The translations under genes were made by a program, and so were the position numbers. DNA of 64,000 nt from Octopus vulgaris (taxonomy: Eukaryota). Under the pieces are notes generated by a model. That model was given only the letters and a program-made list of their open reading frames with translations. It made no database searches and was not told where the DNA came from. Positions 1 through 64,000 of this stretch are shown here, one piece after another. The stretch's first letter is position 1. The number at the start of each line of letters is the position of its first letter. Location: assembly GCA_951406725.2 (NCBI GenBank), contig OX597823.1, positions 59,520,001 through 59,584,000 on the forward strand, given 5' to 3'.

Positions 1-230
1 TTGGGAGGGGGGGTACAAACACAGACACACAAACACATATACATACATATAAATATATACATATATACAACAGGCTTCTTTCAGTTTCCATCTACCAAAT
101 CCACTCACAAGGCTTTAGTCGGCTCGAGGCTATAGTAGAAGACACTTGCCTAAAGTGCCACACAGTGGGACTGAACCCAGACCATGTGGTTGGTAAGCAA
201 GCTACTTACAACACAGCCACTCCTATGCCT
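1..230 (-). mobile_element. tRNA-derived SINE family A (5' part; runs off window start)
   Basis: Reverse complement reads aggcataggagtggctgtgt..gtaagtagcttgcttaccaaccacatggtct..gggttcagtcccactgtg (A/B-box-like head), then a body shared with many copies in the window and an internal (TA)/(CA) tract. Confidence 0.85.
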
Positions 231-699
231 ATAGTAGAAAATCCTTGCCCAAGGTTCCATACAGTGGTCCTAAACCTAACTCTGTGTGTATATAAAGCAA
301 GCTTCTTAATTGCACGGTCATATGGATCTTGTTTTAACATTGTGGTCTCAGACTGCAATATCAAGTTGATCATGTTTGGTTTTATTAATGTTTCTATATT
401 TAGGTTCCATTCATATTTTTTCAATTCATCGGTTTCAATATTTTCATTTTTATTCATTGCTGTTTTTTCTCCTTCACTTTTTGTTCCAGATTGTTCTGGC
501 TGCCATGTTATGTCTCATGGGATGTTAGTATATAAATGATATTCTTTTACAGTTGGTAATAATGTGAGTAGTGTCATTGGTTTTGATTTTACCTAGCATA
601 CATTTGTTGTCAGCTGATGTTTCCTAATTTTTGTGTTACAGGTCCTGGTGAGGATTTCTTGTTCCTGAATTTCATAGCAGTACCCTTCAAATTGAAATA

Positions 700-1240
700 G
701 TTCTGTATATATCAATGTGTGTGTGTGTTTGTATGCATATATATATATGTATGTATTGATATATGTATAGACTGCATGTATGTATGTGTGTATGTATGCA
801 TGCATGTATTGATATATGTATAGACTATGTGCATGCATTTAGATATGTATTTATGAAGTATGTATAAACAGAATATATATGTATGTATATATGTATTTTT
901 GTATGTATTTATGTATGTATGTATGTATGTATGTATGCATGTATGTATGTATATACATTTTCTATTCCTGAGCATTATACTAATACATCTGTTTGTTTTG
1001 TACACCACCTGTCTTCGTCTTTTGTTTTTTTCGTGAACTCTCCCTATATATATATATATATATATATAGGACGTCTGTATGTATTTATTATTGTATTTAC
1101 ACATCTATGATGTATAGATGTATGATGTGTGTATATGTGATGTGTGTGATGTATATATGTATAATGTTTGTATGATGTATGTATACGTACATATGATGTG
1201 TGCACATGTATGGATGTATATATGTACATATACATAAATC
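700..1240. repeat. Compound (TA)n/(TATG)n/(TG)n microsatellite
   Basis: Directly visible; explains the YIYI/MYVC ORFs. Confidence 0.95.
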
Positions 1241-2738
1241 ATTTAGTTATCTAAAATTTCTATTTAACTCTAAACTATTGAAACAACGCTGGTTGTTAAT
1301 TTGAACTCAGAGAGGTTAAAAACAAAATCAATAAACAAGATATAAAAAAACAAAATCTTTTTTTTTAAAGAACATTCTAATTTATTAAATAAATAGAAAA
1401 AACAATCATAGTGCAAGCAGAAAATAATTTTTTAAAAATACAGAAATAAATTTGTAAAACTTTAATGAAAATGAAAATAAAAGTATGTAAAAAAATAAAG
1501 AGAAATACAATACCTCCTCAGAAAGAATTTTAATTCTTTCAAGTTCTAGAGGACAATAAGAACTTGGAACTGTTTGGACATGACTAGAAATGATAGCTAA
1601 CTCTACATTATAGATAAAAGTGGCAGTTTTATGAAACTAAATGAGTCGTAATGTTGTGTTAAAAATAGTGATCTTTATGAAAACAATACTAAGTTCACAT
1701 TATATTGTTTTTTATTCAGGTTTTTTTTCTGACTTGATTCATTCGTTGGTTAAAAATAGAATGTTTACTAAAGATGAGGATAATAACATAAGTCAGAATG
1801 CATAATATGATATTCATGGCTTTTGTGATACTGAAAAAATACAACAACAAAAAAGCTAAAATATTCTTTAGTAATACAAAAGAAAATACAATTCTAATGT
1901 AACAATTTTTGTATTCTGGACAGAAATTATTTTTCTTCACTTTTAGCTGGTTCATATATTTATTTAAAGGACCAAAATATATATATAAGAAATCTACATA
2001 AATTCACCAATTTTAGTCATAAAAATTTTTTTTGTACCAAAAAGAAAAGAATGAAAAAAAATGTCAAGGAAAAGTCTTCGTTAATTATTTGAATATCTTT
2101 GTTTTGAAAGAAGAAAAACAGAAACTTATGATTTCCATGTAAAGAGATATTATTACAACTGCTAAAAATAGTGAAATACAAATAAGAATTTATTCAAAGT
2201 AATTATGGAAAATAATGCAGAAAGAAGAGGTAAATAAACATTTTAGATTCATAAATATAGAAACATATTTTAACATATGTGGTTTATTTCAAGTGTTTAT
2301 CTTCAAATTTCTGACTTTTTTATTTCGTTTCAAAAGTATATTCATAAGCTTAACAGCATAAAAGAAAGCTAATTATTATGCGTTAATCTTAGTCTGTCAT
2401 TATTGAAATAACCTATAACATGTGACATGTGAAGAATATATAAGTCAGAAATCATGCATGCCAATCTGTGATTAAAAGTACCTATGTAGTCTCTTAACTA
2501 GCTAGAAATAGCAGTGAAATTTCACTGGAATCATATTGTGATCTTTAGAAAGGGAAGGACGCACATTAAATGAAGTATTTTTGGATTTGATCAAAGGTTT
2601 ACATGATCGGAGTTGATATGAAATTAAACAAAGAACATAAACCATAAATACAGTTCTATATTTAAGGGATGAAGAATTATGTGCATTATTTACATTATTT
2701 ACATTCAACAGATATTTGTCCTCATCTTGTTTGTTGTT

Positions 2739-2784
2739 AACACAACGTTTCAGCTGATATACTCTCCAGCTGTCTTCAGGTATT
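2739..2784 (-). ncRNA. Minimal hammerhead ribozyme motif (PLE-type)
   Basis: Minus strand: aatac CTGAAGA c agctg gagagtatat cagct GAAAC GTT gtgtt; stem I aatac/gtgtt, stem II agctg/cagct, stem III reduced to palindrome AACGTT. Confidence 0.7.
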
Positions 2785-2989
2785 CTTGGGAAATTTCAAA
2801 CCTGGGTTCTCATTCCTAAGATATTTTTCAATGTTATTATTATTATTATCATCATTATCATTATTATTATTGTTCAGGTCCCGTGGGCATATGGTGTAGT
2901 GGTTAAGAGCACGGGCTACTAACCCCAAGATTCTGAGTTTGATTCCAAGCAGTGACCTGAATAATAATAATAATAATAATGATAATAAC

Positions 2990-3036
<47 letters not shown>

Positions 3037-3095
3037 CAACAGCAACATCGAAAAATACCTTAGGAATGAGAGAGCCCAGGTTCGAAATTTCCCCA

Positions 3096-3136
3096 AGATA
3101 CCTGAGGAAGGCTTGAGGTTATATCAGCTGAAACGT
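3096..3136 (+). ncRNA. Hammerhead motif, second arm; homology stops at GAAACGT
   Basis: agatac CTGAGGA aggcttgaggttatatcagct GAAAC GT, after which the sequence diverges from the left arm. Confidence 0.55.
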
Positions 3137-3139
3137 CTC

Positions 3140-3600
3140 TCACTAAATGAAACTCTAGGGGGAGCTGAACAGCAGAAGGTCTTCAGAGAATAATTCCCTT
3201 CTCCACACACTCATGAAAGTATCTCAACCCTTAACATCTTACTCTCCAAGGGAATATGGCCAGGCTGCACCCATACCATGACTCTTGGATAATTCTCTGC
3301 TGCAAAGTCTGTGCTAACTATTTGAAAAAGTATTTCTTTGAGTAGTATCAGAGCTGTGATCTCTCAGTTCGAAGCAGTAGTGGATCTACTCTCTGATCAC
3401 AGAGCTATGCACACTCTATTGAGTACTGTTACTTCAAAGACGGTCTTACTTAGTGATCCAGCCAAGGCAACTGGAGATGGCTGCTTCTGACAGGACTTGA
3501 TGGAAGGTGTGCATATGAACTCTGCCTCCCATCCCTCTTGGGAATATGCAAGTGAAGAAGATGAGATGAGATTTTCTTAGTGACCCTATTTGGAATGAAA
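3140..3600 (+). mobile_element. Highly decayed RTE-like LINE 3' fragment
   Basis: Only a PRQLEMAASDRT*W motif resembling the RTE C-terminal 'WE..A.DR..W'; many stops. Confidence 0.3.
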
Positions 3601-6427
3601 TCTATAGCAACATTGTAGTTATTGAAATTCAATAGTCTTTAATACTACTGCCATCAGTAGTAGTAAAAGCAAAATGTAAGAGGTTTTGGTGTACCATAAA
3701 GATATAAAATATCTGAACCTAACATCAGGTCCTATTATACATTGATATACATAATGTATGAAAAAAGTATGACTAAACAGTCAAGATTTTAATTTACTAT
3801 GTAAGAGAATAAGAGTGAATATTGTGGACAACCTAACTATAAGTGACATTCTTAAGATTTAAATAAAATAAAAAGATGTTACATGATTTACTTAATAATT
3901 GTGTAACATCTCCTATACTTTCTCTATCATATTTAATCCTATCTATTTGTATATACATTTCAAGGCAGAATTACTCAAAGTTTATAAAATCCTTCATTTA
4001 CACACAGCCACATATACATATCTGAAACTTTACATAATATAACTGTATTAATACAGATGATATTCATTGATTAGGTTTGGAAAAATTACAGTCTAAACAG
4101 CTAGGATTTGAACTCATTATCTAAAAGATAAGTTTAAGATTTAAATAAATATGTTGCCCAATGTTCATTTCTTTCCTTTAATCTTTCAACTGTATTTTAA
4201 TTATATCTATTAGCATATAAACTTCACTGCAAAATAATCTGCGAAAAAGAAGCATACACATATCATTTTACGCACACATATCTATAATTATATTCAGCTT
4301 CAAATTTTAAAAAGCAGGTAATGTTGAAATACTAGAAGTAATTTTGAACATTATGATAATGTGTATATTTCTAGCTTGTTTTTTCTTGAAATATCTAATA
4401 TAGTCCTGTCAGTCTTAATTATAGAATTTTAATTCAAATAACTTTCAGTTTTCAGTTACTCTTTAGAGTAACTTTTGTTTCAGGATCTTTTAGTCTAAAC
4501 AAAAGTAATGAAATAAAACTTTTAAAATACATCTGAATATTTCTATTCCTCTTTCATAAACATCTTTTCAAAATATCTGAACTTTTTCATTTCTCTTTCA
4601 CTTTTAAATGAATCTGAAGAGAGTTTGACAGCAATAAAGGTTAAGAAAATGTCAAATAGTTGCTGTTGCGTATTTAGCAATTCTCGTAAAGTCTCCAGTC
4701 TTTTTAACACAAATGAATCAATCATAGAAGTCACTGTTGCTACAATATGACATTTCACCAATCTCCTTAAGAACGGAAGAGTCCTTGCTCTTTCACAGAT
4801 CAGTTCTGTAAAAGCCTTTGGCTTAACATTGCCAAATATCCATGTGCCTTTCTGAAAACACTTGGCTGCAATACATCGGCTGCTCATCCATGAAAAGTCT
4901 TTAAGTAATGAGCCATTCTTCACCAACAACAAACTTGCCACAAATCAATACTAACATTGTCACAATCAAAGAAGTCATTGAGGAAAGGGCCTCAGCTTAT
5001 TTCTGACAATATTTTCCACTTGAATTGTCCATGATTACTTTGTGATAGAGTGTTCTTTTAGAAACTATAACATTCTTGTTTCAAATCCTAAAGGCTTCTA
5101 ACATCAAGATCTATTTGTGCTGATAATGTTATATGCATTTTGTTTGCAGAAAAATATTGAAAAATTAAATTATAAAGTAACCACTTTATGCAATTTAGTA
5201 CATACATGTATATGTGAGTGTATGTACAGCTCTGAATGTTATAAAGTAAATTAAATTATAAAGCTTCTGTTTCAGATTTTCTCACTGTTTCTCTTTTCTG
5301 ACACAAATCTCTGCTGAAAATATCTATCACTCTACTCCAAATATCTTAGTAGTTAATTCATTCATAAAATATAATTTTTTCCAGTTATTACCATAAGGTT
5401 TGTTCAATAGAAAGCAGATGTTAGAAAACAAAAATATTAATACATTAATATGCATTGAATATAAACATGGACATTGATGCTATATGAAATAGAAAAAATA
5501 AATTGGTGTTCATTCCCACCTGACACTTATTTTTGTATTTCACTTAATATTTTATCTCTCCAGTTGTCCATATTTACATACAATATATATACAAATTTAT
5601 TTTTTGAGGAAATCTTAGCTTAATAATAAATTAATTAAAAATCTTAATGTTTTCTTCATTGAAGTAATTAAGTTATTAATTACATAACTCTTGTGATGTT
5701 AAAGTAATAAAATAAAATATGTTTTTGCTTGTAGAGATTCCTGCTGTTCATTGCTTCTAATTGCTTGTATTTTTAAATTATTCATATTATAAATTAGAAA
5801 ATTAATTCGTTTTTGACATGTCTTATTTTCTTAAGAAAATTGAGATACTTTTATTGTAAAAATATGCATGTAGCACATGTTGCTGCAATTAGCGCATAGC
5901 ATGGCTGTTTAATTACAATAAATCCTACTTGTAAGATAATTAATTATATTGTAATCTGTAAGAGTTTAATGACTCATCAGCTTCAAAATTGTTTCATATT
6001 GAGATCATTTCTAAAGTGACAGTTCTACCATCTTTTAAAATGTAGACAGTGTAACTAATGGCAAAATTCCATTTATACACGTAGATAAGCTTGTGAATGC
6101 AATTTAGTACATGCCTGTATATGTGAGTGTATGGACAGCTCTGAATGTTATAAGTGTATATGTGTTTATAAATAAATTCAAAGTTTTTAAATATAATTCA
6201 TTCAAAATTAAAGTATACTTTAAAAGAAGAGAAAAAATTCAAGGATAAGACGAAGTCAGAAAGAAGAGTAGCCATTGCTGTTTTCAATATTTAAATCCTA
6301 AAAGCAGAGTAGCTAACACAAGGCAAATTAAGGCAGAGGATTAGCAAAATCATTAGAGAACATGTAGTATTTAGTTACAGTACTTCACATTCTGAATTCA
6401 AATCCTGTCATGGTCACATCTGACTTG

Positions 6428-6512
6428 TGGAGGCACATGGCCTAGTGGTTAGAGCAGCAGACTCACGGTCGAGGGATCACGGGTTCGAATCTTAGACCGG
6501 GCGATGTGTGTG
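6428..6512 (+). mobile_element. tRNA-derived SINE head fragment
   Basis: ggaggcacatggcctagtggttagagc...gggttcgaatc: A box and B box. Confidence 0.7.
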
Positions 6513-6699
6513 CTTATAAAAACAAGAACTTGGTAAACAATTGAAATATTCCAGAATAAGTAGCATTTATAGTATGAATCTTTGATAGTTAAGTTAGTGT
6601 TAACATTTTTAATGCAGGGACTGTGAAAAATTTATTTTGAAATATTTATACACTGAAGAAATGAATACATTAAACTCAGTGATTAATACTGGTCTCAAA

Positions 6700-7060
6700 T
6701 TTGTCTGTCTTTAGGTTCTAAGTTCAAATTCCACCAAGGTCGACTTTGCCTTTCATCCTTTCGGGGTCGATTAAATAAGTACCAGTTACATACTGGGGAC
6801 GATGTAATCGACTTAATACCTTTGTCTGCCTTGTTTGTCCCCTCTATGTTTAGCTCCTCATGGGCAATAAAGAATTAAATATTGGTCTCAAACTTTGGCA
6901 CAAGCCAGTAATCTCAGGGTTGGAATAAATCGATTATATTGACCCCAGAGCTTATTGACGCCCAAAAGAATGAAAAGCAAAATCAATATCAGCAGAATTT
7001 AAACAAAATGCCACTAAGCATTGTGTCCAACATGCTAATAATTCTGCCAGCTCACCACCT
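6700..7060. mobile_element. Two SINE family B fragments in opposite orientation (6700-6876 +, 6885-7060 -)
   Basis: Core aggtcgactttgcctttcatcctttcggggtcgattaaataagtaccag, shared with 31910-32122 and other copies. Confidence 0.75.
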
Positions 7061-7929
7061 TTGTCCAACGATGAATATTAATCTAACAGCATGTATGGGA
7101 GACAGGTCTGGACATGTTTTAGTCTTATTAGACTTCATCAGGGAAACAAACTTCACTGTACTTGTCAAAGTTGTGATGAGCAGATGTAACGTTTCTACAT
7201 GTGTAGACATGAAAAATTGATATATTTGAAAAAAAGCCTAATTACTATAATAAGAGTTATTGTGCTTTTACGTATTCAATATACAAAGAGTCTCATCAAC
7301 AGCAGCACCAACAACAACAGTTGCTGCAATTTTTTCGGATATTACATTGGTAATGTTGATGATGATGACAATGAAAGCGGTGATGACAGTAACGATTATG
7401 ATGATGACAATGATGATGTTTTACTTTAGAATTAAGAGATATTGAAACTTAACCCAAATTCTGTCATATATACTCTTTCCTTATTTTAGCACAAGGCCAG
7501 CAATTTTGAGGGGTGGGGAAGTTGGTTATGTCAGCTCCAGTGCTCAAATGGTGCTTATTTCATCAACAGGTGAAGTCAATGTTGGTAGAATTTGAACTCA
7601 GAATATTCACAGACAAAATACTGTTCAGCATTTTGTCTATTTTTAGTACGCCAGACAAAATGCTCAGGACCATTTCATCCATTGAGGTAATGATTATTCC
7701 AGCTTACTGCCATCAAATCTGGTCAGAAATATAAAATTAGTTACCTGTATATTAGTTGAAGCATTTTGTAAAGGTATTAGCAGTAAAGATTGGGACCATA
7801 CTGAAACTGTTGTGTTATCTCAAATTGTTAGGGATTTATTGGGTTATGACACAGCAAGTGATATCTGGACTCAGAATGGTATGAATCTGAAGATTGTTGT
7901 TGACTTTACCTTCCTGGAATGTGATATTG

Positions 7930-8408
7930 TTCACCACATCATCAATTCACCACAAGATAAGTTCACCATCATCAATTCACCACAGGGAAAGTTCACTATC
8001 ATCAATTCACCACAGGGGCAGTACACCATCATCAATTCACCATAGGGAAAGTTCACCATCATCAGTTAACCACAGAGAAAGTTCACCATCATCAATTTAC
8101 CACAAGGAATGTTCACCATTATCAATTGAATGCTGGGAAGTTCACCATCATCAATTCACCACAGCGAAAGTTCACTATCATCAATTCACTGCCAGGAAAG
8201 TTCACCACAGAGAAAGTTCACCAATTCACTACAGGGAAAGTTCACCATCATCAATTCACTTCCAGGAAAGTTCACCATCATCAATTCACCACTGGGTAAG
8301 TTCACCATCATCAATTCACCACAGGAAAAGTTCATCATCAATTCACTGCCAGGACAGTTCACCATCATCAATCCACCACAGGGAAAATTCACCATCATCA
8401 GTTCACTG
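7930..8408. repeat. ~30-bp minisatellite, roughly 15 degenerate units (catcatcaattcaccacagggaaagttcac)
   Basis: Tandem units visible; produces the 10-aa periodic ORFs (INSPQGKFTI). Confidence 0.9.
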
Positions 8409-8451
8409 TTTTTTTTCAATAAAATAGCTTTTAACTATTAATGGTGAGATA

Positions 8452-8668
8452 CTATTCTTTTATTCTTTTCCTTTTACTTGTTTCAGTCATTTGACTGTGG
8501 CCATGCTGGGACACTGCCTTTAGTTGAACAAATCACCCCAAACCTATATTTTGTAAGCCTAGTACTTATTCTGTTGGTCTCTTTTGTGAAACTGCTAAGT
8601 TTATGGGGATGTAAACACACCAACGTCAGTTGTCAAGTGATGTTGGGGAGACAAACACAGACACACAA

Positions 8669-8755
<87 letters not shown>

Positions 8756-8919
8756 CGACGGGCTTCTTTCAGTTTCTGTCTGCCAAACCCACTCACAAGT
8801 CTTTGGTCGGCCCTAGGCTATAGTAGAAGACACTTGCTCAAGGTGTCACGCAGTGGGACTGAACCCGAAACCATTTGGTTGACAAGCAAGCTTCTTACCA
8901 CACAGTCACACCTGTGCCT
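8452..8919 (-). mobile_element. SINE family A, full length
   Basis: Head at 8919, internal (CA)n/(TA)n tract, tail ...aaatgactgaaacaagtaaaag. Confidence 0.9.
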
Positions 8920-9337
8920 ATGGATATATTTTCTCAGTAAACTTTCCTCATGGTGAACTGACGGCAGTGAACTTACCTGTTTTGAAAGAGTTGCATTGGT
9001 CTGAGCAACTCACATGACAGGATGATGATGATGATGTTGATGAAGATTTCTGTCAGCACCTATAAAATAAAAAGGATCTTAATCAGAATTTTCATCCATG
9101 AATATTCAGTTGCTTCATCAACTAAAATAGCACACGAGTGGTCGAGTATTCCATAGACATATGTACACTTAATGTTATTCTCAGTTGGAATGAACATGGA
9201 CCAGGATGAAAAGATTAGGTCATTGAACTGCATGTACAATCCATCCATCAGGCTCCTACATAGTTTCCATCTACCCAGTTTCACTTACAGGGTATGAGTT
9301 GATGCAAGGCTATAGAAAATGATGCTTGTCCAAAGTA

Positions 9338-9800
9338 TCATCATCATCATCATCATCATCATCGTTTAACGTCTGCTTTCCATGCTAGCACGGGTTGGAC
9401 GATTTGACTGAGGACTGGCAAACCAGATGGCTGCACCAGGCTCCAATCTTGATCTGGCAGAGTTTCTACAGCTGGATGCCCTTCCTAATGCTAACCACTC
9501 CGAGATGGTAGTGGGTACTTTTACGGGGGCCAGTCAGGCGGTACTGGCAATGACCTCACTCAAATCTTTTTACACATTCCACTGGCACAAGTACCAGTAA
9601 GGCGATGCTGGTAATGGTCACGCTCAAATGGTACCTTTTATGTGCCACTGGCATGGAAGCCAGTTAACCGCTCTGGGAACAATCACACTCGGATGGTGCT
9701 CTTAGCAACCTACTAGCATGGGGCTCAAGTGTCAGTAAGGTGACGCTGGTAACGATCACACTCGAATGACGCCTTTTATGTGCCACTGGCATGGAAGCCA
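9338..9800 (-). mobile_element. RTE-LINE-type 3' end / non-autonomous derivative with (GAT)n tail
   Basis: (CAT)n-cgtttaacgtc..ttccatgctagc..ggatgcccttcctaa, matching the 3' end of the RTE at 27955; internal tandem duplication near 9590-9800. Confidence 0.8.
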
Positions 9801-10399
9801 AGTGGAATTGAAACAGAGTTCTCATGTTTGCAAAGCAAACTTCTTAACTATTCAGCTATACCACACCTACAATCACCATCTATACACAGTTGACATTAAC
9901 TGTAATCCATCCATGGCTAATGAGAGGGCACCAAATATATAATTTGAGTCACAGAGAGGACAAAACATGATAAGAAATATTTTGACCTTACTGAAGTAAA
10001 AAGAATATAACATAATAAAATAAAAATACAAGTTATCTACCCATTCATGAAAATTAGAAGCTAAATTAAGAGTTATAGAATTTCAGCCATATGCTCTCAG
10101 AATTTTTAAATTGGTTCCTTAGCCAAACGTCTTACTGTTAACCTAGACAAGAAGGTCCTACAGTTGAAATATCTTCAGGTTGTTTCTGAGAATTCTACTT
10201 ATTCTAGAGTAGATTCTAGAAATAATTTAATTTGTTCTGCAATGAAGCAAGAAAAAACTAGAAATCGAAGTTATTAGTCTGTGTTATTCAGTTAACCAAC
10301 TTCAGACATTTTCAGTTTCCACAAATATACATATATGTATATATGTGTGTGTGTGTGTGCTTGCGAATATATGTGTATGTGTGTGTGTGCATGTATGTA

Positions 10400-10432
<33 letters not shown>

Positions 10433-10568
10433 ATGTATGTATGTGTGTGTATGTATGTATGTATGTATGTACATATGCATATATGTACATATAGATATGT
10501 GTGTGTGTACAAATATATGTATAGATATATGTGAGGGTGTCTATATGTGTGTATACATAAATATTTAT

Positions 10569-10613
<45 letters not shown>

Positions 10614-10919
10614 TATATGTATATATATATACATATGTTTTATCTGTGCACATATATATGTTCATATATCTCTGTGTGCATTTGTATGTATGTACATGTA
10701 TTCACATGTACATACATACATATGCACATATATATACAGAGGGAGGAGGGAGAGAGAGAGAGAAGTTGTTAAAAAATTCACTTAAGAACAAAATGATGTC
10801 AGGTTCAGTCTCAGTAAATTGTTTCTCGATTAGGTGCCTTCTGGTATAGGTCTGGATTAATGTCTTGTGAGAGAATTTAGTTTGTTGAAACTGTGAGAGC
10901 ATGTTATATACATTTACAC

Positions 10920-11582
10920 ATACATACCTCCATACAGACAGACTGCTGAATTCAGAGTTGAATTAGAAATGAAACCCCAGGTGTGGAAGCAAAATCTGGA
11001 ACCAAAGGGCCTTAAAGTTAATTTGGTAAGCTAGAAAACAGACAGGAAACTAATCCCTTCAGAAGAATGGTTATGTAGAGAGGTGCTGACAGAAATTCCA
11101 TTTAGTGTACCCAGTGTAAAATTCCATTTAGTGTACCCAGTGTAAAATCTGGACACATATTAGGTGGATTGGAATCAAAGGTAGGTTAACAGAGAAAGTA
11201 GATTTTGTGTGTGGATGAGCAATAAATAGGAAGAACTAACAGGAAAAATACTTTCTCAAATTCTCAGGAGGATCCTGTGAGGTAGCTGAGAATTTATGTT
11301 ATATTGGTGTTCTAAATAGTAGTGAAGAAAGTTGCACTGAAACTATAGTTGCTACAATAAGAACCAACTATAGAAAAGAATTTTCTCTTGTGAGTAATTT
11401 GGTGGCCTCACTACTGCTTGTGTTACAAAAAACATAAAAAAGCACTCACAACATTCTGTAAAGAGGTTGGCATTCAAAAAGGCATCTAGTCCAATCAGGC
11501 ATTGGAACTCAATGCAGTCCTCTGGCTCACTAAGTCCTGTCAAACCATGAAACCTATGCTAGATGTTAAACAACAATGTTGA
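10920..11582 (+). mobile_element. Decayed RTE LINE 3' fragment
   Basis: Similar to the reverse complement of 28700-29200 and to the RTE 3' end (gttggcattcaaaaaggcatctag...gatgttaaac). Confidence 0.5.
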
Positions 11583-11759
11583 TTTGATATATATATGTAT
11601 ATAATTTGAAACTGACTTGAAAATTGGAAGTCCACCTGAAGATTGTCGATCAGGACAAGAAACAATTGTAGTGGCGGTTTTTTTGACTTTTTATTAAAAT
11701 TTTATGTATTGATTAAGTCTTTCCTTGTTTGTTTTGCAAAATAGTGGTTTTGTCTCTAA

Positions 11760-11802
<43 letters not shown>

Positions 11803-11803
11803 C

Positions 11804-12358
11804 ATAATACATGTAAATAAATTAGAGAAGACCCATCATGAAGCAATTCAACAATGATATACTTAAATCATACCATATAGAAAAAAATTAAAGACACGAT
11901 AAAACACACAACACAACAGAACACAATAAAACATTTACCTAAAACTAAAGTACTAAATACTAAATAGTATATAATTAGTAAATAGACTACACGTGTTTCG
12001 TGGTTATATTTTCAAATTGATAGCAATAAAATCAATTTAATTTAGATATAGTCACTCATCAGGTCTAAGATTAAAACAATAAAATAATTCAAATAATTAA
12101 ATAAATGTACGTATTATTATCTTATAAGAAAAGATAAATATATATAAAAATACGTAATTTTACAATAAAAAATTGAACAAAATTTTTCGCGTCTTTAATT
12201 TTTTTCTATATGGTATGATTTAAATATATCATTGTTGAATTGCTTCATGGTGGTTCTTCTCTAATTTATATACATGTATTATATATTGTGAAATTTGATT
12301 TAGTATTACTAAATGGAATTTTTCCCTGTAAGTTTGGAATCATATTCCCTAATATGAT
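11804..12358 (-). mobile_element. Non-coding PLE-like element with HHR and inverted 3' arm, between (TA)n tracts
   Basis: 11804-11899 is the reverse complement of 12187-12282; the right arm continues ~75 nt to (TA)n; HHR at 11983-12067. Confidence 0.8.
11983..12067 (-). ncRNA. Type I minimal hammerhead ribozyme
   Basis: Minus strand: tagac CTGATGA gtgactatat...aaattgatt..atcaattt...atataaccac GAAAC acgt GTA gtcta; stem I tagac/gtcta, long stem II, palindromic ACACGTGT. Confidence 0.85.
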
Positions 12359-12445
12359 ATATATATATATATAATGTACTGTTCTGTGGTAGTAAGATCA
12401 AGAAAAAAGTATTCCATCTGGTTTATATATATATATATATATATA

Positions 12446-13508
12446 CCAGCTGAATTACCTGGTAATACCTGGAAAAGCAGAAATTATTTCCAGTTCTCCT
12501 TCCCATTACACTGTTTTATGTCTTGTCTCACTCCCTGTTCAGTTCCCATTTTAGTTATGCTCCCATTCCTATCCCCAATCCTATGTCAATATATAAATTT
12601 TAGAATCATTTAGGTGTAGTTAAATCACCAAATAGTTTATTAACCTTTTCATAATAATTTATTGCTAAAAATAGGTATTACAACCTATCAATATGGTTAG
12701 TGGGTGAATAAGGAATATCCCTATGTTATTTGAACAAATGAATATACATCTAAGTAAAATAAATGATTTGACCAGTAATACCAGGAAAGTGGGGGTTATT
12801 CCCAGTTCCCATTTATCATTGCAATGTTCCATGTCCTATCCCATTCCCTGTTAAGTTCCCATGTTTCTGTCCAACCCATCATTTATGGTAATAGCTTATT
12901 GCTAAAAATAGGTATTGCAAACTAAGGAATGTCCCTATGTATTTTAACAAACGAATATGCATCTGAGTAAAATCAATTAGATAAATAGATAGATTTGTAA
13001 AATCATTGACAAATACTCTGCATACTGTAGATGGCATTGTCATCTGTTGTAGCTTATTGTAGCTTATCATAGTGAGGCCATATCTCGCATCGCACAATTA
13101 AAATGATAAAGATGTTATGGTGATTTGAGATTTATTTCATCAAGTTAATCTTATGGTGAACCAACTTTCAGGTCATTGGTCATTACATTTTTTTATGTCC
13201 TATCCACACATCCCACAGTTGACCATGTCCTTAATGTGAACTTAGTGTGACATATGGGCACTGCATACGGAATTGTTTTCCTTTTGGAAAGCTGAGTTAT
13301 TCTCACAAAGGTCACATGCTATTTGCATGAAGGAGTGTATGGTTGAGCCTTACGGAAGCCTTACTTAATTCATATCAGTAGATGTGTCATTGGTTTGTAA
13401 ACATGTGCTACAGCCACCTCACTAGGTGGTCCATTATAGATTTTCATTAAAATCCATATATATATATATATATATATATATGTCCATTTAATTTTATATA
13501 AATATAGA
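12446..13508 (-). mobile_element. Non-autonomous Helitron-like element
   Basis: Minus strand starts A|TCTATATTTATATAAAA and ends with an imperfect hairpin then CTGG|T; faint LKVGSP...LC.A.RY Pif1-helicase-like remnant near 13080-13180. Confidence 0.55.
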
Positions 13509-13639
13509 TATAATTATGTTTGTGTGTGTGTGTATATATGAGTGTGCAATTTATAGGAAAGTTCCAAGGGAATAATTACAAGGTAATATAAATGTTTTAA
13601 TAGCATCCGAGCATGTGTCTCCTTTTTCAATTTTTGCTT

Positions 13640-13657
13640 TTACACACACATATATAT

Positions 13658-13704
<47 letters not shown>

Positions 13705-13973
13705 TATACACATATATATACATATATATATACATATATATATACACATATATATATATATACATATATATATATACATATATATATACACATATATATA
13801 TATATACATATATATATATACATATATATATACACATATATATATACACATATATATATATACATATATATATATATACATATATATATACACATATATA
13901 TATATACATATATATATATACATATATATATATACATATATATATACTATATATAACATATATGTATATATAC

Positions 13974-14022
<49 letters not shown>
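13640..14022. repeat. Long (TA)n/(TATATATACA)n microsatellite
   Basis: Direct. Confidence 0.95.
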
Positions 14023-14026
<4 letters not shown>

Positions 14027-14532
14027 GTATGTGTGTATATTTGTGTAATATAGAAGAAGAAAACAAAGGAATATAGCATTGCCCATGGGATTCAAATGCT
14101 GCATTTGCTGTATACTGTATAGGTGTACTTACCACATTGCTAAATGACATCACAACCCTTGACAGCCTAAATTAGTACACTTAAATTAAGAAGGTACAAT
14201 GATATACTAGTGACCTGTCAAAAGAGATTTCTGTCTACACAGTATTCAAGCTACAGTAATGTATACGCATCTATACTAATGCATGCTCACACACACACAC
14301 AAATGCACACATACACGCACATACAGACACACACACAGACACTCACACACACTCATATGTATGTATGCTTGTATGCATGTATTCATATATGAATATATTA
14401 TATAATAAAGGAAGATGGAAATATGTTGTGACATTGCCTGTGGGATTCAGTAGTTAAGTCTGTTGTTCACCATGTAGGTGTTTTAACAACTACACCCAAG
14501 TAATGTCACAACCCATAACTGTCTAAATTATC

Positions 14533-14590
<58 letters not shown>

Positions 14591-14807
14591 TGTATGTATG
14601 TATGTATGTATGTATGTATGTATGTGTATATATAAATCTCTTAAATGTTTAAATATACACTGTATTTATATGAATAATATATAGTCTATTGACTAGTTTT
14701 CTACATGCTAGGCCACTGGTAGTAAAAATTTCTAAACTTTCCTACCCTGATATTTATTAATTATATATATATCTGTCAGTCCCATTGCCTGTCTGTTTGT
14801 CTGTCAA

Positions 14808-14845
<38 letters not shown>

Positions 14846-14851
14846 TCTCTG

Positions 14852-14889
<38 letters not shown>

Positions 14890-14894
<5 letters not shown>

Positions 14895-15132
14895 TTTATT
14901 TTATTATTCTTTTACTTGCTTCAGTCATTTGACTGTGGCCGTGCTGAGCACCACCTTTAGTCGAATAGATCAACCCCAAGACCTACTCTTTGTAAGGCTT
15001 GTACTTATTCTATGAGTCTCTATTTTTTGCCAAATCACTAAGTGACGGGGACATAAACACACCATTATCAGTTGTCAAGCAATAGTGGGGGAACAAACAC
15101 AGACACAAACAACAAACATATACATATACATA
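14890..15132 (-). mobile_element. SINE family A 3' half, target of a LINE insertion
   Basis: Tail ...ttactTgcttcagtcatttgactgtggcc through acacagacac. Confidence 0.8.
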
Positions 15133-17506
15133 TGATTGATTGATTGATTGATTCTAGTTTCAACTTATGAGCTGTGGCCATGCTGGGGCACCGCCATTTG
15201 GTGTTGCTACTTGGTTTCACTTCATGGAGGCTTTCTAGCAACTGCTATTTGGTGCATGAGAGAGTTCGATGCAGCTGCCCTCATCTGCCCCTCCTGCCGT
15301 GAAGTTGGTTCATCTGGGACACCTGACAGGAAGAGATCCAGCTTCATTTTAAAGACATCTGTATCCACCCCATGCAGGTCTCTCAGGTTCTTCGGGAGGA
15401 TATTGAAGAGCTGTGGGCCTCGGAAGCCCAGGCTATCACAGAGTCTTGTCCTACATCTTGATGGCAGGTTTGGAGTCCTAGGCACCACGCAGTGGCGCCC
15501 AGTTCTGGCATTTGCATAACTCTCGATGCCAAAGTTCAGGACACTTCCCTCCAGGATCTTCCAGATGTATATTATGGCATATCTTTCCCGCCTACGCTCC
15601 AGGGAATATAATTTTAATCTCTTGAGTCTTTCCCAGTAGCTTACATTCTGCATAGAGGCTATCTTCTTTGTGTAGCTTCGTTGGATCGCCTCAAGTTCTG
15701 TGATCAACTTGACACTGGATGGTGACCATAGCTGAGAGCAATAGTCAAAGTGGCTTAGGACAAGTGTCTTCCAGAGGACCGTCATGGTTTCTTGTTCTCT
15801 TGTTCTAAAGGTTCTAAGAATCCATCCAGCCAGCCGTCTACATTTCATTGTCAGTTTAGCAACATGTACATGAAAGGTCGCGTCATCACTCATGTGAATA
15901 CCCAGGTCACGCACTGATTGTGCCTCTGGGATTGCAATCCCTCCGGGTCCAGTGTATTCATTGGGTATTGCATTCAGTTTTGCATGCTGATAGTATAAAG
16001 CTTGAAACTTTCCAGCATTGAACTGCATGCTATTCTTTTCAGCCCACTTGTATATTTCGTCCAGCTCACATTGCAGGTGTTTAGTGTCCTCAGGGTTCTG
16101 TATTGCCTGTGAAACTTTTGTATCATCTGCATAACTTGTGATCGTGGATCTCTGCGTGGCTGAGGGCATGTCTGAGAGGGCCATTATGAACAGTAGTGGT
16201 CCCAAAACAGTGCCCTGTGGAACACCGCTCACTATTTGCGTGCTAATGGAAGTGGCCCCATTGGCTACTACCACCTGACTTCTATTCTTCAGAAAGTCAT
16301 GAAGCCATTCTCCTAGTTTTCCAACTATGCCAAGATCACGCAGTTTGTGACATATCATTCCATGATCGACTTTATCGAAGGCCTTTGCGAAGTCGAGATA
16401 TATGACTTCAACATTTGAGTGGTTGAGCAGTTGTTTCAGCACCCAGTCATAGTGCTGAAGGAGCTGAGTTAAGCAGCTTCTTCCTGGTCGGAAACCATGT
16501 TGGGTGTCAGGCAGCAAGTCATTTTCTTCAAGGAAGGTGATTAGTTTCCTTCTGACTATTCGTTCCATGACCTTGCTGATGTGTGAGGTCAGAGAGATAG
16601 GTCTGTAATTCTTGGCCTCCGCTCTGCTACCTCCTTTATGAATAGGGCATATTTTACCTTCCTTCAGTCCCCTTGGAAGTTTGCCAGCTGCAAGGAAGCT
16701 CTGAAAGAGGAACTGCAGTGGTCTTGCTAAGACTCTCTTACATACTTTTAGGAGGATTGCCGGGAATCCATCGGGGCCAATAGCTGAGTCTATTTTCATT
16801 TCATCTATAGCCTTTATTACATCGTCTTCCTTTATATCGATGTAATTTATCGTCGCCGCCTCTGATTCTATATCTGCAGTGGTAAAGAAGTCAGTTGGAT
16901 TGCTGATTTGGAAATGCCCAAGGGGTGGAGTGAAAACACTCTTGAATTGTTCATTCAGTATTTCACTTACCCTCATTGGTTTTCCTGTGAGTGTGCCATC
17001 CTTTTCAAGGAGTGGCCCTATCCTACAGTGCACCGTAGCTGTTTCTTTGGCATACCTGTAGAAAGCTCTGGGGTTAGTTTTTATGTTGTCTATAGCCCAG
17101 GCTTCTTTGTCTGCTCTTTCCTTCTCATGGGAGAGTTGCAGACAATTTTCAATTTCCAACAGTTTTATTTTCAGGCGGGACTTTTCACTGCTTTCAATTT
17201 GTTTGTTTAGGCGATTTGAAATTTTTGTACGCCGTCATAAACACACCATTATCAGTTGTCAAGCAATAGTTTCCAGTTTGCCTTATTGAAGTTCAAGCTG
17301 GAAAGATTCTGAGGGTTTCTTGTAGGCTGCATGTCCGTGCTCTCTTTTGGCCCGTACATGGTCAGAACAGAGATCCAGTGTGTTACCTGCTCTGGTTGGT
17401 TGCAGTATTACTTGCTCCATGTACAGGGTGTTGGTGAGGTTCAGGAGGGACCTCGCCTGTCCACGTTCACATCTTGTCATTCCTGGGAGAGAAAGGCCCT
17501 CGGGCC
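15133..17506 (-). mobile_element. 5'-truncated CR1-group LINE with (AATC)n tail
   Basis: (TGAT)n at 15133-15152; RT ORF; C-terminal endonuclease-region pieces at 17271-17506 (QPTRAGNTLDLC, LNFNKANWK); acacagacacaaa.aa.aaacatata repeated on both flanks as a TSD-like sequence. Confidence 0.9.
15222..17159 (-). CDS. LINE reverse transcriptase (CR1 group), open 645-aa C-terminal part of ORF2
   Basis: Motifs GPDG, NYRPISLTS, QHGFRPGRSC, YLDFAKAFDKVDH, GVPQGTVLGPLLF, YADDTK, RDLGI, LEAIQR..TK, SLERRR. Confidence 0.92.
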   Translation of the reverse strand: MEIENCLQLSHEKERADKEAWAIDNIKTNPRAFYRYAKETATVHCRIGPLLEKDGTLTGKPMRVSEILNEQFKSVFTPPLGHFQISNPTDFFTTADIESEAATINYIDIKEDDVIKAIDEMKIDSAIGPDGFPAILLKVCKRVLARPLQFLFQSFLAAGKLPRGLKEGKICPIHKGGSRAEAKNYRPISLTSHISKVMERIVRRKLITFLEENDLLPDTQHGFRPGRSCLTQLLQHYDWVLKQLLNHSNVEVIYLDFAKAFDKVDHGMICHKLRDLGIVGKLGEWLHDFLKNRSQVVVANGATSISTQIVSGVPQGTVLGPLLFIMALSDMPSATQRSTITSYADDTKVSQAIQNPEDTKHLQCELDEIYKWAEKNSMQFNAGKFQALYYQHAKLNAIPNEYTGPGGIAIPEAQSVRDLGIHMSDDATFHVHVAKLTMKCRRLAGWILRTFRTREQETMTVLWKTLVLSHFDYCSQLWSPSSVKLITELEAIQRSYTKKIASMQNVSYWERLKRLKLYSLERRRERYAIIYIWKILEGSVLNFGIESYANARTGRHCVVPRTPNLPSRCRTRLCDSLGFRGPQLFNILPKNLRDLHGVDTDVFKMKLDLFLSGVPDEPTSRQEGQMRAAASNSLMHQIAVARKPP

Positions 17507-17563
17507 ACACAGACACAAAAAAACAAACATATATATGTATGTATGTATATGTATATATATGCA

Positions 17564-18389
17564 CAAGGTTGAATCAAAAAGTTCCTGGACTAGATCTGTT
17601 GTGCACCAACAGTTGTCAGCACACAGTTGCATGTGCAATAAGCACTAGCAGTGACCTTCAGGAAGTAGCGTGCTGATTAACATTGCTCTGTTTACATTGC
17701 AAGTTGTGAAATTTGTGTTTTTGTGATCATGTGCATGCTTTAATCTGCGATTTTGTCATGGACAGGAACAACTTGAGAAGTTTGTTACAGAGATGTTGAG
17801 CATGCTTCGGCTAGCTTCTGGTAATGAGGCAACATGTTGTATTCAAGGTTCCAAGCAGCATGGATGCTTCAAAAGTGGAAGTACTTCTCTGGAAGACAAT
17901 GAGTGATCTGAAAAACCTCTAGAAATGTGGTTCTGTGCTCTGAGAATTCATCTAGACTATCAAACAAGAGTTCTACTTTTGTGATGCTTTGAAATGTTTA
18001 AGGGAGGCAACTGGATCTGTGGAGTGTGAAGGATTGGTTTCTTCACCATGCTCTTATTACTCATATGTTTCAACATGGTATTGTTTCGGCACCCACTCTA
18101 TCTGCCAGATTTAGCACCTGTGGATTTCAATCTCTTCTCCAAGATGAAAAATGCAGCTCAAAGGTCGCTGTTTTAACACTATTGCTGAGATCCAGAGTGA
18201 ATCACAGAATGTTCATGTTTTGTTTATGGAAAACGAGTTCCATGGCAGATTCCAAAAGTGGCAAGTACACTGGGACTGGTATATTGTTGTGCCAGGTGAC
18301 TATCTCAAAGGAAAAGGTGTTAAAACTTAGATGGATAGGTTATTTTTTATTAAATATAACTAATCCTTGAATCTTTTCATACCAACTGG
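17564..18389 (+). mobile_element. Decayed mariner transposon
   Basis: Degenerate TIRs caaggttgaatcaaaaagttc / gaatcttttcataccaactgg; remnants WFLHH, HPLYLPDLAPVDFNLF (YSPDLAP-like); right end duplicated at ~18415-18482. Confidence 0.75.
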
Positions 18390-18479
18390 TATATATATAT
18401 ATATAAAGAAGAATTAAAACTTATATGGATAGGTTATTTTTTATTAAATATAAAATCCTTGAATCTTTTCATACCAACT

Positions 18480-18531
<52 letters not shown>

Positions 18532-18599
18532 TAGTTATCTCTGTCTGTCCAGCTGTCTCTCTCTCTCTCTAGATATCTATATATATCCACAGCATTGAA

Positions 18600-19250
18600 C
18601 CAACTCTAAATGACATTTATTTAGTTGGGAATAAGCTGAATAACAATAAGTCTCCTGGGTCTGATGGAATATGTGCAGAAGTTTTGAAATATAGGGGTGA
18701 CAAGATGTTTGCACTCTTAAATATATTAATTTGTCACTTTTGGAGAACTGAGAAAGTGCCTTAATACTGGATTGATACCATTTTAGTCTCCTTGTATAAA
18801 TCGGGGCCAAAGGATCTGTGTGGTAATAACACAAGTAAGACTCAAGAGAGATCTAAAGAAGAATGTAACGATTGAGAAGGTGAAGGACAATGACCTTTTG
18901 TGTGCACAGTCTGTGAAAGATCATGCCTGTCTTTTGCTGGCCTCAAAATGCATCTGTGAACGCATGGAAAACAAACCTCCACTAACTATTCTACCTATAT
19001 GTCTGTGCACACCTTTGAATGAAGTGTATGCCAGGTCTGCTACTCCAACGGAGGACTCAAGAGGCATTTTAAGGTCCACAAAGAGCAGAACTTATCTGCA
19101 GCTCTTGGTGGTCCAAATTGGAAGTGCAATCTATGTGAGTATATTTTCAGAACATTGTCTGGTTTAAAAAACCACATCAGATGCCATGATAGTGTTAAGG
19201 TGTAGGTACAGGAGGTGGTCAAACTCTGCATAAGGAGTAGACAACCACCA
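18600..19250 (+). mobile_element. Decayed RTE-like LINE fragment
   Basis: KSPGSDGICAEVLK-like start, LYK..G, C-terminal zinc-knuckle-like C..C....GL.NH. Confidence 0.45.
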
Positions 19251-19270
19251 TATGTATATATATATATGTA

Positions 19271-19309
<39 letters not shown>

Positions 19310-19330
19310 ATATATATATATATTTGTGTG

Positions 19331-19361
<31 letters not shown>

Positions 19362-19364
19362 ATG

Positions 19365-19398
<34 letters not shown>

Positions 19399-20713
19399 TA
19401 TGTATATGTGTGCGTGTATGTGTGTATATATATGTATATATGTGTATGTATATATATACATATATATATATATATATAATATATAAATATATGCATATAT
19501 ACATACATATATTTACATACCTAATATATATGTATATATACATGCACATATGGGTACAGGACATAAAAAAAATGTTGAACACAATGAGAAACGAAAACAT
19601 AAAAACAAAAACATAGAGACAAACTTTTTTCCAAACAACAAAAAAAACAGAGAAACGAGACATATAACACAAACACACACACAAATATATATATATACAC
19701 ATATATACATATGTATGTGTGTATGTATGTATGTATGTATGTATGTATGTATGTATGTATGTACGTATGTATGTATGTATGTATGTGTGTGTGTATGTAC
19801 GTATGTATGTAAGTTTATATACATATGTATTTATAATGTATACATTTTTGTCCTGAAATGTGAATAAATCCTTGTCTGGTTCAACTCAGAAATAATTCAA
19901 ATAATGAATTCATTATTTGTCTCTTTCATTCTATTAATTCAATGTAGTAGGGTTAAGATTAAAAATATCTTCATGGAAATATGATTATTAATTTTCATCT
20001 CATTTTGTTTCTAATGTCATTAAGTTATCAATATTTTGAGATCTTCATAACCTCATAGCTTCCACAATAAAAGAGTTTTGAGAAAAAAAAAATCAAAGAC
20101 TGACGCTGCTAGTGTGTGAGACAGGAGGAGAAAGTGAAAAACGAAAGCGAGACAGAATTGGGAAACAGAGAAAGAGAGCGAAAGAGAAAAACGAAAGACA
20201 ATAAAGCTATAGAATAAGTGAGAGCGGGAGGGGATTGAGAGTGGTGAAAGGGAGAGGGGTGATTGTGGTGTGAGAGACAAGAGAGAGATTTGGTCAAGTA
20301 GCAGTAGAAGGTCCTTTAAATGGAAACTAATTCACCTGGAACAATGAATTATATCCTGAAGCACTGACAGTCAACAAATAAATATTAATTAAGATTTTCT
20401 TTTATTAGACAATTAAGAGCTTGGTGTCATCCCACATGGAAAATAAAGAAATTAGGATAGCATAATAAGTGAAAGTACTTAATTGATGTGCCACATTATA
20501 TCAGCAGTTAAGAAGAAAACTTTATATCTCAGCTAAATATACTTTGACAAGAATCTATAATACAGACCTCATTAGAGACTGTGTTAATGGTTAAGAAATC
20601 AGTTAGCGAATTTGTCATTGACGTACATAAGATAGATTTAGCTCTAATGTAACAATTTTCTATAGGATTACTTGTAAGAATATAGCATAAAATTTTTTTT
20701 TTAATATCGTTAT

Positions 20714-21215
20714 AGGCACAGGCGTGGTTGTGTGATAAGAAGATTGCTTCCCAACTGCATGGTTCTGGGTTCCGTCCCACTGCATGACACCTTGGGCAAG
20801 TGTCTTGTTCAATTGCCCAAGGCCAACTAAAGTCTTGTAAGTGGATTTAATGGAGAGAAACTGAAAGTAGCCTACCATATGTATGTCTGTGTGTGTGTGT
20901 ATATATATATCATCATCATCATCGTCGTCGTCATTTAACGTCCACTTTCCATGCTGGCATGGGTTGGACAGTTTGACTGAGGACTGGTGAGACAGAGGCT
21001 GCACCAGGCTCAATCTGATCTGGCAAAATTTCTACAGCTGGATGCCCTTCCTAATACCAACCACTCCGAGAGTGTAGTGAGTGCTTTTTACATTCCACCG
21101 GCACATGTGCTGGTAAGGCAACACTGGCAACAATCATGCTCGGATATGCTTTTAACGTTCCACTGGCATGTGTGCCAATCAGTCGGTACTGTCATTGGCC
21201 ACGTCAGCAATTTTG

Positions 21216-21249
<34 letters not shown>

Positions 21250-21650
21250 ATGTGTGAATGCATGTGGTGGGGTCGTCCCCTCCATTGCTTGACAACAGAG
21301 ACTAATATAATAAGTACAAGGCTTTTTTTTTAATTAACCCTTTAGTGTTCACATTATTCTGCCAAAATTAATCCTTTTTTATCCACATTGTTTTGAACTA
21401 ATCATGCATTATCTTGTAGCTATGAGATTTTGATGCGGTAGCTGTTAATTTTTAAAATGATAATGTAAGGTTGGTGTGAGAGACCAGATCTGGCCAGTTT
21501 GACCATAAAACAGTCAGAATACTTTTGGCTGGATATGGCCGGTTTAAATGCTAAAGGGTTAAATACTGAGGTGAATTCATTCAACTAAAAACTCTTCAAG
21601 ACAATGCCCCAGCACATCCATAGACTAATGGCTGATAGAAGTAAAAGACA
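20714..21650 (+). mobile_element. SINE family A copy carrying two nested insertions
   Basis: Head 20714-20880, RTE 3' end (-) at 20910-21212, SINE body 21270-21330, TTAA MITE, SINE tail 21563-21650. Confidence 0.75.
21334..21562. mobile_element. piggyBac-type MITE (TTAA target duplication)
   Basis: ttaa|ccctttagtgtt ... aatgctaaaggg|ttaa; another right end at ~54550-54599. Confidence 0.8.
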
Positions 21651-22539
21651 ATGGATACAATAAAAGTAGGGAATGATAAAACCGAATTGTTTGTATTATC
21701 AAGAAAATAATTAGCATGATGAGATTCGGTTATAATACCTTTACAACTTTTGTTATCAATTCAAAAACAGCTCAAGTTTCCTTTTCCATTCATCTTTCCA
21801 CGATTAGATGACACTTCAAACAATTATCTTTGACTATAGGCTCACGTGTATCAGTACCTTATGGAGTGGGATTTGGTTACCTAAATCTGTTCTTAAGTCT
21901 GTCGTATCTATACAAAATTAAATACCAGCTCATCACCATCCTTAATTTTTCCTTGTTAAAGATGCTTTTATCCTGAAATATCGAAACATATGGTAAAGTA
22001 TAAACAGTTGTTTTATCTTCACTACTTCTGTTCTATCTCCATTATTTCTAAGTTTTGTTGTACTTGCTTCTAAAACCATTTTGATGAACTAGAGAGCAAC
22101 GTGAAATAAAGTGTCTTGCTCAAGAACACAACACACAGCCTGGTCCAAGAATCGAACTCACAACCTTATGATTGTAAGCTCAACACTGCAACCACTGAAT
22201 CATGCATGTGAATACTGATCTAATTGTACACAGTGCTCAGGTGCACTACAAAGTATGTCTCTTTCCCCTTTGTTAGTAGTAGTTGTTTTATTGTACAGTT
22301 GACAGTCCATTTTCATTATGTGTGACTATGCTATTGTCTTACAATGAACATAGACTAACTGCAGCTGCTAAATATGAAAACTTAACACGTGATTTAGAAA
22401 ATTGTGGCTTTCTTACAAGAAAGAACAAAAAACAACATGGAGAAACTCTGAAGAATTAGACAAATCTAAGCTTGAGGGGATGGAGGAGCAGGTGTAATGA
22501 CTGATGTTTTTTTACTGAGATTAGATTTTGCGATTAGAT

Positions 22540-23095
22540 CATCATAGTCATCGTTACTGTCATTTTGCTGTCATTATTGACTTCAGCGTTATCATGAGCC
22601 GCATGAACCACATCCTCCTCATCATCATCATCATTATCACCCTCATCCTCTTTCTCTTCCTTCTCCTCCTCCTCCTCATCATCATCACCATCATAATTCA
22701 CTTCCTCTTCCCCATCCACTTCATCATCATCATCTTTCTCCCTCTTCTTCCTCCTCCTCCTCCACCTCATCATCATCATAATCCTTCTCATCCTGATCGT
22801 CATCCTCATTCTCATCATAACCATCATCAGGATTATTATCTGCCATTACTTTCAACTAACCACATCATTACCCTCATCATACTATTTACTATTTATCCTC
22901 ATCATTATGACTAAATTTTTGTCTATCATCATCACCATTATCATCATCATCATCTCCTTCATACCCCTACGCTTTCTCACTATCATCATCAGCAGTTGTG
23001 TAGCCGTTGTCATTGCACTTGTCAGTGTCTTCATTTGTATTATCCTCACTTGTCAAGTATCATCATCATCATCATCATCATCATTATTAATTATC
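22540..23095. repeat. Degenerate (CAT)n/(CCT)n low-complexity tract
   Basis: Direct. Confidence 0.9.
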
Positions 23096-23497
23096 TTTAC
23101 AGTCGTTTTTTTTTTTCAATTTTGTTTATTGTTTTGTATTGTCTTGTTTTTTTGTTTTGCTTCATTTTTGCAATATCGCAAACCTTAGATTCTTAGGGTT
23201 GTAATATTGCAATCTCTTAGCTTCCACTCACAAAGGTAATTGTCAAAGCAAGACAATGGTAAAAGACACCTGACCAAGGTCGCAGTAGCATTGAACCTGG
23301 AGCCAATTAGTTGTGAGGCAAACTTCTGTGACCACACATGAGTTGCAGGCACACAAATTCATATTTCCTATTTTCAGACCAAACTAATAAAAAAAAATCA
23401 ACAATAAGGAACAATTCAATAATGAAACAAGACTATTAACATATCAATATATATATAAAAGTGTGTGTATGTGTATATGTATATGCAATGATGTATT

Positions 23498-23553
<56 letters not shown>

Positions 23554-23573
23554 ATTGTTAAAGAGGACAACAA

Positions 23574-23777
23574 GCTTAAAGGCAAGGCAAACATCTCAAG
23601 TCATATACATAATTATTACTATTGGAAAAAATATGAAGTTTTACAGCTGTTTCTGGGATATCCCAGAGAATGAGAAATCTCAGAAATAGCTGTAAGACTT
23701 TGAATTTTTTCCAATAATATTAATGTATATGACTTGAGATGTTTGCCTTGCCTTTAAGCAATTGGGGAATAGGCTTG

Positions 23778-23780
<3 letters not shown>
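23574..23780. repeat. Fold-back (~85-bp arms) carrying the 3' half of an HHR in each arm, between microsatellites
   Basis: 23574-23658 inverted versus 23677-23759; each arm has GAAA(C/T)AGCTGTA at the inner end. Confidence 0.7.
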
Positions 23781-23829
<49 letters not shown>

Positions 23830-23831
<2 letters not shown>

Positions 23832-24340
23832 TTTAATGAGAATGGATCAGCTCTGGAAAAGAAATGAACCAGACAACCAAGAAGTGCTCATACTCCACAG
23901 AATATCAAGGCTCTATGTGCTTCACTCCTACAGAGCCCGTGGCACTCTGATTATAACTAAACAGCTGCAGTAAGGTTGTCCCAAGAGAACATTCACCAAA
24001 TTCTCCATTTTGACTGAAAATTTCATCCAAACAAGTCGCAGATCAGGCAAGAACTGAAGAAGAATGGTCACCAATTGCAATTAGAATTCTGTCAAAAAAA
24101 TTATGAAAAATATAAATGAAAACAACAAATTTCTGAACAAGCTGTGGATGTCAGTTGAGGCCCAATTTCATCTCACAGGTTATGTGGACAAGCAGAATTA
24201 TCATCAGTGTGAAGACAACAAACCTAAAGAATTTCATGAAAGCCCCTTACACAGCAGCATGGTGATAATATGGTGTGCAGTTTCATCACATGGGGTCATC
24301 GGCCTTACTTGTCATCTACAGGGCATAATTTTCAGATATT
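23830..24340 (+). mobile_element. Tc1/mariner-superfamily transposase remnant
   Basis: WMSVEAQFHLTGYVDKQN..., E.PLHS..V.IWCAVSSHGVIG (first catalytic D region, mutated). Confidence 0.7.
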
Positions 24341-24344
24341 AATA

Positions 24345-24647
24345 ATTTGACTTTATTTACATTTGATGGATGTTTGTCTTCAGCTTGTCTGTTGTTAACA
24401 CAATGTTTCAGCTGATATACCTTCCAGCCTTCATCAGGTTTCTTGGGTGAAATTTCGAACCTGGGTTCTCATTTCTAAGGAATTTTTCGATGTTATTATT
24501 ACTATTATTATTCAGGTCACTGCCTGGAATCAACCTCAGAATCTTGGGGTTAGTAGCCTGTGCTCTTAACCACTACACCATATATCCATCAAATGTAAAT
24601 AAAATAAATAATGTACATAATTCCTCATCTCTTAAATATAGAACTGT
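24345..24647 (-). mobile_element. Second copy of the tRNA-headed HHR SINE-like element, with short inverted 3' tail
   Basis: tRNA-like head 24514-24583 (-), short (AAT)n, body, HHR; 24582-24647 is the family 3' end in the opposite orientation. Confidence 0.8.
24397..24442 (-). ncRNA. Minimal hammerhead ribozyme motif
   Basis: Minus strand: gaaac CTGATGA a ggctg gaaggtatat cagct GAAAC ATT gtgtt (canonical CUGAUGA core; GTT changed to ATT). Confidence 0.65.
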
Positions 24648-26005
24648 GTTAATAATTTACATTACTGATTCTTAAAAGGCAAGTTGTTTAATTTCTGTCA
24701 ATAATTTTTTTTTTTTGCTGGATTGGGAATTTTTTCTATGTTTCAGTTTTTTTCTTTACAATAGTATTTAAGAGAAATGGGCAGCCCTTGATTAACTGCA
24801 TTATGTATAGTATTTTATTTGACGAAGTAGTTGTTTAACCAAGGATAGACATAATGGAACATGCATATGCTGGAAGCCATTCTATCCATACCAATGATAT
24901 GGACAAATTTAATTTAACCAAGAATTTGAATAAATTAAATTAAATTAAGTTCAAATCTTACCAGAGTGGTTTTACCTCGTCTTCTTCAACGAAATAATAA
25001 ATGTACAGGCTATGAAATGAGGTCAGTTTTCTTGGTTACTGTTCTTTTATAAGAAACAAAAAAAAAATGTATTAACTTCTGACTGAGTTAAAGTAAATTT
25101 TATGTCACAGAATTATAAAACGACTTTACAAAATATTTAAATAATTCAAATCAGACATGCAATAAATTTCTTGTTTTTCCACTTTCTTAAAATTTTAAGT
25201 GTGCTGTATGATTCACATAATACATATTTTTTTCTCCAAATATGCATACATTTTTGTATTGGTTTTCTTTTTGAAAACTACTGCTACTGTTTTAACGATA
25301 ATGAATTCATGACAATTAGGGGTAAAATATTTCTGCTTAAACACACACACACACACATATATATGCATGCATAAATATCTTACATATATATATGTACACA
25401 CATATATATATATATATGTATGTACGTATATATATATATATATATATATATCTTATATTTATTATATATATGTATACACACATATGTATACATTTTAAAA
25501 CTGATTTTAGAAAAGTTTAATTTTCTTTATAAAAGAAATCTTTTAAAGCACAATTAGTAAATGCCCAAGTGGTTAACAACAAAAAAAGAAAAATGGAAAT
25601 GAGAGAAGAAAACTAAACAGCGTTTGGCATATATAATTTGCATCTTATTATTTACCAATAAAAATAATTCAAAATGAAGACAAAAAAAATGCACAAGAAT
25701 TGTATTTTGAATTTCTGTTGGTCTGATTTTTGTTCATCATCATCATTATTGCTATTATTATTATCATTATCATTATTGCTATTATTATTATTATTATTAT
25801 TATTATCATCATTATTATTATTATTATTATTATTATTTTATTTTGTACTTTATTTTATTCTTTGCATTTCACATTTTAAAACTTTAATCGAACAGATTAA
25901 ATAACCATTTAGACATGTACATAAAATTGTGTGGTAAGATGAAGGGCAAGGAAGTGTGTGTGTGTATGTGTAGTTGTATGTATATATCAAGTATGTATAT
26001 ATAGT

Positions 26006-26047
<42 letters not shown>

Positions 26048-27954
26048 TGTATACATTATACATATATATATACCTATATATAAATATACATGTACCTATA
26101 TACATATATAGACATATGTATATCTGTGTGTGTATATATGTGCATATGTATATGTGTGCATATATATATATACACACACACGCACACACATATACATATA
26201 TAAAATCCGAAAAAAAACTTTTTTTGTTACTTGATGAATGAATTTAAAGCAGAGACAAAGAAATTGACTTGTTCTTCTCTGCATTATCATCTTCCTATCA
26301 ACAAACCAACACCAATCCAAAGCCACTATTTCAAGAATCTAAAATAAATACAGATGATGAGTGAATAAATATTCAATAATATATATATATATATATGTTT
26401 TGTTTTTTTGTGTTTTGTTTTTTTCTATTAATTATTTTAATTCTGTTATTCATTATAGTTTTTGAGTATTTGTTTGTTATATGTTTCATTCATTTTTTTT
26501 TTTTTTTTTTTTTTTTTTTACTGTTCTGTACTCATCACTTTTCCTCAGCAGCAAAGAATGAGTGGTTCTTAGACTGAATGTATCAGTTGCAGAATTAGCA
26601 TAAGACAAACAAAATAAGGTCGTTAGCACTGTAAGATAATATGAATCAATGACGAGAAAAGATTCTTCCATATAGGCCCAACCATTTCATCCATTCCTCA
26701 CTTCTCATTATCTCTCATGTCCATCAAACTACAAATTACCATTTATTGTTTGCCTGTTTGTTTGTTTTCGTTTCACGTTTTGTTTTTCGATATCTTTGTG
26801 ACAAAAAACACCACATAATTTTTTTTATCATAGTCTTTTTGTTTTTCTCGTCTTTGTTTTCTTTTATTGTCTTAATTTTGTTTTTGTTTTCATTTGTATA
26901 TATATTTACACATATCTTTTTATATATTTTTGTTTTTTGTATATCGTTACCTTATTATATTTTGTGTCAGTTATTAGTCTTTTCTAACTTAATTATTTCT
27001 ATAATTTCATCTTTATGCATGTAATTTTCTCATCATCAGCTTTACTATCAGTATGTATGCATATATATACATATATATATAATTGTGTATGTGTGTGTTA
27101 TTAATAAAGGTTGTATTTTGATCTTTATCATTGTATTGCGATATCGCATTCATTGATGATAACACATTCATGATGATAACGGTTTTGAGACAAAATAGCA
27201 TTTATCTTAATCAGTAAATTCCATTCAGTTCACACTTCTCTTTCTCCATCACTGCCAGATTAAATGTAACAAATCAATTATAATTATTTACAAAAAAAGC
27301 AAAATAAAAAAAAACAACCTTCATCATAAGGTTCTGAAAGATGACCATCATCTCTTCATCTTGACATCCCTCTTGAAATATTAGAAGACAATTACATACA
27401 CACACACACATACACACACATGTACATATCTATCGATATATGCATATATGTGTATATATATGCAAACATATATTCATACATAAATATATATATACATATA
27501 TAAATATATATTTATTTATATATACGCATATATAAATATATATATATTTACACATATATAAATATATATATATACACATGTATAAATATATATATGTACT
27601 CATATATGAATATATATATATATATATATGAATGTATGTATAATGTATATACATTTGATTATCTTAATCCAAAGATTAAGAAACCAGTCATACAATAGAG
27701 AACTCAATATATCAGAATATAGTAGAGCATAATAGTTAATATATTTTTATGAATGCCTCTCTGACATGTTTATGGCTTAGCTGACCACAACTTCAAAGTC
27801 ACTGTCAATAAACACTATTCATGTTAAAGAATAATAAATTTGTGCTCTACAAAATTATGGATTAACTCCTCAGATTAAGGTAAAATTGTTTTTAGTATAA
27901 CTGAACATAAAAACAAACATAAACACACACACATGCCATATAAACATACATACA

Positions 27955-30900
27955 TCATCATCATCATCATTATCATCATCGTTTAATGTCCGTTTTCTAT
28001 ATTGGCTTGGGTGGAGTGATAGATTACAAGCTGGAAGGCTGCACCAGGCTCCAATCTGATTTGGCAAGATTTCTACAGCTGGATGCCCTTCGTAACGCCA
28101 ACCACTCTGAGAGTGTAGTGGGTGCTTTTACATGCTATTGGCATGAGAGCCAGTCAGGTGCCACTGGCATTGGCATGCTTGAATGATGCTTTTTACATAC
28201 CACTGGCACAGGTGCCAGTCAGGCGGCACTGACATTGGCTACAACTACGATTTCACTCAGTTTAGCAGGTCTTCGGAAGCATGGCATATTGTCCAATGAC
28301 TGAAGGGTACTTTTAAATGGACCAGTTATGCAATGCTAGCATAAGCCATGACTACTCTCACTGGGCTTGCCAAGTCTTCACAAGTATGGCATATCTCCAA
28401 AGGTCTTGGTCACTAGTCATTGCTTCTGTGAGGCCAAACATTCGAAGGTCATGCTTCATCACCTCATCCCATGTTTTCTTGGGTCTACCTTTTCCACAGG
28501 TTCCCTCCACTGTTAGAGTGTGAACTTCTTCACACAGAGGTTCTTTTCCATTCACACCTCATGACCATTGCAGTCGTCTCTCTTGCACACTTATGTCCAA
28601 CTTTTCTCTCACGGCACTTACACTCTGTAGTGTATGCACACCGATATTACACATCCAGTGGAGCATACAAGCTTCATTACTTTCAAGTCGTTGCATGTCC
28701 TCAGCAGTCACAGCCCATGTCTCACTGCCATGTAGCATGACCGTTCACACAGAGGAATCATATAGACTATCTTTCACTCTGAGTGAGAGGCCCTTTGTTG
28801 TAAGCAGAGTTAGGAGCTTTCTGAACTTTGCCAAGGCTATTCTTATTCTAACAGCTACACTCCCACTACTGACTTGGTCACCTAGGTAATGGAAGCTATC
28901 AATTACTTCTAATTTTTTCCCCTGTTTTCTGTAAATCTTTGGTGTTTATTGCACCTGTGCATCTGCCACACACAAAAACTATCTTCCCAGTTAACCTTCC
29001 TTTGATATTGCTGCACCTCTTATGTGTCCATAGCTTACACCGGGTACACCTTATGGAGTTTCTACTTGCACTTTTCTACAGATTGAGCAGGGCCATCTAC
29101 CTGAAGAGATTTGTGATTTGTCCACTTACAAAGACTTTGGTTTTTGCTAAGTTAACTCTAAGGCACTTCGATTCTAGACCTTGCTTCCACACCTGAAACT
29201 TCTCTAGTTCTGGTAGTGACTTGGCTATTAGAGCAAGGTCATCAGCATAGAGAAGCTCCCCGGGGCAGCCTGTTTTAAATTTCTCTGTTATTGCCTGGAG
29301 GACTAAGATGAGCAAGAGGGGCTGAGGATTGATCCTTGGTGAAGCTCTACTTTTACCTGTAATTCTTCACTATACTCGTTGCCAACCCTCACCTTACTGA
29401 CAACGTCCTTGTACATGGTTTGTGCAGCTCTTACCAATCACTCATCTATCCCTCAGTTGGATCAACATTTGGCAAACTCTCTTTCTTCCATTCATTCTCT
29501 TCATTTATCAACATTTCGTAGTGGCATCTCCAAGTCTCTCTCTTTGCAGCATCATTAAATGTAAGTCAGCCATCATCCACGCAGACACATTTCTCTCCTA
29601 TGACATCGTGATATTTTCTCATACACTGTCTTGCAGTTCGAAACACTTCAAGCCTTTGGTCCTCATGATGCAGAACATTGGCAAATTTCTTCTTATCTGC
29701 TTCCCTTCTGACTAAGTAAACCGGTCTCCTATCTTCCCTTCTGGGAATCAGATACAGTTCCCTACTACCACCACACTTCCAGTCCTTCCATGCCCTGTTT
29801 CTTTTCCCTAATGGTCGTGTCAACTACATTGTTCAACCACCATATCGCCTTAGGTCAAGAGTAGACTTTCCACCAGCCACAGATCTGGTCAATAGCCCTC
29901 AACAGGTTGTCCCACAGGAACCTCCAGTTGTCCTTCACATTATGTGATGCTATATCCACCTCTTTTTCATCCTGTCCATTCAGAATATTCTTAAGATTCT
30001 AGACCCTTCTTTTCCACACTGGTCATCTTCTGAGCAGCCATTTAGCCTTGGTCCTGAAATTGCTAACTACTAACCTATGTTGTGGGAGTGCATTCTGTGT
30101 ATGGGAAAGGTTTGGCATTTATAAGTAGCCATCTTTCTCACTTCCAGGCGAGAATGTAATCAATCTGACTAGTGTACCCATCAGACTGGTAGGTGAACGG
30201 GTGACTGGCAGGTTTCCTGACGTTTGTATTACAGTTCATAAGATCATTTGCATCACAGAACTCCAGCAACCTGATTTCTTCCTCATTGCGTGAACCATAT
30301 TCATTGCCACGATGCACATGATGGAAGCTCCCACATGCCCATTGAAGCCACCAGCCACAAAGAGATGATTCATCATTCGTCGACGAGGTGGTCTGCGAGA
30401 GGGTGTCATAAAATCGGTCTTCCCGTTCATCAGGTAGCCCTGAGGGGCACAGGCCAAGATAATTGTTGCTAATCCCTGTTGCAACACTAGTCTAAACTTA
30501 AGTATTCTATCACAGACTCTGACGACAATTGCTTTATCAACCCATTTCTCAGCAAAGAATATACCCACGCTCCCAATCCTATCAGTGTTTCCTACCCAGA
30601 AAATCTTATACCTATGTTCTTCGTCTTTGAGGAACCTAACAGAACTTCCTCTCCACCTTACTTCTTGGACGCAACACAAATCTACACATCTCCGTCCAAG
30701 CATCTGAGCTATCTCACCAGACCTACCTTTCAATGTGCCAACATTAAGTGTGCCAACTCTGAGAGTTTGGAAGGTGTGTGTCAGCGAGACGAGGGGATGG
30801 GGGAACAGCAGCATTATGCATCTGGAAAGAAAGCTCCCATGTGCATTTGGCAGATCTCGTAAACATACAAATAGGCTTCAACCTGCATACACTTCTCCGT

Positions 30901-31085
30901 TATATTTGCTTCATAATCACTACATTGAATGGGAGACAGACACTAAATAGGGATGGAGGTGGAAGAGATGGGGAAGTGTTCTGTATAGTCTACTGTTAGA
31001 GGTTAGAGGAGAAAGACTTCCAGTATAGGTGACAGGGTGGGATGGGATGGGAGGACGAATGGCAAAACATTACGGCTGCCCTATT
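27955..31085 (-). mobile_element. Near-full-length decayed RTE-clade LINE
   Basis: APE motifs LRVGTLNVGTLKGR, VDLCCVQEVRWRG (30236-30814); RT LLYADDLAL; GKGRPKKTW; (GAT)n tail; many frameshifts. Confidence 0.9.
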
Positions 31086-31864
31086 CCCTAGCTAAAGCTG
31101 ATGTGGCATATCTAGATACAAAGCAAGCCACTAATTTACAATCAGCATGGGAAAGCAAGTGGTTAACAAAACTGAGAGGGAGAGCAGTGGAATTTTCAAG
31201 AATTAAGGCAACTTCGAGGAAACAATGGAACATTTGGATAAGATAGCAGGTAACAAAACAAAACAAAACAAATGAAGAGATAGAATTTTCGAGACTTAGA
31301 GCAAGAGAAAACAGGATAGAACAATTGAATTTCTTAACTTTGCAATAACATACCGCTAAATGAATAACAATAATAATTATAATGAGCACTATAGAGTGAA
31401 ACAGAATTGAACATTTGCGTCCTTAACTTTAACTATAGCTATAAGATACAGCATGCGAGTAAGCAAAACTTTTTGAGGAAATAGATAAATAAATGAATAA
31501 CAATAATTATAATTATAATTAGCGTTAAAGTGAAAGAGAATCGAACATAGGGTTTCTTAAGTTTATTATAACATATGGCATGGAATAAATGATATTGTGT
31601 GGGTACATAGATAAATTAATGAATAACAATAGTAGTATATAGTTCAAATTTACAGAAAATAATAGATGAAGACAGGTGAGGGAATGACAAGCAGGTGTGT
31701 TAGTTTGATGCTCAGGAAGAATGGAAAAGTCTTTGACATTTCGACTTCGACCCTATGCTCCTTCACAGAAATGGTTGAGGGGTAAATATGGAGAGAACGA
31801 AAAAAACAGAAAGTGAAAAATGTTTAAGGGTTATTGATTGATGTATATATATATATATATATAT

Positions 31865-33145
31865 GACAATGGAAAATGCAGATGCATGCATGTTGATATT
31901 CTTAAGTTATTCTTTTGTACTCTAAGCACAAGGCCCGAAATTTGGGTGGAGGGGGAAGTCGATTAGATCGACACAGTATGCAATTGGTACTTGATTTATT
32001 GACCCCGAAAGGATGAAAGACAAAGTCGACCTCAGCGGAATTTGAACTCAGAATGTAGCGGCAGACGAAATACCAATAAGCATTTCGCCTGGCATGCTAA
32101 CATTTCTGCCAGCTCGCCACCTGAATATTCATAACTTATTACACCTGGAAAAGCACAGAACAAGATTTCTACTATAGCATTTGCCTAATTCGACACCTCC
32201 AATGGAAACTAAAAAGTACTTCAAATCAAAATTCTACTGTACTTAAAATACTGCAACCGAGAATAACATTTTTAAAATTTAGTATATTTTATTAAAACAA
32301 AAATTATAAAAACATTACTGGGTTTTCCAAAAATAAGCCCATCCGATTTTAAGCCTATGGGCTTAAAGATATTATTTAAGCAAAATAATTTAATTTTTTT
32401 TTAAGCACGTGGGCTTATTTTTGTGAAAAGCAGTATTTTAAAAATGAAATAAAATAAAATTAATTTTTAAAAAATACAGTAGAAAACACCTAATTAGTCA
32501 TCCCAAGAAGAAAACTGAAAGTGACGAATTGGGTGACGTAATGAATTAGCCAAAGTCAAATTAAGCTAATTGTACTGTTTTAACTAATAAATTTTACTTA
32601 TGATTTATTTGTCAGATCTAATTTTTTTCTTTTTTAATATGGAAGAATTGACTGAGTATATGGTTGATCTGAAACCATTTAATAAACATTCTACTGCAAA
32701 CAATGTTTTTATTTTTGTAATGGGATTTCAATTCAAGTGATAAAAATCTTGTGCAATATTATTTACAACTTCAAATTTTATTGTTTGTACTTGATGCCAC
32801 TAAATAAAATGACTCTTTCAATAGCATATTTCAAAAGACGTTATTTTTAACAAGTTTTTTTGTTTAAATTCATTGTTGATTATTTTTGTACTATGTTTTT
32901 AGATTCTCGTAATATATAAAGTAAATTATCTTGAATTTACCTAATATAATGCATTTCAATTTTAAAAATGTTATTCTTGGCTGCAATATTTTAAGTACAG
33001 TAGAATTTTATTTTGAAGTACTCTTTACTTTCCTTTAGATGTGACGAATTAGGCAAATTCTGCTGTAGAAATCTTGTTCTATTCTTTTCCAGGTGTAATA
33101 ACTTAAAAATATTATCATGCACGCACCCACATTTTTCATTGTAAT
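31865..33145. mobile_element. MITE with ~190-bp TIRs, interrupted by a SINE B and containing a small nested TIR element
   Basis: 31865-31910 plus 32122-32280 inverted versus 32958-33145; inner element 32316-32436 (tactg..ttttc.aaaaataagccc / gggcttatttttgtgaaaagcagta). Confidence 0.75.
31910..32122 (-). mobile_element. SINE family B with target-site duplication
   Basis: Head ggtggcgagctggcagaaatg, core gaggtcgactttgtctttcatcctttcggggtc; flanked by atattcttaagttatt / atattcataacttatt. Confidence 0.85.
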
Positions 33146-33344
33146 CCACTTTTTTTTTTAACCAGGAAATGCAATAAAACTAATAAATATTCTTTTGTTA
33201 AGCAATATTTGAATTATTTTACATTGTTAATGGTTGAACAGCATGACTAGAAACCTTCAGGTCTGCCCATTGAAAGAAAGAAACAATAGCAATATTTTAT
33301 CATTAAATTTTAAAGAATATTTTTTTTAATAAAGTTTTTATATA

Positions 33345-33734
33345 CTCTTTACTCTTTTACTTGTTTCAGTCATTTGACTGCGACCATGCTGGAGCACCGC
33401 CTTTGGTCGAGCAAATCGACCCCAGGACTTATTCTTTGTGAGCCTAGTACTTATTCTATCGGTCTCTTTTGCCGAACTGCTAAGTTACGGGAGCGTAAAC
33501 ATACCAGCATCGGTTGTCAAGCGATGTTGGGGAGACAAACACACACACACATATATATATACATAAATACGACGGGCTTATTTCAGTTTCTGCCTACCAA
33601 ATCCACTCACAAGGCTTTGGCCGGCCCGAGGCTATAGTAGAAGACACTTGCCCAAGTTGCCACACAGTGGGACTGAACCCAGAACCATGTTGTTGTTAAG
33701 CAAGCTACTTACCAACACAGCCACTTCTGTGCCT
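33345..33734 (-). mobile_element. SINE family A, full length
   Basis: Matches the family along its length. Confidence 0.9.
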
Positions 33735-34439
33735 ACATATTAAAATTCTATATTGTAATCCAATTTTCATAAATCAATTTAAAACTGCAATTTCTATAAA
33801 TAAAATCGAATCTACTTATTTTCAAAAAAATGCAAAAATAGCCAATGCATCCACTGTAAGGAAGGAGGAGCCACCTGCCCTTGTTAGGGTAAAGTTAGTT
33901 TGTTAGTTAAAATTCATGTAAAATACAAATAAATCCTGCAATTCAGCTACCGTTCTTGTCAACTTGCCTGAAAATAAAATAATCTGAATCCTGCAACTCT
34001 GAAAATGCAATCATACTATCTGAAAGCAAAAACCTTGTCAATTCACCCTAGGAAATAATAATCTAAATTCTGTTACTCTTAACATTAAATTAAAGTTTAA
34101 AAGCAAACAAAAAAACTTATTAAAACTTCAGAAGTTTTTACAACTTTGGTCGTCGTAAGGCTTTGCTTTCATTTGTTAAATAAAAATTCCTCATCGTATA
34201 ATGATTTTGCTTTCATTTTGTGAGAGACAGCTATCATGCAGAAAATGTCAGCTTCTAAATCCTGTTTTCTGATTAGGTGAAAATTATTAAACTTTAAACC
34301 TCAGTAACATTTTTCTGCAATAAGTACGTACGTATGTATGTCTATCTATGTATGTTTATGTGTCTGTGTGTGAGTGTTTATTTACGTTGGGCAGCAGAAA
34401 AGAGTATTGTAGATAATATAAGTAAATTCCCCCTCATCT

Positions 34440-34985
34440 TAGTCTTGATGTCTCAATGTACACAACGGAACCAGCACACTCACTCGGCGGTAAACCTATT
34501 GACTGACTGCATAATAGCGTCCGACATCCAATGCTTCGGACTTACTGCAGCTGATATGCATCAACTTTTGTCCATCATCGTGGACAACGCATACTCCTCT
34601 TTCCAGGACCACATATACAAACTGACAACAGGTCTCCCCATGGGATCCAGTCTCTCGGGCCTACTAGCCATCACTTAGATGAACCATCTGGAACGTCGAG
34701 CACTCAACATCTGCCGCTCATGCGCCTTCTTCACCAGATACGCCGATGACATCTTCCTATTCACATCCTCCCGTGAAGAGGCTGACAGAATATTCACGAC
34801 GTTCAATAACATGGACATGAACATAAAGTTCACTATAGAACACCCCGACATCACTGGATCACTATCATTACTTGACTTCAAACTGAATATAACGGAAGAA
34901 GGGGAGATCCATACCGAGTTCTACAGTAGAGATATGTTTGTCCAGTACAATTCAGCACTTCTACCCGGTGCTAAAATAGGATACG
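34440..34985 (+). pseudogene. Penelope-like element reverse transcriptase remnant
   Basis: FQDHIYKLTTGLPMGSSLSGLLA, RYADDIF, FNNMDMNIKFTIEH, SLSLLDFKL, VQYNSA: PLE RT signature; one in-frame stop. Confidence 0.88.
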
Positions 34986-34988
34986 CGG

Positions 34989-35370
34989 ATCTTTTCCTTT
35001 TGAACAGCAGTTTTCAACACAAGTTCTAGTTAACTAAACACTTTTAAACTTGGTATACTGATAGAATGTGTCAAAATAAAACATTTTTTTCTCTTGGCTT
35101 TCTTGAGAAAATTGTAATTTAAAAGTTTAACGTAATTCAATTTTTCGAATTTTAACCAATAATTGGCCTCTATTGAGATAAAATCATTTGCTGCGTCTAA
35201 AACTGAGACAACATCCTGTCACTAACCCTAACCCTAAATTTTAGCCTTTCATTTTTTTTTCGTAATTGTTATCCTTAAATTAATTTAATAATTAAGAAAA
35301 AAAAACGAAAGCAAAAACTAAAAAACAAAACGAATAATTTTAGACACATGCGTAACAATTAAATTAATTT
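34989..35370 (+). mobile_element. Non-autonomous element (Helitron-like 5' A|TC start) inserted into the PLE; contains ctaaccctaaccctaa
   Basis: Related copy at 36511-36760 (atcttttcc.tttga..., taactaaacactt..aaactt.g, aaccaat). Confidence 0.5.
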
Positions 35371-35371
35371 A

Positions 35372-35975
35372 ACAAGACCGTTACACGTCCGCATCAGAGA
35401 ATATCTGAACACGAGAGCTTCCTCCTTCAGAAAACATCTAGAGAGATGCCGGAACACCGACAAAAGCATAACAGTCGCAATTAAGGCCATTAAAAGAAAT
35501 GTGGGTAATTTAAGAATTAAGGAAGCTATACTCATACACAGACTAGGGCCCCAAATTAACAACAGGCTGGAGGATGGTAATCAATACATTACTTAGATAC
35601 ATCTGGATGCGTGTAAGTTCATTTTTGATAATATGCTTATCTGTAGCTTATAAAAAAAAAAGATGGGGAACAAAAAAGGAAGCTGCACGTATAATACGTA
35701 ACTTAGAAGCAGCGCTACGGATGTACCAGCACACACGAAATTGAGACATGGCCGACCTCACACACTTCTTATGAGGAATTCCGGAAGGAGCATCGTGAGG
35801 CCTCTGCGGAGACGTTTCCAAAAAAAAAAAAAAAAAACTGTTGGAAAACCGATTAAAGCAGCGACTCCATCTAAGATTATCTGAAGAAGGAATATTATTC
35901 CGAAATATCATATCAGACTATGGATGACTAAATTACAACAGGTATATAGCCCAATGTCTGTCTTATAGTGCATTG
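35372..35975 (+). mobile_element. PLE GIY-YIG endonuclease C-terminal remnant and 3' region
   Basis: TRPLHVRIREY...RKHL..C..., LRIKEAILIHRLGPQIN (R..E, E, N catalytic motifs); degenerate HHR core at 35881-35915. Confidence 0.75.
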
Positions 35976-35980
35976 TTGTG

Positions 35981-36300
35981 TGAGGGCGCGTGGCTTAGTG
36001 GTTAGGGCACTCGGCTCATGATCGTAATGTTGTGAGTTCGATTCCCGGCGACGCGTTGTGTCCTTGAGCAAGACACTTTATTTCACGTTGCTCCAGTCCA
36101 CTCAGCTGGCAAAAATGAGTTGTACTTGTATTTCAAAGGGTCAGCCTTGTCACTCTCTGTGTCACGCTGATTATCCCCGAGAACTACGTTAAGGGTACAC
36201 GTGTCTGTGGAATGCTCAGCCATTTGCACGTTAATTTCACGAGCAAGCTGTTCCGTTGATCGTATCAGCTGGGACCCTCGTCGTCGTAACCGGCGGAGTC
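35981..36300 (+). mobile_element. tRNA-derived SINE family C
   Basis: gagggcgcgtggcttagtggttagg..gagttcgattcc..gtgtccttgagcaagacacttta; relatives at 59848-60105, 60658-60890 and 22085-22205 (-). Confidence 0.85.
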
Positions 36301-37437
36301 TTTTTTTTTTTAAAGTGCATTGTTGTACCATTCAAACTTTTTATTTTTATTTTTTTCAATTATTTTTATTTTCTTAACCGTCTTTTAGTATCTACCTCTT
36401 AAAATATCCTTCTACAAGTTTAACTACATTCTGTAATATTACACTTATTTTCTTCTATTAAAATTAGATATATTTTTTACATAAAACATTTTAATTAAAA
36501 ATTTTATGGAATCTTTTCCCTTTGATCGAGAAATTTTTGTAACTAAACACTTTCAAACTTCGGACATTGGTAGAGTGTGTCATATAAAATATCTTTTACT
36601 CTTAGTGTTGTTGAGAAAAGTTTATATTTACAAAGTTATTTCGTGTTAAAGTAGTCGTATTTCGGTAATCTCAACCAATCAATAACGTGTATTCAGCTGA
36701 ATAAAATTACTGCCGTTGTTTGTCAACAACTATCGGCGGTGTATATTTCGTTTTTACTTCATATACAGGAGTTTTAAATTAACTCCTTTATATTAATCTA
36801 TAGAGAGAATGTTACCCTTATTAGTAATATATATGTCAACATCCAAGCGTTATCCCTTAGTCTTGTTTTAAATAGCCATGACTCCAAGAACAATAACACA
36901 TTACAAAAATGAGTAAGAACACCATATCTATGTAATCCTAACATCTTTTTAGCTTTTTGCTTATTTTCGGCTACGACGAGTACTTTTTGGCAACTCAGAT
37001 TGTTAAAATAAATTTATTGTCTTTCTATATGAAACGATTGTATAGCTACACGAATAAAAAGAAATCTTCATTCATATTAACATTTAATCTCCGCCATTTA
37101 TATAAAATATAATTGAATTTGTTAAACTTTGTTTCATAAGTTAAATCATATACTTAATATACCTTATATAACTTTTCATATCTACGCTAGTTTACACTAG
37201 TAAAGTAAAATATGAAGAAACAACGTTATAAATATTTTGGAAACTATTCCAAAAGGACGAATTAGCATTCATATATATATATGTATATATATATATTTAT
37301 ATATATATATATAAATTTTATTTCGTAATCAGATAAAAAACCAAGAGTGTGTAGATATCAGAACATTTATAGATAGGTCTTATAGCTGTCTCAATGACAC
37401 CATTACCTCTTATAGCCTATAATTATATATATATATA

Positions 37438-37772
37438 CACTGTTGTGTCTGGGGAGAGTCATTCTGTTTTAGTGCCTTATAATTATCACATTCACCGGTT
37501 AAAATTTCCATTGATTTACTTACTTATTTTTCTAAAATTTTCGTTGCGTCTTCCAACCTTTTCGATAGTTATTGAGCGTCAACAACTATTGAAAATGCTG
37601 CAAGACGCAACGAAAATTTTAGAAAAATAAATAAGGAAATGAGTGCAAATTTTACAGGTGAGTGTGTTAAATTATAAGGTACTAAAAGAGAATGGCTCTC
37701 CCTAGAAACAACAGAATATGCTTCATCACATGAACGCACATAAAGAATCTTACGAACCAAATCCCAAAACGA
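37438..37772. mobile_element. Fold-back element within (TA)n; arms ~130 bp, right arm extended to the family 3' end
   Basis: 37440-37570 inverted versus 37584-37714; same family and same terminus (aaatcccaaaacga-TA) at 62022-62203. Confidence 0.75.
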
Positions 37773-38000
37773 TATATATATATATATATTTAATGAAATG
37801 GATAAATGAATTATCTTGTTACGGATTATTCAAAATTTAACCGATACCTGTGTAGCAAAAATCACACCAGAAAAGACACGGTTGAGGTTACGACCATGGG
37901 GTTTCGCCCCCGTGCTTTAGCGCGGATAATTGAAGTTTTATATATTTAGTGAAGGGAAGAAATGGAGCCGAACGAAGATTCTACAAAATTCCTTTTTATT

Positions 38001-38086
38001 ATTTTCTACGCATGTTTCAAAGGCTGCAAATTCCCAAATTCGGATTGAATAAGGAGACCATTCTGCAGCTTTCTCTTCAGGAAAAT
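38001..38086 (-). ncRNA. Type I hammerhead ribozyme in pLTR
   Basis: attttc CTGAAGA gaaagctgcaga...tttgcagccttt GAAAC atgc GTA gaaaat; stem I attttc/gaaaat. Confidence 0.85.
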
Positions 38087-38711
38087 CCAGGAATTTAAAA
38101 TCTCAAAACAAATGCGCAGCAAGCTTTTCGAACAAAACGCTCCCTAGGAGCCCATGGTAAAAATGGCACAAAACTGTCTCTCAATATGCGCTGACGTCAG
38201 AGTGGGTGAAGGACGACGAAAAATCCGTTGGAATAGACCTAGGTCAAACCACGGTCAAATCAGGTAGGGGAAGAATCACAGAAAACCCAAAGAGTGTGAA
38301 TATATTCTGTATAACTAGTGTTAATGTTCAAATTGTCTTAAGAATGACAGTTATCTTATTTGGGTGTGAGGAACTACCTACATGTATGTGTGTGTGTATG
38401 CGCCTATGTATGTGTGGCAGTATGTTAGGAAGCAGCTAGAGAGAAAATATATTGTTTGTAGGCATTGCTGGTCAAGCGGCTGATAAAATTCTGTGTCTGT
38501 GTGTTCGTCTATGACCAGTTTATATACAGATGACTTGTCAAAAAACAGGGGAGTATAATCCCTGATATTGTTTCTAAAAAAAGTAGCAGAACATACGCTA
38601 AAAGGGGAGTCATTTCCCCTTTCAAATTTAATTCAAAATTTTTTCCAAATTTCTTCCAAACAATTTTTTTTTCCTTTTCTTATGACATCAAGGTGTTAAT
38701 TATCTTAGGCT

Positions 38712-39494
38712 TCAATTGTATGCAAGAAATGTCAGTCGCCTCCAGTGGGGACATCTGAAAGAGTGTTGCAAAATCCCGCTCACTAGCTGCCCTCGGGCGA
38801 ACAAAATGTGAAAAAGTTCAGAGTTACAGAGATTACAGATTCTTTTGCCCCTATCAAACGGTACAGCCACCGATAAAATCGACCATTCCAGTCTAAATGC
38901 TGAATTCGCGTTCTTCAAACGCCAGATTAATTTACTTAGTCCGGTAGCGTGTTGTTTTCTAAAATCGCGAAAAGTTGTGAAGTGGTTCGATATTCTCACG
39001 GCCAATTTTGATGATGACGCTCCGATATACGAGTAGACATCCGATCCAGTATAAACTCTGCATTGGTAAATGGCATTTCTAATCTTGGAATTACTAGATA
39101 AGAATCTTATTCTATTGGGATTGGCTTCCGATATTAACACGGCGTTCTTATTACTATTATGATTGTGAGAACTACGGCTGTCTTCGACATTATACACCCC
39201 ATTATCAATACTATTTAATGGAATATCACCTATATATTCCCTGCCACTGAGATCGCTGTGATTGCTAATGTCCGTGATGCTACTGTTGTCAAACCCGTTG
39301 CTAAAATTGTTATTGGGACTCTCTACATTAATGACTCGGACAGTGCTCTCATCCCTATTCCCATTACTAACGTTAGAGTCGTCACCATTGCTCCTATCAT
39401 TATTCCTATTATTAACTCCATGCCTGGTATGGAGATTGCTAATCTCTGTGCCGGTTCTATTACCATTATTCTTATTTTTATTAATACTGCGCAT
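38712..39494 (-). pseudogene. PLE C-terminal GIY-YIG endonuclease preceded by an Asn/Ser-rich linker
   Basis: AIYQCRV...SYIGAS...RISNH...H..ATGLSKLIW.LK...WSIL...CNLCNSE...CPH; frameshift upstream separates it from the RT remnant. Confidence 0.85.
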
Positions 39495-40049
39495 TATTCT
39501 GGCATTAGACGGAGCTGCGTCTCCGAACGTGGGTAAGAGGGTCTTGTTTAGCAGCTTATTGTTATGGGAGGAAATTATCTGAGAGATTTTTCGTATTAGA
39601 GAAGGCTATCCTAACTTTGTGTGAGTTAACAGTGGCGTAATATCTGGAATTTCTGGGAAAGTTACTGGCAATAGCTTGGCGAAACTGCAGGGGTAGATTA
39701 GATCTTATTTGTTTACCAAAGGGAATTTCAAACCAAATATATTTATTCCTGTTTTTGTACTGGGTCGGGGAGTCAACTCTGACATTAAGGTGGGTGTTTC
39801 TAGGTTGAATAATAGGTTTTGGCTTACTATGGTCTCACTAGTTATACAGAATATATTCACACTCTTTGGGTTTTCTGTGGTTCTTCCCCTACCTGATTTG
39901 ACCGTGGTTTGACCTAGGTTTATTCCAACGGATTTTTTCGTCGGCCTTCACCCACTCTGACGTCAGCGCATATTGAGAGACATTTTTACTAGGGAGCGTT
40001 TTGTTCGAAAAGCTTGCTGCGCATTTGTTTTGAGATTTTAAATTCCTGG

Positions 40050-40135
40050 ATTTTCCTGAAGAGAAAGCTGCAGAATGGTCTCCTTATTCAATCCGAATTT
40101 GGGAATTTGCAGCCTTTGAAACATGTGTAGAAAAT
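40050..40135 (+). ncRNA. Type I hammerhead ribozyme in inverted pLTR
   Basis: attttc CTGAAGA gaaagctgcag...tgcagccttt GAAAC atgt GTA gaaaat. Confidence 0.85.
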
Positions 40136-40183
40136 AATAAAAAGGAATTTTGTAGAATCTTCGTTCGGCTCCATTTCTTCCCT

Positions 40184-40231
<48 letters not shown>

Positions 40232-42335
40232 GCTATTCCAGAACCTGCATACGATGGGCTCTGTTTGGGGCCTGTGAAACTTGAAGTAGCATGAAAACGG
40301 AATAAAACTATTTCAAATAATACTTGTAACTCCTATTAAATGTGTTGAGTGCTCTTTTCTTTCATATGTTTCCTCACGTATGTACGTACGTATGTATGTA
40401 TGTATGTATGTATGTGTTTGTGTGTGTATGCGTATGCGTGTGTGTGAATGTATACATGTACTTTTGGCATATTTCTATTTCCAATTACCAAATTTACTCA
40501 CAGGGCTTTGGTTGACATGAGGTTATAGTAGAAGACACTCGTCGAAAGAGATACACAATGATATTGAACTCAAAAAGATTTGGTTAAGAAGCAAACTTTT
40601 TTTCCTAACAGAGAACATAAAACTATCTAATGCATTCTTTCCAAAATGTGGGTTAAACTATTCATTGGTCTATGTATTTATCTACAAGGGAATTTCTTTT
40701 AAGTCTGTAACAAATTCAATTTACTTAATTATTTCAAATGAATCAACATCAAGCTGCAATTCTATGCCTCAATTATAAAATTAAAGTTTATTCAGGAAGT
40801 TGTATATACAAATACATCAAAACAAAACAAGCTACGCAGATATAAATCTTGGTGAAACTTACTCTTTTCAAATCATTCAAAAGGTCTTTTTAATTAGCAT
40901 TCAGCAACAGGTTTATCTTATGGGTAAAATGATACCATGGATGTTCATCTTAGAAGCTCTCAGTACATATATTTAAGATAAATATCTGTTTATATAGACA
41001 AACATATCAAATCAATGATTTCTTCAAATACTTCTCTTGTTTTGTGGGGGGGTTTTTTTAAAGTAAAGCAAAAACAAAATTGCGTTATTAATTATCCCTG
41101 AATGACACATAAATTCTAGTGCTAATCCTAAAAGTCAATGAAATACTAAGGTTTTATGGCAGATTGTTTAGTAAAAGTTCAATTATAGAGAAATTCCCAT
41201 GGATTAAGATATAAATTATAGAATGTCTGTGTGTGGCTGTGCGTATGTGTGTGTGTATAAAATTTATACTGTAAGTCTATCGTAAGGTTTATTAACATAT
41301 AGACAATATTCAATATTCAATAGAGAAATATTTTAATCAGCTGGCTACTTATTAAGATATATTTTCCTTTTAACTCAGTCAAAGCAAAAAGAAGAAAGTC
41401 TTTCTTTTATCTTTCATGTACTTTTTTCGTCTCTGGCAGTTTGTATACAAGGAAGAGACAGACAGAGAGAAAGTGAGAGAGAGAGAGAAAGAAAGAGAGT
41501 TTGTGTGAGTCATTTAGCTCCAAGATAGCACTGGTCTTCAAACATTTCCTTTCTGAGTACATTCCCCGATATGTCCTTCATGCTTAAAAATGGTAAAATA
41601 TGATTTGAGGGATTTAGCTGCTGTTTCTAGCAGTTCAAAGGACCTCACAAGCATTCCCTCATTAGTTCAGAGAAATATGCTTGAAAAATTGATGGAGATG
41701 TCATGCTACATAATACTACTGTTTTCTTTTATGCTATTTTCTGTAGCCCTCTAGAATCATGATATAATGCATACCAATGAGAAAATAGTGATGTAATAGT
41801 GAAGTGAAATTCCTCTTGGATATAAATATATTTACTGTACGAAGACTAAAAAGTTTAACAAATCAAAATTGAAATTGCCCACTTAATAAAGCAATATAGT
41901 CAATATTTTAAACTTGTAGTGGTGATTTGAAACTGAGCTACTAAGTAGCTGGTCAGACATCACAATCAAACCACAATTGTTTCACATGATCAGTCAATTA
42001 AACAGCCAATCAGCATCAACCTATTGTCTTCTAGAATCTTCTTGTGCCCTATAAAAAGGTGAATTTTTTTGGTGGTAATTGCAGCATGTTAAGGCAGCTG
42101 TGCCTTATGTTTCCATTCTTGGCTCATCCAGCTGGTTAGGACAGACGACCAATAGAAGACAGAAATTTTCATCATCTTGAATATATCACAATTATTTTCA
42201 TGTTGTGATGGGCCAACCACAGATTGTTGGATCTGTAAGCTTGTCATAAACTCCAAGCAGAATGTCTCTCCTTGTATTTAATTATTAAACTTATTATTTG
42301 TAAAAGACCTGCACAATTAAAACTCTGTGTACAAT

Positions 42336-42670
42336 AGGCGCAAGAGTGGCTGTTTGGTAAGTAGCTTGCTTACCAACCACATGTTTCTGGATTCAGTCCC
42401 ACTGCGTGGCACATTGGGCAAGTGTCTTCTACTGTAGCCTCGGGTCGACCAAAGCCTTGTGAGTGGATTTGGTAGACAGAAACTGAAAGAAGCCTGTCAT
42501 ATCTATGTATATATATGTGTGTGTGAGTCTGTGTTTGCCCCCCCAACATTGCTTGACAACCGATGCTGGTGTGTTTGCATCCCCATAACTTAGCGGTTCA
42601 GCAATAAGAGACTGATAGAATAAGTACTAGAGTTACAAAGAATAAGTCCTGGGGTTGATTTGCTCGACTA
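42336..42670 (+). mobile_element. SINE family A
   Basis: aggcgcaagagtggctgtttggtaagtagcttgc... through gatttgctcgacta. Confidence 0.9.
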
Positions 42671-43434
42671 GTGTAGTCAGTTATTTCTTCATGCATGAAA
42701 GAATCTTTTGATATGAACCTGCCTGAGACCACCCTGGTTCTATGATACTAAAAATTCCTGTTGTAAAGTGATCTTAGTTAAAACTTCCCAACAAAGTTTC
42801 AACCTGATTCCTGTTTCAAATACCATGTTATTCTACTGGAATCTTTAATATTTTCAAAATTAACTGAAACAACACAGCTGCAAAAGTGTTAATGATTAAT
42901 TATGGTTGAGAAAAACAGGAGGAAACAACACTTAAATTAAAATAATTTAAAATTGATTAAAAATATAATCTAACATTGGGGCCAGTCAAATATTTGGTTA
43001 AATTCAATAACACCTTAAGATATGTTTCAGGTTTAGTTAACATCATCAACGAAGCATAGCATAACTGGTTCTACTAGACCTAAAATGCCATTCAGTATCA
43101 ACATTTTAACATCAATATCATCATAATAATAACTTACATTATCATTATGACAGTACCATCCTCTTCCATGTTATCGCATTTCAAGTCTACATAATCAAAT
43201 GCTTTTCTATATCATATCTCTTTCTCTCTCTTTCTTACTCTCTTTCTGCCTTTCTCTCTCCCTCTCTCACTTTCTCATTCTCCTTTTTCAAAGCAATAGA
43301 TTGTAATTTGAGGAAGATTTGCCTGCTATTTCTAATCAAATTAGACAATCATGTCATGGTACTCTTAAGGGTTCGTCTACCTGCTTTCTTTTCTTTTTTT
43401 CTACTGGGATTGTCTACAAAGGTTATATGTTCAA

Positions 43435-43860
43435 CACTACTACTACTACTACTGCTACTGCTGCTGCTGCAACTACTGTTGCTACTACTACTGCTGCTGT
43501 CTACTACTACTGTTACTACTATTGTTGCTACTACTGCTGCTACTACTACTATTACTACTACTGCTGCTGCTATTGCTGTTGCTACTGCTGCTACTACTAC
43601 TGCTGCTGCTGCTGTCTACTACTACTACCACCACCACCACCACTCCTACTACCCGTACTGCTGCTGCTACTACTACTACTATTACTACTACTGCTGCTGC
43701 TGCCTACTACTACAACCACCGGTACTACTACCACCACCACCACTACTACTACTGCTGCTGCTACCTACTACTATTACTACAACTGCTGCTGCTACTACTA
43801 CTACTATTACCTATACTACTTTTACTGAAACTATTGTTACTACTATGACTAATCCTGCTA
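43435..43860. repeat. (CTA)n/(CTG)n/(CCA)n trinucleotide tract
   Basis: Direct; explains the poly-L/T/Y ORFs. Confidence 0.95.
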
Positions 43861-44164
43861 TTAGTAACATTGCCCTTACCAACTTGTTGGTATTGTTACT
43901 GCAGCAGCAACAATATTTCCATATCTACTATTTCTCATTTAATCCATTAATGCTCCTTGTCCTCAGAGCATGACAGAAAATTATGCATTATTAAATATTG
44001 TTCATAATTATTTTGTAAAATGAAAAATAAAATTTATGCACTAATTGGCTAATGAATGAAGTTTAATATTCATTAATTGCAATTAAGTACCTCCAAAAAA
44101 TAATTTGTATTCTATAATTTTCATACTGAGGGATACTAAACATATTAAGGCTTAATGATAGTTC

Positions 44165-44779
44165 AAATTTTAGCAGAAGGCCAGCGAATTTCGGAGGAAT
44201 TACATTGACCCCAGTAATCAGCTGGTACTTATTTTATCAACCCTAGAAGGATGAAAGGCAAAATTGACCCCAGCTACATTTGAACACAGAGCATAAAATC
44301 AGAAATGCCGCTAATAATTTTGTCTGGTGTAATAATGATTCTGCCAGCTCACCGCCTTACATATCACTCTTTTTATCTTTTACTTGTTTTAATCATTTGA
44401 CTGTGGCAATGCTGGAGCCCCACCTTTAGTCAAGCAAATCAACCCCAGGACTTATTCTTTGTAAGCCTAGTACTTATTCTATTGGTCTCTTTTGCTGAAC
44501 TGCTAAGTTACGGGGACGTAAACACACAAGCATCGGTTGTTAACTGATGTTGGGGGGACAAATACAGACCCACAAACACATACACACACACACACACATA
44601 TATACATATACATATATACGATGGGCTTCTTTCAGTTTCCGTCTACCAAATCCACTCACAAGGCTTTGGCCGGCCTGAGGCTATAGTGGAAGACACTTGC
44701 CCAAGGTGCCATGCAGTGGGACTGAACCCGGAACCATGTGGTTGGTAAGCAAGCTACTTACCACACAGCCACTCCTGTG
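44165..44779 (-). mobile_element. SINE family B (44165-44358) adjacent to SINE family A (44365-44779)
   Basis: Family motifs as above. Confidence 0.85.
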
Positions 44780-44979
44780 CTTAATAATAGAGTTCAATAT
44801 TTCGAGAGCTCAAATGAAAGTAGTAGTTTCTATTTTCAGTCTTTTCTGTTTTGTACTAAACTAAATTTGCTATCAATATCTCATGTCCTACGAAGATGGG
44901 GAGCTGGCAAAAATGTTAACACATATAAAGATAAATATATATACATATATATATATACATACATATACATAAATACATG

Positions 44980-45049
<70 letters not shown>

Positions 45050-45070
45050 CATACATACATATATATACAT

Positions 45071-45139
<69 letters not shown>

Positions 45140-46074
45140 TACATATACACACACACACACATATGTAATGGGTTTTTCAGGTCCTAACAAAGCCACTTAC
45201 AAGGCCCTAGTTGGTAGAGGGCTACAGTAGGAGTCACCTGCCCAAGGTGCCATACAGTGGTACTGAACACAGAACCATGTGATTGGGAAGCAAATATACA
45301 CAAATATGATAAAAGTAAAGTCATGATTTCAAGTATAATTATTGACTTTGTTCGTGGCCAAAACCCCATAGATTTTGTGGCGGGAGATTATAGTCTCTAA
45401 TAGTTACACCCCACAATAGCACAAAGAAAACTGAAACTGATCCCATCAGGATTTGAACTCCAAAACATAAAGGAATGTAACCAAATTCTACAAAATAGTC
45501 AGTTTGATGTTCTACCAATTCTGAAAATTTTTTGGCCTTTTGACGTCAATTATTGAATTTCTGACAATTCCATTTTATGTTAAACATTTTCTAGTGATTA
45601 ACATTGCTTAATATTGAATAAATTTATTTTTTTAATTTAAATAAGGATATATATATATATATATATATAAGAGGCATAGCAGTTAGAAGAACTAGAAGAA
45701 GAAGCTTATTTCTATTGCTATTTTCTCATTTTCATTTTTGCCCTATCTTATGTATGAGATTTTATCCAACATCATCTTCATTGTCACCATCATCGTTTTA
45801 ATTTCCACTTTTCCATGTTTGCATTGGTGAGACAGTGTTTACCGTGGCAGATTTTCTACAGCTGGATACCTGTCTTACCATCTACATTTATCTGCTTCCA
45901 AGTAGACTATTATTTCCTCATGGCCAGGCATGATTTCACAGAATAATGCCAATGAGTGACATTCATTTGCAACAATTCCATGATGTTAACACAAACACTC
46001 AGACACACATGCAGATGCACACCCACACACATGCACGCACACACACACATACACACATATATTCATAGTTCTAC

Positions 46075-46243
46075 TGAAAAGCACCCAGTCTTCTCTGTAA
46101 AGTTGTTGATGTTAAGAAGGACATCCAGCTATAAAAACCATGCCAAAACAGTGGGGTTTGGTGCAGTTCTGTGGCTTGCCAGCTCCTGTCAAACTGTCCA
46201 ACCCATGCCAGCATGGAAGACAGACGTTAAATGATGATGATGA
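46075..46243 (+). mobile_element. RTE-type 3' end fragment with (GAT)n tail
   Basis: aagttgttgatgttaagaaggacatccagc...gacgttaaatgatgatgat; others at 59130-59215 and 62480-62730. Confidence 0.7.
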
Positions 46244-46458
46244 TATATATACACACATATATACAGCAGGCAGTTTGTCTACCAAATAGACTCTCAAGGC
46301 TTTCATTAGCCTGGGTTTATTTAAGAGACTTTCCCAAGGTATAACACAATGGAACTGGACTGAAAACCGTATGGTTGGGAAGCAAACTTTTTAACAATAC
46401 AGCCACTCCTGCATCTCTCTTTTTCTCTCTCTACATGCATGTATATTATATATATATA

Positions 46459-47285
46459 TATCAATAATATAGGGTGAAATTAATTAATTTAGAAATAATC
46501 ATTAATTTCACCAAGTAGAGTTCGGCATGTAAAAGACCCATTCAAGGAAGGTTTAAGTAATACTAATTAATTAAGGGTTTTACTGGGATCCCCCTTTTAA
46601 GTAGAAAGAATAGCCAAAACTTTTTGACTGCTATTTCTAAATTCGGTGTGTGGTGAGGCAAATCATTGCTGAACCCTTAATTAATTAGTATTACTTAAAC
46701 CTTCCTTGAATGGGTCTTTTACATGCCGAACTCTACTTGGTGAAATTAATGATTATTTCTAAATTAATTAATTTCACCCTATATTATTGATAATTGTATT
46801 TCATCCCAGTAAAAAAACCGTAGCATCTTATTTTGGCAGCACGCTGGCGGAAGTGGGGAGGTGATTTACTTTCATTCACCCTTTGAATTCGGTGGTACTG
46901 GTAAGGCTTACGCTCACTCTAATACCATGAGTTGAGGTGATGTCTTCTAGTGCCTTCAAATTTAATACACAATTATTAATAATTGAGACGCAATTATTTA
47001 TAATTGAAGAGTCCTACGCTGAGGAGGAAAGTAGTCAGGTAAGACATAATTACTTAATTTTTATGCTCTACAATGACTTGATTCCGAAACGTACGTCCGT
47101 AGGTAACTTAATATAGAATGATTTCCGTCATTTCTTTCTCTTTTGCCTGCGTCGTTTGTTTTTTAAGTGCTTTGGTTTTACTGGGATCCCCCTTTTAAGT
47201 AGAAAGAATAGCCAAAACTTTTTGACTGCTATTTCTAAATTCGGTGTGTGGTGAGGCAAATCGTTGCTGAACCCTTAATTAATTA

Positions 47286-47289
<4 letters not shown>
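46459..47289 (+). mobile_element. Non-coding retrozyme/PLE-like element: ~598-bp unit with 116-bp terminal direct repeat and ~120-bp inverted 5' arm, within (TA)n
   Basis: 46576-46691 matches 47174-47289 (one mismatch seen); 46459-46579 is the reverse complement of 46672-46792; HHR at 47013-47103; no ORF of 60 aa or more. Confidence 0.88.
47013..47103 (+). ncRNA. Type I hammerhead ribozyme
   Basis: cctacg CTGAGGA ggaa.gtagtca...tgacttgattcc GAAAC gtac GTC cgtagg; perfect 6-bp stem I, GUC triplet, palindromic ACGTACGT. Confidence 0.9.
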
Positions 47290-47360
<71 letters not shown>

Positions 47361-47432
47361 TGAGTTTCTTTTAGAAATTTCATCACCACTGGCCTAGCAT
47401 ATATAAAACGTCAATAGACAACATATTCTCGA

Positions 47433-47681
47433 TATAAAATAGTATACATTGAAACACAAGAGAAGCTGCCTTCAACAGACAACTTTACATGCTAGAAGAA
47501 GTAGTCAAAACGAAATTGAAATCTAGGTATGACCGTAATAAAATAACAAGTTAAAAGTTTTTATTTGTCATTCCCTTCAAAATTGCTTTTAAATGTGGTT
47601 TTGACCATTTTGACTACTTCTTCTAGCGTGTAAAGCTACCTGTTGAAGGCAACTTCTCTTGTGTTTATACACTATTTTATA
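47433..47681. repeat. Inverted repeat (~70-bp arms, ~100-bp spacer)
   Basis: aaacacaagagaagctgccttcaacag...agaagaagtagtcaaaa versus ttttgactacttcttctag...ctgttgaaggcaacttctcttgtgttt. Confidence 0.75.
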
Positions 47682-48764
47682 TATATAATACAGAAGATAG
47701 ATAGATGAACATACATATTTTTAATTAATTAGTTGTTTTAGTATCGATTCATCTGAAACTCTACTTTATTCTTAGTGGTTAATCATCAAAGAAAATGCTC
47801 CTCCGGCAATATTGTATGAAACGTTTTAAGTGTCTTATAAGTTCTTATGAAAGATTCAGTCATTAAGAAGTTATCGAAAATGAAAGTGAGCTGTAAATGA
47901 TAGCTGAAAATTTGAAATGTGTTTTTGTGTCTCTGCCTGTATGATATATGTTTAAATAATTTATTGTCTGACACCAAACTGTTGCATTATGTAGCCTTGA
48001 TGATATGTTCCATACTGGCAACAAAATTAAAGCCAGCATCACTAATATCATACTAATAATTGCATTAAATGATTATATCTGATTGGTACAAATTGGATAT
48101 ATTTGTTAGATATATTTGGAAACTGCACAGCCCTTTAACTGAGAGGACAAACCTTTCAGCATCATTTTCCCAAAGTTCTGATTTCCACAAAGTTAACAGA
48201 TTTTGCATTATATTTATTGGTATTCCTGAAAGAGTTAGTCATTGAGTTGGTTTGTGTAACTCCCGGCTCCAGAATGGTTTCACCCAAAACCCTTCAATGT
48301 GCAACTGATTTAAACTCTCCAAGCTAAAATTCATGACAACAAACTAAAATTTCTGGTGTGCATCTATTACACTTTTCCCAAATCATATTTATTTTCCAAA
48401 CACCTTGTGTATAATTCTAATTTTGGTTGTCTTAAATGTATGTGAATCTTTGTCTATGATAATTAACTTTCAAAGAGAGAATATAGACTTCAGTTTTGTG
48501 TTTTAGATGTCTCTAGATAGTCAATATTCCATTTAATGCATTGTGGGGTTTTCTCTTTTTGCCAAAACAAATTTCATCTCTGCAAAATTGATATCCCTCA
48601 CGAACAAGAAAAAAGTTTTGAAGACCATCAACTTTCATTTGAACATTCAAGTAGATTAACTCAACACAATATTTTGCGGCAAGCCATAGCTCTCAACGTT
48701 TTCATTCTGTTCACCACACAATATACCAATTACCATTCTTTCATCACAACTAATAAACTATGAA

Positions 48765-49389
48765 TTAACCGTTTTGTTACCATATTTCAGTTGAGATGTT
48801 CTGTGTTTCTTTCAGTTAATCTTTATATATAAAACTGTAGTTGCGTGAGTGTCTGTCCCCTTCGATTTAGATTCCTAACTACTCCCACATTTTGCGGTGC
48901 AGTTTAACCAAAAGCGGGTATCTTATAGTCGGGATTCATATCGAGCCCTTCTGGGTATTAGCGCGCGTCTACGCTGAGTCTACGATTTTAAAAATAATTT
49001 AACATAATTTTTTTCCATTTTAACGCATATTTTTTAAATAAAGGGAAGTAACTCTCTAAAAATGTCTACGATGAGTCATCGATTTTAAAAAAAATTTACC
49101 ATAATTTTTTTCCATTTTTAATGCATTTTTTGCTATTTTTTGGCTATAACTCTCTAAAAATGCTTTATAGTTATTTTCCTTACAAACCCGAGCAACGCCG
49201 GGCGATACTGCTAGTTCAAAATAAAACAAAGAATTTAGTAAAATCACTTTGTTATCACTAAGCTAGTGTTAGGAACATAAATTGTGACTAAGGTTTGGTG
49301 GAAGATTTTAATTCAGAACTTATGAAAACAAGACATTTATACTACAGAGCCAGAGGCAGTTTCAGGCGGGTTGGTATCAAAAGGGTTAA
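48765..49389. mobile_element. piggyBac-type TTAA MITE hosting a Helitron
   Basis: ttaa|ccgttttgttacca ... tggtatcaaaaggg|ttaa; degenerate reverse copy near 42700-42892. Confidence 0.75.
48820..49214 (+). mobile_element. Non-autonomous Helitron
   Basis: A|TCTTTATATATAAAA 5' end; GC hairpin cccgagcaacgccggg followed by CTAG|T; inserted between A and T with no TSD; CpGs retained. Confidence 0.88.
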
Positions 49390-49430
49390 AGTTACTCCTG
49401 CAGCTCTTTTTCCCCAAAATGTTTTCTTCT

Positions 49431-49687
49431 TTTGTCACCACTTCAACATGGTTGTTCTGTAGGAACCGATGTTACTACCATTTTTTTACCCCGAGAGGAC
49501 GCCTCCCTGAGCTGGTTATGCAGCAATCTACATGCAATATATATTGCAAGAAGAGTTTGCTCTCTTGCTTGCAATCTATATAAGGTGCAGATTGCATTGA
49601 ATAACCAGCTGGAGACGGCGTCCTCTTGGGGTTAAAATGGTAGTAACATCAGTTCCTCTGGAACAGCCATGTTGAAGTGGCAACAAA
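49431..49687. mobile_element. ~257-bp whole-length palindrome (fold-back MITE)
   Basis: ccacttcaacatggttgttc...gatgttactaccatttt versus aaaatggtagtaacatc...gaacagccatgttgaagtgg; pairing continues towards the centre. Confidence 0.8.
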
Positions 49688-50817
49688 CATTACTTCTCAG
49701 TATAGTTACTACTTCTATCTCTAACAAAGATTTTGTAACTAACTACTTTTCTTTTCTTTTTTTTGTAATATAAATAATATAATGTAATTAGTAGACCATT
49801 AATTACTTCACACTTAAGAGCTTCAGTAAAAATCGAGATATCCACAAATATTGGTTTCAGATTTTGGCACAAAGCCAGCAATTTCAGGGGAGGGGACAGT
49901 TGATTAAATTGATCCCAAGTGCTCAACTGGTACTTATTTTATTGAATCCAAGAGGATGAAAGGTAAAGTTGACCTCAGTGGAATTTGAACCCAGAACCTA
50001 AAGGTGGATGAAATGCTTTGCAGCATTTTGTCCAACATGTTAATGATTTCAGCCAGCATGTTAACCACTATTTAGATATCCACAAATATTAATAAGGTTT
50101 TATAGTTGAAATGACAAAAATCAAATTAAATAAATATACGATGTACTTCACTCCATTTAATACTTTTCATTAATGAGAAAAGTAGAGTCGATTTCTTGTA
50201 TGATGGTTGTTTCCCTTACAATAAACAACCAATGAATGACCAGCTTCCACAACAGACTCTTTTGAAAAATCATAAATAATGCTACAATGAAGGTTGAGAT
50301 TTTCAGTAACGTTGTATACAATAAGAAGTAGACACCAATGTTTTGACACTTATCTAAGAGAGAAACTAATTAATTTATGAATTATGTTTCAGCCTTTCTT
50401 TCCTGCAATTTCTCAAAATAATTTTTTTTCTATTCTCTCGAACAAAGAGTTTGTTCCAAAAGATCAATATCACCTTCGTACAGCAAAAGAGAATTTATCC
50501 AAGGAAAGGAAATTTAGAGCAGATATAATTTTTGCTGACACAATTCCACAGATCACTCAGGCTCCAGTTTTCACTTTGTTTTGTTTTTTCTTCCTTTTTA
50601 ATCTTATTCAGTGTTACGGCTGATTTTTATTTCTGAGTTTGGTTGATGACATTGCTATCAGTGACAAATTGGCTGGCCTGCACTGTGTAAGAAAGTAGTA
50701 TCATTGCAAATTCAAAATGCACTCTATACTTGATAAGTGTTAATTATCATACCGTTCAACATATTCATATAGAATCTTACACACAGAGAAACTTGTCTGC
50801 AGTGGTTCAACATTAGA

Positions 50818-51038
50818 AATATTCTTTTCTACTCTAGGCACAAGTACTGAAGAATTTGGGGAGTGGGACCAGTCAATTAGATTGACTCCAGTATACAACT
50901 GGTACTTAATTTATTGGCCCTGAAAGGATGAAAAGTAAAGTCGAACTCGGCAGAATTTGAACTCTGAATGTAAAGACAGACAAAACACCACTAAACATTT
51001 CGCCCAGTGTGCTAACATTTCTACCAGCTCGCCGCCTT
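50818..51038 (-). mobile_element. SINE family B
   Basis: Head aaaggcggcgagctggtagaaatg; further copies at 49853-50060, 55345-55562 and 7485-7640. Confidence 0.85.
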
Positions 51039-51066
51039 TCAACATTATAAATATTGTCTCTGGTAT

Positions 51067-51101
<35 letters not shown>

Positions 51102-51269
51102 CATGTATGTATCTATGTATGTATGTCATTATTTAGTTTATTTCAAGATTTCTTGCCATTAGAGAAAGAACCGGTTTCTAACCTAGATCCAAGGTTCCTT
51201 CATTGGAATTTCAGCATCAACAACAGTGTATTTTTGTTTGTATGTATAAATGTATGTATGTATGTATGT

Positions 51270-51700
51270 ATGTGTAGATTTGTATGTCTTCTCATGCATA
51301 TAGTTACATATCTAGACATGCTCATATATATTGAAATGATAAAATTCTTGAATATTTTAAAGATTTTTACAGTTACGGTGATGGTTTGGATCTGATGTCT
51401 TCGAATTAGCTTTCTCCTTTCTGGTTTGTATGTATGTATGTACGTACGTACGTATGTATGTATGTATGTATGTATGTATGTATGTATGTATGTATGTATG
51501 TATGTATGTATGTATGTATGAATGAATGTATGTGCAGATTTGTATGTTTTATGTAAGTTTTCTCATGCATATAGTTGCATATCTAGACATGCTCATATAT
51601 ATTTAAATGATAGACTTCTAGAATGATTTTCAGATTTTTACAGTTCTGGTGATGGATTGGATCCGTAATCTTCAAATTAGCTTTCTCCTTTCTGGTTTGT
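51270..51700. repeat. Two diverged ~155-165-bp direct repeats separated by (TATG)n
   Basis: ttctcatgcatatagtt.catatctagacatgctcatatatatt...aattagctttctcctttctggtttgtatg at 51270-51430 and 51530-51702. Confidence 0.85.
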
Positions 51701-52045
51701 ATGTATGTATGTATGTATGTATGTATGTATGTATGTATGTATGTATGTATGTATGTGAGTGTAAGTGTATGTATACTTCTGTCTCCCTGTCTTGACATTG
51801 TGTTATTGCTGTAAAAAAAATGTTATTCACTTCTAATATTCTTTGAAAACATGTCAGGCCATGGAGAAAGAATGCTTTGCTTGGAAACTGGTAAGGGTTG
51901 GCAGCTGGAAAGGCATCTGGCTGTAAAAAATCCACCTCAATGAACTCTGTCTGACACATGCAATGAACTCTGTCTGACACATGGAAAAGAGGACATTAAA
52001 ATGATGGTGATGTGTATAATACACACACACACACACACACATATA

Positions 52046-52911
52046 TGAGGAGTTACCTAAAAGTAACTGGAAACATTTTCTGAGGGATAAGCCACTTGTA
52101 GTTCAGGCTTCATCCACTATAAGTCACTTGATGTGACCCTCAGGCATCAGTCTGCTGACGGGTATCATCTAGTAACGTACTGCCATGAGGTGCATTTTTG
52201 TTTTGCAGTCTCTCTTTCCTATTCATCGATTTTTGCAATGGATTAATCGAAAGAACAGTTTGCTTCTATGAAATTTTGTTTTCTGCTGGGGAAAATTGTG
52301 GCTGAAACAGTTGTCATGCTTCAAAAAGCTTACAAAGATGCTGCCATGAGTAAAACACAAGTTTTCAAGTGGCTTTCATGCTTTAGGAATGGTCACTTGT
52401 TATTTGAAGATCAATCTCATTCAGGGCGACCACCAGCCACCGAACAAATGAAAACATCATGAAAATTCATGAACTTTATCTTGGAGGACTGTCAGTGATC
52501 ATCTGATGAACTTGATATGAGTGGTATGTCTTGGAGCTCCTGCCAACGAATTTTGAGCAAGGAATTGTGAATGAAAAGAGTTGCAGCAAGATCTGCTCAT
52601 AGAACACCAAAAGTAGTCATGACTGAATGTGTGCAGTAAACTGAAAGAACAGTTGGAAGTTGATCCAAAGATCATCACTAGTAACAAAAACTGGAATTTG
52701 CAGATATGGAAGAGGTGAAGAAAAAAACGATGGAGCCATTCAAAGGCATCACTTCACAAGAGTTCCAGCACTGCTTTGAACAGTGGAAAATGCATTTGGA
52801 TCGATGCATTGCTTCAAATGAAGAATACTTTGAAGGCAATAAAAATGTAAACATGTAAAACTAAGTTAATAAAATATTGCAAAATTCCGGTTTCTTTTGG
52901 GTACCCCCTCA
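52046..52911 (+). mobile_element. Internally deleted mariner transposon
   Basis: TA|tgaggagttacctaaaagtaactggaa ... ttccggtttcttttgggtaccccctca|TA; HTH remnant MKFCFLLGK..AET..ML..AY.D.AMSKTQVF.W...F..G....ED..HSGRP; end W..CI...EYFEG. Confidence 0.88.
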
Positions 52912-53299
52912 TATATACATTTAAATTATTAAATGCCTTTTAAATTTTGATAAATTTTTATCATATTGCCTTATTGTTCTGTGATAAACAAACGAGAAAA
53001 AATAAAAATAAAATATTTTTTCAAAGTACTGAAAGTAAAATATCACTTTATTGAATGGCCTTTAGACAAGTCTTTGATGGCAGTGCACTCACTTGGCACA
53101 TTGTAAATTATATAGTTTCTTTTTTTTTTTTATTATTGTTGTTATATATTTCATGAATAATTCTTGCGAGAAAACAATGTGATATTTTATTTTCTTTTGA
53201 TTGGAATGTCGTTTATCATACATGATATTCTAAATACTATTGATATGACCTCCCACAAAAATTTAAATTTCTGTTTCTTACTTCGTCGCAACATACACG

Positions 53300-53650
53300 T
53301 GCACACACACACACACTCACACACATATACACACACACACACACACATGGACACAAATGGACACATACAGACATGGACACATGCGTACACGGATACATAC
53401 ACACATAGACACACACCAATGCATACACATGGATACACATGCATTCACACACACAAATGGACACACACGGATATGGATACATACAGACATGGATACATAC
53501 GGGCATGGATACATACGGACATGGATACATACACACGTGGACACACACACCGACACATGCACATGGACACACACACATGGATACACATGCATTCACACAC
53601 AAACACACACACACACACACGGGCACGCCCGCACACACACACACACAAAT
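53300..53650. repeat. Degenerate (acatggatacatac/acac) minisatellite
   Basis: Direct. Confidence 0.85.
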
Positions 53651-54059
53651 ATATATTTGCATTCATACACATAAACATACATGTATATATGTGTATAGGT
53701 GTAGATTACTCATTGTTTACTTCAAGTTTCAAGCTTTAATGAGACATTCTTCATAGCTGTTCTGTTTACACAGGGTAAGACTTACAGCTATAATCCTTTT
53801 AGAAAACATATCCACTCCCTTTCTGGTAATATTAGGAATCACAAGAGTATAACTCATAAAGAGTAGACATGAGTCTTTTCCTTTCATCAATTTTAACACA
53901 GGAGTTAGAATTTTTTTAATTCAATGCAAAGGCTGGAAAAATTAATGAGGAAAGTGAGAGAGAAGATTGTGAAGGAAGAAAAAAAAAATAAAAGGAGAAA
54001 GAAATGTTAAGGATACACCCTTTTCTCCGGGAAGCAAATTGATTTTTTTTTTAACCCTA

Positions 54060-54435
54060 AAAGATCTCAAAGCTGCAGAGAGGTGGTTTTAAAGAAAAAA
54101 ATGCTTAGAATCTCATGGGTACAGAGGGTGATGAATGTGGAAGTGTTGAATAAGATGAAAATGAAACAGTTGATGGATACTATCAGAGAGAGAGACAATG
54201 GAGATTTATTTGTTGGCCATTTTCTCAGAAAGGATGGCAGAATGGAGTGTTACATGGTGGAGACTGAGCTGGTAGGAAGGAGAGTGAGAGGAAAGCAGAG
54301 AGAGAAGATGTTCAACTGGATGAAGAAGAGATTGAACATGCAGAGTGAGAAAGACCTGGGTGATGTTGCAAGAGATAGAAATAAATCGAAGAACAAGCCA
54401 TGATTTGTCAAAGTCATGAATATTCCATGACATAA
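54060..54435 (+). mobile_element. RTE-like LINE 3' coding remnant
   Basis: KMLRISWVQRVMNVEVL, VGHFLRKD, GRRVRGKQR, A.DR. Confidence 0.7.
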
Positions 54436-55848
54436 GAGAGAGAGCATTCAGATTATTTTCTCAAATGTAATACTCTTTACTCTCTTTTACTTGTTTCAGT
54501 CATGTGGCTGTGGCCATGCTGGAGCACCGCCTTTAGTCGAGCAAATCGCATGTAGAATATTTGGGCTGGATATGGCTGTATTAAATGCTGAAGGGTTAAA
54601 AAAAAATTCCAGCCAAAAGCTAGGTCAACTTAAACACCAAGATGACTATGTAGTTCCAAAAATTCTATGTGAAATGCAGCAAGATTTGAAAATGCAGGAA
54701 CTGTGTTTGAATACTTGCTCCACCTGTTTAAACTATATACTACGTCAACTTGAATTCCAGAAAATACCGTAAATCATTCAAATTACAAGAGTATATGCAT
54801 GTTTGCGCATATACACAAGCACACACACATACATACAGATAGACAGACTGATTGATTGAAGGATTGTTAAATAGATAGATAAATATAATGATTGATTGAG
54901 AGACAGACAGACTGACTGACTGACAGATAGATAGATTGACTGATGGACAGACAGACAGGCAGGTAGACAGACAGATAGATAGATAGACTTACTGATTGAT
55001 TAATTGATTGATTGATTGACTGATTGATAGACAAATAAATAGAGAGATACTCCTGCACACGGATATATAAATAAGTAAATGCAAAGAAACAGAAAAATGA
55101 GCTATGTTACAGTTGACATTTTTTGCAATCATAGAGGTACCCTAGGTCAGACCTTATTCCAGTTTCAAAAACGTTTAGTGATAGGGAGTATAAGACTCCT
55201 TCCTGGATGAGACACAGTGTATTATAGGAAGGATTAATCTTATTTCTAACTTCTTCTTGGCACTCGTTTTCCAATGAGTGAGATAGAGCAATGTGAAATG
55301 ACACTATACACTGCTCCATCTCATAACTGAACCAATGAGTGTAAAATCTTTTCTACTCTAGACACAAGACCCAAAATTTTAGGGGAGGAGGCCAGTCAGT
55401 TAGATCAACTCCAGTATGAAACTGGCACTTAATTTATTGACCCTAAACTGATGAAAGGCAAAGTCAACCTCAGTGGAATTTGAACTCAGAACATAAAGAC
55501 AGACGAATTATCGCTAAGCATTTTGCCCAGTATGCTAATGATTCTACCAGCTTGCTACCCTCCAATGAACTTAAAATCATGTACTTTCAAAACAGAAAAA
55601 AAGCCTGTTTACTCTGAGTTTCATGTTTCCAATCTCCAAATGAAAATTTAGAAAATATCATTGTGGCATTTGAGATTCATCAGATCATAGATATTTATAT
55701 AGACACAACCTGAGTACATCTTGTTACAATCCATTTTTAAATTCAACACGTAATGGTCATATTGCAGTAGAAAGGCAGCAATGAGACAAGGTTCTACATT
55801 GGCTTCAGTGTAACAACTTTATTTTCTTTAAAAGGCAGATGGAAACAT

Positions 55849-56071
55849 ATTCTTTTATTCTTTTACTTGTTTCAATCATTTGACTGTGACATGCGGGAGA
55901 ACCAATTTAAGGGATTTTAATCAAAGAAATTGACTCCAGGACTTATTCTTTGTAAGCCTTGTACTTATTCTATCAGTCTCAATTGCCGTTTTGCTGAACC
56001 AGTAAGTTAAGGGGACACACCCACATCAGTTGTCAAGCAATGGTGGTGGGGACAAACACAGACACAAACAC

Positions 56072-56075
<4 letters not shown>
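55849..56075 (-). mobile_element. SINE family A 3' half
   Basis: Family tail motif. Confidence 0.75.
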
Positions 56076-56130
<55 letters not shown>

Positions 56131-56229
56131 AATGTATACACTTTATTAATAAAGCATATTACTCTAACTCTGGTATTCGAGTACTATTTTTTTTACTACC
56201 TCGTTTCATATTTATGTCCTTACTCTGGT

Positions 56230-56281
<52 letters not shown>

Positions 56282-56399
56282 GATCACATGACCGACCAGG
56301 CTATCAGATGTTGCTACATATCGCTGGTCACAATGCACTTCACATTGTTTTAGCTTTCAAATGACGCCACCCCGCTGGCAAAGCGAGCAGGCCAATATG

Positions 56400-56977
56400 T
56401 ATATCACAGGATAAAGAAGGTCTTCACCCACGTAAGGTGCTGTTATCTGTATGGTGGGATAAGAAAGGTTTAGTTCACTTTGAACTTTTAAACCCAAACC
56501 AAACAATAGCAAAAGAGATCTACAGTGAGCAGCTTGAGCTGCTTAAGTCAACAGGAGAAGAAAAATGATCATCTTTGGTTTCAAGATGAAAGATGTTCTT
56601 CCATCAGGATAATGCTCAGCCACATACAGCAAGGATGACGTTCCAAAGGTTGGGGCAGTTTGAATGGGAAACGATGCCCCACCCACCGTATTTGCTAGAT
56701 ATTGCCCCATCTGATTATCATTTGTTCTCTTCTTCAAAATCATTTGGACAGAAAAAATATGAATTCTGTAGACAAGGTCAGAACAGTACTGGAGGAGTAT
56801 TTTCGTCACGAACAGGTAAATTTTAGAAGGGTCTTGCAAGTCGACCAGATAGATGGAAGAGCATTGTAGAAAATGAAGAAGAGTATATTTTAGATTAAAA
56901 AAAGAACTTTGTTTATCTTAATTTTGAAAAATAAAAGAAGTATAGAAAAACCACATTATTTATGGGATGACCCAATA
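56400..56977 (+). mobile_element. Mariner transposase 3' remnant with right TIR
   Basis: HPRKVLLSVWWD, FHQDNAQPH, HPPYLLDIAPSDYHLF; ends ttatgggatgacccaata. Confidence 0.85.
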
Positions 56978-57582
56978 CATCTGTTCTGTAAAATAGAAAG
57001 ACAATGTTAAAAACAATGTTTATTTACACCCATTAGACAAAGGATATATTCAATTATTTCTGAAGTGTTTCTTTTTTTTTTTTTGAGATAGTAAAAACGA
57101 ATAATTTTATTTATTTATTTTTTTCTCTCATCAAGCAATCCTGTAAAAAATCACTTTCTAAGTGGGAGCTCTGTAAATGTGTGTTAACATGAACAAGAAA
57201 AGGGAAAAAGAAAACACATAACAATAACAACAACAAAAGCAAAAACAACATCAACAACGATAATAATAATCATAATAATGATGATGATGATGACGACAAC
57301 GACGATGAAGACATCAATAATTGCATACATTTATATCTGCATATAACTTCAGGAATTAAGCCTTTTATATGAAGTAGCCGTTATTTTTTCCCCTCTTTTC
57401 GTCCTTTAAATCCATTATCTTTCCTAATTAATTCTGTAAAGTAACAGTCATTACTTCTAAATTTATTGACTTAATCTCTTCCTAAACCTAATTGAGAGAA
57501 CTTTAAAAGGTTTCTTTATCTTTTCTTAGTTTTCATGATACACACTTGTGACACTATGTATATGTGTGTGTATATCTATGTA

Positions 57583-57623
<41 letters not shown>

Positions 57624-57634
57624 ATATATGTATA

Positions 57635-57672
<38 letters not shown>

Positions 57673-57741
57673 CATATATGTAAATCTAAAAACGTATGTA
57701 TATAGAAATATATATGTATATTTATTTTTGTATATCTATCC

Positions 57742-57774
<33 letters not shown>

Positions 57775-58446
57775 TATATATATATATACACACATATATA
57801 TTTATATATATATATATGGATATACACACATGTGTATGTATATATGTATATATATATATATATATATAAATATATATATATATATGCATTTATATATATG
57901 TATGTATGTATGTATGTCTATACACATCTAACAAACAAGACACCATCAAAGATTCTCATTCTCATAGCAGACCAAAATCACAGTAATAAATTTGCAACTA
58001 TTTTTAATCCTCCTTATTTTAATGGTTACTAAAACGATAAGGTGTTGTTATTCGAGAGTTGTAGGTGATTAAAGCTTGAAAATAATCAGCAAAGAACGCT
58101 TGTAGTTCGTCAGTACAGCAAGTAGTTTTAAAAGATACTAAAGAAATTCCATGATGAAGTCCTAGGAGAATTGTGGTCATTGCATTAAAAATCAGACTAG
58201 GAGTGGATTATCAGTAGATAACAACACCGATTCAATCTTCCTGCAAACTCTATAAGAAGTGCTTTAGTTGTTATTTATCTTTTCTTGTAGGTTGTAGGGT
58301 TGGGTTTGTAATTTGTTTACCATTGTGTTCTACGCTTCTGCATTTTCTCTCTCTCTTCTTTTTTCTTTCTCACCATCCTTATGTTCTCTCTCTTTTGCTC
58401 TCACTTCCCCCCTCTGCCTTTCTCTGTATGCATATATGTACATATG

Positions 58447-58478
<32 letters not shown>

Positions 58479-58556
58479 TATATATATATATATATATCAT
58501 CATCATCATCATCATATATTGTCCGTTGTCCATTCTGGCATATATATATATTACTA

Positions 58557-58969
58557 TTACTCTTTTACTCTTTTATTTGTTTCAGTCATTTGACTGCGGC
58601 CATGCTGGAGCACCACCTTTAGTCGAGCAAATCAACCCCGATACTTATTCTTTGTAAGCCCAGTACTTATTCTATCGGTCTCTTTTGCCAAACCGCTAAG
58701 TGACGGGGACGTAAACACACCAGCATTGGTTGTCAAGCAATGCTAGAGGGACAAATACAGACACACAAACATATACATACACATACATATATATATACAT
58801 ATATACGACAGGCTTCTTTCAGTTTCAGTCTACCAAATCCACTCACAAGGCTTTGGTCGGCCCGGGGCTATAGCAGAAGACACTTGCCCAAGATGCCATG
58901 CAGTGGGACTGAACCCGGAACCATGTGGTCGGTTAGCAAGCTTCTTACCACACAACCACTCCTGCGCCT
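58557..58969 (-). mobile_element. SINE family A, full length
   Basis: Matches the family along its length. Confidence 0.9.
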
Positions 58970-59581
58970 ATATATATATATTGATATATACATACACACA
59001 CACATATACACACATACACATGTATATATTACATATATATATATTTATATATATGTATAAAGATATGTGCATGTGTATGTATACACACATGCATATATGT
59101 ATTAATGTATGCTTTTTATGTATATTCATGCAGCCATCTGGTTTGCCAGACCTCAGTCAAATCGTCCAACCCATGCTAGCATGGAAAGCGGACGTTAAAC
59201 GATGATGATGATGATGAGAGACATTCAAACATATACTAAATCTTTGCATGCATATACGCGGCACATGCAATTTATTTTTACTAATATGTATGTATTTATA
59301 TGTAATTGTGTAAGTGTGTATTTATACATATGTACACATATACACACACATAAGCACACATGCACACGCCACACACACACACACCACAGATATGCATGGT
59401 ATAATGAGGAAACATAAGAGAGACAAAATGAGAGGGACAGGTTTTATTAGCATAAAACTTGAAAGGAAGGGAAAGAAGGGAAAATTGAGAAGGAAAGTTT
59501 GTGGAAAGAAGAAAAAATTTAGAGGTGAGGCAGGAATGCATTTACATGGGAGGAGTTAGGAATAGAGGGGTAATGGGGTGG

Positions 59582-59637
<56 letters not shown>

Positions 59638-60146
59638 CCACACAGTCGTGGCCAAAAGTTTGGAACATTTTTTGATTATTAAAATTGTTATGCCCAAGTA
59701 CAATTCGATGCAAATATCTACAACATGGCTCAATATCTTGAAGAAGAAAATAAGCTAAATCAAAAATATAGTTCTAGACCAAATTGCTTACTTTTAATAT
59801 ATAGAAGCTAGTCTAATTTTCGGACCTATTTTCCAAACTAAATCTTTATTCCTGGCAGCATGTTATGTCCTTGAGCAAGACAGCTTACTTCATGTTGCTC
59901 CAGTCCACTCAACTGGCAAAAATGAGTTTTACCTGTAATTCAAAGGTCCAGCTTTGTCACATTTTGTGTTATGCAAAATCTACCTGAGAACAATGTGAAG
60001 GGTATGTGTATTTGTGGAGTGCTCATCCACTTACACATTAATTTCGTGAACAGACTGTTCCATTGATTGGATCAAATGGAATACTTATCAACATAACCAA
60101 TGAAGTATCAGTAATATATAATATATATATATGTCTTTGTGTGTGG

Positions 60147-60189
<43 letters not shown>

Positions 60190-61149
60190 GATAGATAGAT
60201 AGTTAGGTGCATCGGAATCCCAGATGATGATGATGATGATGGGAATCCCAGATGTAGAATTTGAATTCATGTGTATCAGATAATTAATAAGGGTACTCTA
60301 CAACTCAACTGGTAGTCGGTGCTATGAGTTTGTATCTATAATAAGTAAAATAATTAAAATAGTACTCAACTGCACAAAATTAAGAAAATTTGGAATATTT
60401 ACCACACATTACCTTGCAGGAATTCTAGATGCTCCCTAAAAGTTATAGAGTTCCATGGAAGTAACAGTAAAATATAGCTACTTTTGCTACACTCTAATAA
60501 TAATAGAGCCACAAGTTGTGAGGAAAAGGGGTCATCAACTAGATTATGCATTTGATTATCATGTTCAGAGTGACACATAAATGTCTAAACAGTAATTCTA
60601 CTTTTGTCAATCTGGTTCAAATGCTACATAGTAATTTTGAATATTGTAATAAACCAATTTAGTGGTTAGGGTGTCAGCATCATGATCGTAAGATTGTGGT
60701 TTTGATTCTTGGTGGCACATTGTATCCTTGAGCAAAACACTTCATTTCACATTGCTCCAGTCCACTCAGCTGGCAAAAATGAGTAACGCTGCGATGGATT
60801 GGCTCCCCATCTAGCTGGGGAACACATACGCCATTGAAACCAGGTAATCGGGCCCATGAGCCTGGCCAGGCTTTAAAAGGGTGCATTTATTTTATTTTAA
60901 TAAGCCAATTAGACAATTAATTATTTTAACACCTACTGCCCTGGTATCAAACCTAGTACATGAGTCCCATCATAAATCAAATGTGAACCTAGTCCTATGA
61001 ATTTATTCCAACAAGGAGATGCATTCAAGGAAGTCCTATCCATAGAAATAGAGGCAAGATTAGGAATTTCACTTGATTGGTCTTGGTAGCATTGAATATA
61101 CAAATCCATTTGTTTCCCCTTTGTGCTATCCTTGTTAAGTCACTGGAAA

Positions 61150-61850
61150 ATCTGTTGCTACATTCAAGTAGGTGGATGTTCTTAAAATCTCTTGCTACAT
61201 TCAAGTGAGGGGTTGTTCTGTAGAGTGTGGTATCATAAGCACATATGTCATTAAAGAATCATATCAACAGTATTTATGTCAAAGGTCCAAAGTTAAATCC
61301 CTGAAGTGCTAATTAAATTCATAAAGGGCAGCTGTCATGCAAATCATTAGAAATGGTAGAAAACACTATCAGATAGCTATAGACGGTCAGTTTCTCAAGC
61401 AATCTGATATGCCATACTGTTCCGAATGCTTTGGACATATTAAAGATAACAGCACAAGCATCACAGCTGGTATCCTATGCACAACATATTCTGTGAGAAC
61501 CAAAATTCATATCACTGGACACTAAAGAGATTGGTGTTATTTAAGCAGTCAATAATGTTAGTGGCCAATTCAAACAGCCTTTTACTATTGTCAATAGGCT
61601 GACTGAGAATGATGTGATAAAATAATCATCAGAGTTCTTGAAAGCTTGGAAAACTATAGACATCTTCATTTGGTAAGGAAAACATTTCCTCAGGGGATGA
61701 TTGAACAGCTGAATGACTTTACTAGAATTAAGGATTTGACAGGGAACAGCCTTTTTTTATGGCTTTTCTTTTTCTTCTTTTTCTTCGTTTTCCATAAAAT
61801 GACTACGATTTTACTCAGGGCAATTGTTTTATGAATCATTATCATTTATG
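61150..61850 (-). mobile_element. Old LINE RT remnant
   Basis: Minus strand AVIFNMSKAFGTVWHIRLLEKL (D.SKAFD.VWH motif) near 61390-61460; boundaries uncertain. Confidence 0.5.
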
Positions 61851-61983
61851 AGTTTGAAAACTTCCTGTAATAAATTTACATGCATTCATATAAACACTGG
61901 TAAATTTCTATATAGTAAATGTGTGTGTGCGTGTGTGTAGATAAATAGATAGTGAGATAGGTATATATATATATATATATATA

Positions 61984-62021
<38 letters not shown>

Positions 62022-62023
<2 letters not shown>

Positions 62024-62201
62024 TGTTGTTTTCGGGGAGAGTCATTCTCTTTTAGTGCTTTACAATTTAACACAGTCACCATTAAAATTTCCCCTTATTT
62101 CTTATAAGTCACTAAAAGAGAATAACTCTCCTCAGACACAACAGAATATGCTTCAACACATGAACTCACATAAAGGATCTTGCAAACCAAATCCCAAAAC
62201 G

Positions 62202-62203
<2 letters not shown>
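62022..62203. mobile_element. Second, shorter fold-back copy of the 37438-37772 family within (TA)n
   Basis: ctgttgtttt.ggggagagtcattctcttttagtg versus cactaaaagagaataactctcctcagacacaacag; same 3' terminus. Confidence 0.75.
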
Positions 62204-62242
<39 letters not shown>

Positions 62243-62346
62243 CATATAACTACTTCACTATTTTCTCTTCTTTTTCTTCTTCTTTCTCTTTCTTCCTTCT
62301 CTGCTGCCTTCTTCTTCTCTCTTCTTTTTCTTTCCAACTGGGGTAG

Positions 62347-62380
<34 letters not shown>

Positions 62381-63149
62381 TCTACTGCAACACCCCCATT
62401 TCTCTCCCTCTGTTCTTACTCTAACCTCTCATCACCTGACACAAAACCATCTCTCTCAATATCACTCCCACTCTCAGTTAAAGGAGGAGGCCTTTGTTTC
62501 GCAAGTTACTTGGTGACCTGGCTTCTGCTGCTGCTGCTGTTGCTGGTGATATCCAGAGGAAAAAGCACCCTGTACACTCTAAGGAGTTTGCATTATGATG
62601 GCCAGCCTGCTGTACAAAACATGGAAGCCATGCCAAAGCAAACAGAGAACTTGGTACATTCTTCTGATTTGTCAGTTCCTATAAAAAGTTCATGCTAGCA
62701 GAGAAAAAAATGGACATTAAATGATGGTGATAATTAATGAATGGCAAGTGTATTCATGGAAAAAGTAACAGTACTCAATACTTACAGTAAGCAGAGAGAA
62801 CTATTTATAAATGTGTAATAGTTATAATCAACCCTATGCTAATGGATCTAATGCCTGCATCTTATAAACTTTTGTTGAAAATGTTGTCACAATGAAGCTT
62901 AACAAACCTGATTACTATTTAAATGTCAGATCTTAGATATGAAATGAATGCAGACATTTTGAAATTATTGTTTATAAAACTGGAAAATTACACAAAATTA
63001 TCAAATGGATTTACCACAGTGGGGTACATCATGAAAACAGACGTATGTATACTCAATATATTTCTTCTTTATGTTGACTTAAAATTTTCAAGTGTAACAA
63101 ATAATAATTTTTAATTGGTAACGGCGATAAATGATCAAATTCATCAAAA

Positions 63150-63663
63150 AAAGGAAAGGAAAATAGAAAAAGAGCAAATATGAAGCCATCAGTTTACGCT
63201 ATTTTCCTATGCTATAACGTCTGACATTATACCTACATTAATATGTATACATATCTATGTACATACATACATACACACACACATACATACATACAAACAT
63301 ACATACATACATACACACATACATACATACTTACATACACACATGCATACATACATACATACATACATACATACATACATACATACAGAGAGACAGAGAG
63401 AGAGAGACAAGAAGACAGAAACACACAGACACACACAAGAACATGTGCTCAAACACACAAACATACTACATATATATATATGTGTGTGTATTGAATATAT
63501 GCTTAGCTTTTTTTTTACCTCTGATGAGATTCTACTTAATAATGATTTGATTATTTCAATTAAAATCTTTAAAGTCTGAATCGAAACAGCTGTCAGGAAT
63601 TATGCCCATGTTTGCAATTTATAAGTATAATTATTTGTTTATCAATCTCTATTTTCTTATTTT

Positions 63664-63701
<38 letters not shown>

Positions 63702-63735
63702 AAAACAAGAAAATAGAGATAAACAAACAAATAAT

Positions 63736-63834
<99 letters not shown>

Positions 63835-64000
63835 ATATGTTTGTGTGTTTGAGCACATGTTCTTGTGTGTATCTGTCTGTCAGTCTCTCTGTCTCTCTGT
63901 ATGTATGTAGGTAGGTAGGTATAACGTCAGACGTTATAGTATAGGAAAACAGTGTAAACTGAAGGCTTCATATTTGCTCTTTTTTTTTTTCCTTTCCCTT
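63150..64000. repeat. Nested inverted repeats around the HHR element
   Basis: 63626-63665 / 63700-63741; 63378-63475 / 63826-63908; 63150-63236 / 63910-64000 (runs off window). Confidence 0.8.
63515..63600 (+). ncRNA. Type I minimal hammerhead ribozyme
   Basis: ttacct CTGATGA gattc...gaatc GAAAC agct GTC aggaa; stem II gattc/gaatc with extension, palindromic ACAGCTGT, GUC triplet. Confidence 0.85.

Follow-up and report, generated by a model that had tools for sequence, protein, structure and literature searches.

A short sequence that is highly repeated in the Octopus vulgaris genome is, judging from its sequence, the pLTR of an autonomous Penelope/Poseidon element residing in the same genome, and consists of a tRNA-derived head, an (AAT)n spacer, a hammerhead and a tail. 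We are nearly certain that the short copies originate from this Penelope-like element (PLE) and were mobilized by it. The pLTR carries a tRNA-derived segment with A and B boxes, and the short copies are likely to be reverse-transcribed Pol III transcripts started there. According to SINE theory, a tRNA head comes with a LINE tail; here, a tRNA promoter is fused with PLE machinery at high copy number. If Pol III drives it, the family would illustrate how SINE-like families can originate inside an autonomous element, with a Penelope enzyme instead of a LINE sustaining a SINE-like lifestyle. Its tens of thousands of natural insertions make two questions about PLEs testable, namely how inverted pairs form and what role the hammerhead plays. 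Repeat libraries will tend to split the one element into a "SINE" and a "Penelope".

Layout of the copies in the window

The window (the whole 64-kb stretch of octopus DNA that was analyzed) contains two copies of the repeat, at 2649–3136 and 24339–24658, each a head-to-head pair. The sense-strand unit is defined here as an 84-nt tRNA-like head, the (AAT)n spacer and a 185-nt body (numbered B1–185), and a majority sequence was built from 64 heads and 70 bodies. Modules were called using the consensus patterns of the A and B boxes and the NUH cleavage rule. The left arm of copy 1 lies on the minus strand. Its body, B1–185 (2649–2833), matches the family majority at 90% and contains the first codons of the PLE ORF, a minimal hammerhead and the 3′ tail. 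The start codon (ATG, B21) of the 838-codon ORF of full-length elements is located at 2811–2813 on this strand, the N-terminus of protein P0019 aligning from residue 11. The minimal type I hammerhead, supported by motif scan, fold and the published description of minimal PLE hammerheads, occupies 2739–2784 (minus), with its core at 2779–2748. The tail of ∼40 nt, found on only one arm per pair, is at 2649–2688 (minus); arm ends cluster at B∼137–159 and B∼180–185. The left-arm spacer, with the last ∼8 nt of a head, was read from the sequence at 2834–2879 (minus) and extends to the inversion junction at ∼2879/2880.

On the plus strand, the tRNA-derived head (2880–2962), which forms the 5′ part of the pLTR, opens with a GCCC-NN-GGGC palindrome and contains an A box (2892–2902) and a B box (2937–2945), the latter with a CpG C>T change. 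It is followed by the right-arm spacer (2960–3045) and by B1–89 of the body (3046–3136), with a hammerhead core at 3102–3133, which stops beside the predicted cut site. Copy 2 consists of two arms and a 10-bp TSD (24339–24348 and 24649–24658); its minus arm has a head at 24589–24510 and B1–149 at 24492–24342, and its plus arm comprises B116–184 at 24579–24647. The initial annotation of this DNA, made from the sequence alone, had described the tRNA-like head, spacer, body and hammerhead, the inverted arms of both copies and the absence of a poly(A) or LINE-type tail from the unit, and all of these are borne out. It had also seen no obvious TSD, which does not hold for copy 2 or for the family at large (see below); copy 1 has none, owing to the truncation of its right arm at 3136.

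The autonomous Penelope/Poseidon element

The full element proceeds from one pLTR into an 838-codon ORF, which starts inside the pLTR and encodes an RT and a GIY-YIG endonuclease, and then through 23 nt into the next pLTR. The first 55 codons of this ORF are contained in the body of the repeat. The column majority of 64 fragments gives a single open frame of 838 codons (2,517 nt) that ends 23 nt before the head. This majority ORF is 57% identical to P0019 over residues 11–834, and the N-terminus of P0019 matches the peptide encoded by the supposed SINE body; the lack of any match when the 61-residue body frame was compared to longer proteins was thus a false negative.

Each junction of the element was recovered repeatedly. 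In a census of 92 head starts, a few arms had a common upstream sequence that encodes the GIY-YIG C-terminus, and at L059 the tail continues into the N-terminus of a PLE. BLAST searches with the endonuclease DNA located the head within ∼30 nt after the stop codon at 27 of 30 loci; one of the other three has a head that was seen by eye, and two are joined to a body with the head deleted. With a 20-mer from the 3′UTR as query, the head follows the 3′UTR at 29 of 30 loci. When the ORF start was the query, the body, through its last base, precedes the ORF at 24 of 30 loci; a head is present as well at five ORF-start loci, of which two follow the 3′ end of another copy in tandem. The order UTR-head-body-ORF occurs in tandem at L330 and L345, near-full copies are present at L315 and L316, and inverted pLTR arms adjoin long copies. 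No intact element was found among the copies examined, and no version without the head was seen. The initial annotation had proposed a Pol III SINE, mobilized by a PLE, whose tail is a hammerhead-containing Penelope-like end. The mobilizer and the PLE nature of the tail, now identified as the pLTR, hold; a separate SINE is not supported, the head being part of the autonomous pLTR. Copies that extend upstream of the head, which the annotation had named as evidence against its proposal, are what the endonuclease and 3′UTR searches retrieved, as the sequence runs there into 3′UTR and ORF.

The ORF scores above the cut-off for RVT_1 on a natural stretch of the element, its relatives carry PF00078/PF26215, and a GIY-YIG/CCHH endonuclease motif was read by eye. 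A CX2-5CxxC linker finger, a trait of Neptune/Nematis elements, is absent from this ORF and present in a Neptune element of the same genome used as control. We assign the element to Penelope/Poseidon on the basis of the predicted RT and C-terminal endonuclease, the missing linker finger, the pLTRs, the tail and the hammerhead. Among metagenome relatives with 30–53% identity, 69 of 79 loci were analyzed and, with many of them stopping short of the ORF end, no credible A/B box (one doubtful) was found after the ORF.

Two other candidates for the partner were rejected. Neptune-type PLEs (with a 781-aa ORF, as well as older families) have other hammerheads and do not match the tail, and the RT beside L018 is merely an insertion site. 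The Neptune-type PLE at L091–L095 is young: many copies have an intact frame of 781 codons, the hammerhead is a U3-A8 variant and, at L094 and L095, there is an upstream frame of 479 codons that overlaps.

The ages of short and long copies are similar. Divergence from the majority is 5.4% for ORF fragments and 4–5% for short arms; outside CpG it is 4.0% for short copies compared to 5.6% for long ones, the main variants are common to both, and no clear separate subfamily marks the short copies. These values suggest one burst, with the long copies if anything older.

Copy number and insertion anatomy

The genome comprises 2.8 Gb in about 30 large contigs. A 27-mer of the hammerhead has 4,734 exact matches in it, compared to none for the reversed control, so the repeat is far above chance expectation. 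Sixty evenly chosen 10-kb stretches contained eight insertions (one weak 27-nt match was dropped), which corresponds to tens of thousands genome-wide. An unselected set was taken from the first 30 pattern matches, which come from the start of contig C1 and represent 27 distinct insertions. Head-to-head pairs account for 21 of these 27, and no head-to-tail array of the short unit is among them; six of the seven evaluable insertions of the even sample are likewise inverted. Eighteen of the 21 pairs combine a long arm (ending at B∼180–185) with a short one (B∼137–159), so that the ∼40-nt tail is on one arm only, two are short/short, one has a truncated arm, and none is long/long. Reads and contigs from other organisms show these two arm ends too. 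A tail of 30–40 nt at one end is a PLE signature in the available text of PMC8557442, and such a tail reflects two internal priming sites, as shown in vitro for the anole Poseidon element in the part of PMC11167929 consulted.

Flanks match exactly over at least 8 nt in 37 of 56 pairs, compared to 0.6% of 1,520 mismatched flank pairs; only pairs with both ends intact were counted, which excludes six of 62 with a truncated arm. TSDs of the family are 8–14 bp long, and TSDs of 8–10 bp are described for PLEs in the sections of PMC3846280 available. In 77 pairs, 5% of private variants are common to both arms, compared to 2% for random pairs.

The TSD lengths and the head-body layout would also suit a conventional tRNA SINE that is moved by a LINE (RTE, L2 or CR1) and has acquired a hammerhead and inversions by chance. 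However, the body is the start of a PLE ORF plus pLTR, the one-sided 40-nt tail and the head-to-head pairs are marks of PLEs, and neither a poly(A) nor a repeat tail is present. This explanation is refuted by the finding that the tail is the PLE pLTR, and we assign it a negligible probability.

Two further features of the family were observed. An older subfamily, ∼80% identical to the majority, has an insertion before the hammerhead (L204:7173–7597 and L217:4353–4673). A different repeat of ∼450 nt has inserted repeatedly into the (AAT)n spacer (L033, L034, L054, L208 and L296–L298).

The hammerhead

The hammerhead spans B50–95 of the majority sequence, and its fold comprises a 5-bp stem I, CUGANGA followed by one extra nucleotide, stem II, and a palindromic stem III (GAA-ACGU). 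The predicted cut is near 2744/2743 of the left arm (minus strand). The core, the extra nucleotide after A9, the G-C pair closing stem II and the palindromic stem III are all present in the majority sequence. Metazoan PLE ribozymes have the same short stem I, extra base after A9, stem II-closing G-C pair and palindromic stem III, according to the portion of PMC4209133 available. A scan with Rfam gave no hammerhead match, and our call is based on the core motif and its agreement with the description of minimal PLE hammerheads in that source. The motif would have been inherited from the PLE and is predicted to be active only as a dimer or with the help of a protein. It is probably not needed for insertion; the available text of PMC11167929 reports that the hammerhead of the anole PLE is dispensable for insertion in vitro.

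Two variants in this region are recorded here. A deletion across the predicted cut site (B87–90; 2747–2744 of the window, minus strand), mostly of 3 nt, is present in 35 of 233 arms. The deletion is found against several variant backgrounds, with the partner arm almost always lacking it (16 discordant, one concordant), and could result from the RT bridging a cleaved template or from slippage in a short GT/TGT repeat. The commonest non-CpG variant within the ribozyme core is at B59, the free N7 position (T/A), a pattern as if source elements had preserved an intact core.

The tRNA-derived head and the excess of pLTR-only copies

The head was compared to 35 tRNAs sampled from the same genome, representing seven amino-acid types. 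The best match among these is tRNA-Arg(TCT), with 50 of 73 nt and a score of 61.5 (mean 28.7 and maximum 46 for 300 shuffles), which within this sample makes it a candidate for the parent tRNA. ARAGORN and Rfam called no tRNA in the head. The majority head has perfect A and B boxes (the B box apart from CpG decay) and a decayed cloverleaf. A cluster of tRNA-Cys-like copies, with odd ACA and ACT anticodons among them, was noticed at L138.

Copies consisting of the pLTR only dominate, and the head is present in ∼8 times more arms than the sequence just upstream. Exact 20-mers occur 5,148 times in the genome for the head and 850 times for the 3′UTR ∼60 nt upstream; corrected for retention, which was 36/106 (head) and 21/47 (3′UTR) arms in partly selected samples, these counts become ∼15,000 and 1,900 arms, respectively. 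Across the head start, the loss rate amounts to 0.033 per nt, compared to 0.002 upstream, and the upstream extension of 30 copies has a median of 374 nt. Of the arms in unselected samples, 21 extend to within the first 10 nt of the head and every one of them ends there, and UTR or ORF sequence is present in none of 35 insertions. The 5′ ends pile up 13 nt before the perfect A box. Such a sharp start at the head, with a ratio of ∼8:1, is what a Pol III-driven pLTR transcript would give. Transcription from the pLTR by Pol III thus appears likely, and it is somewhat probable that the transcript begins at the head.

The ∼8-fold preponderance of short copies starting at the head could also be produced by a separate Pol III SINE with a captured PLE 3′ end, mobilized in trans, with the head-bearing long elements being a later SINE-PLE recombinant. 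A set of AAGG variants, found in 16 of 81 short and two of 32 long copies of a sample drawn with window-like queries, would fit this origin. We consider it improbable, given that the head is on nearly every ORF-bearing copy with no headless PLE in sight, and that the ages overlap with the long copies, if anything, the older.

The short copies carry the marks of PLE insertion: head-to-head arms, 3′ ends ∼40 nt apart and TSDs of 8–14 bp. We propose that transcription by Pol III would start at the head's first G, and that the PLE protein would nick AT-rich DNA and prime at two internal sites of the RNA. Internal priming would dispense with a poly(A) or a defined 3′ end, so that any Pol III transcript that spans the pLTR could serve as template. 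The two cDNAs are likely to meet via the palindrome at the 5′ end of the RNA, resulting in inverted pairs. The central dinucleotide of this palindrome is reversed at the junction (GT) in 15 of 62 short arms compared to none of 25 long ones; the restriction to short arms would fit the annealing of cDNA ends at the palindrome. Some observations weigh against the Pol III reading: the short copies have no subfamily of their own and few private variants are common to the arms, so that numerous decayed solo source copies are not evident, and the pLTR promoters of known PLEs are of the Pol II type.

The main alternative, which we regard as possible but less probable, is an ordinary Penelope/Poseidon element into whose pLTR a tRNA or SINE was passively inserted, with Pol II transcription, either internal or by tandem read-through. 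Short copies would then result from RT priming within the mRNA's 5′ pLTR, or from stalling or snap-back at a hairpin at the head start, and the 3′UTR end and head start of long copies can indeed form a hairpin. Inverted pLTRs, tails, TSDs, junction palindromes and solo pLTRs have all been described for PLEs (available portions of PMC3846280 and PMC8557442), short and long copies have variants in common, and a capped RNA is easier to translate for an 838-codon ORF. RNA-seq is also without a Pol III signal, although it is uninformative on this point, as embedded copies dominate the reads: three runs from a species carrying the repeat contain 4,700–6,600 reads each, equally from both strands, 74–75% of which extend into flanks, with no pile-up of starts or ends. 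One contig set likewise gave no start or strand signal, and a tail variant from the RNA reads has only two genome matches. Against this alternative, the A and B boxes are perfect while the stems have decayed, and copies begin 13 nt ahead of the A box. No head-only parent family was found, as 29 of 30 loci retrieved with the head run on into the body, and the junctions are perfect head/head palindromes, not the imperfect genomic hairpin.

The sense strand also speaks against a passive insertion, as it has no run of four T (T4) through the head, body and 2,517-nt ORF (∼2.6 kb), compared to 3.3 expected by synonymous resampling (P 0.026) or 4.5 by base shuffling (P 0.008). The Neptune control from the same genome has nine T4 runs (7.1 expected), and relatives are mostly at or above expectation (475 vs 365 expected in 69 loci). 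As T4 runs are also absent from two of 20 related PLE ORFs of at least 1.8 kb, the signal is modest. A bolder version of the Pol III reading is that the whole coding RNA of ∼2.9 kb is made by Pol III from the tRNA promoter of the pLTR, which we consider doubtful. Its corollaries, that the ORF has been purged of TTTT terminators and that the solo pLTRs constitute the first SINE class of a telomerase-related RT, are similarly unlikely; as part of the same idea, the hammerhead or a bound protein would render the uncapped RNA usable.

Comparison with known systems

The octopus element resembles described Penelope/Poseidon PLEs, as far as the available text of the sources extends, in most respects. 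The anole element PAc (PMC11167929) and Adineta Pen2 (PMC3846280) likewise have a single ORF of ∼840 aa with an RT plus a GIY-YIG domain at the C-terminus; this ORF starts within the pLTR, at the hammerhead or close to it. Inverted pLTRs, one-sided tails of 30–40 nt, TSDs of 8–10 bp and junction palindromes are also found in this group, and the pLTR suffices for mobilization in trans. PLEs without a tRNA segment can have palindromes at inverted junctions and solo pLTRs (PMC3846280, in part). Characterized PLE promoters within the pLTR are of the Pol II type. Unlike described PLEs, the octopus pLTR opens with an A/B-box segment derived from a tRNA, followed by an (AAT)n spacer, and inverted pairs of the pLTR alone constitute most of the copies.

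Several short repeats combine some of these features. Sm-alpha and Sj-alpha of Schistosoma are also short, high-copy repeats with a tRNA-related Pol III promoter and a type I hammerhead (PMC6765202, PMC2770079, PMC8490949; available parts). They differ in forming tandem arrays from which a canonical hammerhead frees monomers, and the portions of PMC6765202 and PMC2770079 consulted report no partner, PLE tail or inversion signature. Non-LTR retrozymes (bioRxiv 10.64898/2026.07.22.740005), with type I hammerheads, and non-autonomous Chlamys elements such as MRC1 (PMC8557442) are likewise non-coding derivatives of PLE pLTRs; in contrast to the dispersed head-to-head pairs of octopus, they form head-to-tail tandems, and no tRNA promoter is reported in the available text on them. 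TRIMp3 elements (Cassandra, Helenus and Ajax), described in the available part of PMC10886601, share a small-RNA-derived Pol III promoter inside the terminal repeat. These are non-autonomous LTR elements, whereas in octopus the autonomous PLE itself carries the promoter segment.

Classical tRNA SINEs (SINE2) are similarly short and non-coding, with an A/B-box tRNA head, TSDs and tens of thousands of copies. The octopus repeat has the 5′ tRNA-derived head with A and B boxes that defines this class; it has no LINE-type tail and is not separate from its autonomous partner. Its tail is derived from a PLE instead of a LINE, priming appears to be internal, and the head is common to the autonomous element. 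The repeat is SINE-like in layout and probably in promoter. A search of the openly accessible literature found no tRNA-headed pLTR or PLE-mobilized SINE. A 2026 annotation of octopus lists 190 PLE families in the available part of PMC13282606, and a silent prior entry in Repbase, Dfam or an octopus repeat library is possible.

Other repeats

A second, more abundant group is made up of T-rich short repeats that contain a minimal hammerhead, with 11 motif matches in 600 kb. They were noticed at L209, L214, L220, L229, L234, L238, L240, L246 and L247, and some are inverted (L246). At L229, the T-rich repeat is located ∼1 kb downstream of a CT-rich fragment of a PLE ORF and is likely to be the 3′ end of the same element. 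The window also contains at least five copies of another dispersed SINE-like family (D14, D17, D18) that ends in (AC)n/(AT)n, at 13–249, 8601–8937, 33339–33751, 44362–44800 and 58555–58987, as well as a minisatellite at 7937–8406 with ∼15 copies of a 30-bp unit.

Follow-up and report, generated by a model that had tools for sequence, protein, structure and literature searches.

How is a repeat inserted that joins a tRNA-type head to a hammerhead ribozyme motif and is accompanied by an inverted copy of part of itself? Two such insertions lie in a 64,000-nt stretch of the Octopus vulgaris genome (the window), which is AT-rich, microsatellite-rich animal DNA. In the sense direction the element reads head, (AAT)n tract, ∼50 nt of body, hammerhead, and 94 nt to the terminus. 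SINEs, in the textbook view, depend on LINEs. From its sequence and insertion structure, however, the element (∼300–370 nt) is probably a non-autonomous Penelope-like retroelement (PLE) with a tRNA-derived Pol III head, that is, a SINE mobilized by a PLE and not by a LINE.

BLAST of the element arms against the window matched only two loci, with no third copy. Copy 2 (24349–24648) is flanked by exact 10-bp direct repeats that form a target-site duplication. For comparison, among position pairs drawn at random 12 of 5000 had repeats of at least 10 bp, as did 21 of 3000 that were AT-matched. Copy 1 (2650–3136) has no target-site duplication. The flanks of the two copies are unrelated at their boundaries, and one match (34 nt, 79%, E 0.001) lies more than 200 nt from either boundary. 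Thus, the copies are independent insertions and represent a dispersed family, as the original prediction had proposed for its second copy. Also borne out by BLAST is the proposal that both share the head (95.6% over 91 nt; 3 differences in 71 nt), the body, hammerhead and 3′ part (84% over 171 nt, E 4e-47) and the terminus (87% over 68 nt). The (AAT)n tracts do differ in length as described (18 nt in copy 2, 84 nt in the head-bearing arm of copy 1, 39 nt in the third arm), and so do the inversion points: the short arm of copy 1 begins with the last 6 nt of the head, and that of copy 2 ∼30 nt past the predicted cleavage site. The predicted locus was correct, but its start at 24345 falls inside the left duplication (24339–24348), and the lower boundary of copy 1 is 2650, not 2648. 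The features of both copies are collected in Table 1. Separately, we considered whether the head is more conserved than the body, and rejected this because the difference is not significant (3/71 versus 9/91, p=0.23).

Further copies were sought by three routes, each without success: a 48-aa frame from the ribozyme and tail against longer proteins, a 44-aa antisense frame of the head against 1.84 billion representatives, and two 24-nt motifs against bacterial and archaeal genome contigs, as contamination. The left flank of copy 2 (24000–24335, plus strand) resembles a Tc1/mariner transposase remnant, judged by motif and with no Pfam confirmation. The sequence to the right of copy 1 (3137–3560, plus strand) is GC-richer (45%), abuts the copy exactly at the predicted ribozyme cut, and resembles decayed coding or mobile sequence.

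Table 1. Features of the two element copies in window coordinates.
Feature	Position	Strand	Remarks
Copy 2 left target-site duplication, TTAATAATTT	24339..24348	+	Exact 10-bp repeat at both boundaries
Copy 2 long arm, head to 3′ part, without the last 41–45 nt (tail)	24349..24583	-	Ends 53 nt past predicted cut, versus 94 in copy 1 tail-bearing arm
Copy 2 tRNA-type head	24513..24583	-	A/B-box scan and alignment with four other tRNA-SINE heads
Copy 2 A box	24580-24570	-	33-nt spacing to B box
Copy 2 B box, degenerate	24536-24526	-	
Copy 2 (AAT)n tract, 18 nt	24495..24512	-	
Copy 2 body between tract and ribozyme	24443..24494	-	Contains second B-box-like word
Copy 2 minimal type I hammerhead motif (predicted)	24397..24442	-	Motif inference, no database match
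Copy 2 hammerhead core	24437-24431	-	
Copy 2 hammerhead GAAA	24409-24406	-	
Copy 2 predicted cut	24402/24401	-	
Copy 2 hammerhead helices			Extra A after A9; helix II 6 bp; helix III block ACAT (broken); helix I 4/5 pairs
Copy 2 short arm	24584..24648	+	20 nt identical to long-arm end, then tail (~24604-24647) to common 3′ terminus
Copy 2 right target-site duplication	24649..24658	+	Exact 10-bp repeat
Copy 1 tail-bearing arm	2650..2880	-	5′-truncated at end of head; best-preserved hammerhead
Copy 1 tail-bearing arm, hammerhead core	2779-2773	-	Helix I 5 bp; palindromic ACGT
Copy 1 head-bearing arm	2881..3136	+	Stops at U16.1, one base before predicted cleavage site
Copy 1 head-bearing arm, A box	2892-2902	+	
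Copy 1 head-bearing arm, B box	2936-2946	+	
Copy 1 head-bearing arm, (AAT)n tract	2960-3043	+	
Copy 1 head-bearing arm, hammerhead core	3102-3108	+	

Relative to the consensus quoted in PMC8969392, the head contains an A box with one mismatch and, 33 nt away, a B box with two (copy 1) or three (copy 2). The same scan of 10 control sequences of 64 kb gave 2 occurrences with three or fewer mismatches and 7 with four or fewer. The head aligns almost gap-free with four other SINE heads of the window; the ordinary tRNA-SINE heads present there have equal length and box spacing, but carry neither a ribozyme nor an inverted arm. ARAGORN recognized no tRNA at the head, Rfam found no tRNA or hammerhead family in the whole window or, to E 10, in either copy, and the head folds no better than shuffles (z +1.05 and +0.59). 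The designation of the head as tRNA-derived therefore stays at the level of motifs. A TTTT terminator is absent from the element, which is uninformative given that 60% of shuffles also have none. A second B-box-like word in the body (24455–24466, minus strand; 3079–3090, plus strand) matches the consensus better than does the head's own decayed B box, and could represent either another tRNA-derived piece or an additional TFIIIC site.

The long arms begin at −11 (copy 1, whose first two bases are possibly untemplated) and −3 (copy 2) from the T of the A box. None of the four arms passes the head, and two stop there at points 8 nt apart. The copy 1 offset of −11 recurs in an ordinary tRNA-SINE at 35980, whose start is defined by a 13-bp duplication. 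The suggestion that the inversion junction lies right at the head start, marking the 5′ end of the RNA, thus holds to within 8 nt though not exactly; with n=2, an RNA 5′ end at this place is probable, and the stops are consistent with initiation by Pol III. Colinear extension upstream of the head, which would have spoken against this 5′ end, is not seen in the four arms, nor does the window contain a longer copy.

These same junctions bear on an alternative in which the unit is the 3′ end of a longer PLE that was hit by a tRNA-(AAT)n SINE, such that a Pol II transcript is copied and the long arms stop or stall at the tRNA-like segment. The head and (AAT)n tract together do look like a simple SINE that is complete with a tail of its own, 5′ truncation is usual in PLE copies, and the evidence consists of two junctions 8 nt apart. 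Nonetheless, we regard this alternative as unlikely, because two independent arms stop within 8 nt at the expected Pol III start with none of the four passing it, and neither a head-only nor a longer copy exists in the window. An origin by SINE insertion is also compatible with a Pol III-headed PLE parasite; the two explanations differ in the transcription start alone.

The hammerhead core is present in three of three arms, reading CTGATGA in copy 2 and CTGAAGA and CTGAGGA in copy 1. Minimal hammerheads of PLEs have an extra base after A9, a short helix I, a long helix II and a palindromic 15.1–16.1 block, and occur as opposite-strand pairs 100–700 bp apart (PMC4209133). Those motif traits recur here as an extra base after A9, a 6-bp helix II, a 5-bp helix I and a loop-less palindromic 15.1–16.1, and we predict from the motif a PLE minimal type I hammerhead. 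A ribozyme descriptor yields 8 matches in the window (7 with a palindromic helix III), versus 4 in 40 control sequences of 64 kb. One of the three arms of the element passes the full descriptor, the hammerhead being intact solely in the tail-bearing arm of copy 1. In copy 2, a G16.2>A change destroys the palindromic helix III block and helix I contains one mismatch. All three arms have U at 11.1, where C is conserved, possibly owing to CpG decay. Minimum-energy dimer folds did not reach the catalytic dimer form, and computation therefore gives no support for dimer activity.

Variation had been described as falling at the tolerant position 7 of this core. A three-way alignment of 94 columns contains 6, 9 and 5 private changes, along with one tri-allelic column, which is N7. 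The private changes fit a star phylogeny and are consistent with an origin of the copy 1 arms from one or from different templates, but they tell little about selection because inserted copies decay neutrally. None of 11 core columns varies, compared with 20 of 82 others (Fisher p=0.058); when the helix III pair is added the counts become 1 of 13 versus 19 of 80 (p=0.17). A tri-allelic state at the pre-named N7 has p of ∼0.011, about one such column being expected somewhere in 94, and two of its three states lie in arms of one insertion. Three core variants thus agree with this description, but the copy 2 changes at G16.2 and in helix I contradict confinement to position 7. Likewise, free mutation of the core, at the rate of the flanks, is opposed by the column counts in a weak argument. 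Both the N7 column and core invariance are suggestive only.

Evidence on the mobilizing machinery comes from the inverted arms. Copy 2 comprises two head-to-head arms with their 3′ ends outward, of which one alone carries the last 41–45 nt. Its short arm duplicates 20 nt of the long arm exactly before running through these 41–45 nt to the terminus, and junction microhomology (0–2 nt) is uninformative. A head-to-head inverted copy is found at the 5′ side of both copies, and in both the tail is borne by the arm that does not reach the head. The arms of copy 1 overlap by ∼150–190 nt; a one-sided tail is unscorable in this copy because the long arm is cut earlier and lacks the 3′ part. Penelope inserts form head-to-head inverted repeats within duplications of 8, 9 or 10 bp, one arm carrying a tail of 31 bp (PMC3846280), and the same picture is given with a tail of 30–40 bp (PMC8557442), slightly shorter than the copy 2 tail. 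PLE tails equal the distance between two internal RT start sites, and nicking and extension take place on both strands of AT-rich DNA (PMC11167929). The inversion, one-sided tail and 10-bp duplication together thus constitute a PLE signature that likely names the mobilizing machinery. The original prediction of an “HHR-SINE” was right about the inversion and missed this match.

Four of six features of non-autonomous PLEs are present: inverted arms, a one-sided tail (copy 2), a target-site duplication (copy 2 only) and a minimal hammerhead near the 3′ end. Neither copy contains a direct repeat or partial tandem (pLTR) of the element, a feature that is optional in individual PLE copies; pLTRs have been reported to act in trans (PMC3846280). 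Among the other six hammerhead loci of the window, inverted arms occur at four (11804–12282, 37939–40197, 46452–46799 and 63438–63863) and are absent from those at 11636 and 35881. An inverted self-copy adjoins both ribozyme-bearing tRNA heads, versus 0 of 12 ordinary heads in the window (1/91), a contrast that is not blind because both copies were noticed through their inversions. The 12 ordinary heads reach at most 7 exact inverted bases, and more than 18 are reached at 0 of 400 random positions. Among the 14 heads tested, the one at 219 is close to the window edge. When the contrast is made by BLAST, copy 1 is found (91 nt, E 3e-24) and the short arm of copy 2 is missed.

L1 twin priming on one RNA can also yield inversions. 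By this route an ordinary tRNA-SINE carrying a passenger hammerhead, much as in SM-alpha, would have been mobilized by a LINE. Copy 2 taken alone fits twin priming, with its short 3′ piece, inverted 5′ piece, 20-nt overlap and duplication, and SM-alpha is a precedent for joining Pol III transcription to a hammerhead. However, the 3′ tail is neither poly(A) nor a simple repeat and ends in a defined, non-repetitive terminus, the arm overlap in copy 1 is excessive for simple twin priming, no ordinary SINE head in the window is inverted, and the ribozyme is of the PLE minimal type instead of the canonical one. We therefore consider LINE mobilization distinctly unlikely. In addition, BLAST found no LINE in the window that matches the element. 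Of the attributes of SINE2 elements, A and B boxes 33 nt apart near the 5′ end are present, and a LINE-like or simple-repeat 3′ tail is absent.

The inverted structures might instead have arisen at the DNA level, through fold-back repair, a MITE-like element or segmental duplication. Several symmetric MITE-like palindromes do occur in the window, and the rise in GC content at the right flank of copy 1 suggests a later rearrangement. Conversely, the arms are unequal and differ between the copies, the flanks are unrelated, and the 3′ terminus is common to both. Because the duplication flanks the whole two-arm unit, copy 2 was inserted in one event. This largely refutes an origin without retrotransposition, which we judge very improbable. 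In copy 1, the head-bearing arm falls one base short of the predicted cut, the next base being C, and may record a cleaved template. GC content rises from 28% to 45% across copy 1 and no duplication is present, so that a later deletion is equally likely.

Returning to a PLE-mobilized SINE, we propose the following pathway. Pol III would start ∼11 nt upstream of the A box and read the head, (AAT)n tract, body, hammerhead and 3′ part; its promoter being internal, the element could be transcribed from one copy alone, without a tandem neighbor. By analogy with PAc biochemistry, an RT/GIY-YIG protein of the Penelope/Poseidon or Neptune type would bind the 3′ region of this RNA, introduce nicks 10 nt apart in the two strands of AT-rich DNA, and start cDNA synthesis from each nick at one of two sites ∼40 nt apart. 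The cDNA from the outer site would be cut short, and that from the inner site would run off the RNA 5′ end. Head-to-head joining of the two cDNAs would account for the observed inverted insertion, one-armed tail and 10-bp duplication. The minimal hammerhead might have been inherited with the 3′ region of the partner, cleaving only as a dimer and being dispensable for insertion; ribozyme cleavage is dispensable for PLEs in vitro (PMC11167929).

The partner is probably of the Penelope/Poseidon or Neptune type, because the loop-less helix III matches that of the PLE remnant at 35881 and not the longer helix III of Hydra-clade elements in (TA)n. The Hydra-1_Obim ribozyme, too, differs from that of the element. 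Searches for the partner itself gave no match. Local alignment of the element 3′ half with the six other hammerhead loci of the window was no better than with shuffles, and the terminal motif does not appear in the PLE consensus set in the PMC8557442 supplement. Protein searches with the 48-aa ribozyme-tail frame and with an ORF at 38.7 kb, as well as a PDB search, yielded no match.

The EN+ PLEs (Penelope/Poseidon and Neptune; for example Adineta vaga Pen2a and Anolis PAc) share with the element the inverted arms, one-arm tail and 8–10-bp duplication (PMC3846280, PMC11167929, PMC8557442), and also the AT-rich target and minimal hammerhead near the 3′ end. The element, by comparison, is ∼300 nt, lacks an ORF and a direct tandem, and has a tRNA-type Pol III head in place of the pLTR Pol II promoter. 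Schistosoma SM-alpha and Sj-alpha are likewise short and non-coding, with a Pol III promoter followed by a type I hammerhead (reviewed in PMC6765202). SM-alpha, however, has a canonical active hammerhead and tandem repeats that are cut into monomers (PMC6765202), whereas the element has a PLE minimal motif with no loop between 15.2 and 16.2, dispersed copies, a PLE-type inverted insertion and a defined 3′ end that lies 94 nt beyond the cut. A SINE whose head is followed by a ribozyme would be truncated (PMC5786205), an outcome that a dimer-dependent motif may avoid.

Metazoan non-LTR retrozymes are also short, non-coding and equipped with a type I hammerhead, and have been proposed to depend on PLEs (PMC7229834; bioRxiv 10.64898/2026.07.22.740005); PMC7761336 also treats them as non-autonomous PLE derivatives. 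They form head-to-tail tandems and, in the parts of these sources consulted, have no recognized promoter, whereas the element has a tRNA head and no tandem in the window. Nonautonomous Chlamys elements such as MRC1 are again short, non-coding and proposed to be PLE-dependent (PMC8557442). A parallel in promoter capture is offered by the TRIMp3 elements Cassandra, Helenus and Ajax, which are non-autonomous, stand outside the LINE/SINE pair and acquired the Pol III promoter of a small RNA, probably when a SINE inserted into them (PMC10886601). Those are LTR elements with PBS/PPT and 4–5-bp duplications (PMC10886601); the octopus element would be their PLE counterpart. The separate parts, namely Pol III with a hammerhead, non-autonomous PLEs, and Pol III capture by LTR elements, are thus known.

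The octopus tRNA-derived SINEs named OK, OR1 and OR2 are a further point of comparison. The sections consulted of four octopus repeat papers (PMC13282606, PMC9115989, PMC6962438, PMC3531059) mention no such element, and our literature search found no description of a tRNA-headed PLE-type element; Repbase and Dfam lay outside that search. These and other repeat libraries may already contain the sequence, probably as a SINE or Penelope fragment. That it represents an abundant octopod family and the first recognized PLE-mobilized SINE, in which a tRNA Pol III head is joined to a PLE 3′ region and each copy is transcription-competent, is a tentative proposal that we hold at slightly less than an even chance.

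If true, a PLE-dependent parasite with a Pol III head would complete the set beside the LINE and LTR types (Cassandra, Helenus). It would also alter the reading of the “unclassified SINEs” of octopus: of 900 SINE families with recent activity in O. vulgaris, 893 are unclassified (PMC13282606). Self-priming on an antisense template has been proposed for inverted PLE insertions (PMC3846280). A short element with a defined sense-strand 5′ end would make both the origin of PLE inversions and the role of the hammerhead testable by copy statistics: run-off at the Pol III start speaks for copying of a sense template, and arms that stop at the cut site would favor cleavage in vivo. With the RNA 5′ end fixed and 3′ starts at two sites, thousands of copies would then record PLE dimer priming and head-to-head joining, and the copy 1 arm stopping at the cut would demonstrate that RNA cleaved by the ribozyme sometimes serves as template.

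Other mobile sequences in the window were noted in passing. A young PLE insertion (37790–40197, minus strand) lies between (TA)n tracts, with inverted arms 96–99% identical over ∼365 nt, each containing a hammerhead with a very long helix II (40056, plus; 38080, minus); the sense arm seems to extend ∼150 nt beyond the inverted arm. Its ORF remnant (38712–39605) resembles by eye the Hydra-clade endonuclease of Hydra-1_Obim as given in the PMC8557442 supplement. Adjoining another (TA)n tract is a non-coding insertion of ∼840 nt (46452–47289, plus) that combines inverted arms of 128 nt (98%) with a direct repeat of 116 nt (99%) and carries a long-helix-II hammerhead at 47019; it is probably a young non-autonomous PLE with a full pLTR and inverted structure. 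Two short AT-rich inserts also have long-helix-II hammerhead motifs: 11804–12282 (minus; inverted arms 100 nt at 94%, motif at 12062) and 63438–63863 (plus; inverted arms 32 nt at 97%, motif at 63521). An isolated hammerhead-like motif with a palindromic helix III lies at 11636–11680 (plus), with no inverted arm.

At 34298–35970 (plus) is a broken PLE with an RT fragment (weak Pfam RVT_1, E 0.00088), a C-terminus that is GIY-YIG-like by eye, for which Pfam gave no confirmation, and the minimal hammerhead at 35881; it is interrupted by the tRNA-SINE of 35980–36313 with its 13-bp duplication. Symmetric MITE-like palindromes of 190–280 nt, with arms 72–85% identical, occur at 23574–23759, 37440–37714, 47424–47690 and 49431–49687. 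An uninterrupted LINE RT frame of 670 codons spans 15222–17234 (minus), with the LINE ORF at 15225–17231; its closest relative is 88% identical, and the best named one, an Argonauta hians protein, 58%. Finally, a 30-bp tandem array of 15.5 copies with open frames (7937–8406) is possibly a coding repeat.
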